A stretch of 64,000 nt of DNA, taken from positions 59,956,001-60,020,000 of the forward strand of contig NC_086108.1 in NCBI RefSeq assembly GCF_963921235.1, written 5' to 3'. The notes under the pieces were generated by a model. The model did not search any database, had not been told where the DNA came from, and worked only from the letters and a program-made list of their open reading frames with translations. Of this stretch, positions 1 through 64,000 are shown one piece after another. Position 1 is the first letter of the stretch. Each line of letters starts with the position of its first letter. This DNA is from Mobula hypostoma. Lineage: Eukaryota. The translations under genes and the position numbers were made by a program.

Positions 1-48
1 TTAAGAAACTGCAAGACCCTGTTGGGAATTATATACAAGTCTCCAAAC

Positions 49-2616
49 GCATAGACAGGATATGGGTCACACTGTTGTGTACATAAATCTATTGATGCTT
101 CTGGACACATCTTCAGTGATGTTCCTGGAATCATCGGGTGTTTCGGGTCTTTCAACATCATACAACCTCCTCCAGGTGACCCAGCTGGGGCTGATCAGAC
201 CCCGGCTTGTGTCCAGTTGGCTAGCTACTTATGACTCCATGGCTCCCCTCTTTTGAGCCACAGCCATCTTGAGGCCCTCTCTGCTGCATTGGTGGTACTG
301 CAGATGGCTCTCCTTTTCCTCTCTCCCTCGATGCCCAAATTGCTGAAGGCTCTAGATAAGGAACGGGCTACGAATCCCCTACAACCAACCTCCACTGGGA
401 GACACCTCGCTCTCCATCCAGCCTGCTGACAGTTGCTGACCAGTCCTGCGTACTTGGAGAGCTTCCTTTCGAAGGCCTCCTCCAAGCTATCTTCCCATGG
501 GACTGTCAGCTCCAGCAGCACCACTTGCTTAGTCGACTCAGATACTAGGACAATGTCTGGTCACAGGGTGGTGGCTGCAATATGGTTAGGGAACTTCAGA
601 TGCCTTTCAAGGTCCACCAACAGCTGCCAGTCCCTTGCAGGGGTCAGAATGCCTGCAGATGTTCTTTTGGCAGGTATTGGCTGCTCCCCAGCTCTGACAA
701 AGGCAATGGTCTGCTTGGAGGGTTGGGACCGCTTCGCCCACTCAACTCCTGCGCTGACGGCTTCAGCGACGGTCTTCAGGACCTGATCATGCCTCCACCT
801 GTACCGTCCCTCACCAAGTGCCCTTGCACAGCCACTGAGGATGTGCTCCAGGGTTCCTCGCTTGGAGCACAGTGGGCACGCAGATGACTCTGCCTTGCCC
901 CATGTGTGCAGGTTTGATGGGCTTGGAAGCACATCGTACACTGCCTGGATGAGAAATTGGATGCGGTGTGGTTTGGCTTTCCAAGGATCATCCCAGGTCA
1001 CTTTCCTCTCAACCGCATTTTCCCATCTTGTCCAAGCTCCCTGTTGCTTCATTCCCACCGCCTTGCAGGCTCTCATCTCCTCCACTACTGCTCTCACCTC
1101 CTCCTGAACTAGATGACGCCTTTCCTTCCCTCTGGTGTCCATTTGGGGAGTTGGAAAGGATCCTAGCCCAGCTCGGCCTCGTGTGACCACTCCCACCAGC
1201 CTCCTGTGACGCAGCCTCGCCTCTGCCTCCTGAACAGCTTCCTCTGCCCTCCACTTCCTGCCAGTACTTACTTGGATCCCTGCTCTAGCCACCTTCGGGT
1301 CACTTGAGTCCCTATACTGTAGCACTTCTCTGGCTCTTGTTTCCTTGAATTCTTCCTCCAAGGATTTGAAGGACAGTTGCAGTTTGTTGTGTCCATAGAG
1401 TGCGATTCTGCTCAGGCTCTTTGGCAGCCCCAGCCATCTCCTGAGGTGGTTGCTAACCCTCCTCTCTAAGGTTTCGACTGTAGAGATTAGAACTGCATAG
1501 ATGAGGAGGGGCCACAGGATTCTGGGAAGAATGCCACACTGATACACCCAGGCTTTAAACTTCCCAGGTAGGCCAGACTTGTCCACAGATTTCAGCCAGC
1601 CATCCAACTCGGTGCAGGTTGCCTGAATGGATGTTGTGTCCCTTAAAGAGCTGTCAAAAACTTTGCCTAAGCTCTTGACTGGCTTTTCTGTGATGTTTGG
1701 GATGGCTGTACCTGCGATGCTGAACCGGAACTTGTTCTCCACCTTCCCTTTCCTCAGCACCATCGATCTTGATTTGGCAGGTTTGAAACGCATCCGGGCC
1801 CACTCCACCAGCTTTTCGAGCCCCTGCAGAATCCTCCGGCAGCCTGGGACTGATTCTATGGTGACTGTGAGGTCATCCATGAATGCCCTGATAGGTGGTT
1901 GCCGTTGAGCGGAATTCATTCTGGGCCCTCTGCACTCTGGTTCAGCAGACTTAGTGAGCATGTTCACGGCTAGGGAGAACAGTGTCACTGAGATAGTGCA
2001 TCCTGTGATGATGCCGACCTCCACCTTGTGCCAGGTTGATGTAATTGTTCCTGAAGAGACCCTCATCCTGAAGTTGCTGTAATAATCAGCGATAAGGTCT
2101 CTGATTCTGCTGGGGACGTGATATTTGGTCAGTGTGAGTTGCACCAGCTTGTGCGGAATGGAGCCATATGCATTTGCCAGGTCGAGCCACAACACTGACA
2201 GGTTGCCCTTGTTCTCTCTGGCCTCCCTGATGAGCTGTGTCACCACACTGATGTGCTCCAGACAGCCCGGCATCCCTGAAATGCCACCCTTCTGGTCTGA
2301 TGTATCAATATAGGGGTTCTTTGCTAGGTGCACATCCGGTTAGAAACTACACTGAAGAAGATCTTCGCCTCGACACACAGCAGGGAGATGATGCGAAACT
2401 GATCTATCTGGGTGGCATTTTCCTCCTTCGGGATCCACACTCTTTCAGCCACTCTCCACGGTTCTGGGATTTTCCCCCTTCTCCAGAAGATTCTCAGGAT
2501 CTTCCACAGACGCAGCAGGAGTTTGGGGCAGTTCTTGTACACTTTGTACAAGGTGCTGCTTGGTCCTGGAGCCGAGCTTGCCCTTGCTTTGCGGACGACC
2601 TCTCTGACTTCTTTTA
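49..2616 (-). mobile_element. 5'-truncated Hero-clade (restriction-like endonuclease, RLE) non-LTR retrotransposon
   Basis: RT motifs WLDLANAYGS, GIITGCTIS and FMDD; CCHC knuckle CPLC..LEHILSGC; RHDQVL; RLE motif (R>*)PDIVL..LLELTVPWE..KY. One frameshift near 2330 and one TGA at 561-563. Confidence 0.85.
225..2616 (-). pseudogene. Hero RT-RLE polyprotein remnant (ORFs 2324-2551, 561-2333, 225-524)
   Basis: Three ORF-track pieces join into one RT/CCHC/PD-(D/E)xK reading. The stop at 561 is a probable CGA>TGA change in RPD. Confidence 0.85.
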
Positions 2617-3525
2617 GTGGGAGACAGAAAAGATACGTCTAAAGGGAAATGCTGCAATAATCACTGGGAATTTCTCTATGAAAATAGATCGGGAAAATCA
2701 GGTTTGTGCTTGATCCCAAAAGTGGGAATTTGTACAATGCCTATGAGATAGATTTTGAAGGCAGCTTATGGTTGAGCCCACTAGAGGAATGAAAGTTCGG
2801 GGTTGGGTGTTATGTAATGACCCAGATTTGATTAGGGAGTTTAAGATAAAGGAATCCTTAGGAGGCAGTGTTAATAACATGATAGAATTCACCCTGGAGT
2901 TTGAGAAAGAGAAGCTAAAGTTCAATGTGTTGGTATAACAGTGGAGTAAAGGGAATTACAGAGGGACGAAAGAGGATCTCCCAATGTTAATTATAAAAAT
3001 AGTGGGAAGGTAGAAGATTGGGAAGCTTTAAAAAATCAACAGAAGGCAAGGTAAAAAACTACAAAGAGAGAAAAAGTTAAATATGAAGGTAAACTAGCCA
3101 ATAACATAAAGGAGGATACAAGAAGTTTTTCCAGATATATAAAAAGTAACAGAGAGATGAGAGTGGATATTAGACCACTGGAAAATGGCGCTAGAGAGGT
3201 AATAATGAGGGGTAAAGAAATGGTGGATGAGCTTAATAAGTATTTTGTGTCAGTCTTCACTCTGGAAGACACTAGCGGTATGCTAGAAATGTGAGTGTGT
3301 CAAGGGACAGAAGTGAGTGCTATTACTAAGGAGAAAGTGTTTGGGAAGCCAAAAAGTCTGAAGGTAGCTAAGTCACCTAGACCAAATAAACTAACCCTAG
3401 GATTCTGAAACAGTTAGCTGAAGAGATCGTGGAGGCATTAGCAATGATCTTTCAGGAATCAGTAGATTCTGAATTGGTTCCAGAGGATCGGAAAATTGCA
3501 AATGTCACTCCACTCTTTAAGATGT

Positions 3526-3541
3526 GGGGGGGGGGGGGGGG
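3526..3541 (+). repeat. poly-G run (16 nt)
   Basis: Directly visible homopolymer within CR1. Confidence 0.95.
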
Positions 3542-4601
3542 AGGTGCAGAAGAAAAGAATTATAGGCCAGTTAGTTTGATTTCAGGGGTTGGAAAAATGT
3601 TGTAATCTGTTATTTAAGGGGAGATTTTGCCTGAGGAATATGTGGAAATTCTTTGAGGAAATTGAAGGCAGGATAGACAAAGGAGAGTCAGTGGATGGTG
3701 TTTACTTGAATTTTCAAAAGATCTTTGAACAAGCTGAGATCCCCGTGGTATTACTGCAAAGGTACTTGTGCAGAGTTCCCTAATGATTAAGCTGTAGGTT
3801 GAGTTGGTGTGAGGGAAGGCAAATGCAATGTTAGCATTCATTTTGAGAAGACTAGAACATAAAAGCAAGGATGTAATATTGACATTTTATATGGCATTTG
3901 TCAGACTGCACTTGGAGAGTGTGAGCTGTTTTGCGTCCCTTATCTAAGAAAAGACACACTGGCATTGGAGAAGGTCCAGAAGAGGTTCACAATAATGATC
4001 CCAGGAATGAAAAGGTTAGCATATGAGTCGTGTTTGATGTCTCTGGGCCTTTGATGTCTCCATGGAGTTTAGCAGAGTGAAGGGGGAGGGATCTCATTGA
4101 AACCTTTTAAATAGTGGATGTAGAATTACATTTCCGATAGTGAGACAGGAAAGGACTACAAGGCACAGCTGAGAATTGAGGGTCATCCATTTAGAACAGA
4201 GATGAAAAAGAAATTCTTTATTCAGAGAGTGGTGAATCAGTGATATTCATTGCCACAGACAGCTGTGCAGGCCAACTCATTGGGTATATTTAAAGTGGAG
4301 GTTGATATATTCTTGATTAATCAGGGCATCAATGATTATGGGGAGAAGGCAGGAGAATGGGGTTGAGAGAGATAATAAATCAGTTATGATGGAATGTTGA
4401 AGCAGATTCGATGGGCCAAATGGCCTAATTCTGCTCCTATATCTTATGGTCTTAAGTACATTGCCAGTCCACCGCGAACATCTCCTTTCATATAGTAATT
4501 GATTGTACTACACACGTACAGTACGTATAAAAAGAATTCACTACCCTTGGAAGTTCTTTTGTTTTATTGTTTTAAACATTAAACCACAGTGGATTTAATC
4601 T

Positions 4602-4821
4602 ACACACATCAAAGTTGCTGGTGAACGCAGCAGGCCAAGCAGCATCTGTAGGAAGAGGTGCAGTCGATGTTTCAGGCCGAGACCCTTCGTCAGGACGAAG
4701 GGTCTCGGCCTGAAACGTCGACTGCTCCTCTTCCTACAGATGCTGCTTGGCCTGCTGCGTTTACCAGCAACTTTGATGTGTGTTGCTTGAATTTCCAGCA
4801 TCTGCAGAATTCCTGTTGTTT
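4602..4821. mobile_element. Palindromic Penelope pseudo-LTR-derived mini-insertion
   Basis: Arms 4602-4691 and 4694-4783 are near-perfect inverted repeats. Exact 13-bp TSD gtggatttaatct at 4589-4601 and 4822-4834. The sequence is homologous to the end of the Penelope at 22511-22645. Confidence 0.85.
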
Positions 4822-5090
4822 GTGGATTTAATCTGTCATTTTTTGGCACTAATCAACAGAAAAAGACTCTTTTTCTACAAAGTGATTTAAATTAATTATA
4901 AATATAAAACACAAAATAATTGACTGCAAAAGTATTCACCCCCTTTAGTATGACACACCAAATCATCACTGGTGCAGCCAATTGGTTTTAGAAGTCAAAT
5001 CACTAGTTAAGTGGAGATCACTGTGTGCAGTCAGCGTGTTTCAGTTGATTGTAGTAAAAATATACCTGTATCTGGAAGGTCTAACGGCTG

Positions 5091-8000
5091 ATGAGTCAGT
5101 ATCCTGGCAAAAACTACACTATAAAGACAAAAGAACACTCCAAGCAACTATGTGAAAAGTTTATTGAAAAGCACAAGTCAGGGGTTGGATACAAGAAAAT
5201 GTTCAAGTCACTGAATATCTGTTGGAGTAGAGTTAAGTCAATCATCAAGAAATGGAAAGAATATGGCACAGCTGTAAATCTGCCTAGAGCATTCTATCCT
5301 CAAAAACCGAGTGACAGTGCAAGAGGAAGACTAGTGAGGGAGGCCACCAAGAGACCTCTGGAGAAGTTACAAGCTTCAGTGGCTGAGATGGGAGAGACTG
5401 CACAGACAACAGCTGTTGCCTGGGTGCTTCACCAGTCACAGCTTTATGGGAGAGTGGCAAAGAGAAAGCCACCGTTGAAAAAAAAATCCTGTGAAATCAC
5501 AGCTAGGGTTTGCAAGAAGGCATGCGAGAGACTCTGACACCAGCTGGAAGAAGGTTCTATGGTCTGATGAAATCAAAATTATGCTTTTTGGCCATCAGAC
5601 TAAACACTAAATTTGGCATAAACTAAACATTAATTAATGGCTCCGTCTGTCTAAGTAGACGATGGATGTGCCCGGTTTAGGACTGGGTGTGGAACAGCGT
5701 TGACTGTGGCTGAATAAGTGGATTCTTGTGCGGCAGTCCTTGGCACAGCTGCTGCACACGAAGGCTGATGTCTGCGGCTAGATTGTCACTGCCACAGTTT
5801 TCCTTCTCTCCCTTCCGCCCGACCACAGTCGAGTTTGTTTTTCCTCTGCATTGGTTATGCCTGTACGTACAGCCTGTCGCCAGGTGCAGCGATTTGCAAC
5901 AGTCTCTTTCCAAGTGTCCACCCTGATATCAGCAGACTTCAGGTTGTGTTTACAAACGTCCCTGTAACGCAGCGGTGGGCCCCCTATGGGCCAGGATCCT
6001 GCGGCGAGTTCTCCGTATAGGATGTCCTTGGGGATGCGGCCATCCTGCATGCGGCGGACGTGGCCAAGCCAGCGCAGTCATCGCTGTGTGAGAAGGATAT
6101 ACATGCTTGGCGTGCTGGCCTGGTCCAGGATGTCCTTGTTTGGCACGTGGTCTTTGCAGGAAATGCCCAGGATCCAACGCAAGCACCGTAGGTGGAAGAT
6201 GTTGAGGCAGTGCTCGTGGCACGCGTAGGTTGTCCAACTCTCACTGCCATAGAGAAGAGTACTCAGTACGCAGGCTCTGTACACTGCAATCTGGTGAGCT
6301 TGTTGTTCTTCCACACTCCCTTTGACAGCTTGGCCATAGCAGCGGTGGCTTTCCCTATTCGCTTGTTGATCTCCGGATCAAGGGACAGATGGCTGGAGGC
6401 TGTCGATCCTAGGTAGGTGAATTCATCTACCACTTGCAGGGTGTGGTTGTCAATGCTGATGCTCGGGGCTTCGCTGATGTCCTGGCCCATGATCTCTGTC
6501 TTCTTCAGACTGATGGTGAGGCCAAACTCTTGGCAAGAATGTGCCATGGAACTGACTTGCCTCTGGAAAACAGACTGTGTGTGTGATGTCAGGGCGGCGT
6601 CATCAGTGAAGAGTATCTCCCAGACCAGGACCTGACGCACTTTGGTCTTTGCTTTGAGGCATGCAAGGTTGTAGAGCTTGTCGTCGGACCTAGCGTGTAG
6701 GTACACTCCGTCATCAGATGTCCTGAAAACATACAACAGTACAAGGGAGAAGAAGAGCATCGGGGCAAGGACGCAACCCTGCTTCACTCCGCTTTGGATG
6801 GGGAAGGGCTCTGAGGATGATCCATCAAATTTTACTGTCCCCTGCATGCCGTCATGGAAAGAGGCGATGAGATTCAGCAGCTTTGAAGGGCATCCGATCT
6901 TCTTCAGGAGTGTGAAGAGGCCTCTTCTGCTAACCAGGTCGAAAGACTTGGTCAGATCGATAAAGGCAACATACAAAGGCTGTCTCTGTTCCCGGCTCTT
7001 CTCCTGTAGCTGCCTGAGTGAGAAGATCATGTCGATGGTGGATCTCTCTGCTCTGAAGCCGCACTGGGACTCAGGGTAGACGCATTCTGCCAGTCTCCAC
7101 TCGCTTCAGAACCACTCGGGCAAATGCCTTGCCAATGGTGTTGAGCAGGAATATGCCTCTGTAATTGTTACAGTCGTTGTGGTCTCCCTTATTCTTGAAC
7201 AATGTGATGATGTCTGCGTCTCGCATGTCTTGGGGAACTGATTCCTCCTCCCAGCCCTGGCAGAGCAGCTCGTGAAGATGGCTTAGGAGCACTGGTTTCC
7301 CGCACTGGATCACTTCTGCAGGGATGCCGTCTTTGCCTGGTGTATGAGCAAGCGAGTCGATAGCCTTGCTGAGTTCTTCCTCTGTTGGGGTAGATTCAGC
7401 TCTTTCATGACAGGTAGGGCAGGGATACTGGCAAGGGCTAACTCAGTTCTCAGTGGAGTACAGATTCTGGTAGTGCTCGGCCCACCTCTCCATCTGCTTG
7501 GCAAGATCTTTGATGACTTCACCGTCCTTGGACTTCAACAGAGCGATCTTGTTAGCAGTGGGCCCGAAGGCTTTCTTCATCCCCTCATACATGCCTTGCA
7601 CATTGCCACTGTCGGCGCAGGTCTGGATGTTCTGGCACAGGTTCTGCCAGTAGTCAATCGCGCAGCGTCTAGCCATCCTTTGAGCATTGTTTCTTGCCAT
7701 TCTCAGTGCAGTGAGATTCTTTTCTGATGAGCCTCTTTTGTAGTTGATCAGAGCTTCTCTCTTGGCATCGAAGACAGGTTCAATCTCAGACAGGTGAGAT
7801 CCAAACCAATCTTGGTTTTTCCTCTCCTTCTTCCCGAGGAATGACATGGCAGTGTTGTAGATGGTGTGACGAATGAATTGCCACCTCTCCTCCATGGTTG
7901 TGGCTGCATTTGCTTTGAAAGCCTGTTCCATTTGGTCGTTGAGTTTCGTGCGAAGTTCTGGGTTCGCTACCTTAGCGGTGTTGATGCGTGGGCATCCTTT

Positions 8001-8895
8001 CTGCTTGGTGTTGTGGATCTTCTTTGGTTTCAGTCGGACTTTGCTGCACACCATGGAATGGTCCGTGTCGCAGTCTGCACTGTGTAAGCTGCGTGTTAGA
8101 AGCACACTGTTGAGGGCAGCTCTTCTGGTGATGATCACGTCCAGCTGATGCCAGTGTCTGGATCTTTGGTGTCTCCAGGAGACTTATGGTGAGGCTTTGT
8201 CTTGAAGAACATGTTGGTGATGCACAGCTTGCGATAGGAGCAAAGTTCCAGCAGTCTCTGGCCATTGTCGTTCATCTTGCCAACGCCAGAGTGTCCAAGG
8301 CAGTCTGGCCATGAGCTGTGTTCAGTTCTGACTTTAGCATTGAAATCACCAAGCAGAACAATGTGTTCAGATTCTAGTATTTTGCTGATGGTAGCGTCGA
8401 GGTCCTCGTAAGACTGATCTTTTGTTTCTTGAGGTGAGCCCAGCGGTGAAGTGTAGACACTCAGGATGTTCACTCTACCGGACGACGTTGAAAGGCTAAG
8501 GGAAAGAATGCGTTCTGATCCACCGGATGTTACATCATTCAAAACACACCATCCCCACCATGAAGCATAGTGGTGGCTGAACATGCTGTAGGGATGCTTC
8601 ACTGCAGCAAGCCCTGGAAGAATTGTGAGTGTAGAGGGTAAAATGAGTGCAGCGAAATACAAAGAAATCCTGGAGGAAAGCCTGATGCAGTTTGCAAGAA
8701 AACTGCGACTTTGGAGATTTGTTTTCCAACAAGACAATGACTCCAAGCATAAAGCCAAAGCTACACAGGAGTGGCTTAAAATAACAAAAATAATGTGCTG
8801 GAGTGGCCAAATCAGAGCCCAGACCTCAATCCAATTGAGAGTTTGTAGCTGGATTTGTAAAGAGTTGTTCACTCATGATCTCCATGCAATCTGAC
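5091..8895 (+). pseudogene. Tc1 transposase remnant split by the RTE insertion (pieces ~5121-5626 and ~8532-8895)
   Basis: ORFs 5091-5537 and 8625-8894 carry the HTH and DDE motifs; frameshifts are present. Confidence 0.85.
5630..8531 (-). mobile_element. 5'-truncated RTE-clade LINE inserted in the Tc1
   Basis: APE motifs (LLGDFNAKV, NDNGQRLL, DCDTDHSMV), RT motifs (YVAFIDLTKSFD, GVKQGCVLAP, LFTDD, FTYLGS) and C-terminal RIPKDILYGEL. Frameshifted. Confidence 0.9.
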
Positions 8896-10499
8896 AGAGT
8901 TTGAGCAGTTTTGAAAAGAAGAATGGGGAAATGTTGCAATATCCAAATGTACAGAGCTGATAGAGACCTATCCACACGGATTCAAGGCTGTAATTGCTAC
9001 CAACTAAATACTGACTTGAAAGGGTGAATCAATTATTTTGTGTTTTATATTTGTAATTAATTTAAATCACTTTGTAGAGATCTGTTTTCACTTTGACACG
9101 CCTTTTTTCTGTTGATCAGTGTCAAAAAAAAGCAAAACTAAATCCACTGTGATTCAAAGTTGTAAAATAATAAAACATGAAAACCTCCAGGAAGGGGTGA
9201 ATACTCTTTATAGGCCTTGATTTAAGATTGATATGGACTAAAAGATACAGGTAATTTTTTCTGTGGCAGATTGTAGGGTATGTGTCAATACTTGTCATTC
9301 CCAATATTCAGCACTACAGAGAGGCGACCCTGATAATCATGAGCTTGGTTTAATGATGAATTTTAATAATAAACTGCTGTAGATGCTACTGTCTTTGTTC
9401 TCTCTGTTCCAGCTGTCCTGACTCATACTATCATCCTGGATAATGAAGCTATCCAGGAAGGAGAAAGAGATTCTCAGTCTATGCGGACAATACTGTTAAA
9501 GGTCATAATATCCATGCCATTGTCATTAATTTTCAGTTCAGTGTTCTAGCTAAATGCATTGAGTTCAGTTAATTTATCTTGCATGCAGGGCTGGGTATGT
9601 GATAGGAAAGTAAGATCATTTGAAAAGTCCAAGTTTCAAAGTATTAAAACAATATCAATTCGATGCCTCTGTGCATCTTTTCTGTTGAGCACCATATTAC
9701 CCAAAGGGTGAGCTTGCAGACAAGACAGTTAAGACCACTGCAGACAAGGCATTTTCCTGTTTGGGATGTGAAAACGTTGCAGTAACAGGGAAATGTGAAA
9801 ATTTCTTACAGACGGCACCAGCACCAGAAGTTGGCACTAAACAGAGTTATGTGAGCTGTGAGACAGCAGCTTCCCAAGCTCTGTCATTGTCTCATCCTAG
9901 ATATTAACTCTGTTACTCTGCCCATTGATCCTGCTTTACCTGCTGGGTGATGTCATATTTTCTGTCTTTAATGTAGGGTTGATGTTAATTTTGTGAGCCA
10001 TATGCTAATATATCAAGTAAATCCTATTTGTGTGTCAATGTTCTTTCCAAAGTCCTGTGAGAACACATTAATTTGCTTGTGATGTGCACTGGACCATGAG
10101 CTTATACAATACCAGAGTGCACTGGGGATGTCATCTCAACTGATGATGAAATGCCTGCAAGCTAATTGCCAAGATCAGCGAACACGGCAACATCAAACCA
10201 CATCAGCAATTGAAATTATTAAATACTACTTTCTTTAATATCTTTACTGTGACTCCATGGGGTTTCCACTATACATCCCCTCCTCTCCCTCACTTACCAT
10301 TACGTGTAAATTATTTTGTTTGTTCATCTTTTGGTATCAGACTTCACTGCCAAAGCCAGCATTTATTACAGTGGTCCCCAACCTCCGGGCCCGTGGACTG
10401 ATACATTGCTGCGAAGAATGCAGGGGTGCAGCGCTGGCCGGGATGCACCCAGCACATCTTTAAGAAAAAAGCCAAAATAAACAAGCTAATTAATTAGGT

Positions 10500-10691
10500 A
10501 ACACACATCAAAGTTGCTGGTGAACGCAGCAGGCCAGGCAGCACCTCTAGGAAGGGGTACAGTCAACGTTTCGGGCCGAGCCCCTTCGTCAGGACCTCTT
10601 CCTAGAGATGCTGCCTGGCCTGCTGCGTTCACCAGCAACTTTGATGTGTGTGGCTTGAATTTCCAGCATCTGCACAATTCCTCTTGTTTAC
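10500..10691. mobile_element. Palindromic Penelope pseudo-LTR-derived mini-insertion (second copy)
   Basis: Same sequence family as 4602-4821; 14-bp TSD ctaattaattaggt at 10486-10499 and 10692-10705. Confidence 0.85.
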
Positions 10692-10725
10692 CTAATTAAT
10701 TAGGTGCCACCTGGCACGTAAATTT

Positions 10726-10905
10726 CATAAGGCCATAAGGCCATAAGATATAGGAGCAGAAGTAGGCCATTTGTCCCATCGAGTCTGCTCCACCATTCAA
10801 TCATGGGCTGATCCAATCCTTCCAGTCATCCTCACTCCCCTGCTTTCACCCCATACTTTTTGATGCCCTGGCTAATCAAGAACCTATCTACCTCTGCCTT
10901 AAATA
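10726..10905 (-). mobile_element. CR1 3' end fragment
   Basis: Tail repeat (cataaggc)n followed by 'ataggagcagaagtaggccatt', matching other CR1 3' ends. Confidence 0.8.
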
Positions 10906-11105
10906 CACACACATACTGAAACACAATGACACACTCAGACTACCGTACTGTCATATACACACACTCACACTACCATACTCAAATACACACCCACACACAC
11001 TGAACCCCGTACTCAAACAGACACACACACATAGATCCCTATTCTCAAATACACACACACACAGACATATCCCCCCATACTCAAACACACTCACACCCAC
11101 CCTCC
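10905..11105. repeat. Degenerate CA-rich microsatellite
   Basis: Recurrent acacacac and tactcaaa motifs. Confidence 0.8.
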
Positions 11106-13179
11106 AAAATGTCGGCCCAGATCAGCGGTGGTATCTCCTCTGGAGATAGATGTTTCGCGGCAATGTATCAGTCCGCAGCCTGGAGGTTGGGGACCATTGA
11201 TTTATTACTATTAAAATGCCTAAAGATTATTGAAAAGGTGATGATAAGACATGGTCTTGAACTGATATGGACCTTCTGGTGTTAATACCCCAAATTGCTG
11301 TTGGATCGAAGAGTTCCATGATATAGACTTATTCTTCCAAAATGGCAATGGATGAAACCAGATAAGGATTTGGGAGATGCTGTCATATTAGCTTAGCCAT
11401 GTAACTGCAATGCATTCTGTATCTGGTACACATTGTAGCCACTATGCACTGGTGGGGGGAGTGGACAGCTGTTCAGTGTGACAAAATGGAGAATCAAACA
11501 AGCAGGCTGCTTTGAACTGGATAGTGTTGAGTTGCTTGAATGATATTGGAGCTACACTCATCTAGGCAAGTAGAGAGTTCTATCACACACCTGACCAGTA
11601 CTTCCTAGATGATTGAAAGTTGGGCCATGAATCCCTTAGCATAGGAAACCTAATCTCTGACTTGCTCCTGTAGCCATGGTTTTTATGTGGTTCTGCTCAG
11701 TGGTGATCAACGTAAGGACTCAACAGTAGTAATGCCATTGAACATCAAAATAGACGGTTATACACTCTCATATTGGGAATGTGTTTAGCCTGTTTCATAG
11801 TCGTTGTCTATTTCTTTTCTAACTAATTATCAATTCATTCCTGGTCATGCTGCATGCAGTCATGGACTGCTTTATGTGCCGAGGAAGTGTGGATGGAACT
11901 GAGCACGTGTAATCATCAGTCAACATCCCAGCTTGCAACCTTGTGTTAGAAGGATGGTCACTCATGATGGATGAAAATGGATGGGCCAGGACAGGCCCTG
12001 GGGCCATTACGGCAGAGATGTACAGGGGTAGATGATTGATTTCTAACAACCACAAACAACTCCATTTGTACGAATTGTGTCTAGTGGATTAGTTTCTCTT
12101 GATACCAGTTTTACCATATCGTTGACGTCATCTCTGGTTCCATGTTGCCTTTGGTACCAGGAACGGTAAATCTAACCTTCTTTCCGAACTATAGCTCTTT
12201 GATCTACGATGAAACAAGGCACAGAATCTGAAGAGAAGTATTGTGAGGACACTGTTAAATTACAAGAATTGAATCACTCTGGCAAAGGAGTCACAGGTAA
12301 TTTACTTTATGGAGGAGTGTGCAGCAAATTGATTTCCCAGAAGTCTGCAATAGCTCTCTGGAATGAACTTCTGATGTAAAAGTTGAGTTACAGTCCTTTT
12401 TATTGCCATTGGATGTGTGTCTTACTTCAGGGTCTGCCGCAGTGAACAGAGTTCATTCAAAGATTCAAAACCGACGCATAGCCTCTTGTGGCAGAGCTGT
12501 GAAAAAATTTGTTTCGGTCAGTGAATCTTGTTGGACATGTTGTGCTCCGCTACAATGCTCCAGGTTTAATTAGGCTTCTCTTATAGCCTCTTCTTCCAAT
12601 TTTCTGATCGCAGGGACTAGGATTCCCATTGGAAGGTTCGTTCAGATGTGAGCTCCATTATTCTATCAAAATAGTGTGCTGTCCGAGGGTAACACAGATT
12701 GTAGCAGAAGGATCAGCCATATATGAATGAAAATATTTGGATAATAACTTTATCTGTTAAAGAATGTGACCAGAAGGTTCTGCAAGTTACTTCAGCAGAG
12801 TATTTTATTGAATTTGTACTCGCAAACGATAACTATTAAACAGTTTCAAACAATAGTCCCAGAAGTCATAACGCTTGGGGTTGACTGTTCCCTAATTGGT
12901 TGTACATGACCATTTCAAACTGATTAAATGCAATCTCTGCAGGACTTACTTGTACACATAGCACTTAAATTCCACCCAAATTAAATTCCACTTAGTTCAG
13001 TAAATGTGAGCTTTTTTTCCACCCAATCGCCTGCAGTCATTGATGAATGGTTACTCAAAATTAGACAAGGAACTATGGCACTTGCCTCAGTATTCATTAT
13101 CTTAGGGAAAGGAAAATAAACAGCCCGAGGTCATGTTCTTAATTTCTACACAACGATAACTGCTAGAAAATTGGCCTAG

Positions 13180-13488
13180 TGGGCCGGCTGGTGGCGAAAT
13201 GACATCGGCGCTAGACCTGGGAGCGGAAGTTCCCGGGTTCAAGATCAGTCGGGTCGGCTCTGAAGTACGCTTTCCATCCGTGCCGGGTTGAGTGTCGAGA
13301 GCGCAACTTGACCTCGTAAAATAAAAGGGAAGAATACTGTGAAGGTGTCTGTGTGGGGAGTGGTGCACCACACAGTCTCTCTCTTGCTCCGTGCCATGGA
13401 AAAAAGCCATGAAAAAGACATCATCATGGACGTACGCATGGTCGCACAGGTACAGACTCGCACACACGCAGGCACACACCAAAAAAAA
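13180..13488 (+). mobile_element. tRNA-derived SINE with A-tail
   Basis: A-box-like tggcgaaatga and B-box-like ggttcaagatc; CpG-rich body; A9 tail; TSD agaaaattgg(cct/tcc)ag at 13165-13179 and 13489-13503. Confidence 0.75.
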
Positions 13489-13551
13489 AGAAAATTGGTC
13501 CAGAATTTCCTGTTTATCTTGATACTGGACATCAACCCTGATCTATTTTAG

Positions 13552-13932
13552 ACATAAGGCCTTAAGACATAGGAGCAAAATTAGGCCATCTGGCCCATTG
13601 AGTCTGCTCCGTCATTCAATCATTGCTCTGATCCTTTTTTTATGTCCTCCTCAACCCCACTCCCCAGCCTTCTCCCCGTAACTTTTGATCCCATGTCCAA
13701 TCAAGAACCTATCAATCTCTGCCTTAAATACACCCGACCTGGCCTCCACAGCTGCACATAGCAACAAATTCCACAAATTCACCACCTTCTGGCTAAAGAC
13801 ATTTCTCCACATCTCTGGTTTGAATGGATGCCCCTCTATCCTGAGGCTGTGCCCTCTTGTCCTAGACTCTCCCACCATGGGAAACATTCTTTCCACATCT
13901 ACTCTGTCTAGGTCTTTCAACATTCGAAAGAT
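13552..13932 (-). mobile_element. CR1 3' fragment
   Basis: ORF 13651-13923 (SRTRGHSLRI..NVFSQKVVNLWNLL..FKAEIDRFL) plus the CR1 tail. Confidence 0.9.
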
Positions 13933-14339
13933 ATCAATTTTCTAGAATTAGCTGGATCTTCTTCACCAGAAACAGACAATACAGGGCAAATTTATTCAAA
14001 TGAGGTCCAAATGACATAATTTAGAGTCAAATGCAACTTTCATATTATCAGTGTTCACAGTTCTCCTTCTTGAACTTGCCAACAAAACCTGGGTGATATA
14101 GGTTAGATGAAGCCATTTATAGTGTTATGCCTTGTTGCCTCCAATGGTTTACCAGTCTGAAAGACATTTTGATGGGGATTTGTTGTAGCTCTTAGTAAGT
14201 TATTTGGTTTTATAGTGATGGGCAAATTTAAAGCAATAGCCAAAAGATTCAAGGGACTTTAGAAAAATATCATTATATGGTTAATGGCTATGTTCTGGAA
14301 CAATCCACCTGCAAGTATAATGAATACAGAATAAACCAG

Positions 14340-14485
14340 GACTTTCAATAGAGGATTCAATAGGAAGTTGAGCGAAGATAAGTTGCGGGCTGCTGGGAAT
14401 GAATAGGGAATGGGATTGGCTGAATTGTGCTGCGAGGACTCGGCACAGATTCAATTGGCAAAATGGTCTCCTTTTGTACCATAAT
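14340..14485 (+). mobile_element. Old CR1-like 3' end
   Basis: Degenerate 'ggcacagattcaattggcaaaatggtctccttttgtacc' resembles the CR1 3' UTR stem-loop. Confidence 0.45.
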
Positions 14486-17109
14486 GACATGATCATGGAA
14501 TCATTACTTAGAAAGGTAGCATTCGCAAAACTGGTGAATGCCACAAAATTATATTACTAATTCATTCAATCCAGCACAACATGTGGCCTTAAATTGCCCA
14601 GCATGGTCAACCATCTGCAATACCTTTAAATGTCCTTATCAACTTGCTGCCAGGAAGAATTGTCAGTAGGTGCTCCTATAAATCAGCACATCAGTTGTGA
14701 AAAGTTGAAAATGATGTGATTATGACATAATAGGTTTGCACAGGCAGGATCCATCAGAAAAGAGGCCATGGAAATTTATAAAATAACTTTGGTTGAGTGG
14801 AGGGTATGAACTGTTTGTAACTTCATTATTTCATCCAAATCCATCAAGCAATAAACTACTTTAGTAAGACCAAATTAGATTACAATTTAAGTAATGATAC
14901 TGACAGGAAACATTTTATTAATTTGCAGAATGCGTACACAGGTGTAATTTATTTTCTGCAATTAGTATTTGACTGGGTTTGATTAACTTTAGATACCTGA
15001 GACATTGATCAAAATTATTATAGTTGTAACAAAGATTGTATATAACTTATAACTGGAATTTCTGAACAGGATTGTTGATAAAGTGTTTTTTCACTTATTA
15101 CTTAACTTTTTAATTTGTTTTTAGAAAGCAGTAAATTTGAAACTTGTTTATCTCTTTTAAATATTCAAAGCTTATGGTTATTACCATCATATATATTCAT
15201 TTCCACATGCCAATTTCTCAGCATTAATAATGCAGATGTTATCTAACTACTTCTGTACATTAAGTTACTTTCAATTAAAGCTCTCTGTAATAATGCACTA
15301 CTTTAATTGCAAAATTATTTATATTGTAAGGCACTGGGGTCAGGGCATCTAAGTTTTATTACCATGAACACTGTTTTATTATATGGCTTTAAAATGTTGT
15401 GTTGTAAAATACAATCAAATAACACTTTTTTTTTGCATTATGTTATTGGGAATCTTTCTCTCCCAGAGTGAAATGTGATGATGACTATTTCAAAGCTATA
15501 GGCCTTCAAGGACTGACAACTGGCTGAGTGGAACTCCCATAAATACAAGTTGAGTGTAGACTATAAAAGTGTATATTCCAGTCTTCAATATCTGAGGTGC
15601 CAGAGATCAGAAGTATGCTCTCCCCATTAAATCCAGGGAAGGTCAATAAGTTATCACATTCTGGGGTCAGATAACTTTGTAATAACCATAGCTGTTGGTA
15701 TGAACATTTGTTTGAACCTCATTCATTAGCTCACCAAGCTTTATTTAGGTCCATTGTTTGTTTTTATTTATTTCAATGTCTATCTATGTTTTAATTAATG
15801 AAAAGAATCACTCATATTCAGAAATTAACCTATCATTACTTCTTTTTTTATTTAACTACCTTGGAATTTTCTCTTTCTTTTTTTTCATACCGTTAGATTT
15901 GGAAACAGAGAGATGATCTTTGAAAGTATAAACTGTCAGAAGGCCATAGACTGGTCTAGAGATGAGTCCTTGGTTCCCCTTACCTATGGCATGCTCTCTA
16001 CCTGTAGACCACTGCTCATTAGGAAATGGCTACAATGGCACCAGATGCATTAGTGCATACAGCAGCAGGGATGGAATCAGTGGCTGGTGTGAGGCTTGTG
16101 CCAGGACCAGCATATTCTGGGCCATAATATATCAACTTGAAAATATGATTGGGCAGTTAACCTTGTGCTTGAATATTCTTCCCTTGTCAGAGCTCATGAC
16201 TTGATGTCATTCCCAAAACGCACAAGACGTTCTGCCAGACTATTTCCTCATTCTGCACCCGCACCCCACTACTGTACTGAACACCCCCACTGTGCAAACC
16301 CTCTCTCCCTATATTTCTTACTCCTCTCTGACCTTCTAGTATCCCTGGCCCTGATCTCCCAACCTTCCCACATATGCTTCCCTGAGGCCCAGGTCTTAAT
16401 CTTCAAACTTTCTGATATACACGTGTAAATCCTATCTTTGACTTAGATAGCCCAAACCAACTTCATACACATTACTGCTCCAAAATACATCAGGACACCA
16501 CCACCAAAGTGCCACTGTGAAGTGTATAATACCCCTGTGCCTTCATGTGCAATAACCATTCTCTGTTATCATTAGCCTCAGTTCTGTACTTTACTGAATG
16601 CTATTTGGACAAAGAGAATGCAGGTTTAGTCAAAGGTCACTTGCTTTGCATCACTGATGGTTAATTTGAGCACAGCAAAAATCTAGCTGATGTTTGTAGT
16701 CGGCTGATTAAATCAGACCCAACTACTCACGTGTCCGGGAGATGTGGTAATAAGTGTACAGGCACAACAAGTAACTTAACACTAATTTATTGTCATAAAA
16801 TAGCTAGCACAAAAAAAACACTCAAAATACTATGTAGATAGCAAGTCACAAATATTTCTGGGTATGGAATTGTGGGCTATGTCTAGAAATTAAGGACCAA
16901 CAACTTTTTAAATGATCCTTGGCTGCCATTTGCCCTCCTCCGATTTGGCAAATAGGTTACGTTGTTACCCTTCCTTTAGAATCATCTTTTAAGGTTCCAA
17001 AGTTGAAGTCTATATAACATCTTTATTAAGAAACTAGCAAAACAAACAATCTTGAAGCAACAAAAACTAATGTAACTAAAACTAGCAATATAACAAAATA
17101 AACAGTCTT

Positions 17110-17462
17110 AGCGTATTACTTGGGAATCTGGATCTATATACAGGGGAGTGAGTGCGTATTTAGGGATGTGAGGATCAGTTATGGATGCTGTACAAACAAA
17201 TGTCTGCTTCGCTATTAGTAAGGGGACTCCTCGGTCTGTCCCTGTGCTCCTCTCCCAGGTATATGACAACATTTTGGGAATTGATTTGTCAATGGGAACC
17301 TCTATTATGACACCCTTTAGCAAATTTGCTAAAGGGTGGAAATATTCTCGTTGGAGAGGCAAACTGGGAACCTGTCCTTACGCACCTGCCATCACAAATA
17401 GCAATTGCCAAGCAATGTTGGATCCCAAGAGGGCATAAGGAAATCCATGAGACAGTCCATAA
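17110..17462 (+). pseudogene. Class III (ERV-L/ERV-S-like) endogenous retrovirus protease/RT junction relic
   Basis: Frameshifted reading SVLLGNLDLYTGE*VRI / GSVMDAVQTNVCFAISKGTPRSVPVLLSQVYDNILGIDL / NILVGEANWEPVLTHLPSQIAIAKQCWIPRGHKEIHETV. It resembles my recollection of ERV-L pro-pol (IIGIDIL..AIMVGKAKWKP..QKQYRIPGG..EI). Confidence 0.7.
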
Positions 17463-19115
17463 GACCACAAAAGCATAAGGTATAGGAGCAGAATTAAGCC
17501 ATTTGGCCCATCAAGTCTACCCCACCATTTCACCATGGCTGAACCTTACAGTCCAATCTCCTGCCTTCTCTCCATATCCCTTCATGCCCTGATCAATCAA
17601 GATTCTATTAACCTCTGCCTTAAATATACAAAAAGACTTGGCCTCCATAGCTACCTGTGGCAAAGAATTCCATAGATTCACCACTTTCTAGTTAAAGAAA
17701 TTCTACCTCATCTCCGTTCTAAAAGGATGCCCCTTTATTCTGAGGCTGTGTCCTCTGGTCTTAGAATGTCCCATCATAGGAAACACCCTCGCCACATCCA
17801 CGGTATCAAGGCCTTTCAACATTCAATAGATTTCAATGAGGTCACCCCTCATTCTACTGAATTCCAGTGAATACAGGCCCAGAACCATGAAGCGCTCGTC
17901 GTATGACATGCCATTCAATCCTGGAATCATTTTCATGAACCTCCTTTGAACCCTCTCCAGTTTCAGCACATCCTTTCTAAGATAAAGGACCAAAACCTGC
18001 TCACAATACTGTGAGGTCTCACTAGTGCCTTATGAAGTCTGATCGTTGCTTTTATAATCTAGTCCTCTTGAGATGAATGCTAACATTGTATTTGCCTTCC
18101 TCACCACAGACTCAACCTGCAAATTAACCTTTAGGGAATCCTGCACAAAGACTCCCAAATCCCTTTGCACATCAGAGTTTGTATCTTCTCTCTAGTTAGA
18201 AAATGGTCGACACTTTCATTTTTTCTACCAAAGTATACATACAGTACCATATATAACAATATATACCATCTGCCATTTCTTTGCCCATTCTCTAAATCTG
18301 TCCTTCTGTAGCCTCTCTACTTCCTCAAAACTACCTGACCCCCCCAGCTATCATCATATCATCTAAAAACTTTTCAACAAAGCTATCAATTCCATGTCCA
18401 AATCATTGATATATAACGTAAAAAGAATCCGTCTCAACACACACCCCTGTGGAACACCACTCGTCACTGGCAGACAGTCAGAAAAGGCTCCCTTTATTCC
18501 CACTTTCCACCCCCACCCCCCACCAATCAGCCACTGCTTTATCCATGCTAGAATCTTTCCTGTAATACCATGGGCTTGTAGCTTGATAAGCAGCCTCATG
18601 TGTGGCAACTTGTCAAAGGCCTTCGGAAAATCCAACCAATTCAGCATCAACTGATTCTTCTTTGTCTATCCTGCTTGTTACATCTTCAAAGAATTACAAC
18701 AGAATTGTCAGGCAAGGAAATCATGCTGACTACAGCCTATTTTATCATGTGCCTCCAAATACCCTGAGACCTCATCCTTTATAATCGACTCCAACATTTT
18801 CTCAACCACTGAGGTCAGACTAACTGGCCTATGGTTTCCTTTTCCCATCCTCTCTCTTTCTTGAAGAGTGTATTGACATTTGCAATTTTCCAGTCTTCCA
18901 GAACCGTTCCAGAATGAAGTAGTTCTTGAAAGATCATTACTAATGCATCCATAATCACTTCAGCCACCTCTTTCAGAACCTTGGGGTGTACATCATCTGG
19001 TCCAGGTGACTTATCAACCTTCAGAGCTTTGAATTTCCCAAGAAACTATGATAACTTCACACGTCATGACCCCTGACACCTTGAACTTCCACCATACCGC
19101 TAACGTCTTGTGAAA

Positions 19116-20210
19116 TGTCACAACCACAGATTCGGCAGCACGGCAGATACTTTATACTTTATATTTTATTGTTGCCAAACAATTGGTACTGGAACTTACA
19201 ATCATCACAGCGATATTTGATTCTGCGCTTCCCACTCCCTGGATTACAAATATTAAATTAAAAATATTAAAAATAGTAAAAAATAGTAAATATTAAAAAT
19301 TTAAATTATAAATCATAAATAGAAAATAGAAAAATGGAAAGTAAGTTAGTGCAAAAAAACCGAGAGGCAGGTCCGGATATTTGGAGGGTACGGCCCAGAT
19401 CCAGGTCAGGATCCGTTCAGCAGTCTTATCACAGTTGGAAAATCTGGCCGTACGAGTCTTCAAGCTCCTGAGCCTTCTCCCGGAGGGAAGAGGGATGAAA
19501 AGTGTGTTGGCTGGGTGAGTCGTGTCCTTGATTATCCTGGCAGGACTGCTCCAACAGCGTGCGGTGTAAAGTGAGTCCACGGACGGAAGATTGATTTGTG
19601 TGATGTGCTGCGTCATGTTCACGATCTTCTGCAGCTTCTTTTGGTCTTGGACAGGACAACTTCCATACCAGGTTGTGATGCACCCTAGAAGAATGCTTTC
19701 TATGGTGCATCTATAAAAATTAGTGAGGGTTTTAGGGAACAGGCCAAATTTCTTTAGTTTTCTCAGGAAGTAAAGGCACTGTTGGGCCTTCTTGGCAGTG
19801 AACTCTGCTTGGTTGGAACAAGGCAGGTCACTTGTGCTCGCGAATATGCACGTGTCAGCTAATTATTATTATTTCATTGTGATAGCATTTAACTCCATTC
19901 ATTCCGTCATAGTACTTGTCGAGACCTGGACACAGCAACACTTTGCTGCCTACATTCCACCTTGCCTGAGAAATTGGACTGTCGAGTCAACTGACTCTGA
20001 AGACTAGTGGTATTCATTTTATTCTTAGTTGTTCTTCTCAGCCACAGTGTAGGCTTTGTTTTCTATTTGAGAGTTTTAGTTAATGGGCCTGTTTTGGCCT
20101 AGTGTTTATTGTTTTCTTTTCCGTTTAACAATATTTGCATTAAAGTCCGTGAACTATCAACCTACATCAGTGTCTTATTCTGCACTTGGGCCATATCTGA
20201 ACCATGGAGA
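19116..20210 (+). mobile_element. Possible solo LTR inserted in CR1, itself split by Rex1/Babar
   Basis: Starts tgtcacaacc; ATTAAA near 20139; CR1 'tgtgaa' is repeated on both sides; the right terminus is degenerate. Confidence 0.45.
19150..19835 (-). mobile_element. Rex1/Babar-like LINE 3' fragment
   Basis: RT C-terminal signature ..ARIIKDTTHPANTLFIPLPSGRRLRSLKTRTARF (ORF 19293-19622). Confidence 0.75.
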
Positions 20211-20679
20211 TGTGAAGACTGACGCAAAATACTTATTCTTTTCATCTGCTATTTCACTGTAGTCCATTGTTATCTCTCCAGCATCATTTTCCAATATCCA
20301 CTCTCACCTCCCTTTTACACCTTATGTATCTGAAGAAAGTTTTGGTATCCCCTTTAATGTTATTGGCTAGCTTACTTTTGCATTCCATCCGTACCTTCTT
20401 AATGACCTTATTAGTTGCTTCCTGTTGGTATTCTATCTTCCTGCTAATTTTTGCTCTATTATATGTCCTCTCTTTGGCTTTTATGTTGGCTTTGACTTCC
20501 CTTGTTAGCCATGGTTGTGCCATCCTACCTTTAGAATACTGCTTCCTCTTATGTATATAACCTGTACCTTCTGAATTGCTTCCAGAAATTCCAACCATTG
20601 CTGCTCTGCCGCCATCCCTGCCAGTGTTCTTTTCCAATCAATTCTGGCCAACTCCTCTCTCATGCCTCTGTAAGTTCCT

Positions 20680-21209
20680 ATCGTTGTCGTTAGGTCGCAT
20701 CTGGAATTTCCAGTTGGCAGACGATTTCTCTCCACGCCCCTCTGACATATTGGGAAATCATGTTCGTGGCAAGTTACAGCAGTGGTTTGCCTTTGCCTTC
20801 TGCCGGACGAGTTTAAAGGGATCACCATCTCTTGCAGTGGATGACCAGGACGTCTAAGTGCCTTGTCATGCTCTCAGCGCTCCACAACGCCTGCTGGCCT
20901 GCCTTCTTGACCGTTGGGCCATTAATTGATCTCTTCCGCTCAATCTGCCAGGTCCAGTCTTCACATGCTGGGACAGGCAAATTCCCTACTTCACCGAGGG
21001 TCGAAGACCGTCGGCTACCCTCACCTGGTTTGGCCCGTCTGCCGAGACAGTTTACCGGGGTGTGGCTGCTGCGCGTGTTACAGCTACTTGGAGCCACAGG
21101 TGAGAGCTGAGCGCCAGGTGGGGACCAAAGGTGGATGAGCTGCCCTGAAAATGGGCACGGCAGGCTCCTCATCAGAGGTGCTACCCCTCCTTAGACACCC
21201 CACACACCC
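20680..21209 (-). mobile_element. Short non-coding retroposon, probably an RTE-derived non-autonomous element, inserted in CR1
   Basis: GC/CpG-rich ~530 bp interrupts CR1 at 'aattccct' (imperfect duplication). Contains 'cagtggtttgcctttgccttct', resembling RTE/BovB-type end motifs as I recall them. No coherent ORF. Confidence 0.5.
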
Positions 21210-22510
21210 CAAATTCCCTTTACTCCACTGTAATACTGATACATCTGACTTTAGCTTCACCTTCTCAAATTTCTTGGTGAATTCAGTCATATTATGATCA
21301 CTTTTCCTAAAGGGTTCTTCTTCCTTAAGCTGTCTAATCAATTCTGGTTCATTGCACAACACCCAGACCAGAATAGCTGATCCTCTAGTTCGTTCAAGCA
21401 CGAGCTGCTCTAAAAAGCCAACTCATAGGCACTATAGAAATTCCCCCTCCTGTGATCCAGCACCAACCTGATTTTCCCAACCTACCTGCATATCGAAGTC
21501 CCCTATGTCTATTTTGACATTGCCCTTTTGGCATGCCTTTTCCATCTTTCATTGTAATTTTTAGGCCACATCATTACTACTGCTTGGGTCTTTATACAAC
21601 TCCCACCAGGGTCTTTTTACCCTTGCAGTTCCTTAGCTCTGTGCACAATAATTCAATACCTTCCAGCCCTTTGTCACCTCTTTCTAATGATTTAATTCCA
21701 TTTTCTACCAAAGGAGCAACACTGCTACCTCTGCCTCCCTGCCCATCCTTTCGATACGATATGTATCCTTGAACATTAAGCTCCCAGCTATACACTTTCA
21801 ACCATGATTCAGTGATGCCTACCACATCATACCTGCCAATCTGTAACTGTGCTGTAAGTTCTTCTGCCTTATTTCGTATACTGTGCATATTCAGATACAA
21901 TACCTTCAGACCTGCATTCACCTTTATCGTTTTTGTCCACTCATCCTGTTGACTGCAATTTTTCCCTATCAACAGCCTCTCCTCACTATATATTGCGTCT
22001 GTTTGCAAACCAGCTATCTCATCTTCGACACTATTATACACCTTTCATACAATACTTCTTGCATTGAGATATACGCAGCTCAGGATACTCCTCCTGACAC
22101 TAGATATACAGTAGATTTCAAACAACAATGGACCCAGCACCAATCTCTGTGGCGCTCCGCTACTCACAGGCCTCCAGTCAAAGAGGCAACCATCTACTGC
22201 CACTGGCTTTTCCCACAGTTCTAACTTACCACTTGATTGTTGCTATAGGGGTAACTTCAATGTCCTACTCGCTTGTGAATCCATCTCTCGGTCCCAGCAC
22301 TGACCACAATCCTGGTCCAGGGTGAAGTCCAAAGAAAGCTCAAAAAGCAGAGCAATATATACCCAAGTATTACAAGCGTGGAGACAGACAAACTCTTTGA
22401 TCTTTTGCTTTCATGCCAATAACGCAGCCTGCTTTTTTTTGTCAAAACACATGTGTTCTTTAACACAGCTTTCAGTGTACCCTTATAAATCAATTTGACA
22501 TGTTAGTGGC

Positions 22511-25500
22511 AAACAAGAGAAGATCTGCAGATGCTGGAAATGCAAGCAACACACACAAAGTGCTGGAGGAACTCAGCAGGCCAGGTAGCATCTATGGAAA
22601 AGAGTACAGTTGATGTTTCAGGTCGAGACCCTTTATCAGGACTGGAGAAAAAAGACGAGGAGTCAGAATTAGGAGGTGGGGGAACGGGGAGGGAGAAACA
22701 CAAGGTGATGGGTGAAACCAGGAGGAGAGGTGAAGTAAAGAGCTGGGAAGCTGATTGGTGAAAGAGACACAGGGCTGGAAAAGGGGGAATCCAATAGGAG
22801 AGAACAGAGGGCATTGAAGACAAAAAGAGGGAGGAGAACCAGAGAGGGGCGATGGGCAGGCTAGGAGATAAAGTGAGAGAGGAAAAAGATGGGAAATGAT
22901 GAAGTGGGGAGGGTGGTTGAGCAATGCCGGAAGTTCAAGAAATCAATATTCATGCCATCAGATTGGAGACTACTCAGAGGGAATATAAGGTGTTGCTCCT
23001 CCAACCTGAGTGTGTGGCCTCATCACGGCAGTAGAGGAGCCCATGGGTTGACATGTCGGAATGGGAATGGGAAGAGCAATTAAAATGGGTGGCCGCTGAG
23101 AGATCCCGCTTTTTCTGGGGGACATAGGCACATGGAAACATAAAAAACCTACAGCACAATACAGGCCCTTCGGCCCACAAAACTGTGCCAAACATGAACT
23201 ACCTAGGCTTTACCCATAGCCTTCTATTCTTCTAAGCTCCATGTAACCATCCAGGAGTCTCTTAAAAGACCCTATCGTTTCCGCCTCCACCACCACCGCC
23301 GGCAGCCCATTCCACACACTCACCACTCTCTGCGTAAAAAACTTACCCCTGACATCTCCTCTGTACCTACTTCCAAGCACCTTAAAGTTATGCCCTCTTG
23401 TGCTAGCCATTTCAGCCCTGGGGAAAAGCCTCTGACTATCCACACAATCAATGCCTCTCATTATCTTGAACACCTCTATCAGGTCACATCTCATCCTCCA
23501 TCACTGCAAGGAGAAAAGGCCGAGTTCACTCAACCTGTTCTCATAAGGCATGCTCCCCAATCCAGGAAACATCCTTGTAAATCTCCTCTGCACCCTTTCT
23601 ATGGTTTCCACATTCTTTCTATGGTGAGGTGACCAGAACTGAGCACAGTATTCCAAGTGGGGTCTGACCAGGGTCCTATATAGCTCCAACATTACTTCTC
23701 AGCTCTTAAACTCAATCCCATGGTTGATGAAGGCCAATGCACTGTATGCCTTCTTAACCACAGAGTCAACCTGCTTTGAGTGTCCAATGGACTCAGGCCC
23801 CAAGATCCCTCTGATCCTCCACACTGACAAGAGTCTTACCATTAATGCTATATTCTGCCATTATATTTGACCTACCAAAATGAACCACCTCACACTTAAC
23901 TGGGTGAAACTCCATCTGCCACTTCTCAGCCCAGTTTTGCATCCCATCAATGTCCCGCTGTAACCTCTGACAGCCCTCCACACTATCCACAACACCCCCA
24001 ATCTTTGTGTCATCAGCAAATTTACTAACCCATCCCTCCATTTCCTCATCCAGGTCATTTATAAAAATCACAAAGAGTAGGGGTCCCAGAACAGATCCCT
24101 GAGGCACACCACTGGTCACCAGCCTCCATGCAGAATATGACCCATCTACAACCACTCTTGACCTTCTCTAGGCAAGCCAGTTCTGGATCCACAAAGCAAT
24201 GTCCCCTTGGATCCCATACCTCCCTACTTTCTCAATAAATCTTGCATGGGGTACCTTATCAAATGGACCATAGGTGGTCAGTGCTCATCGAACGGATGGA
24301 CCATAGGTGCTTGGCAAAATGGTGCCTCAACCTATGTCAGGTCTCACCAATATACAAGAGGCCACACTGAGAGCACAGGATACAGTAAATGATCCCAACA
24401 GACCCACAGGTGGAGTGTCGCCTCACCTGCAAGGACTGTTTGGGACCCTGAATGGTAGTGAGGGAGGAGGTGTAGGAGCAGGTGTAGCACTTGTTCTTCT
24501 TGCAAGGATAAGTGCCAGGAGGGAGATCAGTGGGGAAGAATGAATGGACAAGGGAGTCACATAGGGAGTGATCCCCGTGGAAAGTAGAAAGTGGGGGGGG
24601 GGAGGGAAAGATGTGATTGGTGGTGTGATCCCGTTGTAGATGGCAGAAGTTATGGAGGATTATATGCTGGACACGGAGGCTGGTGATGTGATAGGTGAGG
24701 ACAAGAGGAACCCTACCCCTGATGGGGTGGCAAGAGGATGGGGTGAGGGAAGACTTGCACGAAATGAAAGAGATGTGGTTGAGGGCAGCATTGATGGTGA
24801 AGGCATGGAAGCCCCTTTCTTTGAAGAAGGAGGACATCTCCTTCGTTCTTGAATGAAAGGCCTCATCCTGAGAGCAGATGCGACAGACATGGAGGAATTG
24901 AGAGAAGGGGATGGCATTTTTACAAGTAACAGCAGTAGGAAGAGGTAAAGTCAAGGTAGATGTGACAATCAGTAGGTTTACAATAGAAATCAGTCGATAA
25001 GCTATCTCCAGAGATAAAGACAGAGAGATCAAGAAAGGGAAGGGAGGTGTCGGAAATGAACCAGGTAAATTTAAGGGCAAGATGGAAGTTGGAGGCAAAG
25101 TTGATGAAGTCAACGAGCTTGGCGTGGCTGCAAGAAGCAGCACCATTGTAGTCATCGATGTAGTGTAGAAAAACAGGGGGAGCGACGCCGGTGTAGACTT
25201 GGAACATAAACTGTTCCATTTAGCTGACAAAAAGGCAGGCATAGCTGGGACCCATGCAAGTGCCCATGGCTACAGCTTTTAGTTTGAAGGAAGTGGGAGG
25301 AGCCAAAGGAGAAATTATTGAGAGTGAGGACAAGTAATGCCATACAGAGGAGAGTGGTGGTAGAGGGGAACTGGTTAGGTCTGATGTCCAGAAAAAATGG
25401 AGAGCTTTGGGGTCTTCCTGGTGAGGGATGGAGGTGTACAGGGACTGAACATCCATGGTGAAAATAAGATGCTCGGGGCCCGGGAACTTGAAGTAATTGA

Positions 25501-25640
25501 AAAGATCCAGGACATGTGACGTGTCACAGATTCAGGTAGAAAGGGATTAAACCAAGGGGTAACACAGAGTCAAGGTATGCAGATATGAGTTCAGTGGGGC
25601 AGGAACAAGCACAAAGAACGGGTCTATCTGGGCAGGCAGG
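22511..25640 (-). mobile_element. Penelope-like element (Neptune-type), 5'-truncated, split by CR1
   Basis: RT motifs MDVQSLYTSIPH, AMGTCMGPSYACLF and FLHYIDD; Cys linker CKKNKCYTC; GIY-YIG endonuclease GIIYCILCSQCGLLYIGET, resuming after the CR1 with ATHFNCSSHSHSDM; pseudo-LTR at 22511-22645. Confidence 0.9.
23131..24262 (-). mobile_element. CR1 3' fragment (distinct subfamily) inside the Penelope
   Basis: VTSGVPQGSVLGPLLF..SKFADDTK; RPHLEYCAQFWSP; TRGHNFK..FFTQRVV; the 3' tail differs from other copies. Confidence 0.9.
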
Positions 25641-27989
25641 TTGAGTGGCCGCATTTTAGAAGCCACACTTTGTTCATTAGTCTCCTTGGGCCTACAGAGT
25701 ACATTAAAGCTTACACAAATAAGTGATAAACACAAATCCAGACATTCACTTTTTAATGGTTACTCATTGTTATCTCATTCATCCATGTCCAGACACACAA
25801 CGTTCCTTGGGCTTACAAACTATAATAAATGTTACAAAGAACAATAAACCTGAATTCAGCAATCAAACCACTCAAAACACATTCTCAGAGTTTACTCTAC
25901 AGACCTCACATGCTACAAGATCTGAAAGAGTTAATTGACCTGACAGACATTCATTCAATGTTTTACAAAATAATATGCTACAATGTTAAATCTCTGTTTG
26001 GAATGTGTTATCAAGGAATCTTTGGCAAGTAACTACATTATATTTAATAGTGCATGCCAGAAGAGTAATGGTGCGCCAGAGGTGCAGGGAGTGAATGTGA
26101 AGAATGATAAGATGAGTTGCCAGGGAAGGAGACTGCTTTGTCCTACATGGAGTTGAGCCGGATGGCATTGAACAAAAGAGTGGTGCTTTAGCTTGATCTG
26201 ATATAATGCCATCTTTTCCTCTCATCACTTTCTGAATCCCTGGCATATGCTTCTCAATTATTCAAAACTGACGTTAACCATCTGGGAAAATCTAGATAAT
26301 CACATTCATTAATGATATCTACTAATGCAAAATGCATTAAGAAAATCCATCAATGGTTTCATCAGTTGAACAACCATGAGGACACTGTAGGGAATAACAG
26401 TGTATGGGAATTTTATTGCCAATTAGGATACATGGTCCCAATGACTGGGATAGCAAAGCAAGTGAAAAACTGCATCTTCACACAGATATAAGAGAGCATA
26501 TGTATCAGTCCAATTATGATCATCTCTTCACACATCTAATCTTATATTTTGTATGTACAAGAAGTGTGTTTATTTCTTACATGGTCTATATTAAGACCAT
26601 ACGACATAGGAGCAGAATTAGGCTATTTGGCCCATCGACTGCCCTGCCATTAAATCATGGCTGATCCTTTTTTCCGCTCTTCAGCTCCATTCCCTAGCCT
26701 TCTCACCATAACCTTTGATGCTGTGTCCAATCAAAAACCTATTAATTTCTACCTTAAATATATCCAACAACCTGACCTCCACAGCTGCCAATGGTAATAA
26801 ATTCCACAAATTCACCATCCACTGGCTAAAGAAATTTCTACACATTCCTGTTTTAAATAGATGCCCCTCTATCCTGAGGCTGTGCCCTCTTGTCCTAGAC
26901 CCCCCCCCATGGGAAATATCCTTTCCACATCTACTCTGCCTAGGCCTTGCAATATTCAAAAGGTTTCAATGAGAACCCCTTTAATCTTCTAAATTGCAGT
27001 GAGTACAGACCCAGAGACATCAAACGTTCCTCATATGATCAACCTTTCATTCCCAAAATCATCTTTGTGAACTTCCTCTGAAACCTCTCCAATGCCAGCA
27101 CATCTTTTCTACGATGAGGAGCCCAAAACTGTGCACAATACTCAAATTAAAGCCTCACCAGTGCCTTATAAAGCCTCAGCATCAGATCTCTGCTCTTGTA
27201 TTTTAGATCTGTTGAAATGAATGCTAACATGGCATTTGCTTTCCTCACCACTGACTTTATCTGCAAGTTATCCTTTACGGTGTTCTTCACAAGGACTCAC
27301 AAGGCCCTTTGCATCTCAGATTTTTAGATTTTCTCCCCACTTAGAAAATAGTCTGCATCTTTATTTCTTCTATCAAAGTGCATGACCCTGCACCTTCTAA
27401 CATTGTATTTCACTTGCCACTTTCTTGCCTATTCTCCTAATTGGTTTACGTCTTTCTGCAGCCTTCCTAGTTCCTCAACCCTACCTGCCCCTCCTCCAAT
27501 CTTCCTATCATCTGCAAACCTGGCAACAAAGCCATCTATTCCATCATCTAAATCATTGATATACAGAATAAAAAGAAGCGGTCCCAACACCGACCTCTGC
27601 GGAACACCACTAGTCACTGACAGCCAACCAGAAAAGGATCCTTTTATTCCCACTCACTGCCTCCTACCAATCACCCAATACTCCAACCGTGCCAGCAAAT
27701 TTCCTGTCATCCCCTGGGCTCTTAACCTGGTAAACAGCCTCATGTGTAGAACTTTGTCAAAGGACTTCCGAAGTCCAAATATACAACATCCACTGAATCT
27801 CCACTATCTATCCTATGTGTAATCTCCTCAAAGAATTCCAATAGGTTCATCAGGCAATATTTTCCCTCAAGGAAACCATGCTGACTTCATCACATCTTGT
27901 CCTGTGTCACCAAGCACTCCATAACCACATTCTTAACAATTGAATTCAAGATCTTCCTAACCACTGAGGTCAGACTAACTGGTCTATAA

Positions 27990-28779
27990 TTCAAGATTGA
28001 AGATTCAAGATTCAAAAAACTTTATTGTCATTCTAACCATACATCAGCTCTGCAGGGCAGAATGAGACAGCGTTTCTCAGGGGCAGTGCTATCATAACAT
28101 AACAAATGCAACACTAAATAATAAACATAACAATAAATAGTAAAACACAACAGCCACATGTCAGTTAAAATCAGTTATAAGTGTCCAGTGCAAGTTAAAA
28201 GTGTCCAAAGCAGAGTCAGGTGGAGCAGCTATTTAGCAGTCTGACTGCCTGTGGGAGGAAGCTGTTCAGTAGCCTTGTGGTTTTAGTTTTGATGCTCCTG
28301 TAATGTTTGCCTGATGGCAGAAGAACAAACAGTTTATGGAGAGGGTGTGAGGGGTCTTTAATGAAGTACCGTGTCTTCTAGAGGCATTGACTCTGAAAGA
28401 GGTCTTGAACAGAAGGTAGGGAGACCCCAGTAACCTTCTCTGCTCCCCTAACCACCCTCTGCAAGGCTTTTTTGTCGACAGCACTGCAGCTGGAGTATCA
28501 GGTTGTGATGCAAAAGGTCAGCACACTTTCAACCACGCCTCTGTAGAATGTAGTTAAGATGTTAGTGGGGAGTGATTCTTGTTTAAGCTCCCTCAGAAAG
28601 TGCAATCTCTGCTGGGCCTGTTTCACAATCCCAGTGGTGTTCCTGGACCAGGCGAGATTGTCCAAGATCTGCACACCAAGGAACTTGATGTTTTCCACTC
28701 TCTCCACTGTGGAGCCGCTGATGCTGAGGGGTGTGTGCTCAGGCTGAGACCGTCTGAAATCGACGATCATCTCCTCAAG
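27990..28779 (-). mobile_element. Rex1/Babar-like LINE 3' fragment
   Basis: EMIVDFRR..VERVENIKFLG..KQAQQRLHFLR..FYRGVVESVLTFCI; (ttcaaga)n tail. Confidence 0.8.
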
Positions 28780-28790
28780 TAATTGCTTTA

Positions 28791-29031
28791 CATGAGGAAA
28801 CTGCAGATGCTGGAAATTCAACCAACACACATCAAAGTTGCTGGTGAATGCGGCAGGCCAGGCAGCATGTCTGGGAAGAGGTACAGTCGACGTTTCGGGC
28901 CGAGACCCTTGGTCACTAGCTCTTCTTTCAGTTAGTCCTGACGAAGGGTCTCGGCCCGAAACGTCAACTGTACCTCTTCCCAGAGATGCTGCCTGGCCTG
29001 CTGCATTCACCAGCAACTTTGATGTGTGTTG
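28791..29031. mobile_element. Palindromic Penelope pseudo-LTR-derived mini-insertion (third copy)
   Basis: Inverted arms ~28824-28914 and ~28939-29030. TSD-like ctataa(t/a)tgctttac, whose left copy is split by the Rex1 insertion. Confidence 0.8.
28934..28969 (+). ncRNA. Minimal type I hammerhead ribozyme motif in Penelope pseudo-LTR
   Basis: agtc-CTGACGA-a-ggg(tctcgg)ccc-GAAA-cg-TC-aact. It has the core boxes, stem II, a palindromic ACGT mini-stem III and a GUC site. Stem I has one mismatch here (gact in sister copies). Confidence 0.7.
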
Positions 29032-30488
29032 CTATAAATGCTTTACTGCTGCCTTCCTCCTTTCTTAAAGAGTGGAGTGACATTTGCAATTTTCCAGTCC
29101 TCTGACACCATGCCAGAGTCCAATGATTTTTGAAAGATCATTACTAATGCCTCCACAATCTCTACCACTACCTCTTTCACAACCCTAGGGTGCCATTGAT
29201 CTGGTCTGAGTGACTTATGTACCCTTAGATCTTTCAGCTTTTTGAGCACCTTCTCCCTTGTAACAGTAACTGCACTCACTTCTCTTCCCTCGCACCTTTC
29301 AACATCTGACACAGTCTTAGTGTCTTCCACAGTGAAGACTGATGCAAAATACTCATTTAATTCATCTGCCATCTGATTGGCTCCTGTTATTTCTCCAGCC
29401 TTGCTTTCTAGTGCTCCTATATTCACTTTCATTTGTCTTTTATTTTTACATAATTAAAAAAGTTTTTACTATCCACTTTAATATTGTTTGTTAGCTTGCT
29501 TTCATTTTTTATTTTTCCCCTCCTAATGATTCTTTTAGTTGCTCTCTGTAGGGTATTAGAGGTTCACCAATTCTCTGTCTTCCCGCTAATTATTGCTTTG
29601 TTGTACGCCCTCTTTTTAGTTTTTCATTAGCTTTGACTTTCCTTGTCAGCGAAGGTTGTACTATTTTGCCATTTAAGTATTTCTTCATTTTTGGAATACA
29701 TCTATCCTGTACCTTTCTCATTTTTCCTAGAAACTCACACCATTGCTGCTCTGCTGTCATCCTTGCCAGCATCTCCTTCCAATTTACCCTGGCCAACTCC
29801 TCTCTCATACCACTGTAATTTCCTTTATTCCACTGAAATACTGCTACTGTTAAGCGGAACTCAATCATATTGTGGTCACTGTCTCCTGAGGGTTCTTTTG
29901 CCTTAAGCTCCCTAATTGCCTTTGGTTCATTACATAACACCCAATCCAGTATAACTGATCCCTTAGTAGGCTCAACAACAAACTGCTCTAAAAAGCCATC
30001 TCGTAGGCATTCAACAAGCTCACTCTCTTGAGATCCATCTCCAACCTGATCTCCCAATCAACCCGCATGTTGAAATCTCCCTTGACCACAGTAACATTGC
30101 CCTTTTGACACACCATTTCTATTTTCGGTTGTAATCTGTAGTCCACACCCCAGCCACTGTTGGGAGGCCTGTATATAACTGCCATCAGTGTACTTTTACC
30201 CTTGCCCTTTCTTAACTCAACCCACAAGGATTCAATATCTTCTGATCCTATGTCACATCCTTCTACTGATTTGATGCCATTCTTTACCAGCAGAGCCATG
30301 CCATCCCCTCTGCAGACCTTCCTATCCCTCCAATACAACATGTAGCTTTGGACATTCAGCTCCCACCTACAACCATCCTTCCATCTTGATTCAGTGATGG
30401 CCACAAAATCATACCTGACAATCCATAATAGTGTAACAAGATCATCCACCATATTTTTTATAATCTGTGCATTGAGATATAATACTTT

Positions 30489-31491
30489 TCTCAAAATCAA
30501 ATAAAGGTTCAAAGGTTCGACTTCTAATTTTCTCCAAACTAAGACATAGCATCACTTGAGAGAACCATCGTGACAAAGTGGGAGCTGATGTATCCTTCCA
30601 CTTCTACAAGATGGCCCTCCTAGCTATCAATGTAACAAATGCAATAACATGGTGGTCAGACACAGAAATACCATGAATATTTTGAGGAATTATTCCAAAA
30701 AGCACAGTTAATTTATTAGGTTGTAGATTAATTTTAAGTGCTTTAGAAATTGTTGAAAAAACCAACTTCCAGAACTGTTCCAATATAAAACAAGACCAAA
30801 ACATATGTGCCAGTGTAGCTATCTCAGTTTTACATCTATCACAATGGCTATCAACATTAGAAAAGATTTTAGAAAGTTTCTCCTTCGTCAAATGATAACG
30901 ATGTACAATTTTAAATTGAATCAATAAATGGCTAGCACAAATTGAAGAAGAGTTAACCAGCTTCAAAATCCGCATCCAATCCTCCGTCATAAAAGTCAAA
31001 TTGAGCTCCTTTTCCCAATCCTGTTTAATCTTAGATAAAGGATGCTTATCCCATTGTAATAATAAATTATAAATTTTTCCAATAGAACCCTTGATTGAAG
31101 GATTCGTACTCATAATAGTATCTAACAGATCAGCCTCCAATATGTAAGGAAAATTACTTATGGGGCTCATTTGCTCGTTATTATCATTTGAGCTAATTGA
31201 TAGATTTTTTCCACGATCTTAATGTAAATTTTTTGGTGTATTTTCTTTTCTTGCTGGCGGGTTGATGTTTATTTTTAGAAGCTTTTTGTATGACGCATGG
31301 CTCCGGGGTTGTACACCTAATGGGTTCTTCTTTTTTTCTCACTTTTTCTGCTTAGTAGGTTTTTTTTGTTATCACAATCTTTTTTCAATCTTTAAGATAA
31401 TGTCTTTTTTGACACATTGTAAGTGTTGTTACTTCAATGTACTCGTGTTATTTCTTTTGTATAATACGACAATAAAAGATTTGAAAAGAAA
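30489..31491. mobile_element. L1-clade 3' fragment with 5' inversion
   Basis: Minus-strand ORF2 C-terminus (QFKIVHR..CDRC..HMFWSC..LEKI) at 30489-31157. Its continuation LWGSFARYYHLS* plus 3' UTR, AATAAA and A-rich tail is on the plus strand at 31158-31491. 15-bp TSD gag(a/c)tataatacttt. Confidence 0.85.
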
Positions 31492-33210
31492 GAGCTATAA
31501 TACTTTGAATGCTGCATTTGCTACCCATTTTGATTCTGCATCCCTAATGCACTGATACTCACATTGCTGGCTGTAATTATGTCCTATCATCTGCCTGTAC
31601 TTCCTGACAGTCTGGCTGCACACTATCTTTGCTTTTTACTATCCATCCTACCCTGAGTCCCTTCAATCCAGTTTCCATCTTCATGCCAAATTAATTTAAA
31701 CCCTCTCCAAAAGTTCTAACAAACCTCTCCATGAGAATATTGGTTACTCTCGGGTTCAGGAGCAACCTGTCAGTTTTGAACAGGTCATACCTCCCCCAGA
31801 AGAGATCCCAATGATCCAAGAACCTGAAGCCTTTCCCCAAGCACCAGCTTCTCAGCCACGTATTGTTTTGCCAAATCATTCTGTTTCTAGCCTCACTAGA
31901 AATTACTACCCGTACTACACTGAAAAATTTAATAAAATCTACTATTATCATTACTATTTAATCAAAGACTACTATTTCTGTACAGTGGAATTTATCTTTA
32001 GTTGTTTCATTGGAATATTTTATTATTTTCTTTAATTTTACAATAGTTTCTCCTGTTCAAGCTGACATTTCATAATTTCCTTTTCATGAGGAGAGAACAA
32101 TTTTATTCATGCTGATCTTCAGAAATCCTTGATACTCTCCTCTGGGTGGCTGAGCTAGCACATCAATAGTAAGAAAGTATTTATTAAAAATTGTTAACGA
32201 TTATATCACTGCACCTTTTTTTTAACTTCATGCCTGGTCCCTTCTGTATGAGAGCATCTGCTATTTTCTTGGTGTAAAAAGTCTTGGGCTCAGATCTAAA
32301 ATGCTGAAGGTCTGCCTGTTGTCAAAATAGGGAAGATAAGAACGGAAAAAGAACTAAGAGTATCAAGAGCGCATTGGTACAGCAATCACAGTTCAGTAGA
32401 AATAGGGAGATCTATGTTGTCTACCTGGTGATGACTCCAGTGAATGCAGAGATAGAATCTGTACCTGGTCATTCCATTTTTCTCTCCTTTTTGATGAACT
32501 TATCCAAAGGCTCAGGGTAAAAGCTTAAAATATCGATTAAAAAGCCTGACAAAAAAATTCAGTTAGGAAAACAGCTGCAGATCATGATTTGGAAACTAAA
32601 TTGAGTCCTAAAACACGAAGGAAGAGGTAAACCATTGGAATAACTCAAGATGATCTTTCATTAGCCTTGCCTACTCTAACGTACTATCATATTTTCCATT
32701 AGGGGTCATTCACATTTCTCTCTGACTGTTTTTTGCTTGGGACTTGTAATTCACTGAAACATGGTCTGTGTTTTACTGCTGGGAAGCAAGCAGACATTTA
32801 ATTATTGGAGATCCTGGGCCACTGTGTTAAATCTGTTGAAAATTAAGGTGGATTCTCTCCATTCTAATGGAACAAGGAAGACATGTGATATACCTACTCC
32901 GCAACAATAACAGTAACTTGAATAGTCAGTCTAGTTAGGAGCTTTGTGCAGTTGCGTGAATATAACTTAGGAGTTTTGCGCTTTCTGCACACATGCAATT
33001 ATCTCATTGCATCATGCACTCAAACATGTGATTCATTTACATATCCACATGCTTAAAAAAATTAATTTCGCCTTCAAATGTTTGCAGATTGTCTGTTATT
33101 AGGCTTACTCAGATACCTGGACTTCCTAAATTGCACTTGGATCTTTGTCATTTTACTAATTTACTGATCTGGGCAATGTATGACACATGAACTCAAGTCA
33201 CCGTTCAACT

Positions 33211-33345
33211 GAGTCCTCATGAGGGGTCTTGGCCCGAAAAGTCAACCGTGTTCTTTTCCATAGATTCTGTCTGGCCTGCTGAGTTCCTTCAGCATTTTGT
33301 CTGTGTGGTGCTTGGATTTCCAGCATCTGCAGATTTTCTCCTGTT
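33211..33345 (+). mobile_element. Older Penelope pseudo-LTR fragment
   Basis: gtcctcatgaggggtcttggcccgaaa...ccagcatctgcagattttctc is homologous to 22511-22645. Confidence 0.75.
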
Positions 33346-34186
33346 CACCATTGACCTCCACCTTCTCTTCCATGGTTGTTTATCCATAGCTGAAATAACT
33401 TCATCAACACAAGGCTAGAGCATGTCACTCACTACAATCATTTTGTCAATATGGATAAGTCTGACCTTACATCAATTTGAACAAGATTTCGCTGAGTACT
33501 GCAGACATTTACTGTCACCCCAGGATTCCATTACTATGTCTCATATCTGTTCATGGTCTTAGCACTTTCGCTTTTTCATGTTACTTGAACAACTTTGGTT
33601 CGGAGCTAAATCATGATTTGGCTTTCTTTAACTCCTGTTCCTCTGCCTTCTTCACTGAACTGCACTGTAATAAACCCAATCAGGTACGAAGTATGAAATA
33701 TTTCACCAGATCTGCTGGTGAATCCTATGGTGGAATTTAGTTGGCCAGACTCAAACAATTTTGGAAAACTTGTCTTTTCAAAGCTTTCTTAAGAATGCTT
33801 ACAGACCTCCCAGCTGCATTATTTGAGGGGCAGATGATCTTTGGGAATTAAAGCATGTGTGGCATCATTCCTCCAGATAAAACATTCAAGTCAATATGAT
33901 CCGAATTGAAGTCCAATATCTGACACCAACTTTCTAGTAGTGAGAACACATCTTCACCTTACAACTGGTGGAAGATGACTTTTGCTAACACATTCAGTAA
34001 TCGGCGCTGACCATTCAGAATTTTACAATGGACGGAGAAATCTCTGAACTGAGAAGAGCTGTGCAGTCAAATATAGAGAGAAGACAGTATTTCCAACAGG
34101 AGGTGACGTGAGACAGGGTAGGATCCAGGTGTCCATCGACTATGTGAAGCAGCTTATGCTAATTCCAAGTAACAGCATATATGTGT

Positions 34187-34189
<3 letters not shown>

Positions 34190-34231
<42 letters not shown>
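34190..34231. repeat. (CA)n microsatellite
   Basis: Direct observation. Confidence 0.95.
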
Positions 34232-34232
<1 letters not shown>

Positions 34233-35083
34233 CATGCCATCCAGTACGCAGCTTTGAACCCCACATCTCAGCTCTGGGCAGATGCATCCCTCAGAAATAG
34301 CTTCTTCCCACTCAGCTGTGGGAAGTACATTGCCAGAAAGATACCCGGTTCCCAGCATGGCTGTATTCTGCCGCAGAGATCTCAGGGATCCATGCCGTGT
34401 TCTTGGTGCAGTAGTGAGAAGGGGAGGAATTCACACCAGAGTTTTGACTCTGCTGTTGTGCACAGTCTCAAAGAAAGCAGCAGTTTGTGCCTGGTTCTCA
34501 GCACAGCAGCACATAGTACGTAACCTTGAGTAAATGTTTTTATTTTAAAGACAGGTACATACCTGTGAATGACCTAGATCCTGATAACAAATCAACGGTT
34601 CTGAGTGGTATACTTCAGCAGAGTATGCTGAGATTAACTGTACTTTCTGTCAGAGACAGATGGTTGAGTTTACTGCTGCTGTATTGATGTTTATCTCCAC
34701 TGAATAGTCATTTATCTGCACTTTGATTTTGTACTCCTAATTCCTACCACTACCATTGATTATGCTAATACCACACCACCCTAATTGGATCCTTTCCAAA
34801 CTGTCCAAATTTCCAATTTTTTTATGAGCTAAATGCCATTAACTTTCTGTTGTAGCTTCCAGATTAGTAAGCATGTGACCCTAATATAGTTGATTCTTCA
34901 CTGCCTCCCCTGGTCAAGGACAATTACTAATGGGTAATTAACAAGGGCTTTCTTAGTGATATCTGCATCCAATTTGCAAGCAAATAAAAAACTAAATATT
35001 TTCCAGGGAAAGGATTATGATCATGCTTTTTGATCCATTTTTAAAAGTTGTGAACATGAATTTAATGCAATTGATTTAAATAT

Positions 35084-35391
35084 GGAGACATCCGTTAGTC
35101 TTGCGAGACCATGGGTCTGCGCCTGGAAAGTCTTCACTCTCCAGGGTGCAGGCCTGGGCAAGGTTGTATGGAAGACCAGCAGTTGCCCATTCTGCAAGTC
35201 TCCCCTCTCCACGACACCAATGTTGTCCAAGGGAAGGGCATTAGGGACCCATACAGCTTGGCACCAGTGTCGTCGCAGAGCAATGTGTGATTAAGTGCCT
35301 TGCTCAAGGACACAACACATATTGCCTCAGCTGGGACTCGAACTCACGACCTTCAGGTCGCTAGTCCAATGCCTTAACCACTTGGCCACGC
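35084..35391 (-). mobile_element. tRNA-derived SINE with RTE-like tail
   Basis: Minus-strand head tggccaagtggttaagg (A box)...gagttcgagtccc (B box), a central ccttgagcaaggcacttaa motif, and tail ccatggtctcgcaagactaacgga. Confidence 0.85.
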
Positions 35392-35408
35392 GCGCGCGCA
35401 TACGCACG

Positions 35409-35460
<52 letters not shown>

Positions 35461-35508
35461 CGCACACACACACACACACACACGCACACACACACACACA
35501 CACACATA
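35391..35508. repeat. (CG/CA)n microsatellite
   Basis: Direct observation. Confidence 0.95.
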
Positions 35509-36769
35509 TAATTTATATAAATTGAAGGCTAGGTTTGTGTTTTTCGGTGGATAATAGTCATGGTTTTGTCATTCAATCTCCAAATCTGTATTAAACGAAC
35601 CTAGATTATCATCTCTGCTCAGCCTTGGTGGAAGCCACACATGGTACAAATATGCTGGTCGTCCCAACTGACTCGTCATGAGAAAAAAAACTAGATATTA
35701 TAATTGCTGATAGATATTATTTCATTTACAATTCTACATGTATTCAGAAATGACAGAGGGAAAATAGGAGGAAAATTACGTGTTCTTTAATGCACATTAT
35801 TATAATTACATCTGTAAAATTTGGAACTGTTTACATTTTGAGAGAACGTGAGTGTGGAATTTGTAAATCTGGTCTTGTTAATCAGATGTGCATGTAATCA
35901 CCTCAGAGTAATCAATCCTATTTCTACAGAATGCACAGAGCCAGTGGAAAAGCTTTTGTTGTGGGCACTTCCTGATATGATTCTAGATGTTAATGCTTCA
36001 CATCTCCAACCATAGTAAATATCAATAAAGCAAATGGAATGCTCAGTAGATAGTCAAATTAGCATAGCACAAAGTGAACGATGTCAAAATGATGAACAGG
36101 CAACATCTCTGGAGCTAGGTATAACTTTCTCACTGATTTTCCAAGATGATATTCAAGTTCCAAATCTCTGGAATAAGAGAAATAATTAATGAGGAAAGAC
36201 TGGAAAATTTTGAAATAGTTAACCTTATGAAGTGGCAGCAAGGATTGAGTCCTTTCAGAAGTTTGCCAGACAGTAAATATTGTTCAACTTTTGGAATACT
36301 ATTTCAAATTAAGATCTAACAGTAGCATAGAAACACTAACGAAGAATGATATCAGGAGGTACCCACGACAAAAGCTTTTCAACGTGTGGAATGCATTTCC
36401 ATTTCCTTGTTTGAGGAAACAGTCTCTGTTATTTAGAGAGCACATGGGTTATGTGATTGAGAGATAGACCGCTTTGTTTTGGGACAGATACCTAGGGCAG
36501 ACCAAAATAATTTCTTTTTTGAATTTGGTGATTTTTTCAGTCACCCTTGCAGAGTTGAAAAGAGAGTCAGAATGTCCCAATCACTATTCATGATTGTTTT
36601 ATGTTGTTTGAATTATTATCAAATAGCTAAACCTCTCTCTAGTAAGACCATCTATATATTTGCCTGCGGAAACTTCCCTGAATACACTTAACAGATCCTA
36701 CCCCATCTCAGTTCTTAGCAATATGGCAGCCCAATCTATATTAGGAAATCTAAAATCCAAATATGACAG

Positions 36770-38130
36770 CCCTATTATTCTTGCAACTCTATGCAATCTC
36801 CCTGCAAATTTGTTCCTCTAATTCCTGTTGAATATTACGGGGCCTATTGTGCAATCCCAACAAGGTAATTATCCCTTTCTTATTTCTCAGCTTCATAAAT
36901 GAAATCTCATTGGATGTTTCCTCAGAGATTTTATCTTGCACCATTACCATGATGTTCCTAATCAGAAATATCACTGCCCCTTTTCTCCTTTCTCCACCTC
37001 TATCCCATCATGGAATACTAGCTGCCAGTCCTGTCTCTCCCTTAGTCATGCTGATTTTAATATCTCAGCTCCATATAATTATTAATGTCCTGAATACATT
37101 AGCCTCTTATTTTCAAATAAATGCACTGTAATACAGCAGTCTTTCCTCACCCCCTGCCACGCTGCTGCATGCCTTGCCTACTGAATTCTGTATCAGCTTC
37201 CAGCCTACCATCCGCCTCACTGCTGTGTTAGATCCCACCCTCCTGCCAATTTAGTTTAAACCCTCCCTAGGGGCACAAACAAAATCTGTCCATAGGACAT
37301 TGGTCCCCTCCATTCAGGTGCAACCTATCCCACTTGTACAGGTCACACTAGTCTCACAAGAGATCTCAACAGTCCAAAAATCTGAATCCACGTCCCCTGC
37401 ACCAACTCTTAAGTCATGTGTTCATTTGTCATATCCTCCTATTGTTATCCTCATTAGTATCTGACATTGAAAATAATCCAGGGATTACCAATACATCTTG
37501 CTTCTTATCCTCTTTCCCAATTCCCTATGTTCACTTCACAGGATCTCATCCCTCTTCCTACCTTGTCATTTGTGCTAACATGCTCAATGACTTCTGACTG
37601 CTCACACTCCCCTTTGAGAGTATTCTGCAACTGCTTAGAGATAGCCTTGATCCTAGCTCCACTGAGGCAACACATCATCCTGGAGTCCCTTTTGCAGCCA
37701 AAGAATCTCCTGTCTCCCACTAAATATCAAGTCTCCTATCACTGTAGTCCTATCTTAACCTTTCCCCACTGAGACTCAAAGGCAGTCCCAGTGCCACAGG
37801 CCTGGCTGCTGCTGCTGCCATCTCCTGTACAATCACCCCCACGTCCCACACCCCCAGCAATGTCCAAAATGGGATACTTTCTTTCAAGGGTAATCCTGCA
37901 CAATTGGCTCATTTTCTCAACCTCTCCCGCTGGTCATCTGATTACCTGCTGCCTGCACCTTTGTTGTGACCCTCATCACCTGGATGATTGTAAGTGTACC
38001 CAGCTCTAGCTCCAGTCAGCCAGGAGCTACAGCTGTACACCTGTCCCATGTTCCAAGGGTGCAGTCGTCAGAGACACTGGATGTCACCCCAATCAGCTAC
38101 ATCTGGCAGGAGGAGAATACCATTGCGCTA
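36770..38130 (-). mobile_element. Old CR1 5' part (ORF1 esterase and endonuclease N-terminus)
   Basis: CCLSGARIKAI..VIEHVSTND (ORF 37505-37720); LRNKKGIITLLGLHNRPRN (ORF 36789-36974). Confidence 0.75.
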
Positions 38131-38689
38131 ATTGAAGGTCTAACTAAGTAAGTGTGAAGAACAAAGTTGAAGCACCTTAACTGTGATTACCTTTACTCTT
38201 ATCTCTTTTCCGCCTCGTCAGCAAAGCCTTATAGCTGACACTTTGGCATTTTGACCTCAAGCTCAGCTATTAAAATTCACACAGGCCATTCTCAAGATGG
38301 CTACTCTGAAGGTCTAGGTGGGAATAAAATTTAATAACAAGCTGTGATTTGAAATTGTACTGCCTTCACATCACAGCTAGATAAAATCTGTTGTACTTAA
38401 ATGGATTTGATTTTCACATGAAATCATTCCAAAGTTACATCACATTCCTCCAGCTGAACTCTTCTTCCTCCAGCATTATCCTCCCTGGTCATGAAGGTAT
38501 GATATCTTAAGACATAAAATGCTTTTGCCTTTACTGAATCACATCTTTAATTATTTTTGCGGCAAAGTAGAGCAGCAATAAACAAACCCACTTGGGACAA
38601 TTGTGTTTGCGTAGCTGCCTGAAATCATATTTGATAGCTTTATCCTCATTGCGGAACAAAGTCCATCCAGCCAAGTGAATGGGAAGGGC

Positions 38690-39160
38690 AAACAAAATGC
38701 TGAAGGAATTCAGCAAGTCAAGCAGCAGCAATGGAGACCAAATCCCACACTCCTTCTCTTTTCATTTCCTCATTCTGTTTACCTTTTCACCCTTTCTGTT
38801 CTCTTACCTTACCTTCATGGCCTGACAATCATCTCACTCTGGTATCCCACCTCCCTTTATTCCATGGTCCACTGTCCTCTCCTGTTAGATTCCTTCATCT
38901 TCAGCCATTTACTTCTTCCACTTATCAGCTCCCAGCTTCCCACTTCACCCCTCCTCCCCACCCACCCATGTTGCCTGACATGTGCTCTGACCTATCACCT
39001 GCCAGCTTGCACTTCTCCCACACCTCCCTGAGTCCAACCTTATTCTGGCTTTTTCCCACTTCCTTTCCAGTCCTGATGAATTGATTGTTTATTTCCTGTC
39101 TGACTTGCTGAGTTCTTCCAGCACTTTCTAGGTGTTGCTGAAGATTTCCAGCATTGATTT
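38690..39160. mobile_element. Old Penelope 3'/pseudo-LTR remnant with short inverted left piece
   Basis: caaaatgctgaaggaattcagcaagtca at the left; a pyrimidine-rich body; ttccagtcctgatgaa..ctgctgagttcttccagca at the right. Confidence 0.6.
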
Positions 39161-39558
39161 TGTGTTACGAATGGGAAATTTGCATGTTTATGATCACAAA
39201 AGCACTGCAGGTGAAGAAAAGACAACTGTTCAGTGTTCTTTGTGTTTCAAACAACAGCACCACCTCTTTTACCTCAGGACAATGATTTCAAAGAACAGGT
39301 GTCCTCATTGGTAGTGGTGGTTTGGATGGACTCAGTCAAAAAGCCATGGTCTGACATAATTGAACTGCCACTGATTCAGCACTACTTGCTATTCTTACTC
39401 AGAGAAGACGCAGCTTGGAAACTGGTCACAAGCAAAGTCAAGTGAGTTCTTATTTGAGATTGGAATTGAGGCATCTTATTGAAAAAGACCAAAAGGCACA
39501 TTGCTTTTACTTAAACCTTGTGCTCCTCACAAGAAATTACTTAATACTGTCTTTAGAT

Positions 39559-39638
39559 CAGGGGTTCCCAACCACTTATACGCCATGGACACCTACCAAT
39601 ATCCAAGCAGCCTGTGGACTCCAGGTTGGGAACCCCTC
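39559..39638. mobile_element. 80-bp hAT (Charlie-like) MITE
   Basis: TIR caggggttcccaacc / ggttgggaacccctc; exact 8-bp TSD ctttagat at 39551-39558 and 39639-39646. Confidence 0.88.
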
Positions 39639-40069
39639 CTTTAGATGCTTCACTTTCAAGCACTAACTTGATTTGACATACACTAAATTTAATAAGCAAT
39701 ATCTTAGAAATCTAGTTAAGATTAAAAGACCCTCGTCTTTTTATCATCAAATCGTGATATTCCATTAAATTTTCCTTTGAATACGTAGTTAAAATGCACT
39801 TTAATTATATACCCTAATGACAATCTAATTTTTAATATAAGCTATGTATCTTACAGAAACTATTGAAAATATATCTCTGGAGTAAATATATTCAGCATAG
39901 GGATCAAGGTGTGATGATTCCTTTAATCAGTCCATGCTGCTTTCAAACTTGCAAATGCATTTAAGCATAGGTTTCATTGTGGAGATTTGTCACTCTTTGA
40001 GGAATGCAAAGAGTTAAAACAGTTTTATTCATATTATTCCTTGATTTACAGTAAATATTCAGTATCTGT

Positions 40070-40830
40070 TGTAGTGGGCTGGGTTGATCAGACCCAAATA
40101 AGTGTGCAGGAGATGTGGTAATAAGCGTACAAGCCCAACAAAGTAATTTACAGCAAGCCTAATTTATTATCATAAAATATAGAGCACAAATAGACCACGC
40201 AAAATAGTATATAGCAAGTCACAAAGATTTCAGAGCTCATGGTTCTTAGTCACTAACTGATTGTTGCTGTTGTCAGGGGAACTCTGATTTCTGCCTCACT
40301 TGTGAAATCACCTCTGGGCCCTAGACCCCAATCAAGATTTCTGGCCCTCAGCTGAAGCTGACGAAATCAAGAAAGGCACCCCAATAAATACGAGTTTCAC
40401 AAGGCAGAGACAGACAAACTCTTGGATCTTTTGTCTGAATACAGCCTGTCTTTCTTCAAACACATCTGGTGCCAATAAACAGTGTTCAGCATATCCGCAT
40501 AAATCAACTCGGCACTTTAATGGTTGCTCTTCATTCACTAGTCCAGCAATGTTTTGGACACAACATTCCTCAGACTTATAAAAGGACATTATTATTATAT
40601 ATAAGTGATAAGCTGAATCCAAAAGAGGATCCATCAAGCCAATTTGACAGATATTCACAATTTGATGATGCCTGAGATTAAGAAAGAATCCAGCTGCTAT
40701 CAGCAAACATTCTACAGACATTAGCAGTGTTGAATCTATATAGGCACTTGTCAAAAATTGCCCTCTAACAGGCATATAGGGTTCAGAAAGAGTTAAGCTG
40801 TCACTGTTTTACAGAATTTAGTATAATACA
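40070..40830. mobile_element. Intact solo LTR (761 bp)
   Basis: TGTA...TACA termini; exact 5-bp TSD tctgt at 40065-40069 and 40831-40835; homologous to the pieces at 16695-25982. A minus-strand AATAAA ~90 bp from the left end is conserved in both copies. Confidence 0.82.
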
Positions 40831-40917
40831 TCTGTTATGGCAAATAACCAAATAAATTCGAACACTAGAAATTATGAAAAGTCATTAAGCATGAGGCTTG
40901 CTCTGAGCCATAAAGGC

Positions 40918-41160
40918 ATCCGTTAGTCTTGCGAGACCATGGATCTGCACCTGGAAAGTCTTCACTCTCCAGGGTGCAGGCCTGGGCAAGGTTGTATGGA
41001 AGACCAGCAGTTGCCCATGCTGCAAGTCTCCCCTCTCCACGTCGCAGAGCACTGTGTGATTAAGTGCCTTGCTCAAGGACACAACACGTTGCCTCTGCTG
41101 GGGCTCGAACTCACAACCTTCAGATCGCTAGCTGAATGCCTTAACCACTTGGCCACGTGA
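40918..41160 (-). mobile_element. tRNA-derived SINE (same family as 35084-35391) with internal deletion
   Basis: High similarity to 35084-35391; 10-bp TSD ccataaaggc at 40908-40917 and 41161-41170. Confidence 0.88.
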
Positions 41161-42691
41161 CCATAAAGGCTGAAACATAAAGGCTGTTTAATATTATGGA
41201 AGCAAACTTTCATCAAGATGACATATCCATGATGGAAAACTGTCCTAGCTCTGACTAAAATAAGGCATGCCCTTTCACTGGGAAACAGCAACAAAAATGC
41301 CTAGTGGCGACCCCGTGCAGAGCCTGTATCTGAAACAGTGACTATCCCTTTGCCTCCACAGTTCCTTGACCTGCTGACTTCCTCTTGCAGATTTTGGGTT
41401 GCACTAAGAGCGTTGTATCTTGTTTTCTGCGAAATGGAGAGGTGGACACTCTAGTTCCACAGAGAATTCATCCATAAATTTGAGCAACAATTTTCAGTTG
41501 ATGCTTCAGTGCAGTGCCAAAGGAGTATCGAGTCGTAGATGTGATACTTTTCAAAATGTCACTGGTCCACCTTCTTGGTGAGCATAAAGCTCCCAAAGCA
41601 GAATTCAAAGCAAGAGAATTTTTCCGCTGTCCTTGTAATAGTTATTCTGCAAAAGCCATCCCATTGAAAAAGATTATCTGATCACTTATCACAGTTTTGT
41701 GGAATCTGGCTATGTACAAATCTGCACAGCAGAAGCATGGTCATTAGCCAATGAAACCTCAGCTTATGGAAGATAATCTATATTAATGTTTTTCTGTTTC
41801 TTGAAGATTACTAAAACGATGGATTCTACAATAAAATATTCTCTACACAAGGCCTCATATAGTGAAAGCACATGTTGTGAGATTCAAATACAGATGTTCC
41901 GATGCATGACCCCATCAGATCTCCACTCTTCATTTTCAGATCATCAATTCATATCCAAATTTTTATTGTGCATTAGGCATCTCATGAAGCTCAGTACCAG
42001 ATGAACTAAGTAGCAAATTTAGCTCACTGTTTTGTAGACAATGTGCATCTTCTGGGATCTTCATCTCCATTTTAAATACAGCAGGATTAGCCCGCTCTCA
42101 GCAGCTCCTGAAAATGGTAATTCAAGTTCAGTCTTTTGGGGAACTGCAAGCACGTGCAACCTGCTTGCTTCATGTTGCATTGGCTACTGAGATTGACAGA
42201 TTGGAAACTGCTCACATGTTCACAGATGAAAGCAACAAAGGGCAGCAAATGGGGAAGAAATATAAAAAGATAATAAAGGTCAAGATGAGTACTGCCTCTC
42301 ATGGCTTCTCTGATGCTCTGAACTAGTCATTATAGTTACCAAATCTGAGTCGAAACCATCTGAGGTTTCCCAATTTATATCAGGTTGATTGGGTTGACCT
42401 TTACTGTTGACACCGAAGAGAGGCTTTCATCCTATGTGTTCGGATTCAATTCAAGCCAGGTTCCAGGATGAAATGACAGTGTCTGCTAACCCATTGTGAT
42501 TGTACCAACTGCACTCAGATGCTTTTTAAAGTCCCTGTTATAGTTTCATTCAGCAGTTGTTCAGCTCACATCAAAAGGTACCAAAAGGCAAACGGACAAA
42601 GCAGAGCACCCTAGATCTGGAAAATGGAGACAGTGAATATAACCTTATGCAGTTGAATTTCTGTGACTCTTGCTCCCAAACATCCACTTAC

Positions 42692-42991
42692 CTTTTTAAC
42701 CAATTATGTGCAGAAACACCATATCCGTATCCAATCCTTACTCTGTCTTTTCTTTCACATATTATCACCTGTCTCTTCCCTCCTTTTTCTCTCTGCGATT
42801 TCTTCCTGACCCAGTGTATTTCTTCATGGTTCACATTGACTCCTGCCCCGTAGACCGTCCTGATCTTCAATCTCCCTTTTTCTCCAATCCTGAGAAAATC
42901 CTCATGATAATTGTAAGATGTATTCGAATATCTCTTACAGTCTGCACTGGGAGCCACTCTTTTAGTACGAAGGAGAATCCATTTCCACCGC
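42692..42991 (-). CDS. Candidate internal coding exon of an unidentified (possibly pseudogenised) gene
   Basis: Acceptor cctttctag|G and donor AAG|gtaagt; exactly 300 nt, phase 2-2, open in one frame (RWKWILLRTKRVAPS...RIGYGYGVSAHNWLK). No family recognised. Confidence 0.35.
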
Positions 42992-43109
42992 CTAGAAAGG
43001 ATGCACCAGGACCCAACAACTCAAACACAGCTCATTGGGACACTGCATAATACACACATCTGCCAATATCAGATGGGAGGCTGCACTGTCCCAGAAGCTT
43101 TAGAAGAGT

Positions 43110-43765
43110 TAACTGGTAAGTTGGTGTACTAAAACTTGTCTTGCATAGCTTGTACAGATCAAATTGTTACAACAGTGTATTGAGGTAGTATGAGGTAAAA
43201 CAATAATAGAGTGCATAATAAAGTTTTGCATCACATAGGAAGTGCAGTGCAAGTAAACAATAATGTGCAAAGTTAGAAGGAGGTAGATAGTGAGATCAGC
43301 AATCCATCTTATTGTACTGGAGAGCAATTCAATGTTCTTATAACAGGAGCAGCCGTTGAGCCCAGTGGTATGTGCTTTTAGCATTTGGATCTTCTGCCTG
43401 ATGAGACGGGGGAAGAAGTGAGAATGTCTAGAGTGGGTGGGATTGTTGATTGTGCTTGCTGCTTTATCACAGCAGCAGGAGGCGTAGACAGTAGAGGGGA
43501 GGCTGGTTTTTGTGATGTGCTGAACTGTGCTTGCAACATTCCACAATTTCTTGTAGTCACGGGCAGAGTAGTTGCCATACAAAGTGCCAATGCATCCAGG
43601 AAGGAGGCTTGCTGTGATGCATCAATAGAAATTGATGAGAGTAAAATGGGACATGCCAAATTTCTTTAGTAGAGGCACTAGTGAGATTTCTTGGCTGTGG
43701 CATCAATGTGTCTGGTCCAGTACAGACTTTTCATTCCTGGGAACTTGATACTCTCAACCCTGCAG
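43110..43765 (-). mobile_element. Old Rex1/Babar-like 3' fragment
   Basis: RVESIKFPG..WTRHIDATAKK; YGNYSARDYKKL..HITKTSLPS..INNPTH. Confidence 0.7.
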
Positions 43766-44940
43766 GGGTGGATCCCTGCCAGAACACGTCTCAGGTACTC
43801 TATCATGGGAAAGTCATAATAGGTATCCTTCTCAACTTCCTCCCCTAATTGAAGAACTATTCCTTGAATTACATCGTGGACCGTAATAATATGGAATTGC
43901 ATCAAAGATGCAGGGAGCAGCGTCTGCCATTACACTTCTTTATCAACTGTGCGTTTCTGTGGAGAATTCTTATCAAATTTGACTGAACTCAGACATTTAT
44001 CTTCATTCTGTGTCTGCTGTTTGAAGGCATTCAATCCTTGATTCCACCAATGTTGTGCAAATTTTGGTTAAGCAACGCTACAGCATTGTCCCAATACTTT
44101 CCCCAGATTTCTTGTCACATCAAATACATTATTTTTAACAATCTGGAGAGGAGATAATCTAAAGGACAAGTTCCAACTATTCCATTCTAGAATCAAGGCC
44201 ATCCTCAGCCTTCAAGTGGCAGTATGCAGACAACTCTTGCATATGCACAGACTTGGAGGTATCATTGAACGCTACAGGCAATTCAAGAAAGGTGAAGAAA
44301 GAGTAAATCATGTTTTTTTGCTATCACATTGGAAGACACGTATCGCCTTGTTAAGAATTTCATTTCAAATTTTCAAAATCACTATCTTAACCTCCCATTT
44401 TAAACGATAAAAGCACATTCACATAAAAAGCAGACTGATACAATATGAATTTCTGCAGTTCCAAAATCCCTGAACTCTTTTGCACTTCAGAAGGCATTTT
44501 ATTACCTTTGTTCATTATAACATATTCATGGTTTATTCCACTTTTATTTAAAGCATATGTTCAGTTTTCTTTAATCATTTTCTCTCTGCTTGGTGTGTAT
44601 GATGTATAGGTAAAATAGCTCAGACTGAAAATGAGGAGGTATTATTTTTAGAACATATATTGTAGTATTTGATGAGAGTTGTTGGCATTCTAAATTGGAA
44701 TATTTTTACCTTGATGTATTTATTTTGCTGATTGTGTGATGTATTTAAAATGACTCTTTCTGCTTCCAGTATAAAAATACTGACTACACACTAATGATTG
44801 TCAAATTTGTTAGGCTGAGGAGTCAAAATGAAAATTAAAAATTGCAGTTGAGTTTATAAAAAATCCCTGCTTCTGTCATAATCAGAAACATTGTACTATA
44901 TTAGATAATTTATGTCAGGACAGTAAAAAGGATGCTGTAA

Positions 44941-45050
44941 CACACACAAAATGCTGGAGAAACTCAGCAGGCCAGGCAGCATCTATGGAAAAGAGGGCAG
45001 TCAACGTTTTGGTCCAAGACCCTTCAGCAGGATTCAGTCTTGTTTATAAT
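44941..45050 (-). mobile_element. Penelope pseudo-LTR fragment
   Basis: cacacacaaaatgctggagaaactcagcaggcc..; TSD aggatgct(g/a)taa at 44929-44940 and 45051-45062. Confidence 0.75.
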
Positions 45051-45489
45051 AGGATGCTATAATTTGCTGTGATACTCTTTGGATTCTCGCTCTTCATTAT
45101 TGTTCAGTAGCTCATAGTGAAGGGTGCTTGCATCTTGGTGCATCTAAACAGCCATTGAGGAAGGGACTGTTGATGAATTCCTTACTGTAGGTGACACCTG
45201 CACGAGCAGGTAGATGTTGGAAGAATCACAAAATGTAGAGATTGGCAACATTATTAGTGTGACTTGCAGGTCAGGCTCTGGCAGCTGGGTGATCATGAGA
45301 GCAGGAGAATGGAGATAATGAGGGATGGCTGGTGGTCTGAGGAGTGGGAGAATGCTTATGCCAAAGGCTGTTGGGTCAAGAAAATTCTTTCCTGGAAATG
45401 CTCCCATTCTTGCCCAGCAGTGAGAAGATTGTGCTTTTCTCCCCAGGAATAAGCAACAAATAGTTAGTTTGGTTAGTTAGTTCAGGTAG

Positions 45490-47815
45490 TACTGAATGAC
45501 AGCAACATCTCCACATGCACCGTCATCACAGGTGCACCGCAGCTCCAATGCCATATATACGCTTGCATTCGACACCACTATTGTTGGCCAAATCAAAGGT
45601 GGTAATGAATTTGGCATTAATGAGGGATATTGAAAATCTGGAAGAATGGTGCCAAAGCATCAACATCTCACTCAATGCCAGCAAAACCAGAGCCAATTAT
45701 GGATTACAGGAAGTAGAAACCAGAAGTACATGAGCCAGTCCTCAGTAGGGGAATGGAGGAGGTGAGGGTCTGTAGCATTAAGCTCCTTGGTAACATAGCA
45801 GAGGATCTTTCCTGGGGCCAGCACATTACTGCCATTATAAAGAAGGCATGACAACATCTCTAACTTCTTAGAAGTTTCCATAGATTCACATGCCACCAAA
45901 CTCTTTGTCAAAGTTCTGCACCAATGCACAGGATCTGAAAAACCTACAAATAGTACTGGATACAACCCAATCTATCACAAGAAAAGCCCTCTCCACCACT
46001 GAGCTCATCTTCGTGCAACGCTGCCACAAGAAATTAGCATTCATCGTCAAAGACCCACCATCCAGACCATGCTCCCTTCTTGTTACTGCCATTGGGTAGG
46101 AGGTACAGAAGCATTAGCTCCCACACCATCAAAGTTTAAAGTTCAAAGTACATTTAATATCAAAGTACATATATGTCACCATATATCACCTTGAGATTCA
46201 TTTTTCTGCAGGCATTCACAGTAAGTACTAAGAAGAGCAATAGAATCAATGAAAACTACACGCAACAAAAACAGAAAAACATACAATGTGTAAGAGACAA
46301 CAAATTGTGCAAATAGAACAAAGGAAAGTCAAATTAATAATGATAAATAAATAAGCAATATATATTGAGAACAAAGAGAGTCCATAAGTTGCGGAATCAG
46401 TTCAGTGTTCAGGTGAGGTACCATCTCCGATTCTAGAGACTGATAGTCAAGGAGTAATAACTGTTCCTAAACCTGGTGGTGTCAGACTTGAGGCTCCTGT
46501 CTCTCCTTCCTGATGGCAGCTGGGAGAAGAGAGCATGCCCTGGATGTGGCAGTCCCTGATGATGGATGCTGCTTTCCTGTGATGTGTACCTTGTAGATAC
46601 ACTCTATGGTGGGGATGGCTTTACCTGTGATGGACTGCAATGTATCCATTACTTCTCGTAGGCTTTTCGATTCAAGTGCATTGGTGTTTCCATACCAGGC
46701 TATGATGCAACCAGTCAATATATTCACCACCGCTGGTCTACAGAAGTATGTCAGAATTTTACATGACATGCCGAATCTTCGCAAACCTCTAAGAAAGTAG
46801 AGGCAGTGCTGTGCCTTCTTTGTGATGACACTTATGTGCTGGTCCCAGGACTGATCCACTGAAATGATAATGCCAAGGAACTTTAAGTTGCTGACCCTCT
46901 CCAACTCTGATCCTTGATGGGAATGAGCTCATGGACCTCCAGTTTCCTATTTATGTGGTCAATAATATGCTCCTTGGTCTTGCAGACATTGAGTGAGAGA
47001 TTGTAGTTATGCCACCATTCAATCAGATTTTCTCCTTCCTATATACTGATTCATCTCCGCCTTTGATTCAGCCAAAGACAGTGGTGTCGTCGGCAAACTT
47101 AAATATGGCATTTGAGCTGTGCTTAGCCTCACAGTCATAAGTAGAAAGCAATTAGTGCAGGGGCTAAGCACACAGCCTGGTGGTGCACCTGTGTTGATGG
47201 TGACTGTGGAGGTGATCTTCTCCTCAATCCGAACTGTCTGGAGTCTGCAAGTGAGGAAATCAAGGATCAAGCTGAACAAGGAGATATTGGGTCCTAGGTC
47301 TTGGAGCTTATGAGGAAATTGAGGATTCAGTTGCAGAAGGGGGCATTGTGGCCGAGATCTTGGAGCTTATTGATTAATTTTGATGGGTTGCATTTCATCT
47401 GGAATGCCACTGATCTGGCCCGCAGCAGATTGTGGATTTTTGGTTTCATCCAGGGCTTCTGGCAGGGAAAGGCTCTGAATGATTTTGTGGGTAACAGTTC
47501 AGGAACTGTTGGTAGTCCACAACTATTTGGCTGCTGAATCAACATGGATAACTTCCTTCACAACTACTCTGAACTGATTCTACAATCTACAGGCACACTT
47601 TCAAGGACACTTTAGATTTTATGTTCTCAATATTACTTTCATTTGCACAGTTTGACTTCTTTTACACATTGGTCAGCTGTGTCCATGTATAGTGCCTCAT
47701 AAAATTCTATTGTATTATTTCTTTCCTGTAAATGTCTGCTAGACTATGAATCCCGAGGTAGCATATGGTGACACAAACGTATTTTGATGGCAAATCTACT
47801 TTGAACTTTGAACAA
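45490..47815. mobile_element. Nested Rex1/Babar-like fragments (plus-strand copy ~45490-46130 and ~47560-47815, interrupted by a minus-strand copy ~46130-47545)
   Basis: Plus: IVKDPPSRP, tail (ctttgaa)n at ~47800. Minus: ILDFLTCRLQTV..NTGAPPGCVLSP, ERVSNLKFLG..KKAQHCLYFLR, KPWM; tail near 46135. Confidence 0.7.
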
Positions 47816-47872
47816 TTGTACAACCAGGAGAAGGCATTCCAGGGTTCTCTGAAATGTTCCAAAGGAGGCATT

Positions 47873-50800
47873 GCACAGGGAATGACCCAGACAGGGAAAT
47901 CAGAGGGAATGACCCACGCAGGGAAATCACAGGGAATGACCCAAATAGGGAAATCACAGGAAATAACCCACACAGGGAAATCGCAGGGAATGACCCACGC
48001 AGGGAAATCACAGAGAATAACCCACACAGGGACAGGGAATAACCCACTCAGAAAAATCACAGGGAATGACCCACGCAGGGAAATCACAGTGAATGACCAA
48101 TGCAGGGAAATCACAGGGAATGAACCACGCAGGGAAATCACAGGGAATGACCACTCAGCAAAATCACAGGGAATGACCCATTCAGGGAAATCAGAGGGAA
48201 TGACCCAAAGAGGGAAATCACACCGAATGACCCACGCAGGGAAATCACAGGGAATGACCACACAGCAAAATCACAGGGAATGACCCATTCAGGGAAATCA
48301 CAGGGAATGACCCACTCAGGGAAATCACAGGGAGTGACCCACTCAGGGAAATCACAGGGAGTGACCCATGCAGGGAATTCAGAGGGAATGACCCACGCAG
48401 GGAAATCACAGGGAATGACCCACTCAGGGAAATCACAGGGAATGACCCACACAGGGAAATCACAGGGAATGACCCACGCAGGGAAATCACAGGGAATGAC
48501 CAAAATAGGGAAACCACAGGAAATAACCCACACAGGGAAATCGCAGGGAATGACCCACGCAGGGAAATCACAGAGAATGACCCACACAGGGACAGGGAAT
48601 AACCCACTCAGAAAAATCACAGGGAATGACCCACGCAGGGAAATCACAGTGAATGACCAATGCAGGGAAATCACAGGGAATGACCCACGCAGGGAAATCA
48701 CAGGGAATGACCACTCAGCAAAATCACAGGGAATGACCCATTCAGGGAAATCAGAGGGAATGACCCAAAGAGGGAAATCACACCGAATGACCCACGCAGG
48801 GAAATCACAGGGAATGACCACTCAGCAAAATCACAGGGAATGACCCATTCAGGGAAATCACAGGGAATGACCCACTCAGGGAAATCACAGGGAGTGATCC
48901 ACTCAGGGAAATCACAGGAAGTGACCCATGCAGGGAATTCAGAGGGAATGACCCACGCAGGGAAATCACAGGGAATGACCCACTCAGGGAAATCACAGGG
49001 AATGACCCACACAGGGAAATCACAGGGAATGACCCACGCAGGGAAATCACAGGGAATGACCCAAATAGGGAAATCACAGGAAATAACCCACACAGGGAAA
49101 TCGCAGGGAATGACCCACGCAGGGAAATCACAGAGAATGACCCACACAGGGACAGGGAATAACCCACTCAGAAAAATCACAGGGAATGACCCACGCAGGG
49201 AAATCACAGTGAATGACCAATGCAGGGAAATCACAGGGAATGACCCACGCAGGGAAATCACAGGGAATGACCACTCAGCAAAATCACAGGGAATGACCCA
49301 TTCAGGGAAATCAGAGAGAATGACCCAAAGAGGGAAATCACACCGAATGACCCACGCAGGGAAATCACAGGGAGTGACCCACTCAGGGAAATCACAGGGA
49401 GTGACCCATGCAGGGAATTCAGAGGGAATGACCCACGCAGGGAAATCACAGGGAATGACCCACTCAGGGAAATCACAGGGAATGACCCACACAGGGAAAT
49501 AACAGGGAATTACCAACCCAGGGAAATCACAGAGAATGACCAACACAGGGACAGGGAATAACCCACTCAGCAAAATCACAGGGAATGACCCACGCAGTGA
49601 AATCACAGGCAATGACCACTCAGCAAAATCACAGGGAATGACCCACACAGGGAAATCACAGGGAATGACCCATGCAGGGAAATCACAGTGAATGACCCAC
49701 GCAGGGAAATCACAGGGAATGACCCACTCAGGGAAATCACAGGGAATGACCCACACAGGAATATCACAGGGAATTACCCACACAGGGAAATCACAGGGAA
49801 TGACACACACAGGGAAATCACAGGGAATGACCACTCAGGGATATCACAGGGAATGACCCAAAAGGGAAATCACACGGAATGACCCACGCAGGGAAATCAC
49901 AGTGAATGACCCATGCAGGGAAATCACAGGGAATGACCCACGCAGGGAAATCAGAGGGAGTGACCCACTCAGGGAAATCACAGGGAGTGACACACGCAGG
50001 GAATTCAGAGCGAATGACGAACGCAGGAAAATCAAAGGGAATGGCCCACTCAGGGAAATAACAGGGAATTACCCACACAGGGAAATCACAGGGAGTGACC
50101 CACACAGGAAAACAGAGGGAATGACCCAATCAGGGAAATCACAGGGAATGACCCATGCAGGGAAATCACAGGGAATGACCCACCAGGGAAATCACAGGGA
50201 ATGACACACCAGGGAAATCACAGGGAATGACCCACACAGGGAAATCACAGCGAATGACTCACTCAGGGAAATCACAGGGAATGACCCATTCAGGGAAATC
50301 ACAGGCAATACCCAAACAGGGAAATCACAGGGAATGACCCACACAGGCAAATCGCAGGGAATGACCCACACAGGGAAATCACAGGGAATGACCCACACAG
50401 GGACAGGGAATAACCCACTCAGCAAAATCACAGGGAATGACCCACGCAGTGAAATCACAGGCAATGACCACTCAGCAAAATCACAGGGAATGACCCACGC
50501 AGGGAAATCACAGGGAATGACCCACACAGGAATATCACAGGGAATTACCCACACAGGGAAATCACAGGGAATGACACACACAGGGAAATCACAGGGAATG
50601 ACCCACTCAGGGATATCACAGGGAATGACCCAAGAGGGAAATCACACGGAATGACCCACGCAGGGAAATCACAGTGAATGACCCATGCAGGGAAATCACA
50701 GGGACTGACCCACTCAGGGAAATCACAGGGAGTGACACACGCAGGGAAATCAGAGGGAATGACGAACGCAGTAAAATCAAAGGGAATGGCCCACTCAGGG

Positions 50801-53800
50801 AAATAACAGGGAATTACCCACACAGGGAAATCACAGGGAGTGACCCACACAGGAAAACAGAGGGAATGACCCAAACAGGGAAATCACAGGGAATGACCCA
50901 TGCAGGGAAATCACAGGGAATGACCCACCAGGGAAATCACAGGGAATGACACACCAGGGAAATCACAGGGAATGACCCACACAGGGAAATCACAGCGAAT
51001 GACTCACTCAGGGAAATCACAGGGAATGACCCACTCAGGGAAATCATAGAGAGTGACCCACTCAGGGAAATCAGAGGGAATGACCCAAGCAGGAAATTAC
51101 AGGGAATGACCCACACTGGGAAATCACAGGGAATGACCCAGACAGGGAAATCACAGGGACTGACCCACTCAGGGAAATCACAGGGAATGACACACACAGG
51201 GAAATCACAGGGAGTGACCCACTCAGGGAAATCACAGGGAGTGACACACGCAGGGAATTCAGAGGGAATGACGAACGCAGGAAAATCAAAGGGAATGGCC
51301 CACTCAGGGAATTAACAGGGAATTACCCACACAGGGAAATCACAGGGAGTGACCCACACAGGAAAACAGAGGGAATGACCCAAACAGGGAAATCACAGGG
51401 AATGACCCACGCAGGGAAATCACAGGGAATAACCCACGCAGGAAAATCACAGGGAATGACCCACGCAGAGAAATCACAGGTAATGACCTACATAGGCAAA
51501 TCACAGGGAATGACCCACGCAGGGAAATCACACGGAATGACCCACGCAGGGAAATCACAGTGAATGACCCATGCAGGGAAATCACAGGGAATGACCTGCG
51601 CAGGGAAATCACAGGGAATGACCCACTCAGGGAAATCACAGGGAGTGACCCACTCAGGGAAATCACAGGGAGTGACCCACACAGGAAAACAGATGGAATG
51701 ACCAACGCAGGGAAATCACAGGGAATGACCCACGCAGGGAAATCACAGTGAATGACCAATGCAGGGAAATCACAGGGAATGACCCACGCAGGGAAATAAC
51801 AGGGAATGACCGCTCAGCAAAATCACAGGGAATGACCCATTCAGGGAAATCAGAGGGAATGACCCAAAGAGGGAAATCACACCGAATGACCCACGCAGGG
51901 AAATCACAGGGAATGACCACTCAGCAAAATCACAGGGAATGACCCATTCAGGGAAATCACAGGGAATGACCCACTCAGGGAAATCACAGGGAGTGACCCA
52001 CTCAGGGAAATCACAGGGAGTGACCCATGCAGGGAATTCAGAGGGAATGACCCACACAGGGAAATCACAGGGAATGACCCACTCAGGGAAATCACAGGGA
52101 ATGACCCACACAGGGAAATCACAGGGAATTACCAACCCAGGGAAATCGCAGGGAATGACCCACACAGGGAAATCGCAGGGAATGACCCACACAGGGAAAT
52201 CACAGAGAATGACCCACACAGGGACAGGGAATAACCCACTCAGCAAAATCACAGGGAATGACCCACGCAGTGAAATCACAGGCAATAACCACTCAGCAAA
52301 ATCACAGGGAATGACCCACACAGGGAAATCACAGGGAATGACCCACGCAGGGAAATCACAGTGAATGACCCACGCAGGGAAATCACAGGGAATGACCCAC
52401 TCAGGGAAATCACAGGGAATGACCCACACAGGAATATCACAGGGAATTACCCACACAGGGAAATCACAGGGAATGACACACACAGGGAAATCACAGGGAA
52501 TGACCCACTCAGGGATATCACAGGGAATGACTCAAGAGGGAAATCACACGGAATGACCCACACAGGGAAATCACAGTGAATGACCCATGCAGGGAAATCA
52601 CAGGGAATAACCCACGCAGGGAAATCAGAGGGAGTGACCCACTCAGGGAAATCACAGGGAGTGACACACGCAGGGAATTCAGAGGGAATGACGAACGCAG
52701 GAAAATCAAAGGGAATGGCCCACTCAGGGAAATAACAGGGAATTACCCACACAGGGAAATCACAGGGAGTGACCCACACAGGAAAACAGAGGGAATGACC
52801 CAAACAGGGAAATCACAGGGAATGACCCATGCAGGGAAATCACAGGGAATGACCCACCAGGGAAATCACAGGGAATGACACACCAGGGAAATCACAGGGA
52901 ATGACCCACACAGGGAAATCACAGCGAATGACTCACTCAGGGAAATCACAGGGAATGACCCATTCAGGGAAATCACAGGCAGTACCCAAACAGGGAAATC
53001 ACAGGGAATGACCCACACAGGGAAATCGCAGGGAATGACCCACACAGGGAAATCACAGGGAATGACACACACAGGGAAATCACAGGGAATGACCCACTCA
53101 GGGATATCACAGGGAATGACCCAAGAGGGAAATCACACGGAATGACCCACGCAGGGAAATCACAGTGAATGACCCATGCAGGGAAATCACAGGGACTGAC
53201 CCACTCAGGGAAATCACAGGGAGTGACACACGCAGGGAAATCAGAGGGAATGACGAACGCAGGAAAATCAAAGGGAATGGCCCACTCAGGGAAATAACAG
53301 GGAATTACCCACACAGGGAAATCACAGGGAGTGACCCACACAGGAAAACAGAGGGAATGACCCAAACAGGGAAATCACAGGGAATGACCCATGCAGGGAA
53401 ATCACAGGGAATGACCCACCAGGGAAATCACAGGGAATGACACACCAGGGAAATCACAGGGAATGACCCACACAGGGAAATCACAGCGAATGACTCACTC
53501 AGGGAAATCACAGGGAATGACCCACTCAGGGAAATCATAGAGAGTGACCCACTCAGGGAAATCAGAGGGAATGACCCAAGCAGGAAATTACAGGGAATGA
53601 CCCACACTGGGAAATCACAGGGAATGACCCAGACAGGGAAATCACAGGGACTGACCCACTCAGGGAAATCACAGGGAATGACACACACAGGGAAATCACA
53701 GGGAGTGACCCACTCAGGGAAATCACAGGGAGTGACACACGCAGGGAATTCAGAGGGAATGACGAACGCAGGAAAATCAAAGGGAATGGCCCACTCAGGG

Positions 53801-56800
53801 AATTAACAGGGAATTACCCACACAGGGAAATCACAGGGAGTGACCCACACAGGAAAACAGAGGGAATGACCCAAACAGGGAAATCACAGGGAATGACCCA
53901 CGCAGGGAAATCACAGGGAATAACCCACGCAGGAAAATCACAGGGAATGACCCACGCAGAGAAATCACAGGTAATGACCTACATAGGCAAATCACAGGGA
54001 ATGACCCACGCAGGGAAATCACAGGGAATGACACAAAGAGGGAAATCACACGGAATGACCCACGCAGGGAAATCACAGTGAATGACCCATGCAGGGAAAT
54101 CACAGGGAATGACCTGCGCAGGGAAATCACAGGGAATGACCCACTCAGGGAAATCACAGGGAGTGACCCACTCAGGGAAATCACAGGGAGTGACCCACAC
54201 AGGAAAACAGATGGAATGACCAACGCAGGGAAATCACAGGGAATGACCCACGCAGGGAAATTACAGTGAATGACCAATGCAGGGAAATCACAGGGAATGA
54301 CCCACGCAGGGAAATCACAGGGAATGACCGCTCAGCAAAATCACAGGGAATGACCCATTCAAGGAAATCAGAGGGAATGACCCAAAGAGGGAAATCACAC
54401 CGAATGACCCACGCAGGGAAATCACAGGGAATGACCACTCAGCAAAATCACAGGGAATGACCCATTCAGGGAAATCACAGGGAATGACCCACTCAGGGAA
54501 ATCACAGGGAGTGACCCACTCAGGGAAATCACAGGGAGTGACCCATGCAGGGAATTCAGAGGGAATGACCCACACAGGGAAATCACAGGAAATGACCCAC
54601 TCAGGGAAATCACAGGGAATGACCCACACAGGGAAATCACAGGGAATTACCAACCCAGGGAAATCGCAGGGAATGACCCACACAGGGAAATCGCAGGGAA
54701 TGACCCACACAGGGAAATCACAGAGAATGACCCACACAGGGACAGGGAATAACCCACTCAGCAAAATCACAGGGAATGACCCACGCAGTGAAATCACAGG
54801 CAATAACCACTCAGCAAAATCACAGGGAATGACCCACACAGGGAAATCACAGGGAATGACCCACGCAGGGAAATCACAGTGAATGACCCACGCAGGGAAA
54901 TCACAGGGAATGACCAACTCAGGGAAATCACAGGGAATGACCCACACAGGAATATCACAGGGAATTACCCACACAGGGAAATCACAGGGAATGACACACA
55001 CAGGGAAATCACAGGGAATGACCCACTCAGGGATATCACAGGGAATGACTCAAGAGGGAAATCACACGGAATGACCCACGCAGGGAAATCACAGTGAATG
55101 TCCCATGCAGGGAAATCACAGGGAATGACCCACGCAGGGAAATCAGAGGGAGTGACCCACTCAGGGAAATCACAGGGAGTGACACACGCAGGGAATTCAG
55201 AGGGAATGACGAACGCAGGAAAATCAAAGGGAATGGCCCACTCAGGGAATTACCCACACAGGGAAATCACAGGGAGTGACCCACACAGGAAAACAGAGGG
55301 AATGACCCAAACAGGGAAATCACAGGGAATGACCCATGCAGGGAAATCACAGGGAATGACCCACCAGGGAAATCACAGGGAATGACACACCAGGGAAATC
55401 ACAGGGAATGACCCACACAGGGAAATCACAGCGAATGACTCACTCAGGGAAATCACAGGGAATGACCCATTCAGGGAAATCACAGGCAATACCCAAACAG
55501 GGAAATCACAGGGAATGACCCACACAGGGAAATCGCAGGGAATGACCCACACAGGGAAATCACAGGGAATGACCCACACAGGGACAAGGAATAACCCACT
55601 CAGCAAAATCACAGGGAATGACCCACGCAGTGAAATCACAGGCAATGACCACTCAGCAAAATCACAGGGAATGACCCACGCAGGGAAATCACAGGGAATG
55701 ACCCACACAGGAATATCACAGGGAATTACCCACACAGGGAAATCACAGGGAATGACACACACAGGGAAATCACAGGGAATGACCCACTCAGGGATATCAC
55801 AGGGAATGACACAAGAGGGAAATCACACGGAATGACCCACGCAGGGAAATCACAGTGAATGACCCATGCAGGGAAATCACAGGGAATGACCCACGCAGGG
55901 AAATCAAAGGGAATAACCAATGCAGGAAAATCACAGGGAATGACCCACGCAGGGAAATCACAGGGAATGACCTACACAGGGAAATCACAGGGAATGACCC
56001 ACATAGGGAAATCACAGGGAATGACCCACGCAGGGAAATCACAGGGAATAACCCACGCAGGAAAAAAACAGGGAATGACCCACGCAGAGAAATCACAGGG
56101 AATGACCTACATAGGCAAATCACAGGGAATGACCCACGCAGGGAAATCACAGGGAATGACACAAAGAGGGAAATCACACGGACTGACCCACGCAGGGAAA
56201 TCACAGTGAATGACCCATGCAGGGAAATCACAGGGAATGACCTGCGCAGGGAAAACACAGGGAATGACCCACGCAGGGAAATCACAGGGAATGACCCACT
56301 CAGGGAAATCACAGGGAGTGACCCACTCAGGGAAATCACAGGGAATAACCCACGCAGGAAAATCACAGGGAATGACCCACGCAGAGAAATCACAGGGAAT
56401 GACCTACATAGGCAAATCACAGGGAATGACCCACGCAGGGAAATCACAGGGAATGACACAAAGAGGGAAATCACACGGAATGACCCACGCAGGGAAATCA
56501 CAGTGAATGACCCATGCAGGGAAATCACAGGGAATGACCTGTGCAGGGAAGTCACAGGGAATGACCCACGCAGGGAAATCACAGGGAATGACCCACTCAG
56601 GGAAATCACAGGGAGTGACCCACTCAGGGAAATCACAGGGAGTGACCCACACAGGAAAACAGATGGAATGACCAACGCAGGGAAATCACAGGGAATGACC
56701 CACTCAGGGAAATCACAGGGAATGACCCACACAGGAATATCACAGGGAATTACCCACCCAGGGAAATCACAGGGAATGACCCACAGAGGGAAATCACACG

Positions 56801-59800
56801 GAATTACCAACGCAGGGAAATCACAGTGAATGACCCATGCAGGGAAATCACAGGGAATGACCCACGCAGGGAAATCACAGGGAATGACCCACTCAGGGAA
56901 ATCACAGGGAGTGACCCACTCAGGGAAATCACAGGGAGTGACCCATGCAAGGAAATCACAGGGAATGACCCACCCAGGGAAATCGCAGGGAATGACCCAC
57001 CCAGGGAAATCACAGGGAATGACCCACAAAGGGACATCACAGGGAATGACCCACTCAAGGAAATGACAGGGAATGACCCACACAGGGAAATCACAGGGAA
57101 TGACCCACACAGGGACAGGGAATGACCACTCAGCAAAATCACAGGGAATGACCCATTCAGGGAAATCACAGGGAATGACCCACACAGGAATATCACAGGG
57201 AATTACCCACACAGGGAAATCACAGGGAATGACACACACAGGGAAATCACAGGGAATGACCCACTCAGGGATATCACAGGGAATGACACAAAAGGGAAAT
57301 CACACGGAATGACCCACGCAGGGAAATCACAGTGAATGACCCATGCAGGGAAATCACAGGGACTGACCAACTCAGGGAAATCACAGGGAGTGACACACGC
57401 AGGGAAATCAGAGGGAATGACGAACGCAGGAAAATCAAAGGGAATGGCCCACTCAGGGAAATAACAGGGAATTACCCACACAGGGAAATCACAGGGAGTG
57501 ACCCACACAGGAAAACAGAGGGAATGACCCAAACAGGGAAATCACAGGGAATGACCCATGCAGGGAAATCACAGGGAATGACCCACCAGGGAAATCACAG
57601 GGAATGACACACCAGGGAAATCACAGGGAATGACCCACACAGGGAAATCACAGCGAATGACTCACTCAGGGAAATCACAGGGAATGACCCATTCAGGGAA
57701 ATCATAGAGAGTGACCCACTCAGGGAAATCAGAGCGAATGACCCAAGCAGGAAATTACAGGGAATGACCCACACTGGGAAATCACAGGGAATGACCCAGA
57801 CAGGGAAATCACAGGGACTGACCCACTCAGGGAAATCACAGGGAATGACACACACAGGGAAATCACAGGGAGTGACCCACTCAGGGAAATCACAGTGAAT
57901 GACCCATGCAGGGAAATCACAGGGAATGACCCACGCAGGGAAATCACAGGGAATGACACACACAGGGAAATCACAGGGAGTGACCCACTCAGGGAAATCA
58001 CAGTGAATGACCCATGCAGGGAAATCACAGGGAATGACCCACGCAGGGAAATCACAGGGAATGACCTACACAGGGAAATCACAGGGAATGACCCACATAG
58101 GGAAATCACAGGGAATGACCCACGCAGGGAAATCACAGGGAATAACCCACGCAGGAAAATCACAGGGAATGACCCACGCAGAGAAATCACAGGGAATGAC
58201 CTACATAGGCAAATCACAGGGAATGACCCACGCAGGGAAACCACAGGGAATGACACAAAGAGGGAAATCACACGGACTGACCCACGCAGGGAAATCACAG
58301 TGAATGACCCATGCAGGGAAATCACAGGGAATGACCTGTGCAGGGAAATCACAGGGAATGACCCACGCAGGGAAATCACAGGGAATGACCCACTCAGGGA
58401 AATCACAGGGAGTGACCCACTCAGGGAAATCACAGGGAATAACCCACGCAGGAAAATCACAGGGAATGACCCATGCAGAGAAATCACAGGGAATGACCTA
58501 CATAGGCAAATCACAGGGAATGACCCACGCAGGGAAATCACAGTGAATGTCCCATGCAGGGAAATCACAGGGAATGACCCACGCAGGGAAATCAGAGGGA
58601 GTGACCCACTCAGGGAAATCACAGGGAGTGACACACGCAGGGAATTCAGAGGGAATGACGAACGCAGGAAAATCAAAGGGAATGGCCCACTCAGGGAATT
58701 ACCCACACAGGGAAATCACAGGGAGTGACCCACACAGGAAAACAGAGGAACCTGCGCAGGGAAATCAGTGGGAATGACCAACGCAGGGAAATCACAGGGA
58801 ATGACCCACTCAGGGAAATCACAGGGAATAACCCATTCAGGAAAATCACAGGGAGTGACCCACACAGGAAAACAGATGGAATGACCAACGCAGGGAAATC
58901 ACAGGGAATGACCCACCCAGGGAAATCGCAGGGAATGACCCACCCAGGGAAATCACAGGGAATGACCCACAAAGGGACATCACAGGGAATGACCCACTCA
59001 AGGAAATGACAGGGAATGACCCACACAGGGAAATCACAGGGAATGACCCACACAGGGACAGGGAATGACCACTCAGCAAAATCACAGGGAATGACCCATT
59101 CAGGGAAATCACAGGGAATGACCCACACAGGAATATCACAGGGAATTACCCACACAGGGAAATCACAGGGAATGACACACACAGGGAAATCACAGGGAAT
59201 GACCCACTCAGGGATATCACAGGGAATGACACAAAAGGGAAATCACACGGAATGACCCACGCAGGGAAATCACAGTGAATGACCCATGCAGGGAAATCAC
59301 AGGGACTGACCAACTCAGGGAAATCACAGGGAGTGACACACGCAGGGAAATCAGAGGGAATGACGAACGCAGGAAAATCAAAGGAAATGGCCCACTCAGG
59401 GAAATAACAGGGAATTACCCACACAGGGAAATCACAGGGAGTGACCCACACAGGAAAACAGAGGGAATGACCCAAACAGGGAAATCACAGGGAATGACCC
59501 ATGCAGGGAAATCACAGGGAATGACCCACCAGGGAAATCACAGGGAATGACACACCAGGGAAATCACAGGGAATGACCCACACAGGGAAATCACAGCGAA
59601 TGACTCACTCAGGGAAATCACAGGGAATGACCCACTCAGGGAAATCATAGAGAGTGACCCACTCAGGGAAATCAGAGGGAATGACCGAAGCAGGAAATTA
59701 CAGGGAATGACCCACACTGGGAAATCACAGGGAATGACCCAGACAGGGAAATCACAGGGACTGACCCACTCAGGGAAATCACAGGGAATGACACACACAG

Positions 59801-62800
59801 GGAAATCACAGGGAGTGACCCACTCAGGGAAATCACAGTGAATGACCCATGCAGGGAAATCACAGGGAATGACCCACGCAGGGAAATCACAGGGAATGAC
59901 ACACACAGGGAAATCACAGGGAGTGACCCACTCAGGGAAATCACAGTGAATGACCCATGCAGGGAAATCACAGGGAATGACCCACGCAGGGAAATCACAG
60001 GGAATGACCTACACAGGGAAATCACAGGGAATGACCCACATAGGGAAATCACAGGGAATGACCCACGCAGGGAAATCACAGGGAATAACCCACGCAGGAA
60101 AATCACAGGGAATGACCCACGCAGAGAAATCACAGGGAATGACCTACATAGGCAAATCACAGGGAATGACCCACGCAGGGAAACCACAGGGAATGACACA
60201 AAGAGGGAAATCACACGGACTGACCCACGCAGGGAAATCACAGTGAATGACCCATGCAGGGAAATCACAGGGAATGACCTGTGCAGGGAAATCACAGGGA
60301 ATGACCCACGCAGGGAAATCACAGGGAATGACCCACTCAGGGAAATCACAGGGAGTGACCCACTCAGGGAAATCACAGGGAATAACCCACGCAGGAAAAT
60401 CACAGGGAATGACCCATGCAGAGAAATCACAGGGAATGACCTACATAGGCAAATCACAGGGAATGACCCACGCAGGGAAATCACAGGGAATGACACAAAG
60501 AGGGAAATCACACGGAATGACCCATGCAGGGAAATCACAGTGAATGACCCATGCAGGGAAATCACAGGGAATGACCTGCTCAGGGAAATCAGTGGGAATG
60601 ACCAACGCAGGGAAATCACAGGGAATGACCCACTCAGGGAAATCACAGGGAATAACCCATTCAGGAAAATCACAGGGAGTGACCCACACAGGAAAACAGA
60701 TGGAATGACCAACGCAGGGAAATCACAGGGAATGACCCACTCAGGGAAATCACAGGGAATGACCCACACAGGAATATCACAGGGAATTACCCACCCAGAG
60801 AAATCACAGGGAATGACCCACAGAGGGAAATCACACGGAATTACCAACGCAGGGAAATCACAGTGAATGACCCATGCAGGGAAATCACAGGGAATGACCC
60901 ACGCAGGGAAATCACAGGGAATGACCCACTCAGGGAAATCACAGGGAGTGACCCACTCAGGGAAATCACAGGGAGTGACCCATGCAAGGAAATCACAGGG
61001 AATGACCCACCCAGGGAAATCGCAGGGAATGACCCACCCAGGGAAATCACAGGGAATGACCCACAAAGGGACATCACAGGGAATGACCCACTCAAGGAAA
61101 TCACAGGGAATGACCCACACAGGGAAATCACAGGGAATGACCCACACAGGGACAGGGAATGACCACTCAGCAAAATCACAGGGAATGACCCATTCAGGGA
61201 AATCACAGGGAATGACCCAAAGAGGGAAATCACACGGAATGACCCACGCCGGGAAATCACAGTGAATGACCCACGCAGGGATATCACAGGGAATGACCCA
61301 CTCAGGGAAATCACAGGGAGTGACCCACTCAGGGAAATCAGAGGGAATGACCAACGCAGGGAAATCACAGGGAATGACCCACTCAGGGAAATCACAGGGA
61401 ATGACCCACACAGGAATATCACAGGGAATTACCCACGCAGGGAAATCACAGGGAATGACACACACAGGGAAATCACAGAGAGTGACCCACTCAGGGAAAT
61501 CACAGGGAATGACCCAAAGAGGGAAATCACACAGAATGACCCACGCAGGGAAATCACAGGGAATGACCCACGCAGGGAAATCACAGGGAATGACCCACAC
61601 TGGGAAAACACAGGGAGTGACCCACGCAGGGAAATCAGAGGGAATGACCAATGCAGGAAAATCAGAGGGAATGACCCACTCAGGGAAATCTCAGAGAATG
61701 ACCCACACAGGGAAATCACAGGGAATTACCCACGCAGGGAAATCACGGAGAATGACCCAAACAGGGAAATCACAGGGAATGACCCACGCAGGGAAATCAA
61801 AGGGAATGACCACGCAGGGAAACTACAGGGAATGATCCACGCAGGGAAATCACAGGGAATGACCCACCAGGGAAATCAAAGGGAATGACCACGCAGGGAA
61901 ACCACAGGATATGATCCACGCAGGGAAATCAGAGGGAGTGACGAATGCAGGAAAATCAAAGGGAATGGCCCACTCAGGGAAATAACAGGGAATTACCCAC
62001 ACAGGGAAATCACAGGGAGTGACCCACACAGGAAAACAGAGGGAATGACCCAAACAGGGAAATCAAAGGGAATGACCCATGCAGGGAAATCACAGGGAAT
62101 GACCCACCAGGGAAATCACAGGGAATGACACACCAGGGAAATCACAGGGAATGACCCGCACAGGGAAATCACAGCGAATGACTCACTCAGGGAAATCACA
62201 GGGAATGACCCATTCAGGGAAATCACAGGCAATACCCAAACAGGGAAATCACAGGGAATAACCCACTCAGGGAAATCATAGAGAGTGACCCACTCAGGGA
62301 AATCAGAGGGAATGACCCAAGCAGGAAATTACAGGGAATGACCCACACTGGGAAATCACAGGGAATGACCCAGACAGGGAAATCACAGGGACTGACCCAC
62401 TCAGGGAAATCACAGGGAATGACACACACAGGGAAATCACAGGGAGTGACCCACTCAGGGAAATCACAGTGAATGACCCATGCAGGGAAATCACAGGGAA
62501 TGACCCACGCAGGGAAATCAAAGGGAATAACCAATGCAGGAAAATCACAGGGAATGACCCACGCAGGGAAATCACAGGGAATGACCTACACAGGGAAATC
62601 ACAGGGAATGACCCACATAGGGAAATCACAGGGAATGACCCACGCAGGGAAATCACAGGGAATAACCCACGCAGGAAAATGACAGGGAATGACCCACGCA
62701 GAGAAATCACAGGGAATGACACAAAGAGGGAAATCACACGGAATGACACACGCAGGGAAATCACAGTGAATGACCCATGCAGGGAAATCACAGGGAATGA

Positions 62801-64000
62801 CCCATGCAGGGAAATCACAGGGAATGACCTGCGCAGGGAAATCACAGGGAATGACCCACTCAGGGGAATCACAGGGAGTGACCCACTCAGGGAAATCACA
62901 GGGAGTGACCCACACAGGGAAACAGATGGAATGACCAATGCAGGGAAATCACAGGGAATGACCCACTTAGGGAAATCACAGGGAATTACCCACACAGGAA
63001 TATCACAGGGAATTACCCACCCAGAGAAATCACAAGGAATGACACACACAGGGAAATCACAGGGAGTGACCCACTCAGGGAAATCACAGGGAATGACCCA
63101 CAGAGGGAAATCACACGGAATTACCCACGCAGGGAAATCACAGTGAATGACCCATGCAGGGAAATCACAGGGAATGACCCACGCAGGGAAATCACAAATA
63201 ATGACCCACTCAGGGAAATCACAGGGAGTGACCCACTCAGGGAAATCACAGGGAGTGACCCATGCAGGGAAATCACAGGGAATGACCCACCCAGGGAAAT
63301 CGCAGGGAATGACCCACCCAGGGAAATCACAGGGAATGACCCACAAAGGGACATCACAGGGAATGACCCACTCAGGGAAATCACAGGGAATGACCCACGC
63401 AGGGAAATCACAGGGAGTGACCCACACAGGAAAACAGAGGGAATGACCCAAAGAGGGAAATCACAGGGAATGACCCATGCAGGGAAATCACAGGGAATGA
63501 CCCACCAGGGAAATCACAGGGAATGACACACCAGGGAAATCACAGGGAATGACCCACACAGGGAAATCACAGCGAATGACTCACTCAGGGAAATCACAGG
63601 GAATGACCCATTCAGGGAAATCACAGGCAATACCCAAACAGGGAAATCACAGGGAATGACCCACTCAGGGAAATCATAGAGAGTGACCCACTCAGGGAAA
63701 TCAGAGGGAATGACCCAAGCAGGAAATTACAGGGAATGACCAACACTGGGAAATCACAGGGAATGACCCAGACAGGGAAATCACAGGGACTGACCCACTC
63801 AGGGAAATCACTGGGAATGACACACACAGGGAAATCACAGTGAGTGACCCACTCAAGGAAATAACAGTGAATGACCCACGCAGGGAAATCAAAGGGAATA
63901 ACCCATGCAGGAAAATCACAGGGAATGACCCACGCAGGGAAATCACAGGGAATGACCTACACAGGGAAATCACAGGGAATGACCCACGCAGAGAAATCAC
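47873..64000. repeat. 27-bp satellite/minisatellite array (consensus CAGGGAAATCACAGGGAATGACCCACG), roughly 600 monomers, running off the window end
   Basis: Direct observation. The monomer is an 11-bp and a 16-bp subunit, both starting CAGGGAA; 26- and 22-bp variants occur; higher-order duplications are present. Confidence 0.98.

Follow-up and report, generated by a model that had tools for sequence, protein, structure and literature searches.

A conserved, pseudoknotted and permuted hammerhead-ribozyme domain, most likely self-cleaving, in the 3' UTR of a LINE from Mobula hypostoma

A LINE in Mobula hypostoma has in its 3' UTR a domain of about 116 nt with every core nucleotide of the hammerhead ribozyme. 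The domain occupies positions 216-101 on the minus strand of the window, by which we mean the whole stretch of 64,000 nt analysed here (assembly GCF_963921235.1, contig NC_086108.1, positions 59,956,001 to 60,020,000); all features named below are on that minus strand and are given in window coordinates in its 5' to 3' sense. In our judgement it is probably a conserved, pseudoknotted and permuted hammerhead-ribozyme domain, most likely self-cleaving. By analogy, cleavage would most likely take place between A161 and U160, and the products would carry a 2',3'-cyclic phosphate and a 5'-OH, respectively. The comparative evidence for the domain is decisive: the same architecture is found, with compensatory changes, in diverged relatives of the element.

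The element is a LINE with a restriction-like endonuclease. Its single ORF, 5'-truncated in the window (2623-228, with one in-frame stop in the translation), encodes a reverse transcriptase (RT), a zinc-binding motif and a PD-(D/E)xK-type C-terminus. Pfam recognises RVT_1 (2.8e-16) and zf-RVT, alignment A1 has invariant C/H and D...E columns, and by tblastn the window ORF covers residues 283-1082 of the protein P0001. The stop codon TAG is at 227-225, and therefore the hammerhead motif lies in the 3' UTR. Downstream of the domain comes the tail of the element (100-66), whose end is variable after ...ACACA(A/G)C... and falls at about 76-66; the 3' ends of 30 copies map to the equivalents of window positions 77-65. 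Copies with 5' truncations occur, and the 3' ends are without poly(A).

Read from its 5' end, the domain opens with X' (CTGGACACA, 216-208), the 5' strand of a closing helix whose other strand, X (TGTGTCCAG, 109-101), begins directly after A9 and ends the domain. X' is followed by a hairpin with a palindromic loop (207-183, with the loop core TGATCA at 197-192), by the 5' strand of stem II, Y (GGGTC, 182-178, positions 10.1-10.5), and by the 5' strand of a fourth helix, B (CCTGGA, 176-171). A linker of the form N-G-A (GGA, 170-168) then leads to the 3' strand of stem III (GGTTGT, 167-162, with U16.1 as its last base) and to H17, which is A161. On the other side of the predicted cleavage site come the 5' strand of stem I (TGATGTT, 160-154), a short linker, the 3' strand of stem II, Y' (GACCC, 149-145, positions 11.5-11.1), and the GAAA motif, that is, the conserved G12-A13-A14 (144-142) together with A15.1, the first base of the 5' strand of stem III (ACACCC, 141-136). 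The 3' part consists of a linker of the form NNN-GA-N (GATGAT, 135-130), B' (TCCAGG, 129-124) as the partner of B, the 3' strand of stem I (AACATCA, 123-117), the conserved C3-A9 core (CTGAAGA, 116-110) and X. An earlier note on this DNA had already located CTGAAGA (116-110), GAAA (144-141) and a GTA triplet (163-161) on the minus strand, in a 3' UTR, with a perfect stem I of 7 bp and a stem III having one mismatch, and all of this is borne out. The mismatch in stem III is C.U, and it is common to the other sampled copies of the family.

How far is this architecture kept outside the window? Relatives whose proteins are 36-69% identical have the same domain 3' of the stop codon in 32 of the 36 cases with a 3' UTR, and CUGANGA occurs within 260 nt of the stop in 31 of these 36 UTRs. 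A search with a covariance model, whose structure contained helices B and III and left out stems I and II, gave 47 matches in the window and 41 of 80 metagenome loci; among the 36 loci whose UTR was usable, 32 had a match. In a segment-by-segment parse, the architecture was found in 33 of 47 sequences, or in 32 after removal of one doubtful parse (L055). In a MAFFT alignment of 32 sequences, which is blind to structure, 83.8% of cells are paired vs 62.6% after shuffling (a level reached by 0/500 shuffles) and 38-48% in slid controls, with compensatory change in 21 of 24 pairs; in the model-based alignment (n=47), 82.6% are paired vs 60.3% after shuffling (0/500). In the latter, helix B.B' has 84.8% of its cells paired with compensatory change in all 6 pairs, stem III has 89-91% paired, and stem I, a helix outside the model, has 86.9% paired, again with compensatory change in 6 of 6 pairs. 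The core itself hardly changes: C3 is kept in 44/46, each of U4, G5, A6, G8 and A9 in 46/46, C11.1 in 45/46, G12 in 44/46, A13 and A14 in 46/46, A15.1 in 47/47 and U16.1 in 42/46, although these percentages at fixed positions are inflated because the sequences were selected with a model containing the core. N7 varies freely (U 23, C 10, A 11, G 2), and among 46 sequences H17 is never G, the counts being U 22, C 14 and A 10. Such a pattern of fixed positions, a free N7 and an H17 that is never G is what would be expected of a catalytic hammerhead.

These data also bear on the idea that hammerhead-like words have simply come together by chance in an ordinary UTR. In its favour, a descriptor of the S-G-C block order with stems I and III gives 0.1 matches per random 64-kb window, and local folding shows no excess stability over shuffled sequence (z = -0.85), a value which is uninformative because the single-sequence folding program excludes pseudoknots. 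Against this, the full four-helix descriptor gives one match in the real window and 0 in 40 random windows, four helices covary and the core is fixed. Chance co-occurrence is refuted by the covariation in both alignments (n=32 and n=47), and we give it a negligible probability.

Stem II deserves a separate account. The earlier note had drawn it between gtgtc (108-104), placed after an extra U downstream of A9, and gaccc (149-145), in a fold which amounts to a plain hammerhead of type SGC. In the window 4 of the 5 positions can pair, and the fold would match the published type-SGC order of blocks (PMC10085705). Across 32 relatives, however, only 47.8% of its cells are paired vs 44.5% after shuffling (43/500), which is no better than slid controls. 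It is the upstream strand GGGTC (182-178) that covaries with Y': 92-94% of its cells are paired with compensatory changes, the model-based alignment giving 93.8% and compensatory change in 4 of 5 pairs, and the pair G10.1-C11.1 is GC in 37/41. The bases after A9 form instead the covarying closing helix X.X'. We therefore consider that exact fold very improbable. Conservation among relatives thus upholds the core nucleotides and stems I and III as they were proposed, and fails stem II. Likewise, the gggtc/gaccc, cctgga/tccagg and ggggtctga/tcagcccc pairings, which had been taken for competing folds, turn out to be conserved parts of the domain, namely stem II itself, helix B and the palindromic-loop hairpin.

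Hammerheads of types I-III, represented in Rfam by Hammerhead_1, Hammerhead_3, Hammerhead_II, HH9 and HH10, share with the domain the core, the G10.1-C11.1 and A15.1-U16.1 pairs, an N-U-H site and a surrounding set of three helices that covary, but the order II5'-S-G-(I3'-CUGANGA) is no circular permutation of their three blocks. Covariation in relatives supports the earlier proposal that the strand order lies outside types I-III and needs pseudoknots. The expectation that standard hammerhead models miss the motif also holds: no Rfam ribozyme family matched at E <= 10 in window positions 1-6000, at 11 motif-bearing loci, at the unit junction or in the 5' UTR.

The earlier statement that no such order had been described has been overtaken by a paper of 2023. 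In it, Eckert, Friedrich, Weinberg and Weinberg (NAR, PMC10085705) described the S-G-C order as type SGC, a group of non-circularly permuted hammerheads comprising the HRIMA-1 motif and variants. They report in vitro cleavage in cis, at the predicted site, for RNAs of 79-81 nt, and further that mutation of G5 kills the activity and that compensatory mutations rescue it. Comparison with the supplementary alignment shows that the S, G and C1 block order of our domain and its covarying B.B' match type SGC. Further likenesses to the type as published (PMC10085705) are the same core, the helices I, II and III with a fourth that bridges I and II at their far sides, a link of a few nt between the stem I 5' strand and the stem II 3' strand, a fourth-helix strand 1 nt after the stem II 5' strand, and a pseudoknotted core with similar linkers that classical descriptors miss. 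The differences are also clear. Here the block with the cleavage site is preceded by the stem II 5' strand and helix B, A9 leads into a separate closing helix, a hairpin stands between the closing helix and G10.1, and both strands join stem III to helix B via a kink-turn-like loop; moreover, cleavage was assayed there (PMC10085705), whereas here it is predicted. In type SGC, block C, where CUGANGA runs straight into the stem II 5' strand, was assumed by the authors to be indivisible, and according to Eckert et al. hammerhead alignments have no insertion of more than 1-2 nt between A9 and G10.1 (PMC10085705). In the domain this block is interrupted, since a stem II pairing with the bases downstream of A9 is unsupported and the partner lies upstream. 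As judged by its helices, the domain corresponds to type SGC circularly permuted, with the opening between A9 and G10.1: the segment of the stem II 5' strand and B, which forms the 3' end in type SGC, forms the 5' end here, and the new ends are held by X.X'. A helix inserted between A9 and G10.1 is without tested precedent, and this counts against a working ribozyme.

In relatives, the best closing helix has a mean of 10.1 bp vs 6.8 bp with mismatched partners, it begins directly after A9 in 20 of 32 relatives, and X.X' appears in the minimum free energy fold of the window. The sequence pattern of NGA facing NNNGAN is seen in 14 of 26 cases, one subgroup having a different junction. In a kink-turn, a Watson-Crick C helix and an NC helix are separated by a 3-nt bulge that leads into tandem G.A/A.G pairs. 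We infer from the conservation of the two linkers that they may form such a kink-turn, with GGA as the putative non-bulged strand (G in 31/46, A in 37/46) and GATGAT as the putative bulged strand (G in 39/44, A in 37/44).

The stem of the hairpin (207-183) differs in sequence among relatives and keeps its complementarity; counted in fixed columns of alignment A3, only 58.4% of it is paired, which we attribute to length variation. Its loop has a 6-nt palindrome in 20 of 31 cases (TGATCA 13, TGGCCA 5, TGTACA 1, AGTACT 1). The hexamer thus stays self-complementary as its sequence changes, through four different palindromes whose central pair changes complementarily (AU, GC, UA), as in kissing loops of the DIS type. 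It is conceivable, then, that the active form is an assembly of two RNAs or two units, in which the palindromic loops kiss, stems I and II form in trans and a double hammerhead cleaves only as a dimer. Cleavage as dimers is reported for the small hammerheads of Penelope-like elements, and insertions of our element often exceed one unit, tandem units being known. Rough helix-length geometry also suggests that the closed cis fold would be strained, a geometry too crude to decide the matter, and the same puzzle of closure was raised by Eckert et al. for type SGC (PMC10085705). On the other hand, type-SGC RNAs of 79-81 nt do cleave in cis (PMC10085705), the palindrome could serve dimerisation for other ends, such as template switching, and each pairing is equally possible within one molecule, so that sequence by itself cannot separate cis from dimer. 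We regard dimer-dependent cleavage as a minor but real possibility.

Does the domain cleave in vivo? For self-cleavage, our preferred reading, there is the precedent of type SGC with the same four helices, active in cis (PMC10085705), and the setting also fits. The genome has 2368 copies of the 34-nt stretch directly 3' of the predicted cleavage site, of 30 copies extending as far as the 5' UTR, 26 run seamlessly on into the tail of another unit, and in at least 13 metagenome contigs the domain is followed by the next ORF 300-450 nt later, as tandem units. Since most 5'-complete insertions continue into a further partial unit, the likeliest job of the domain would be cutting transcripts longer than one unit, as with the hammerheads of Penelope-like elements and retrozymes. 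Those, too, are hammerheads in retroelements found as partial or full tandems (bioRxiv 10.64898/2026.07.22.740005), and this likeness suggests a role in the processing of multi-unit transcripts, which for our element we propose by analogy. It is to be noted that those hammerheads are of type I (or III), in Penelope-like or non-autonomous elements, whereas here a permuted domain of ~116 nt is found in a LINE that is autonomous and encodes a restriction-like endonuclease. Against self-cleavage, a cut at 161/160 would separate the ORF from the tail, the starting point of reverse transcription, with no obvious gain for the element, and stem III of the fish family in the window has its C.U mismatch.

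Two assembled contigs from an RNA library bridge the predicted cleavage site, which speaks neither for nor against cleavage. None of 60 copies sampled in genome order has its 5' end at 160, and all 60 extend upstream of it; in a smaller sample, 1 of 16 copies starts near 163. Of the 26 upstream partial units, none has its start precisely at 160 (L191 comes closest, at ~155), and ~17 of them start beyond 160. The fold might be kept for another purpose, mainly as a structured 3' UTR module bound by RT for target-primed reverse transcription, with no cleavage in vivo. Such a module is favoured by the read-through of the site in these copies and partial units, by the lack of a pile-up of 5' ends there, by the end of the domain ~30 nt short of the fixed 3' end of insertions, and by the binding of R2 protein to a pseudoknotted 3' UTR RNA (PMC12222951). 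It hardly explains why H17 is never G and N7 is the sole freely varying core position, as in active hammerheads, or why all catalytic residues are retained across relatives with 36-69% protein identity, and the same four-helix architecture is active in type SGC (PMC10085705). A role without any cleavage thus seems to us rather unlikely. Cleavage and RT binding are roles compatible with each other. Since the fixed 3' end, from which reverse transcription proceeds, is ~30 nt further downstream, the domain probably doubles as a structured 3' module recognised by the protein of the element. Starts are more closely spaced over 88-157 (9 in 72 nt) than over 160-260 (4 in 100 nt), at best a weak hint of cleavage.

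If tandem or longer-than-unit transcripts are the substrates, the permuted order allows a further and more speculative proposal, which we consider unlikely but worth stating. The two ends of one unit-length RNA could together make up the ribozyme. The whole body of ~3.6 kb would then amount to an insertion that separates A9 from G10.1 in a type-SGC hammerhead, with X.X' as its closure. Double cleavage would then free a unit-length RNA whose ends are still paired inside the ribozyme, and this RNA could be ligated to a circle or copied across the nick. If true, this scheme together with kissing-loop dimerisation would explain the run-on of most 5'-complete insertions into a further unit, and would mean rolling or template-switching reverse transcription in an autonomous LINE.

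Only six hammerhead block orders have been considered possible, with natural support for four or five, and the domain adds another. Its order splits a block supposed to be indivisible, and therefore the rules used in ribozyme searches are too narrow. The type-SGC examples were found in metagenomes and metatranscriptomes of IMG/M, in the neighbourhood of hairpin ribozymes (PMC10085705), and the searched text and supplement of that paper make no mention of a retrotransposon or an animal genome. As far as our literature searches reach, a non-circularly permuted hammerhead is here connected for the first time with an animal genome and with an autonomous retrotransposon. It links the multi-unit insertion of LINEs, the role of hammerheads in retroelements and the three-dimensional closure of a pseudoknotted hammerhead; its kink-turn-like joint and closing helix also make this natural domain a promising target for structure determination.

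Among known elements, R2 belongs to the same broad LINE group and likewise has a ribozyme and a structured 3' UTR directing reverse transcription, but its ribozyme is HDV-like and 5', that is, of another class and at the opposite end of the element; no HDV-like ribozyme was detected with Rfam at the unit junction of our element. Also comparable are Zebulon (2003, Genome Res 13:1686) and the clade called 'Hero' in Repbase, to either of which the family may belong: our element, too, is a LINE of fish that encodes RT and, at the C-terminus, a restriction-like endonuclease, and its insertions are preceded by partial units. In the literature searched, no report of a ribozyme in Zebulon/'Hero'-type elements was found. 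For other families of the element in this genome, a search with a protein 52% identical to the window ORF returned only copies 48-50% identical to the query, apparently members of the window's own family. Protein relatives of the element occur in teleosts, lancelets and bivalves, and a Tetraodon 'polyprotein' (P0022) is 67% identical to the element protein.

On the minus strand, the domain in the 3′ UTR of the element (about 116 nt, window 216-101) opens with X′ (CTGGACACA, 216-208), followed by a hairpin, hp (207-183), by Y (GGGTC, 182-178) and, across a one-nucleotide linker (A, 177), by B (CCTGGA, 176-171). The linker GGA (170-168) leads to the 3′ strand of stem III (GGTTGT, 167-162), H17 (A, 161), the 5′ strand of stem I (TGATGTT, 160-154), a GAAA linker (153-150), Y′ (GACCC, 149-145), G12-A14 (GAA, 144-142) and the 5′ strand of stem III (ACACCC, 141-136). 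Then come the linker GATGAT (135-130), B′ (TCCAGG, 129-124), the 3′ strand of stem I (AACATCA, 123-117), the core CTGAAGA (116-110) and X (TGTGTCCAG, 109-101). The motifs quoted in the earlier note, CTGAAGA at 116-110, GAAA at 144-141 and GTA at 163-161, are all found there, and its seven-base-pair stem I (160-154 with 123-117) is perfect. How, then, is stem II formed? The earlier note had paired Y′ with the five nucleotides starting one base after CUGANGA, and this pairing did not hold up among the relatives: 47.8% of cells are paired against 44.5% after shuffling, 43 of 500 shuffles reach that value, and slid versions do equally well. Y.Y′ takes the stem II position, its last pair being G10.1-C11.1, which adjoins G12. 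The bases after A9 are predicted to pair with X′ as the closing helix X, not as stem II.

It is to be noted that the window alone leaves chance unsettled. A descriptor made of the S-G-C word order and stems I and III alone finds 0.1 matches per random 64-kb sequence, the predicted fold of the UTR is not more stable than shuffles (z = -0.85; 42 of 200 fold as well), and no Rfam ribozyme family appears at E ≤ 10 in the window sequence searched. Copies in the animal's own genome are too similar to each other for covariation. Therefore, diverged relatives were sought. Protein relatives occur in many teleosts, lancelets and bivalves (43-82% identity), and an alignment of 25 protein relatives (A1) was used to retrieve DNA from metagenome contigs, where 301 stretches encode a relative; the best 80 of the 301 were kept (36-69% identity). 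Among these best 80, 36 loci have a usable UTR, with a stop codon followed by 150 nt or more of sequence; in 31 of the 36, CUGANGA is no more than 260 nt from the stop and is preceded at 25-45 nt by (C)GAAAC. In three more distant relatives (L098, L099 and L072) the domain and the ORF are 0.4-1.6 kb apart, and the domain does not directly follow the stop.

Word anchoring gave a shared layout for 33 of 47 sequences; one locus, L055, was removed for its doubtful parse, and 32 sequences make up a structure-blind MAFFT alignment (A2). Here 83.8% of the cells in helices Y.Y′, B.B′, III and I are standard-paired, a value that none of 500 shuffles reaches (62.6% after shuffling), and sliding the partners by 1-3 columns gives 38-48%; changes on both sides are seen in 21 of the 24 pairs. 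A covariance model containing helices B and III only, with stems I and II left out, yields 47 matches, in 41 of the 80 metagenome loci and in the window, and covers 32 of the 36 usable-UTR loci. The four misses are L043 (contig end), L055 (diverged), L071 (185 nt available) and L105 (without the motif), although a segment parse recovered the motif in L043. In the model-based alignment (A3), the stems outside the model are paired in 86.9% (I) and 93.8% (II) of cells, those within it in 84.8% (B) and 89-91% (III), and the whole in 82.6% against 60.3% after shuffling (0/500) and 35-46% after sliding. Helix B, stems I and III, and stem II with its upstream partner covary in both A2 and A3. For X.X′, the mean length of the best helix among relatives is 10.1 bp, compared with 6.8 bp for mismatched partners; in 20 of 32 sequences the helix begins directly after A9, and in some it extends to 14-15 bp. 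These alignments show a conserved and covarying domain of predicted hammerhead type with a new strand order.

Is the core kept as well? CUGANGA, GAA and H17 are all retained among the diverged relatives of A3: U4, G5, A6, G8 and A9 are each present in 46 of 46 sequences and C3 in 44, while G12 is found in 44/46, A13 and A14 in 46/46, A15.1 in 47/47, U16.1 in 42/46 and C11.1 in 45/46. Fixed positions are partly ensured by the search method, which does not ensure the free N7 (U 23, C 10, A 11, G 2) or the lack of G at H17 (U 22, C 14, A 10, G 0). These last two are requirements of an active hammerhead, and catalysis itself is predicted.

Three topologies are still the account of hammerheads in the available part of a 2026 preprint (10.64898/2026.07.22.740005), and a 2026 NAR paper refers, in its available part, to "alternative permutations". 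The earlier note knew of no description of its scrambled "CBA" core order; this order is, however, that of type SGC, one of the natural non-circular permutations reported by Eckert et al. (2023; PMC10085705). According to that paper, type SGC has helices I, II and III plus a fourth that links I and II at their far sides, and RNAs of this type, 79-81 nt long, cut themselves in cis where predicted. Activity is lost in a G5 mutant, and compensatory mutants rescue all four helices. The supplement gives the layout as III3′-UH-I5′-(about 3 nt)-II3′-GAAA-III5′-...-B′-I3′-CUGAUGA-II5′-(1 nt)-B (PMC10085705). The domain has the identical helix set and equally short linkers; it differs in that [II5′ - 1 nt - B] stands on its 5′ side, joined to stem III, and in that the chain is open between A9 and G10.1, a place occupied by X.X′ and the hairpin. 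Thus, the domain is a circular permutation of type SGC that splits block C, which Eckert et al. held to be uninterruptible since alignments of known hammerheads have no insertion above 1-2 nt there (PMC10085705). The domain's strand order is outside their six orders. Their accessions are from IMG/M, except one bacterial RefSeq sequence (a type-GCS candidate), and the available main text and supplement name no retrotransposon or animal genome beyond cited titles (PMC10085705). No description of a hammerhead in Hero, NeSL or other non-LTR elements with a restriction-like endonuclease was found in the literature searched, and subscription journals and some supplements may hold one. The finding is real and less unprecedented than the earlier note held, a variant of a kind known since 2023 with predicted catalysis; what is new is the strand order and the biological setting, a LINE retrotransposon.

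The ORF of this retrotransposon ends with TAG at window 227-225 (minus strand), and encodes a reverse transcriptase (Pfam RVT_1, 2.8e-16), a zinc-binding motif and a PD...E...K-type C-terminus. The window copy has a 5′ truncation at about 2623 and carries a single in-frame stop. As a repeat, the element is young and abundant: a first look gave 2478 candidates in its own genome, with copies 95-97% identical to a 341-base query, and the 34 bases immediately 3′ of the predicted cut occur 2368 times at no more than one mismatch (reversed control, 0). Some family copies have frames of up to 1166 residues, stop-free within the match, from which recent activity may be supposed. Two loci (L014 and L024) fuse an N-terminal ORF piece (about residues 26-136 or 53-114) directly to the C-terminal 60 or so residues, and may be internally deleted derivatives. 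Copies are 5′-truncated at many points and end 3′, without poly(A), at window-equivalent 77-65, the domain being about 30 nt ahead of this fixed end. Insertion 3′ ends (L002-L030; window 66-77) read ACACAG and then C, CAG, CAGTG or CAGTGTG, unlike unit junctions, where ACACAGC is followed by TTACACC.

The family 5′ UTR was located beside a tandem pair on one contig (C1). The genome has 158 occurrences of a 32-base piece of this UTR, some 7% of the number found for the ribozyme 3′ half. Of 30 copies reaching the 5′ UTR (L187-L216), 26 run seamlessly upstream into the 3′ tail of another unit (...GTACACAGC then TTACACCCTGAG...), so that templates or template switches exceed one unit. The upstream partial units start at window-equivalent 88 to 956, and L187 and L209 begin at or beside TTACACCC. 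In at least 13 metagenome contigs the next ORF starts 300-450 nt past the domain, and several contigs hold two domains one unit apart (3.64-3.73 kb); the two copies differ slightly and are thus real tandem units, not assembly wrap-arounds.

How might the domain act on such units? Most likely, cleavage would separate A161 from U160, both products would be held together by the four helices and X.X′, and multi-unit transcripts would be the substrate, a role also suggested for hammerheads in Penelope-like elements and retrozymes; the domain probably doubles as a 3′ module bound by the element protein. None of 60 sampled copies and none of the 26 upstream partial units starts at the predicted cut, and most copies extend through it, as would be expected of a non-cleaving structural module, a reading we consider unlikely. 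The cut would also part the ORF from the tail used to start reverse transcription, which counts against a simple cleavage model. Thus, cleavage, if any, would be partial, regulated, reversed or enzyme-bridged.

Where helix B joins stem III, 14 of 26 sequences have the linker N-G-A facing N-N-N-G-A-N. This pattern is typical of kink-turns, and stem III would here be the C helix; a kink-turn-like fold is predicted for this joint. In a subgroup (L068, L081 and L092), one strand of the joint has 0 nt. The hp stem between X′ and Y differs in sequence among relatives and keeps its complementarity. Its loop holds a six-nucleotide palindrome in 20 of 31 sequences (TGATCA 13, TGGCCA 5, TGTACA 1, AGTACT 1), against a few percent by chance, and the central pair varies in complementary fashion, which points to possible loop-loop dimerisation. 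Does the fold then assemble between two RNAs rather than within one? The cis activity of type SGC favours a one-RNA fold (PMC10085705); given the palindrome and the multi-unit setting, assembly between two RNAs is a less likely alternative.

In the 5′ UTR of full-length copies (L145/L189), three or four small hairpins such as CCAGGAAAGACTGG, CCACGAAAAGAGTGG and CTGGAGAGTCAG, their loops rich in purines, form an array with TGAC spacers, at which Rfam gives no match; a similar array, with changed stems, lies downstream of the ribozyme in seven diverged loci (L038, L040, L042, L056, L064, L065 and L068). Elsewhere in the window, weak reverse transcriptase matches (20-26% identity) at 6752-7036, 18399-18830 and 23811-24263 are probably remnants of other retroelements. 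A long, near-perfect inverted repeat at 4635-4750 has arms of at least about 27 bp, and each of its strands matches microRNA precursors below threshold (mir-3926, 47 bits, where the gathering score is 82).
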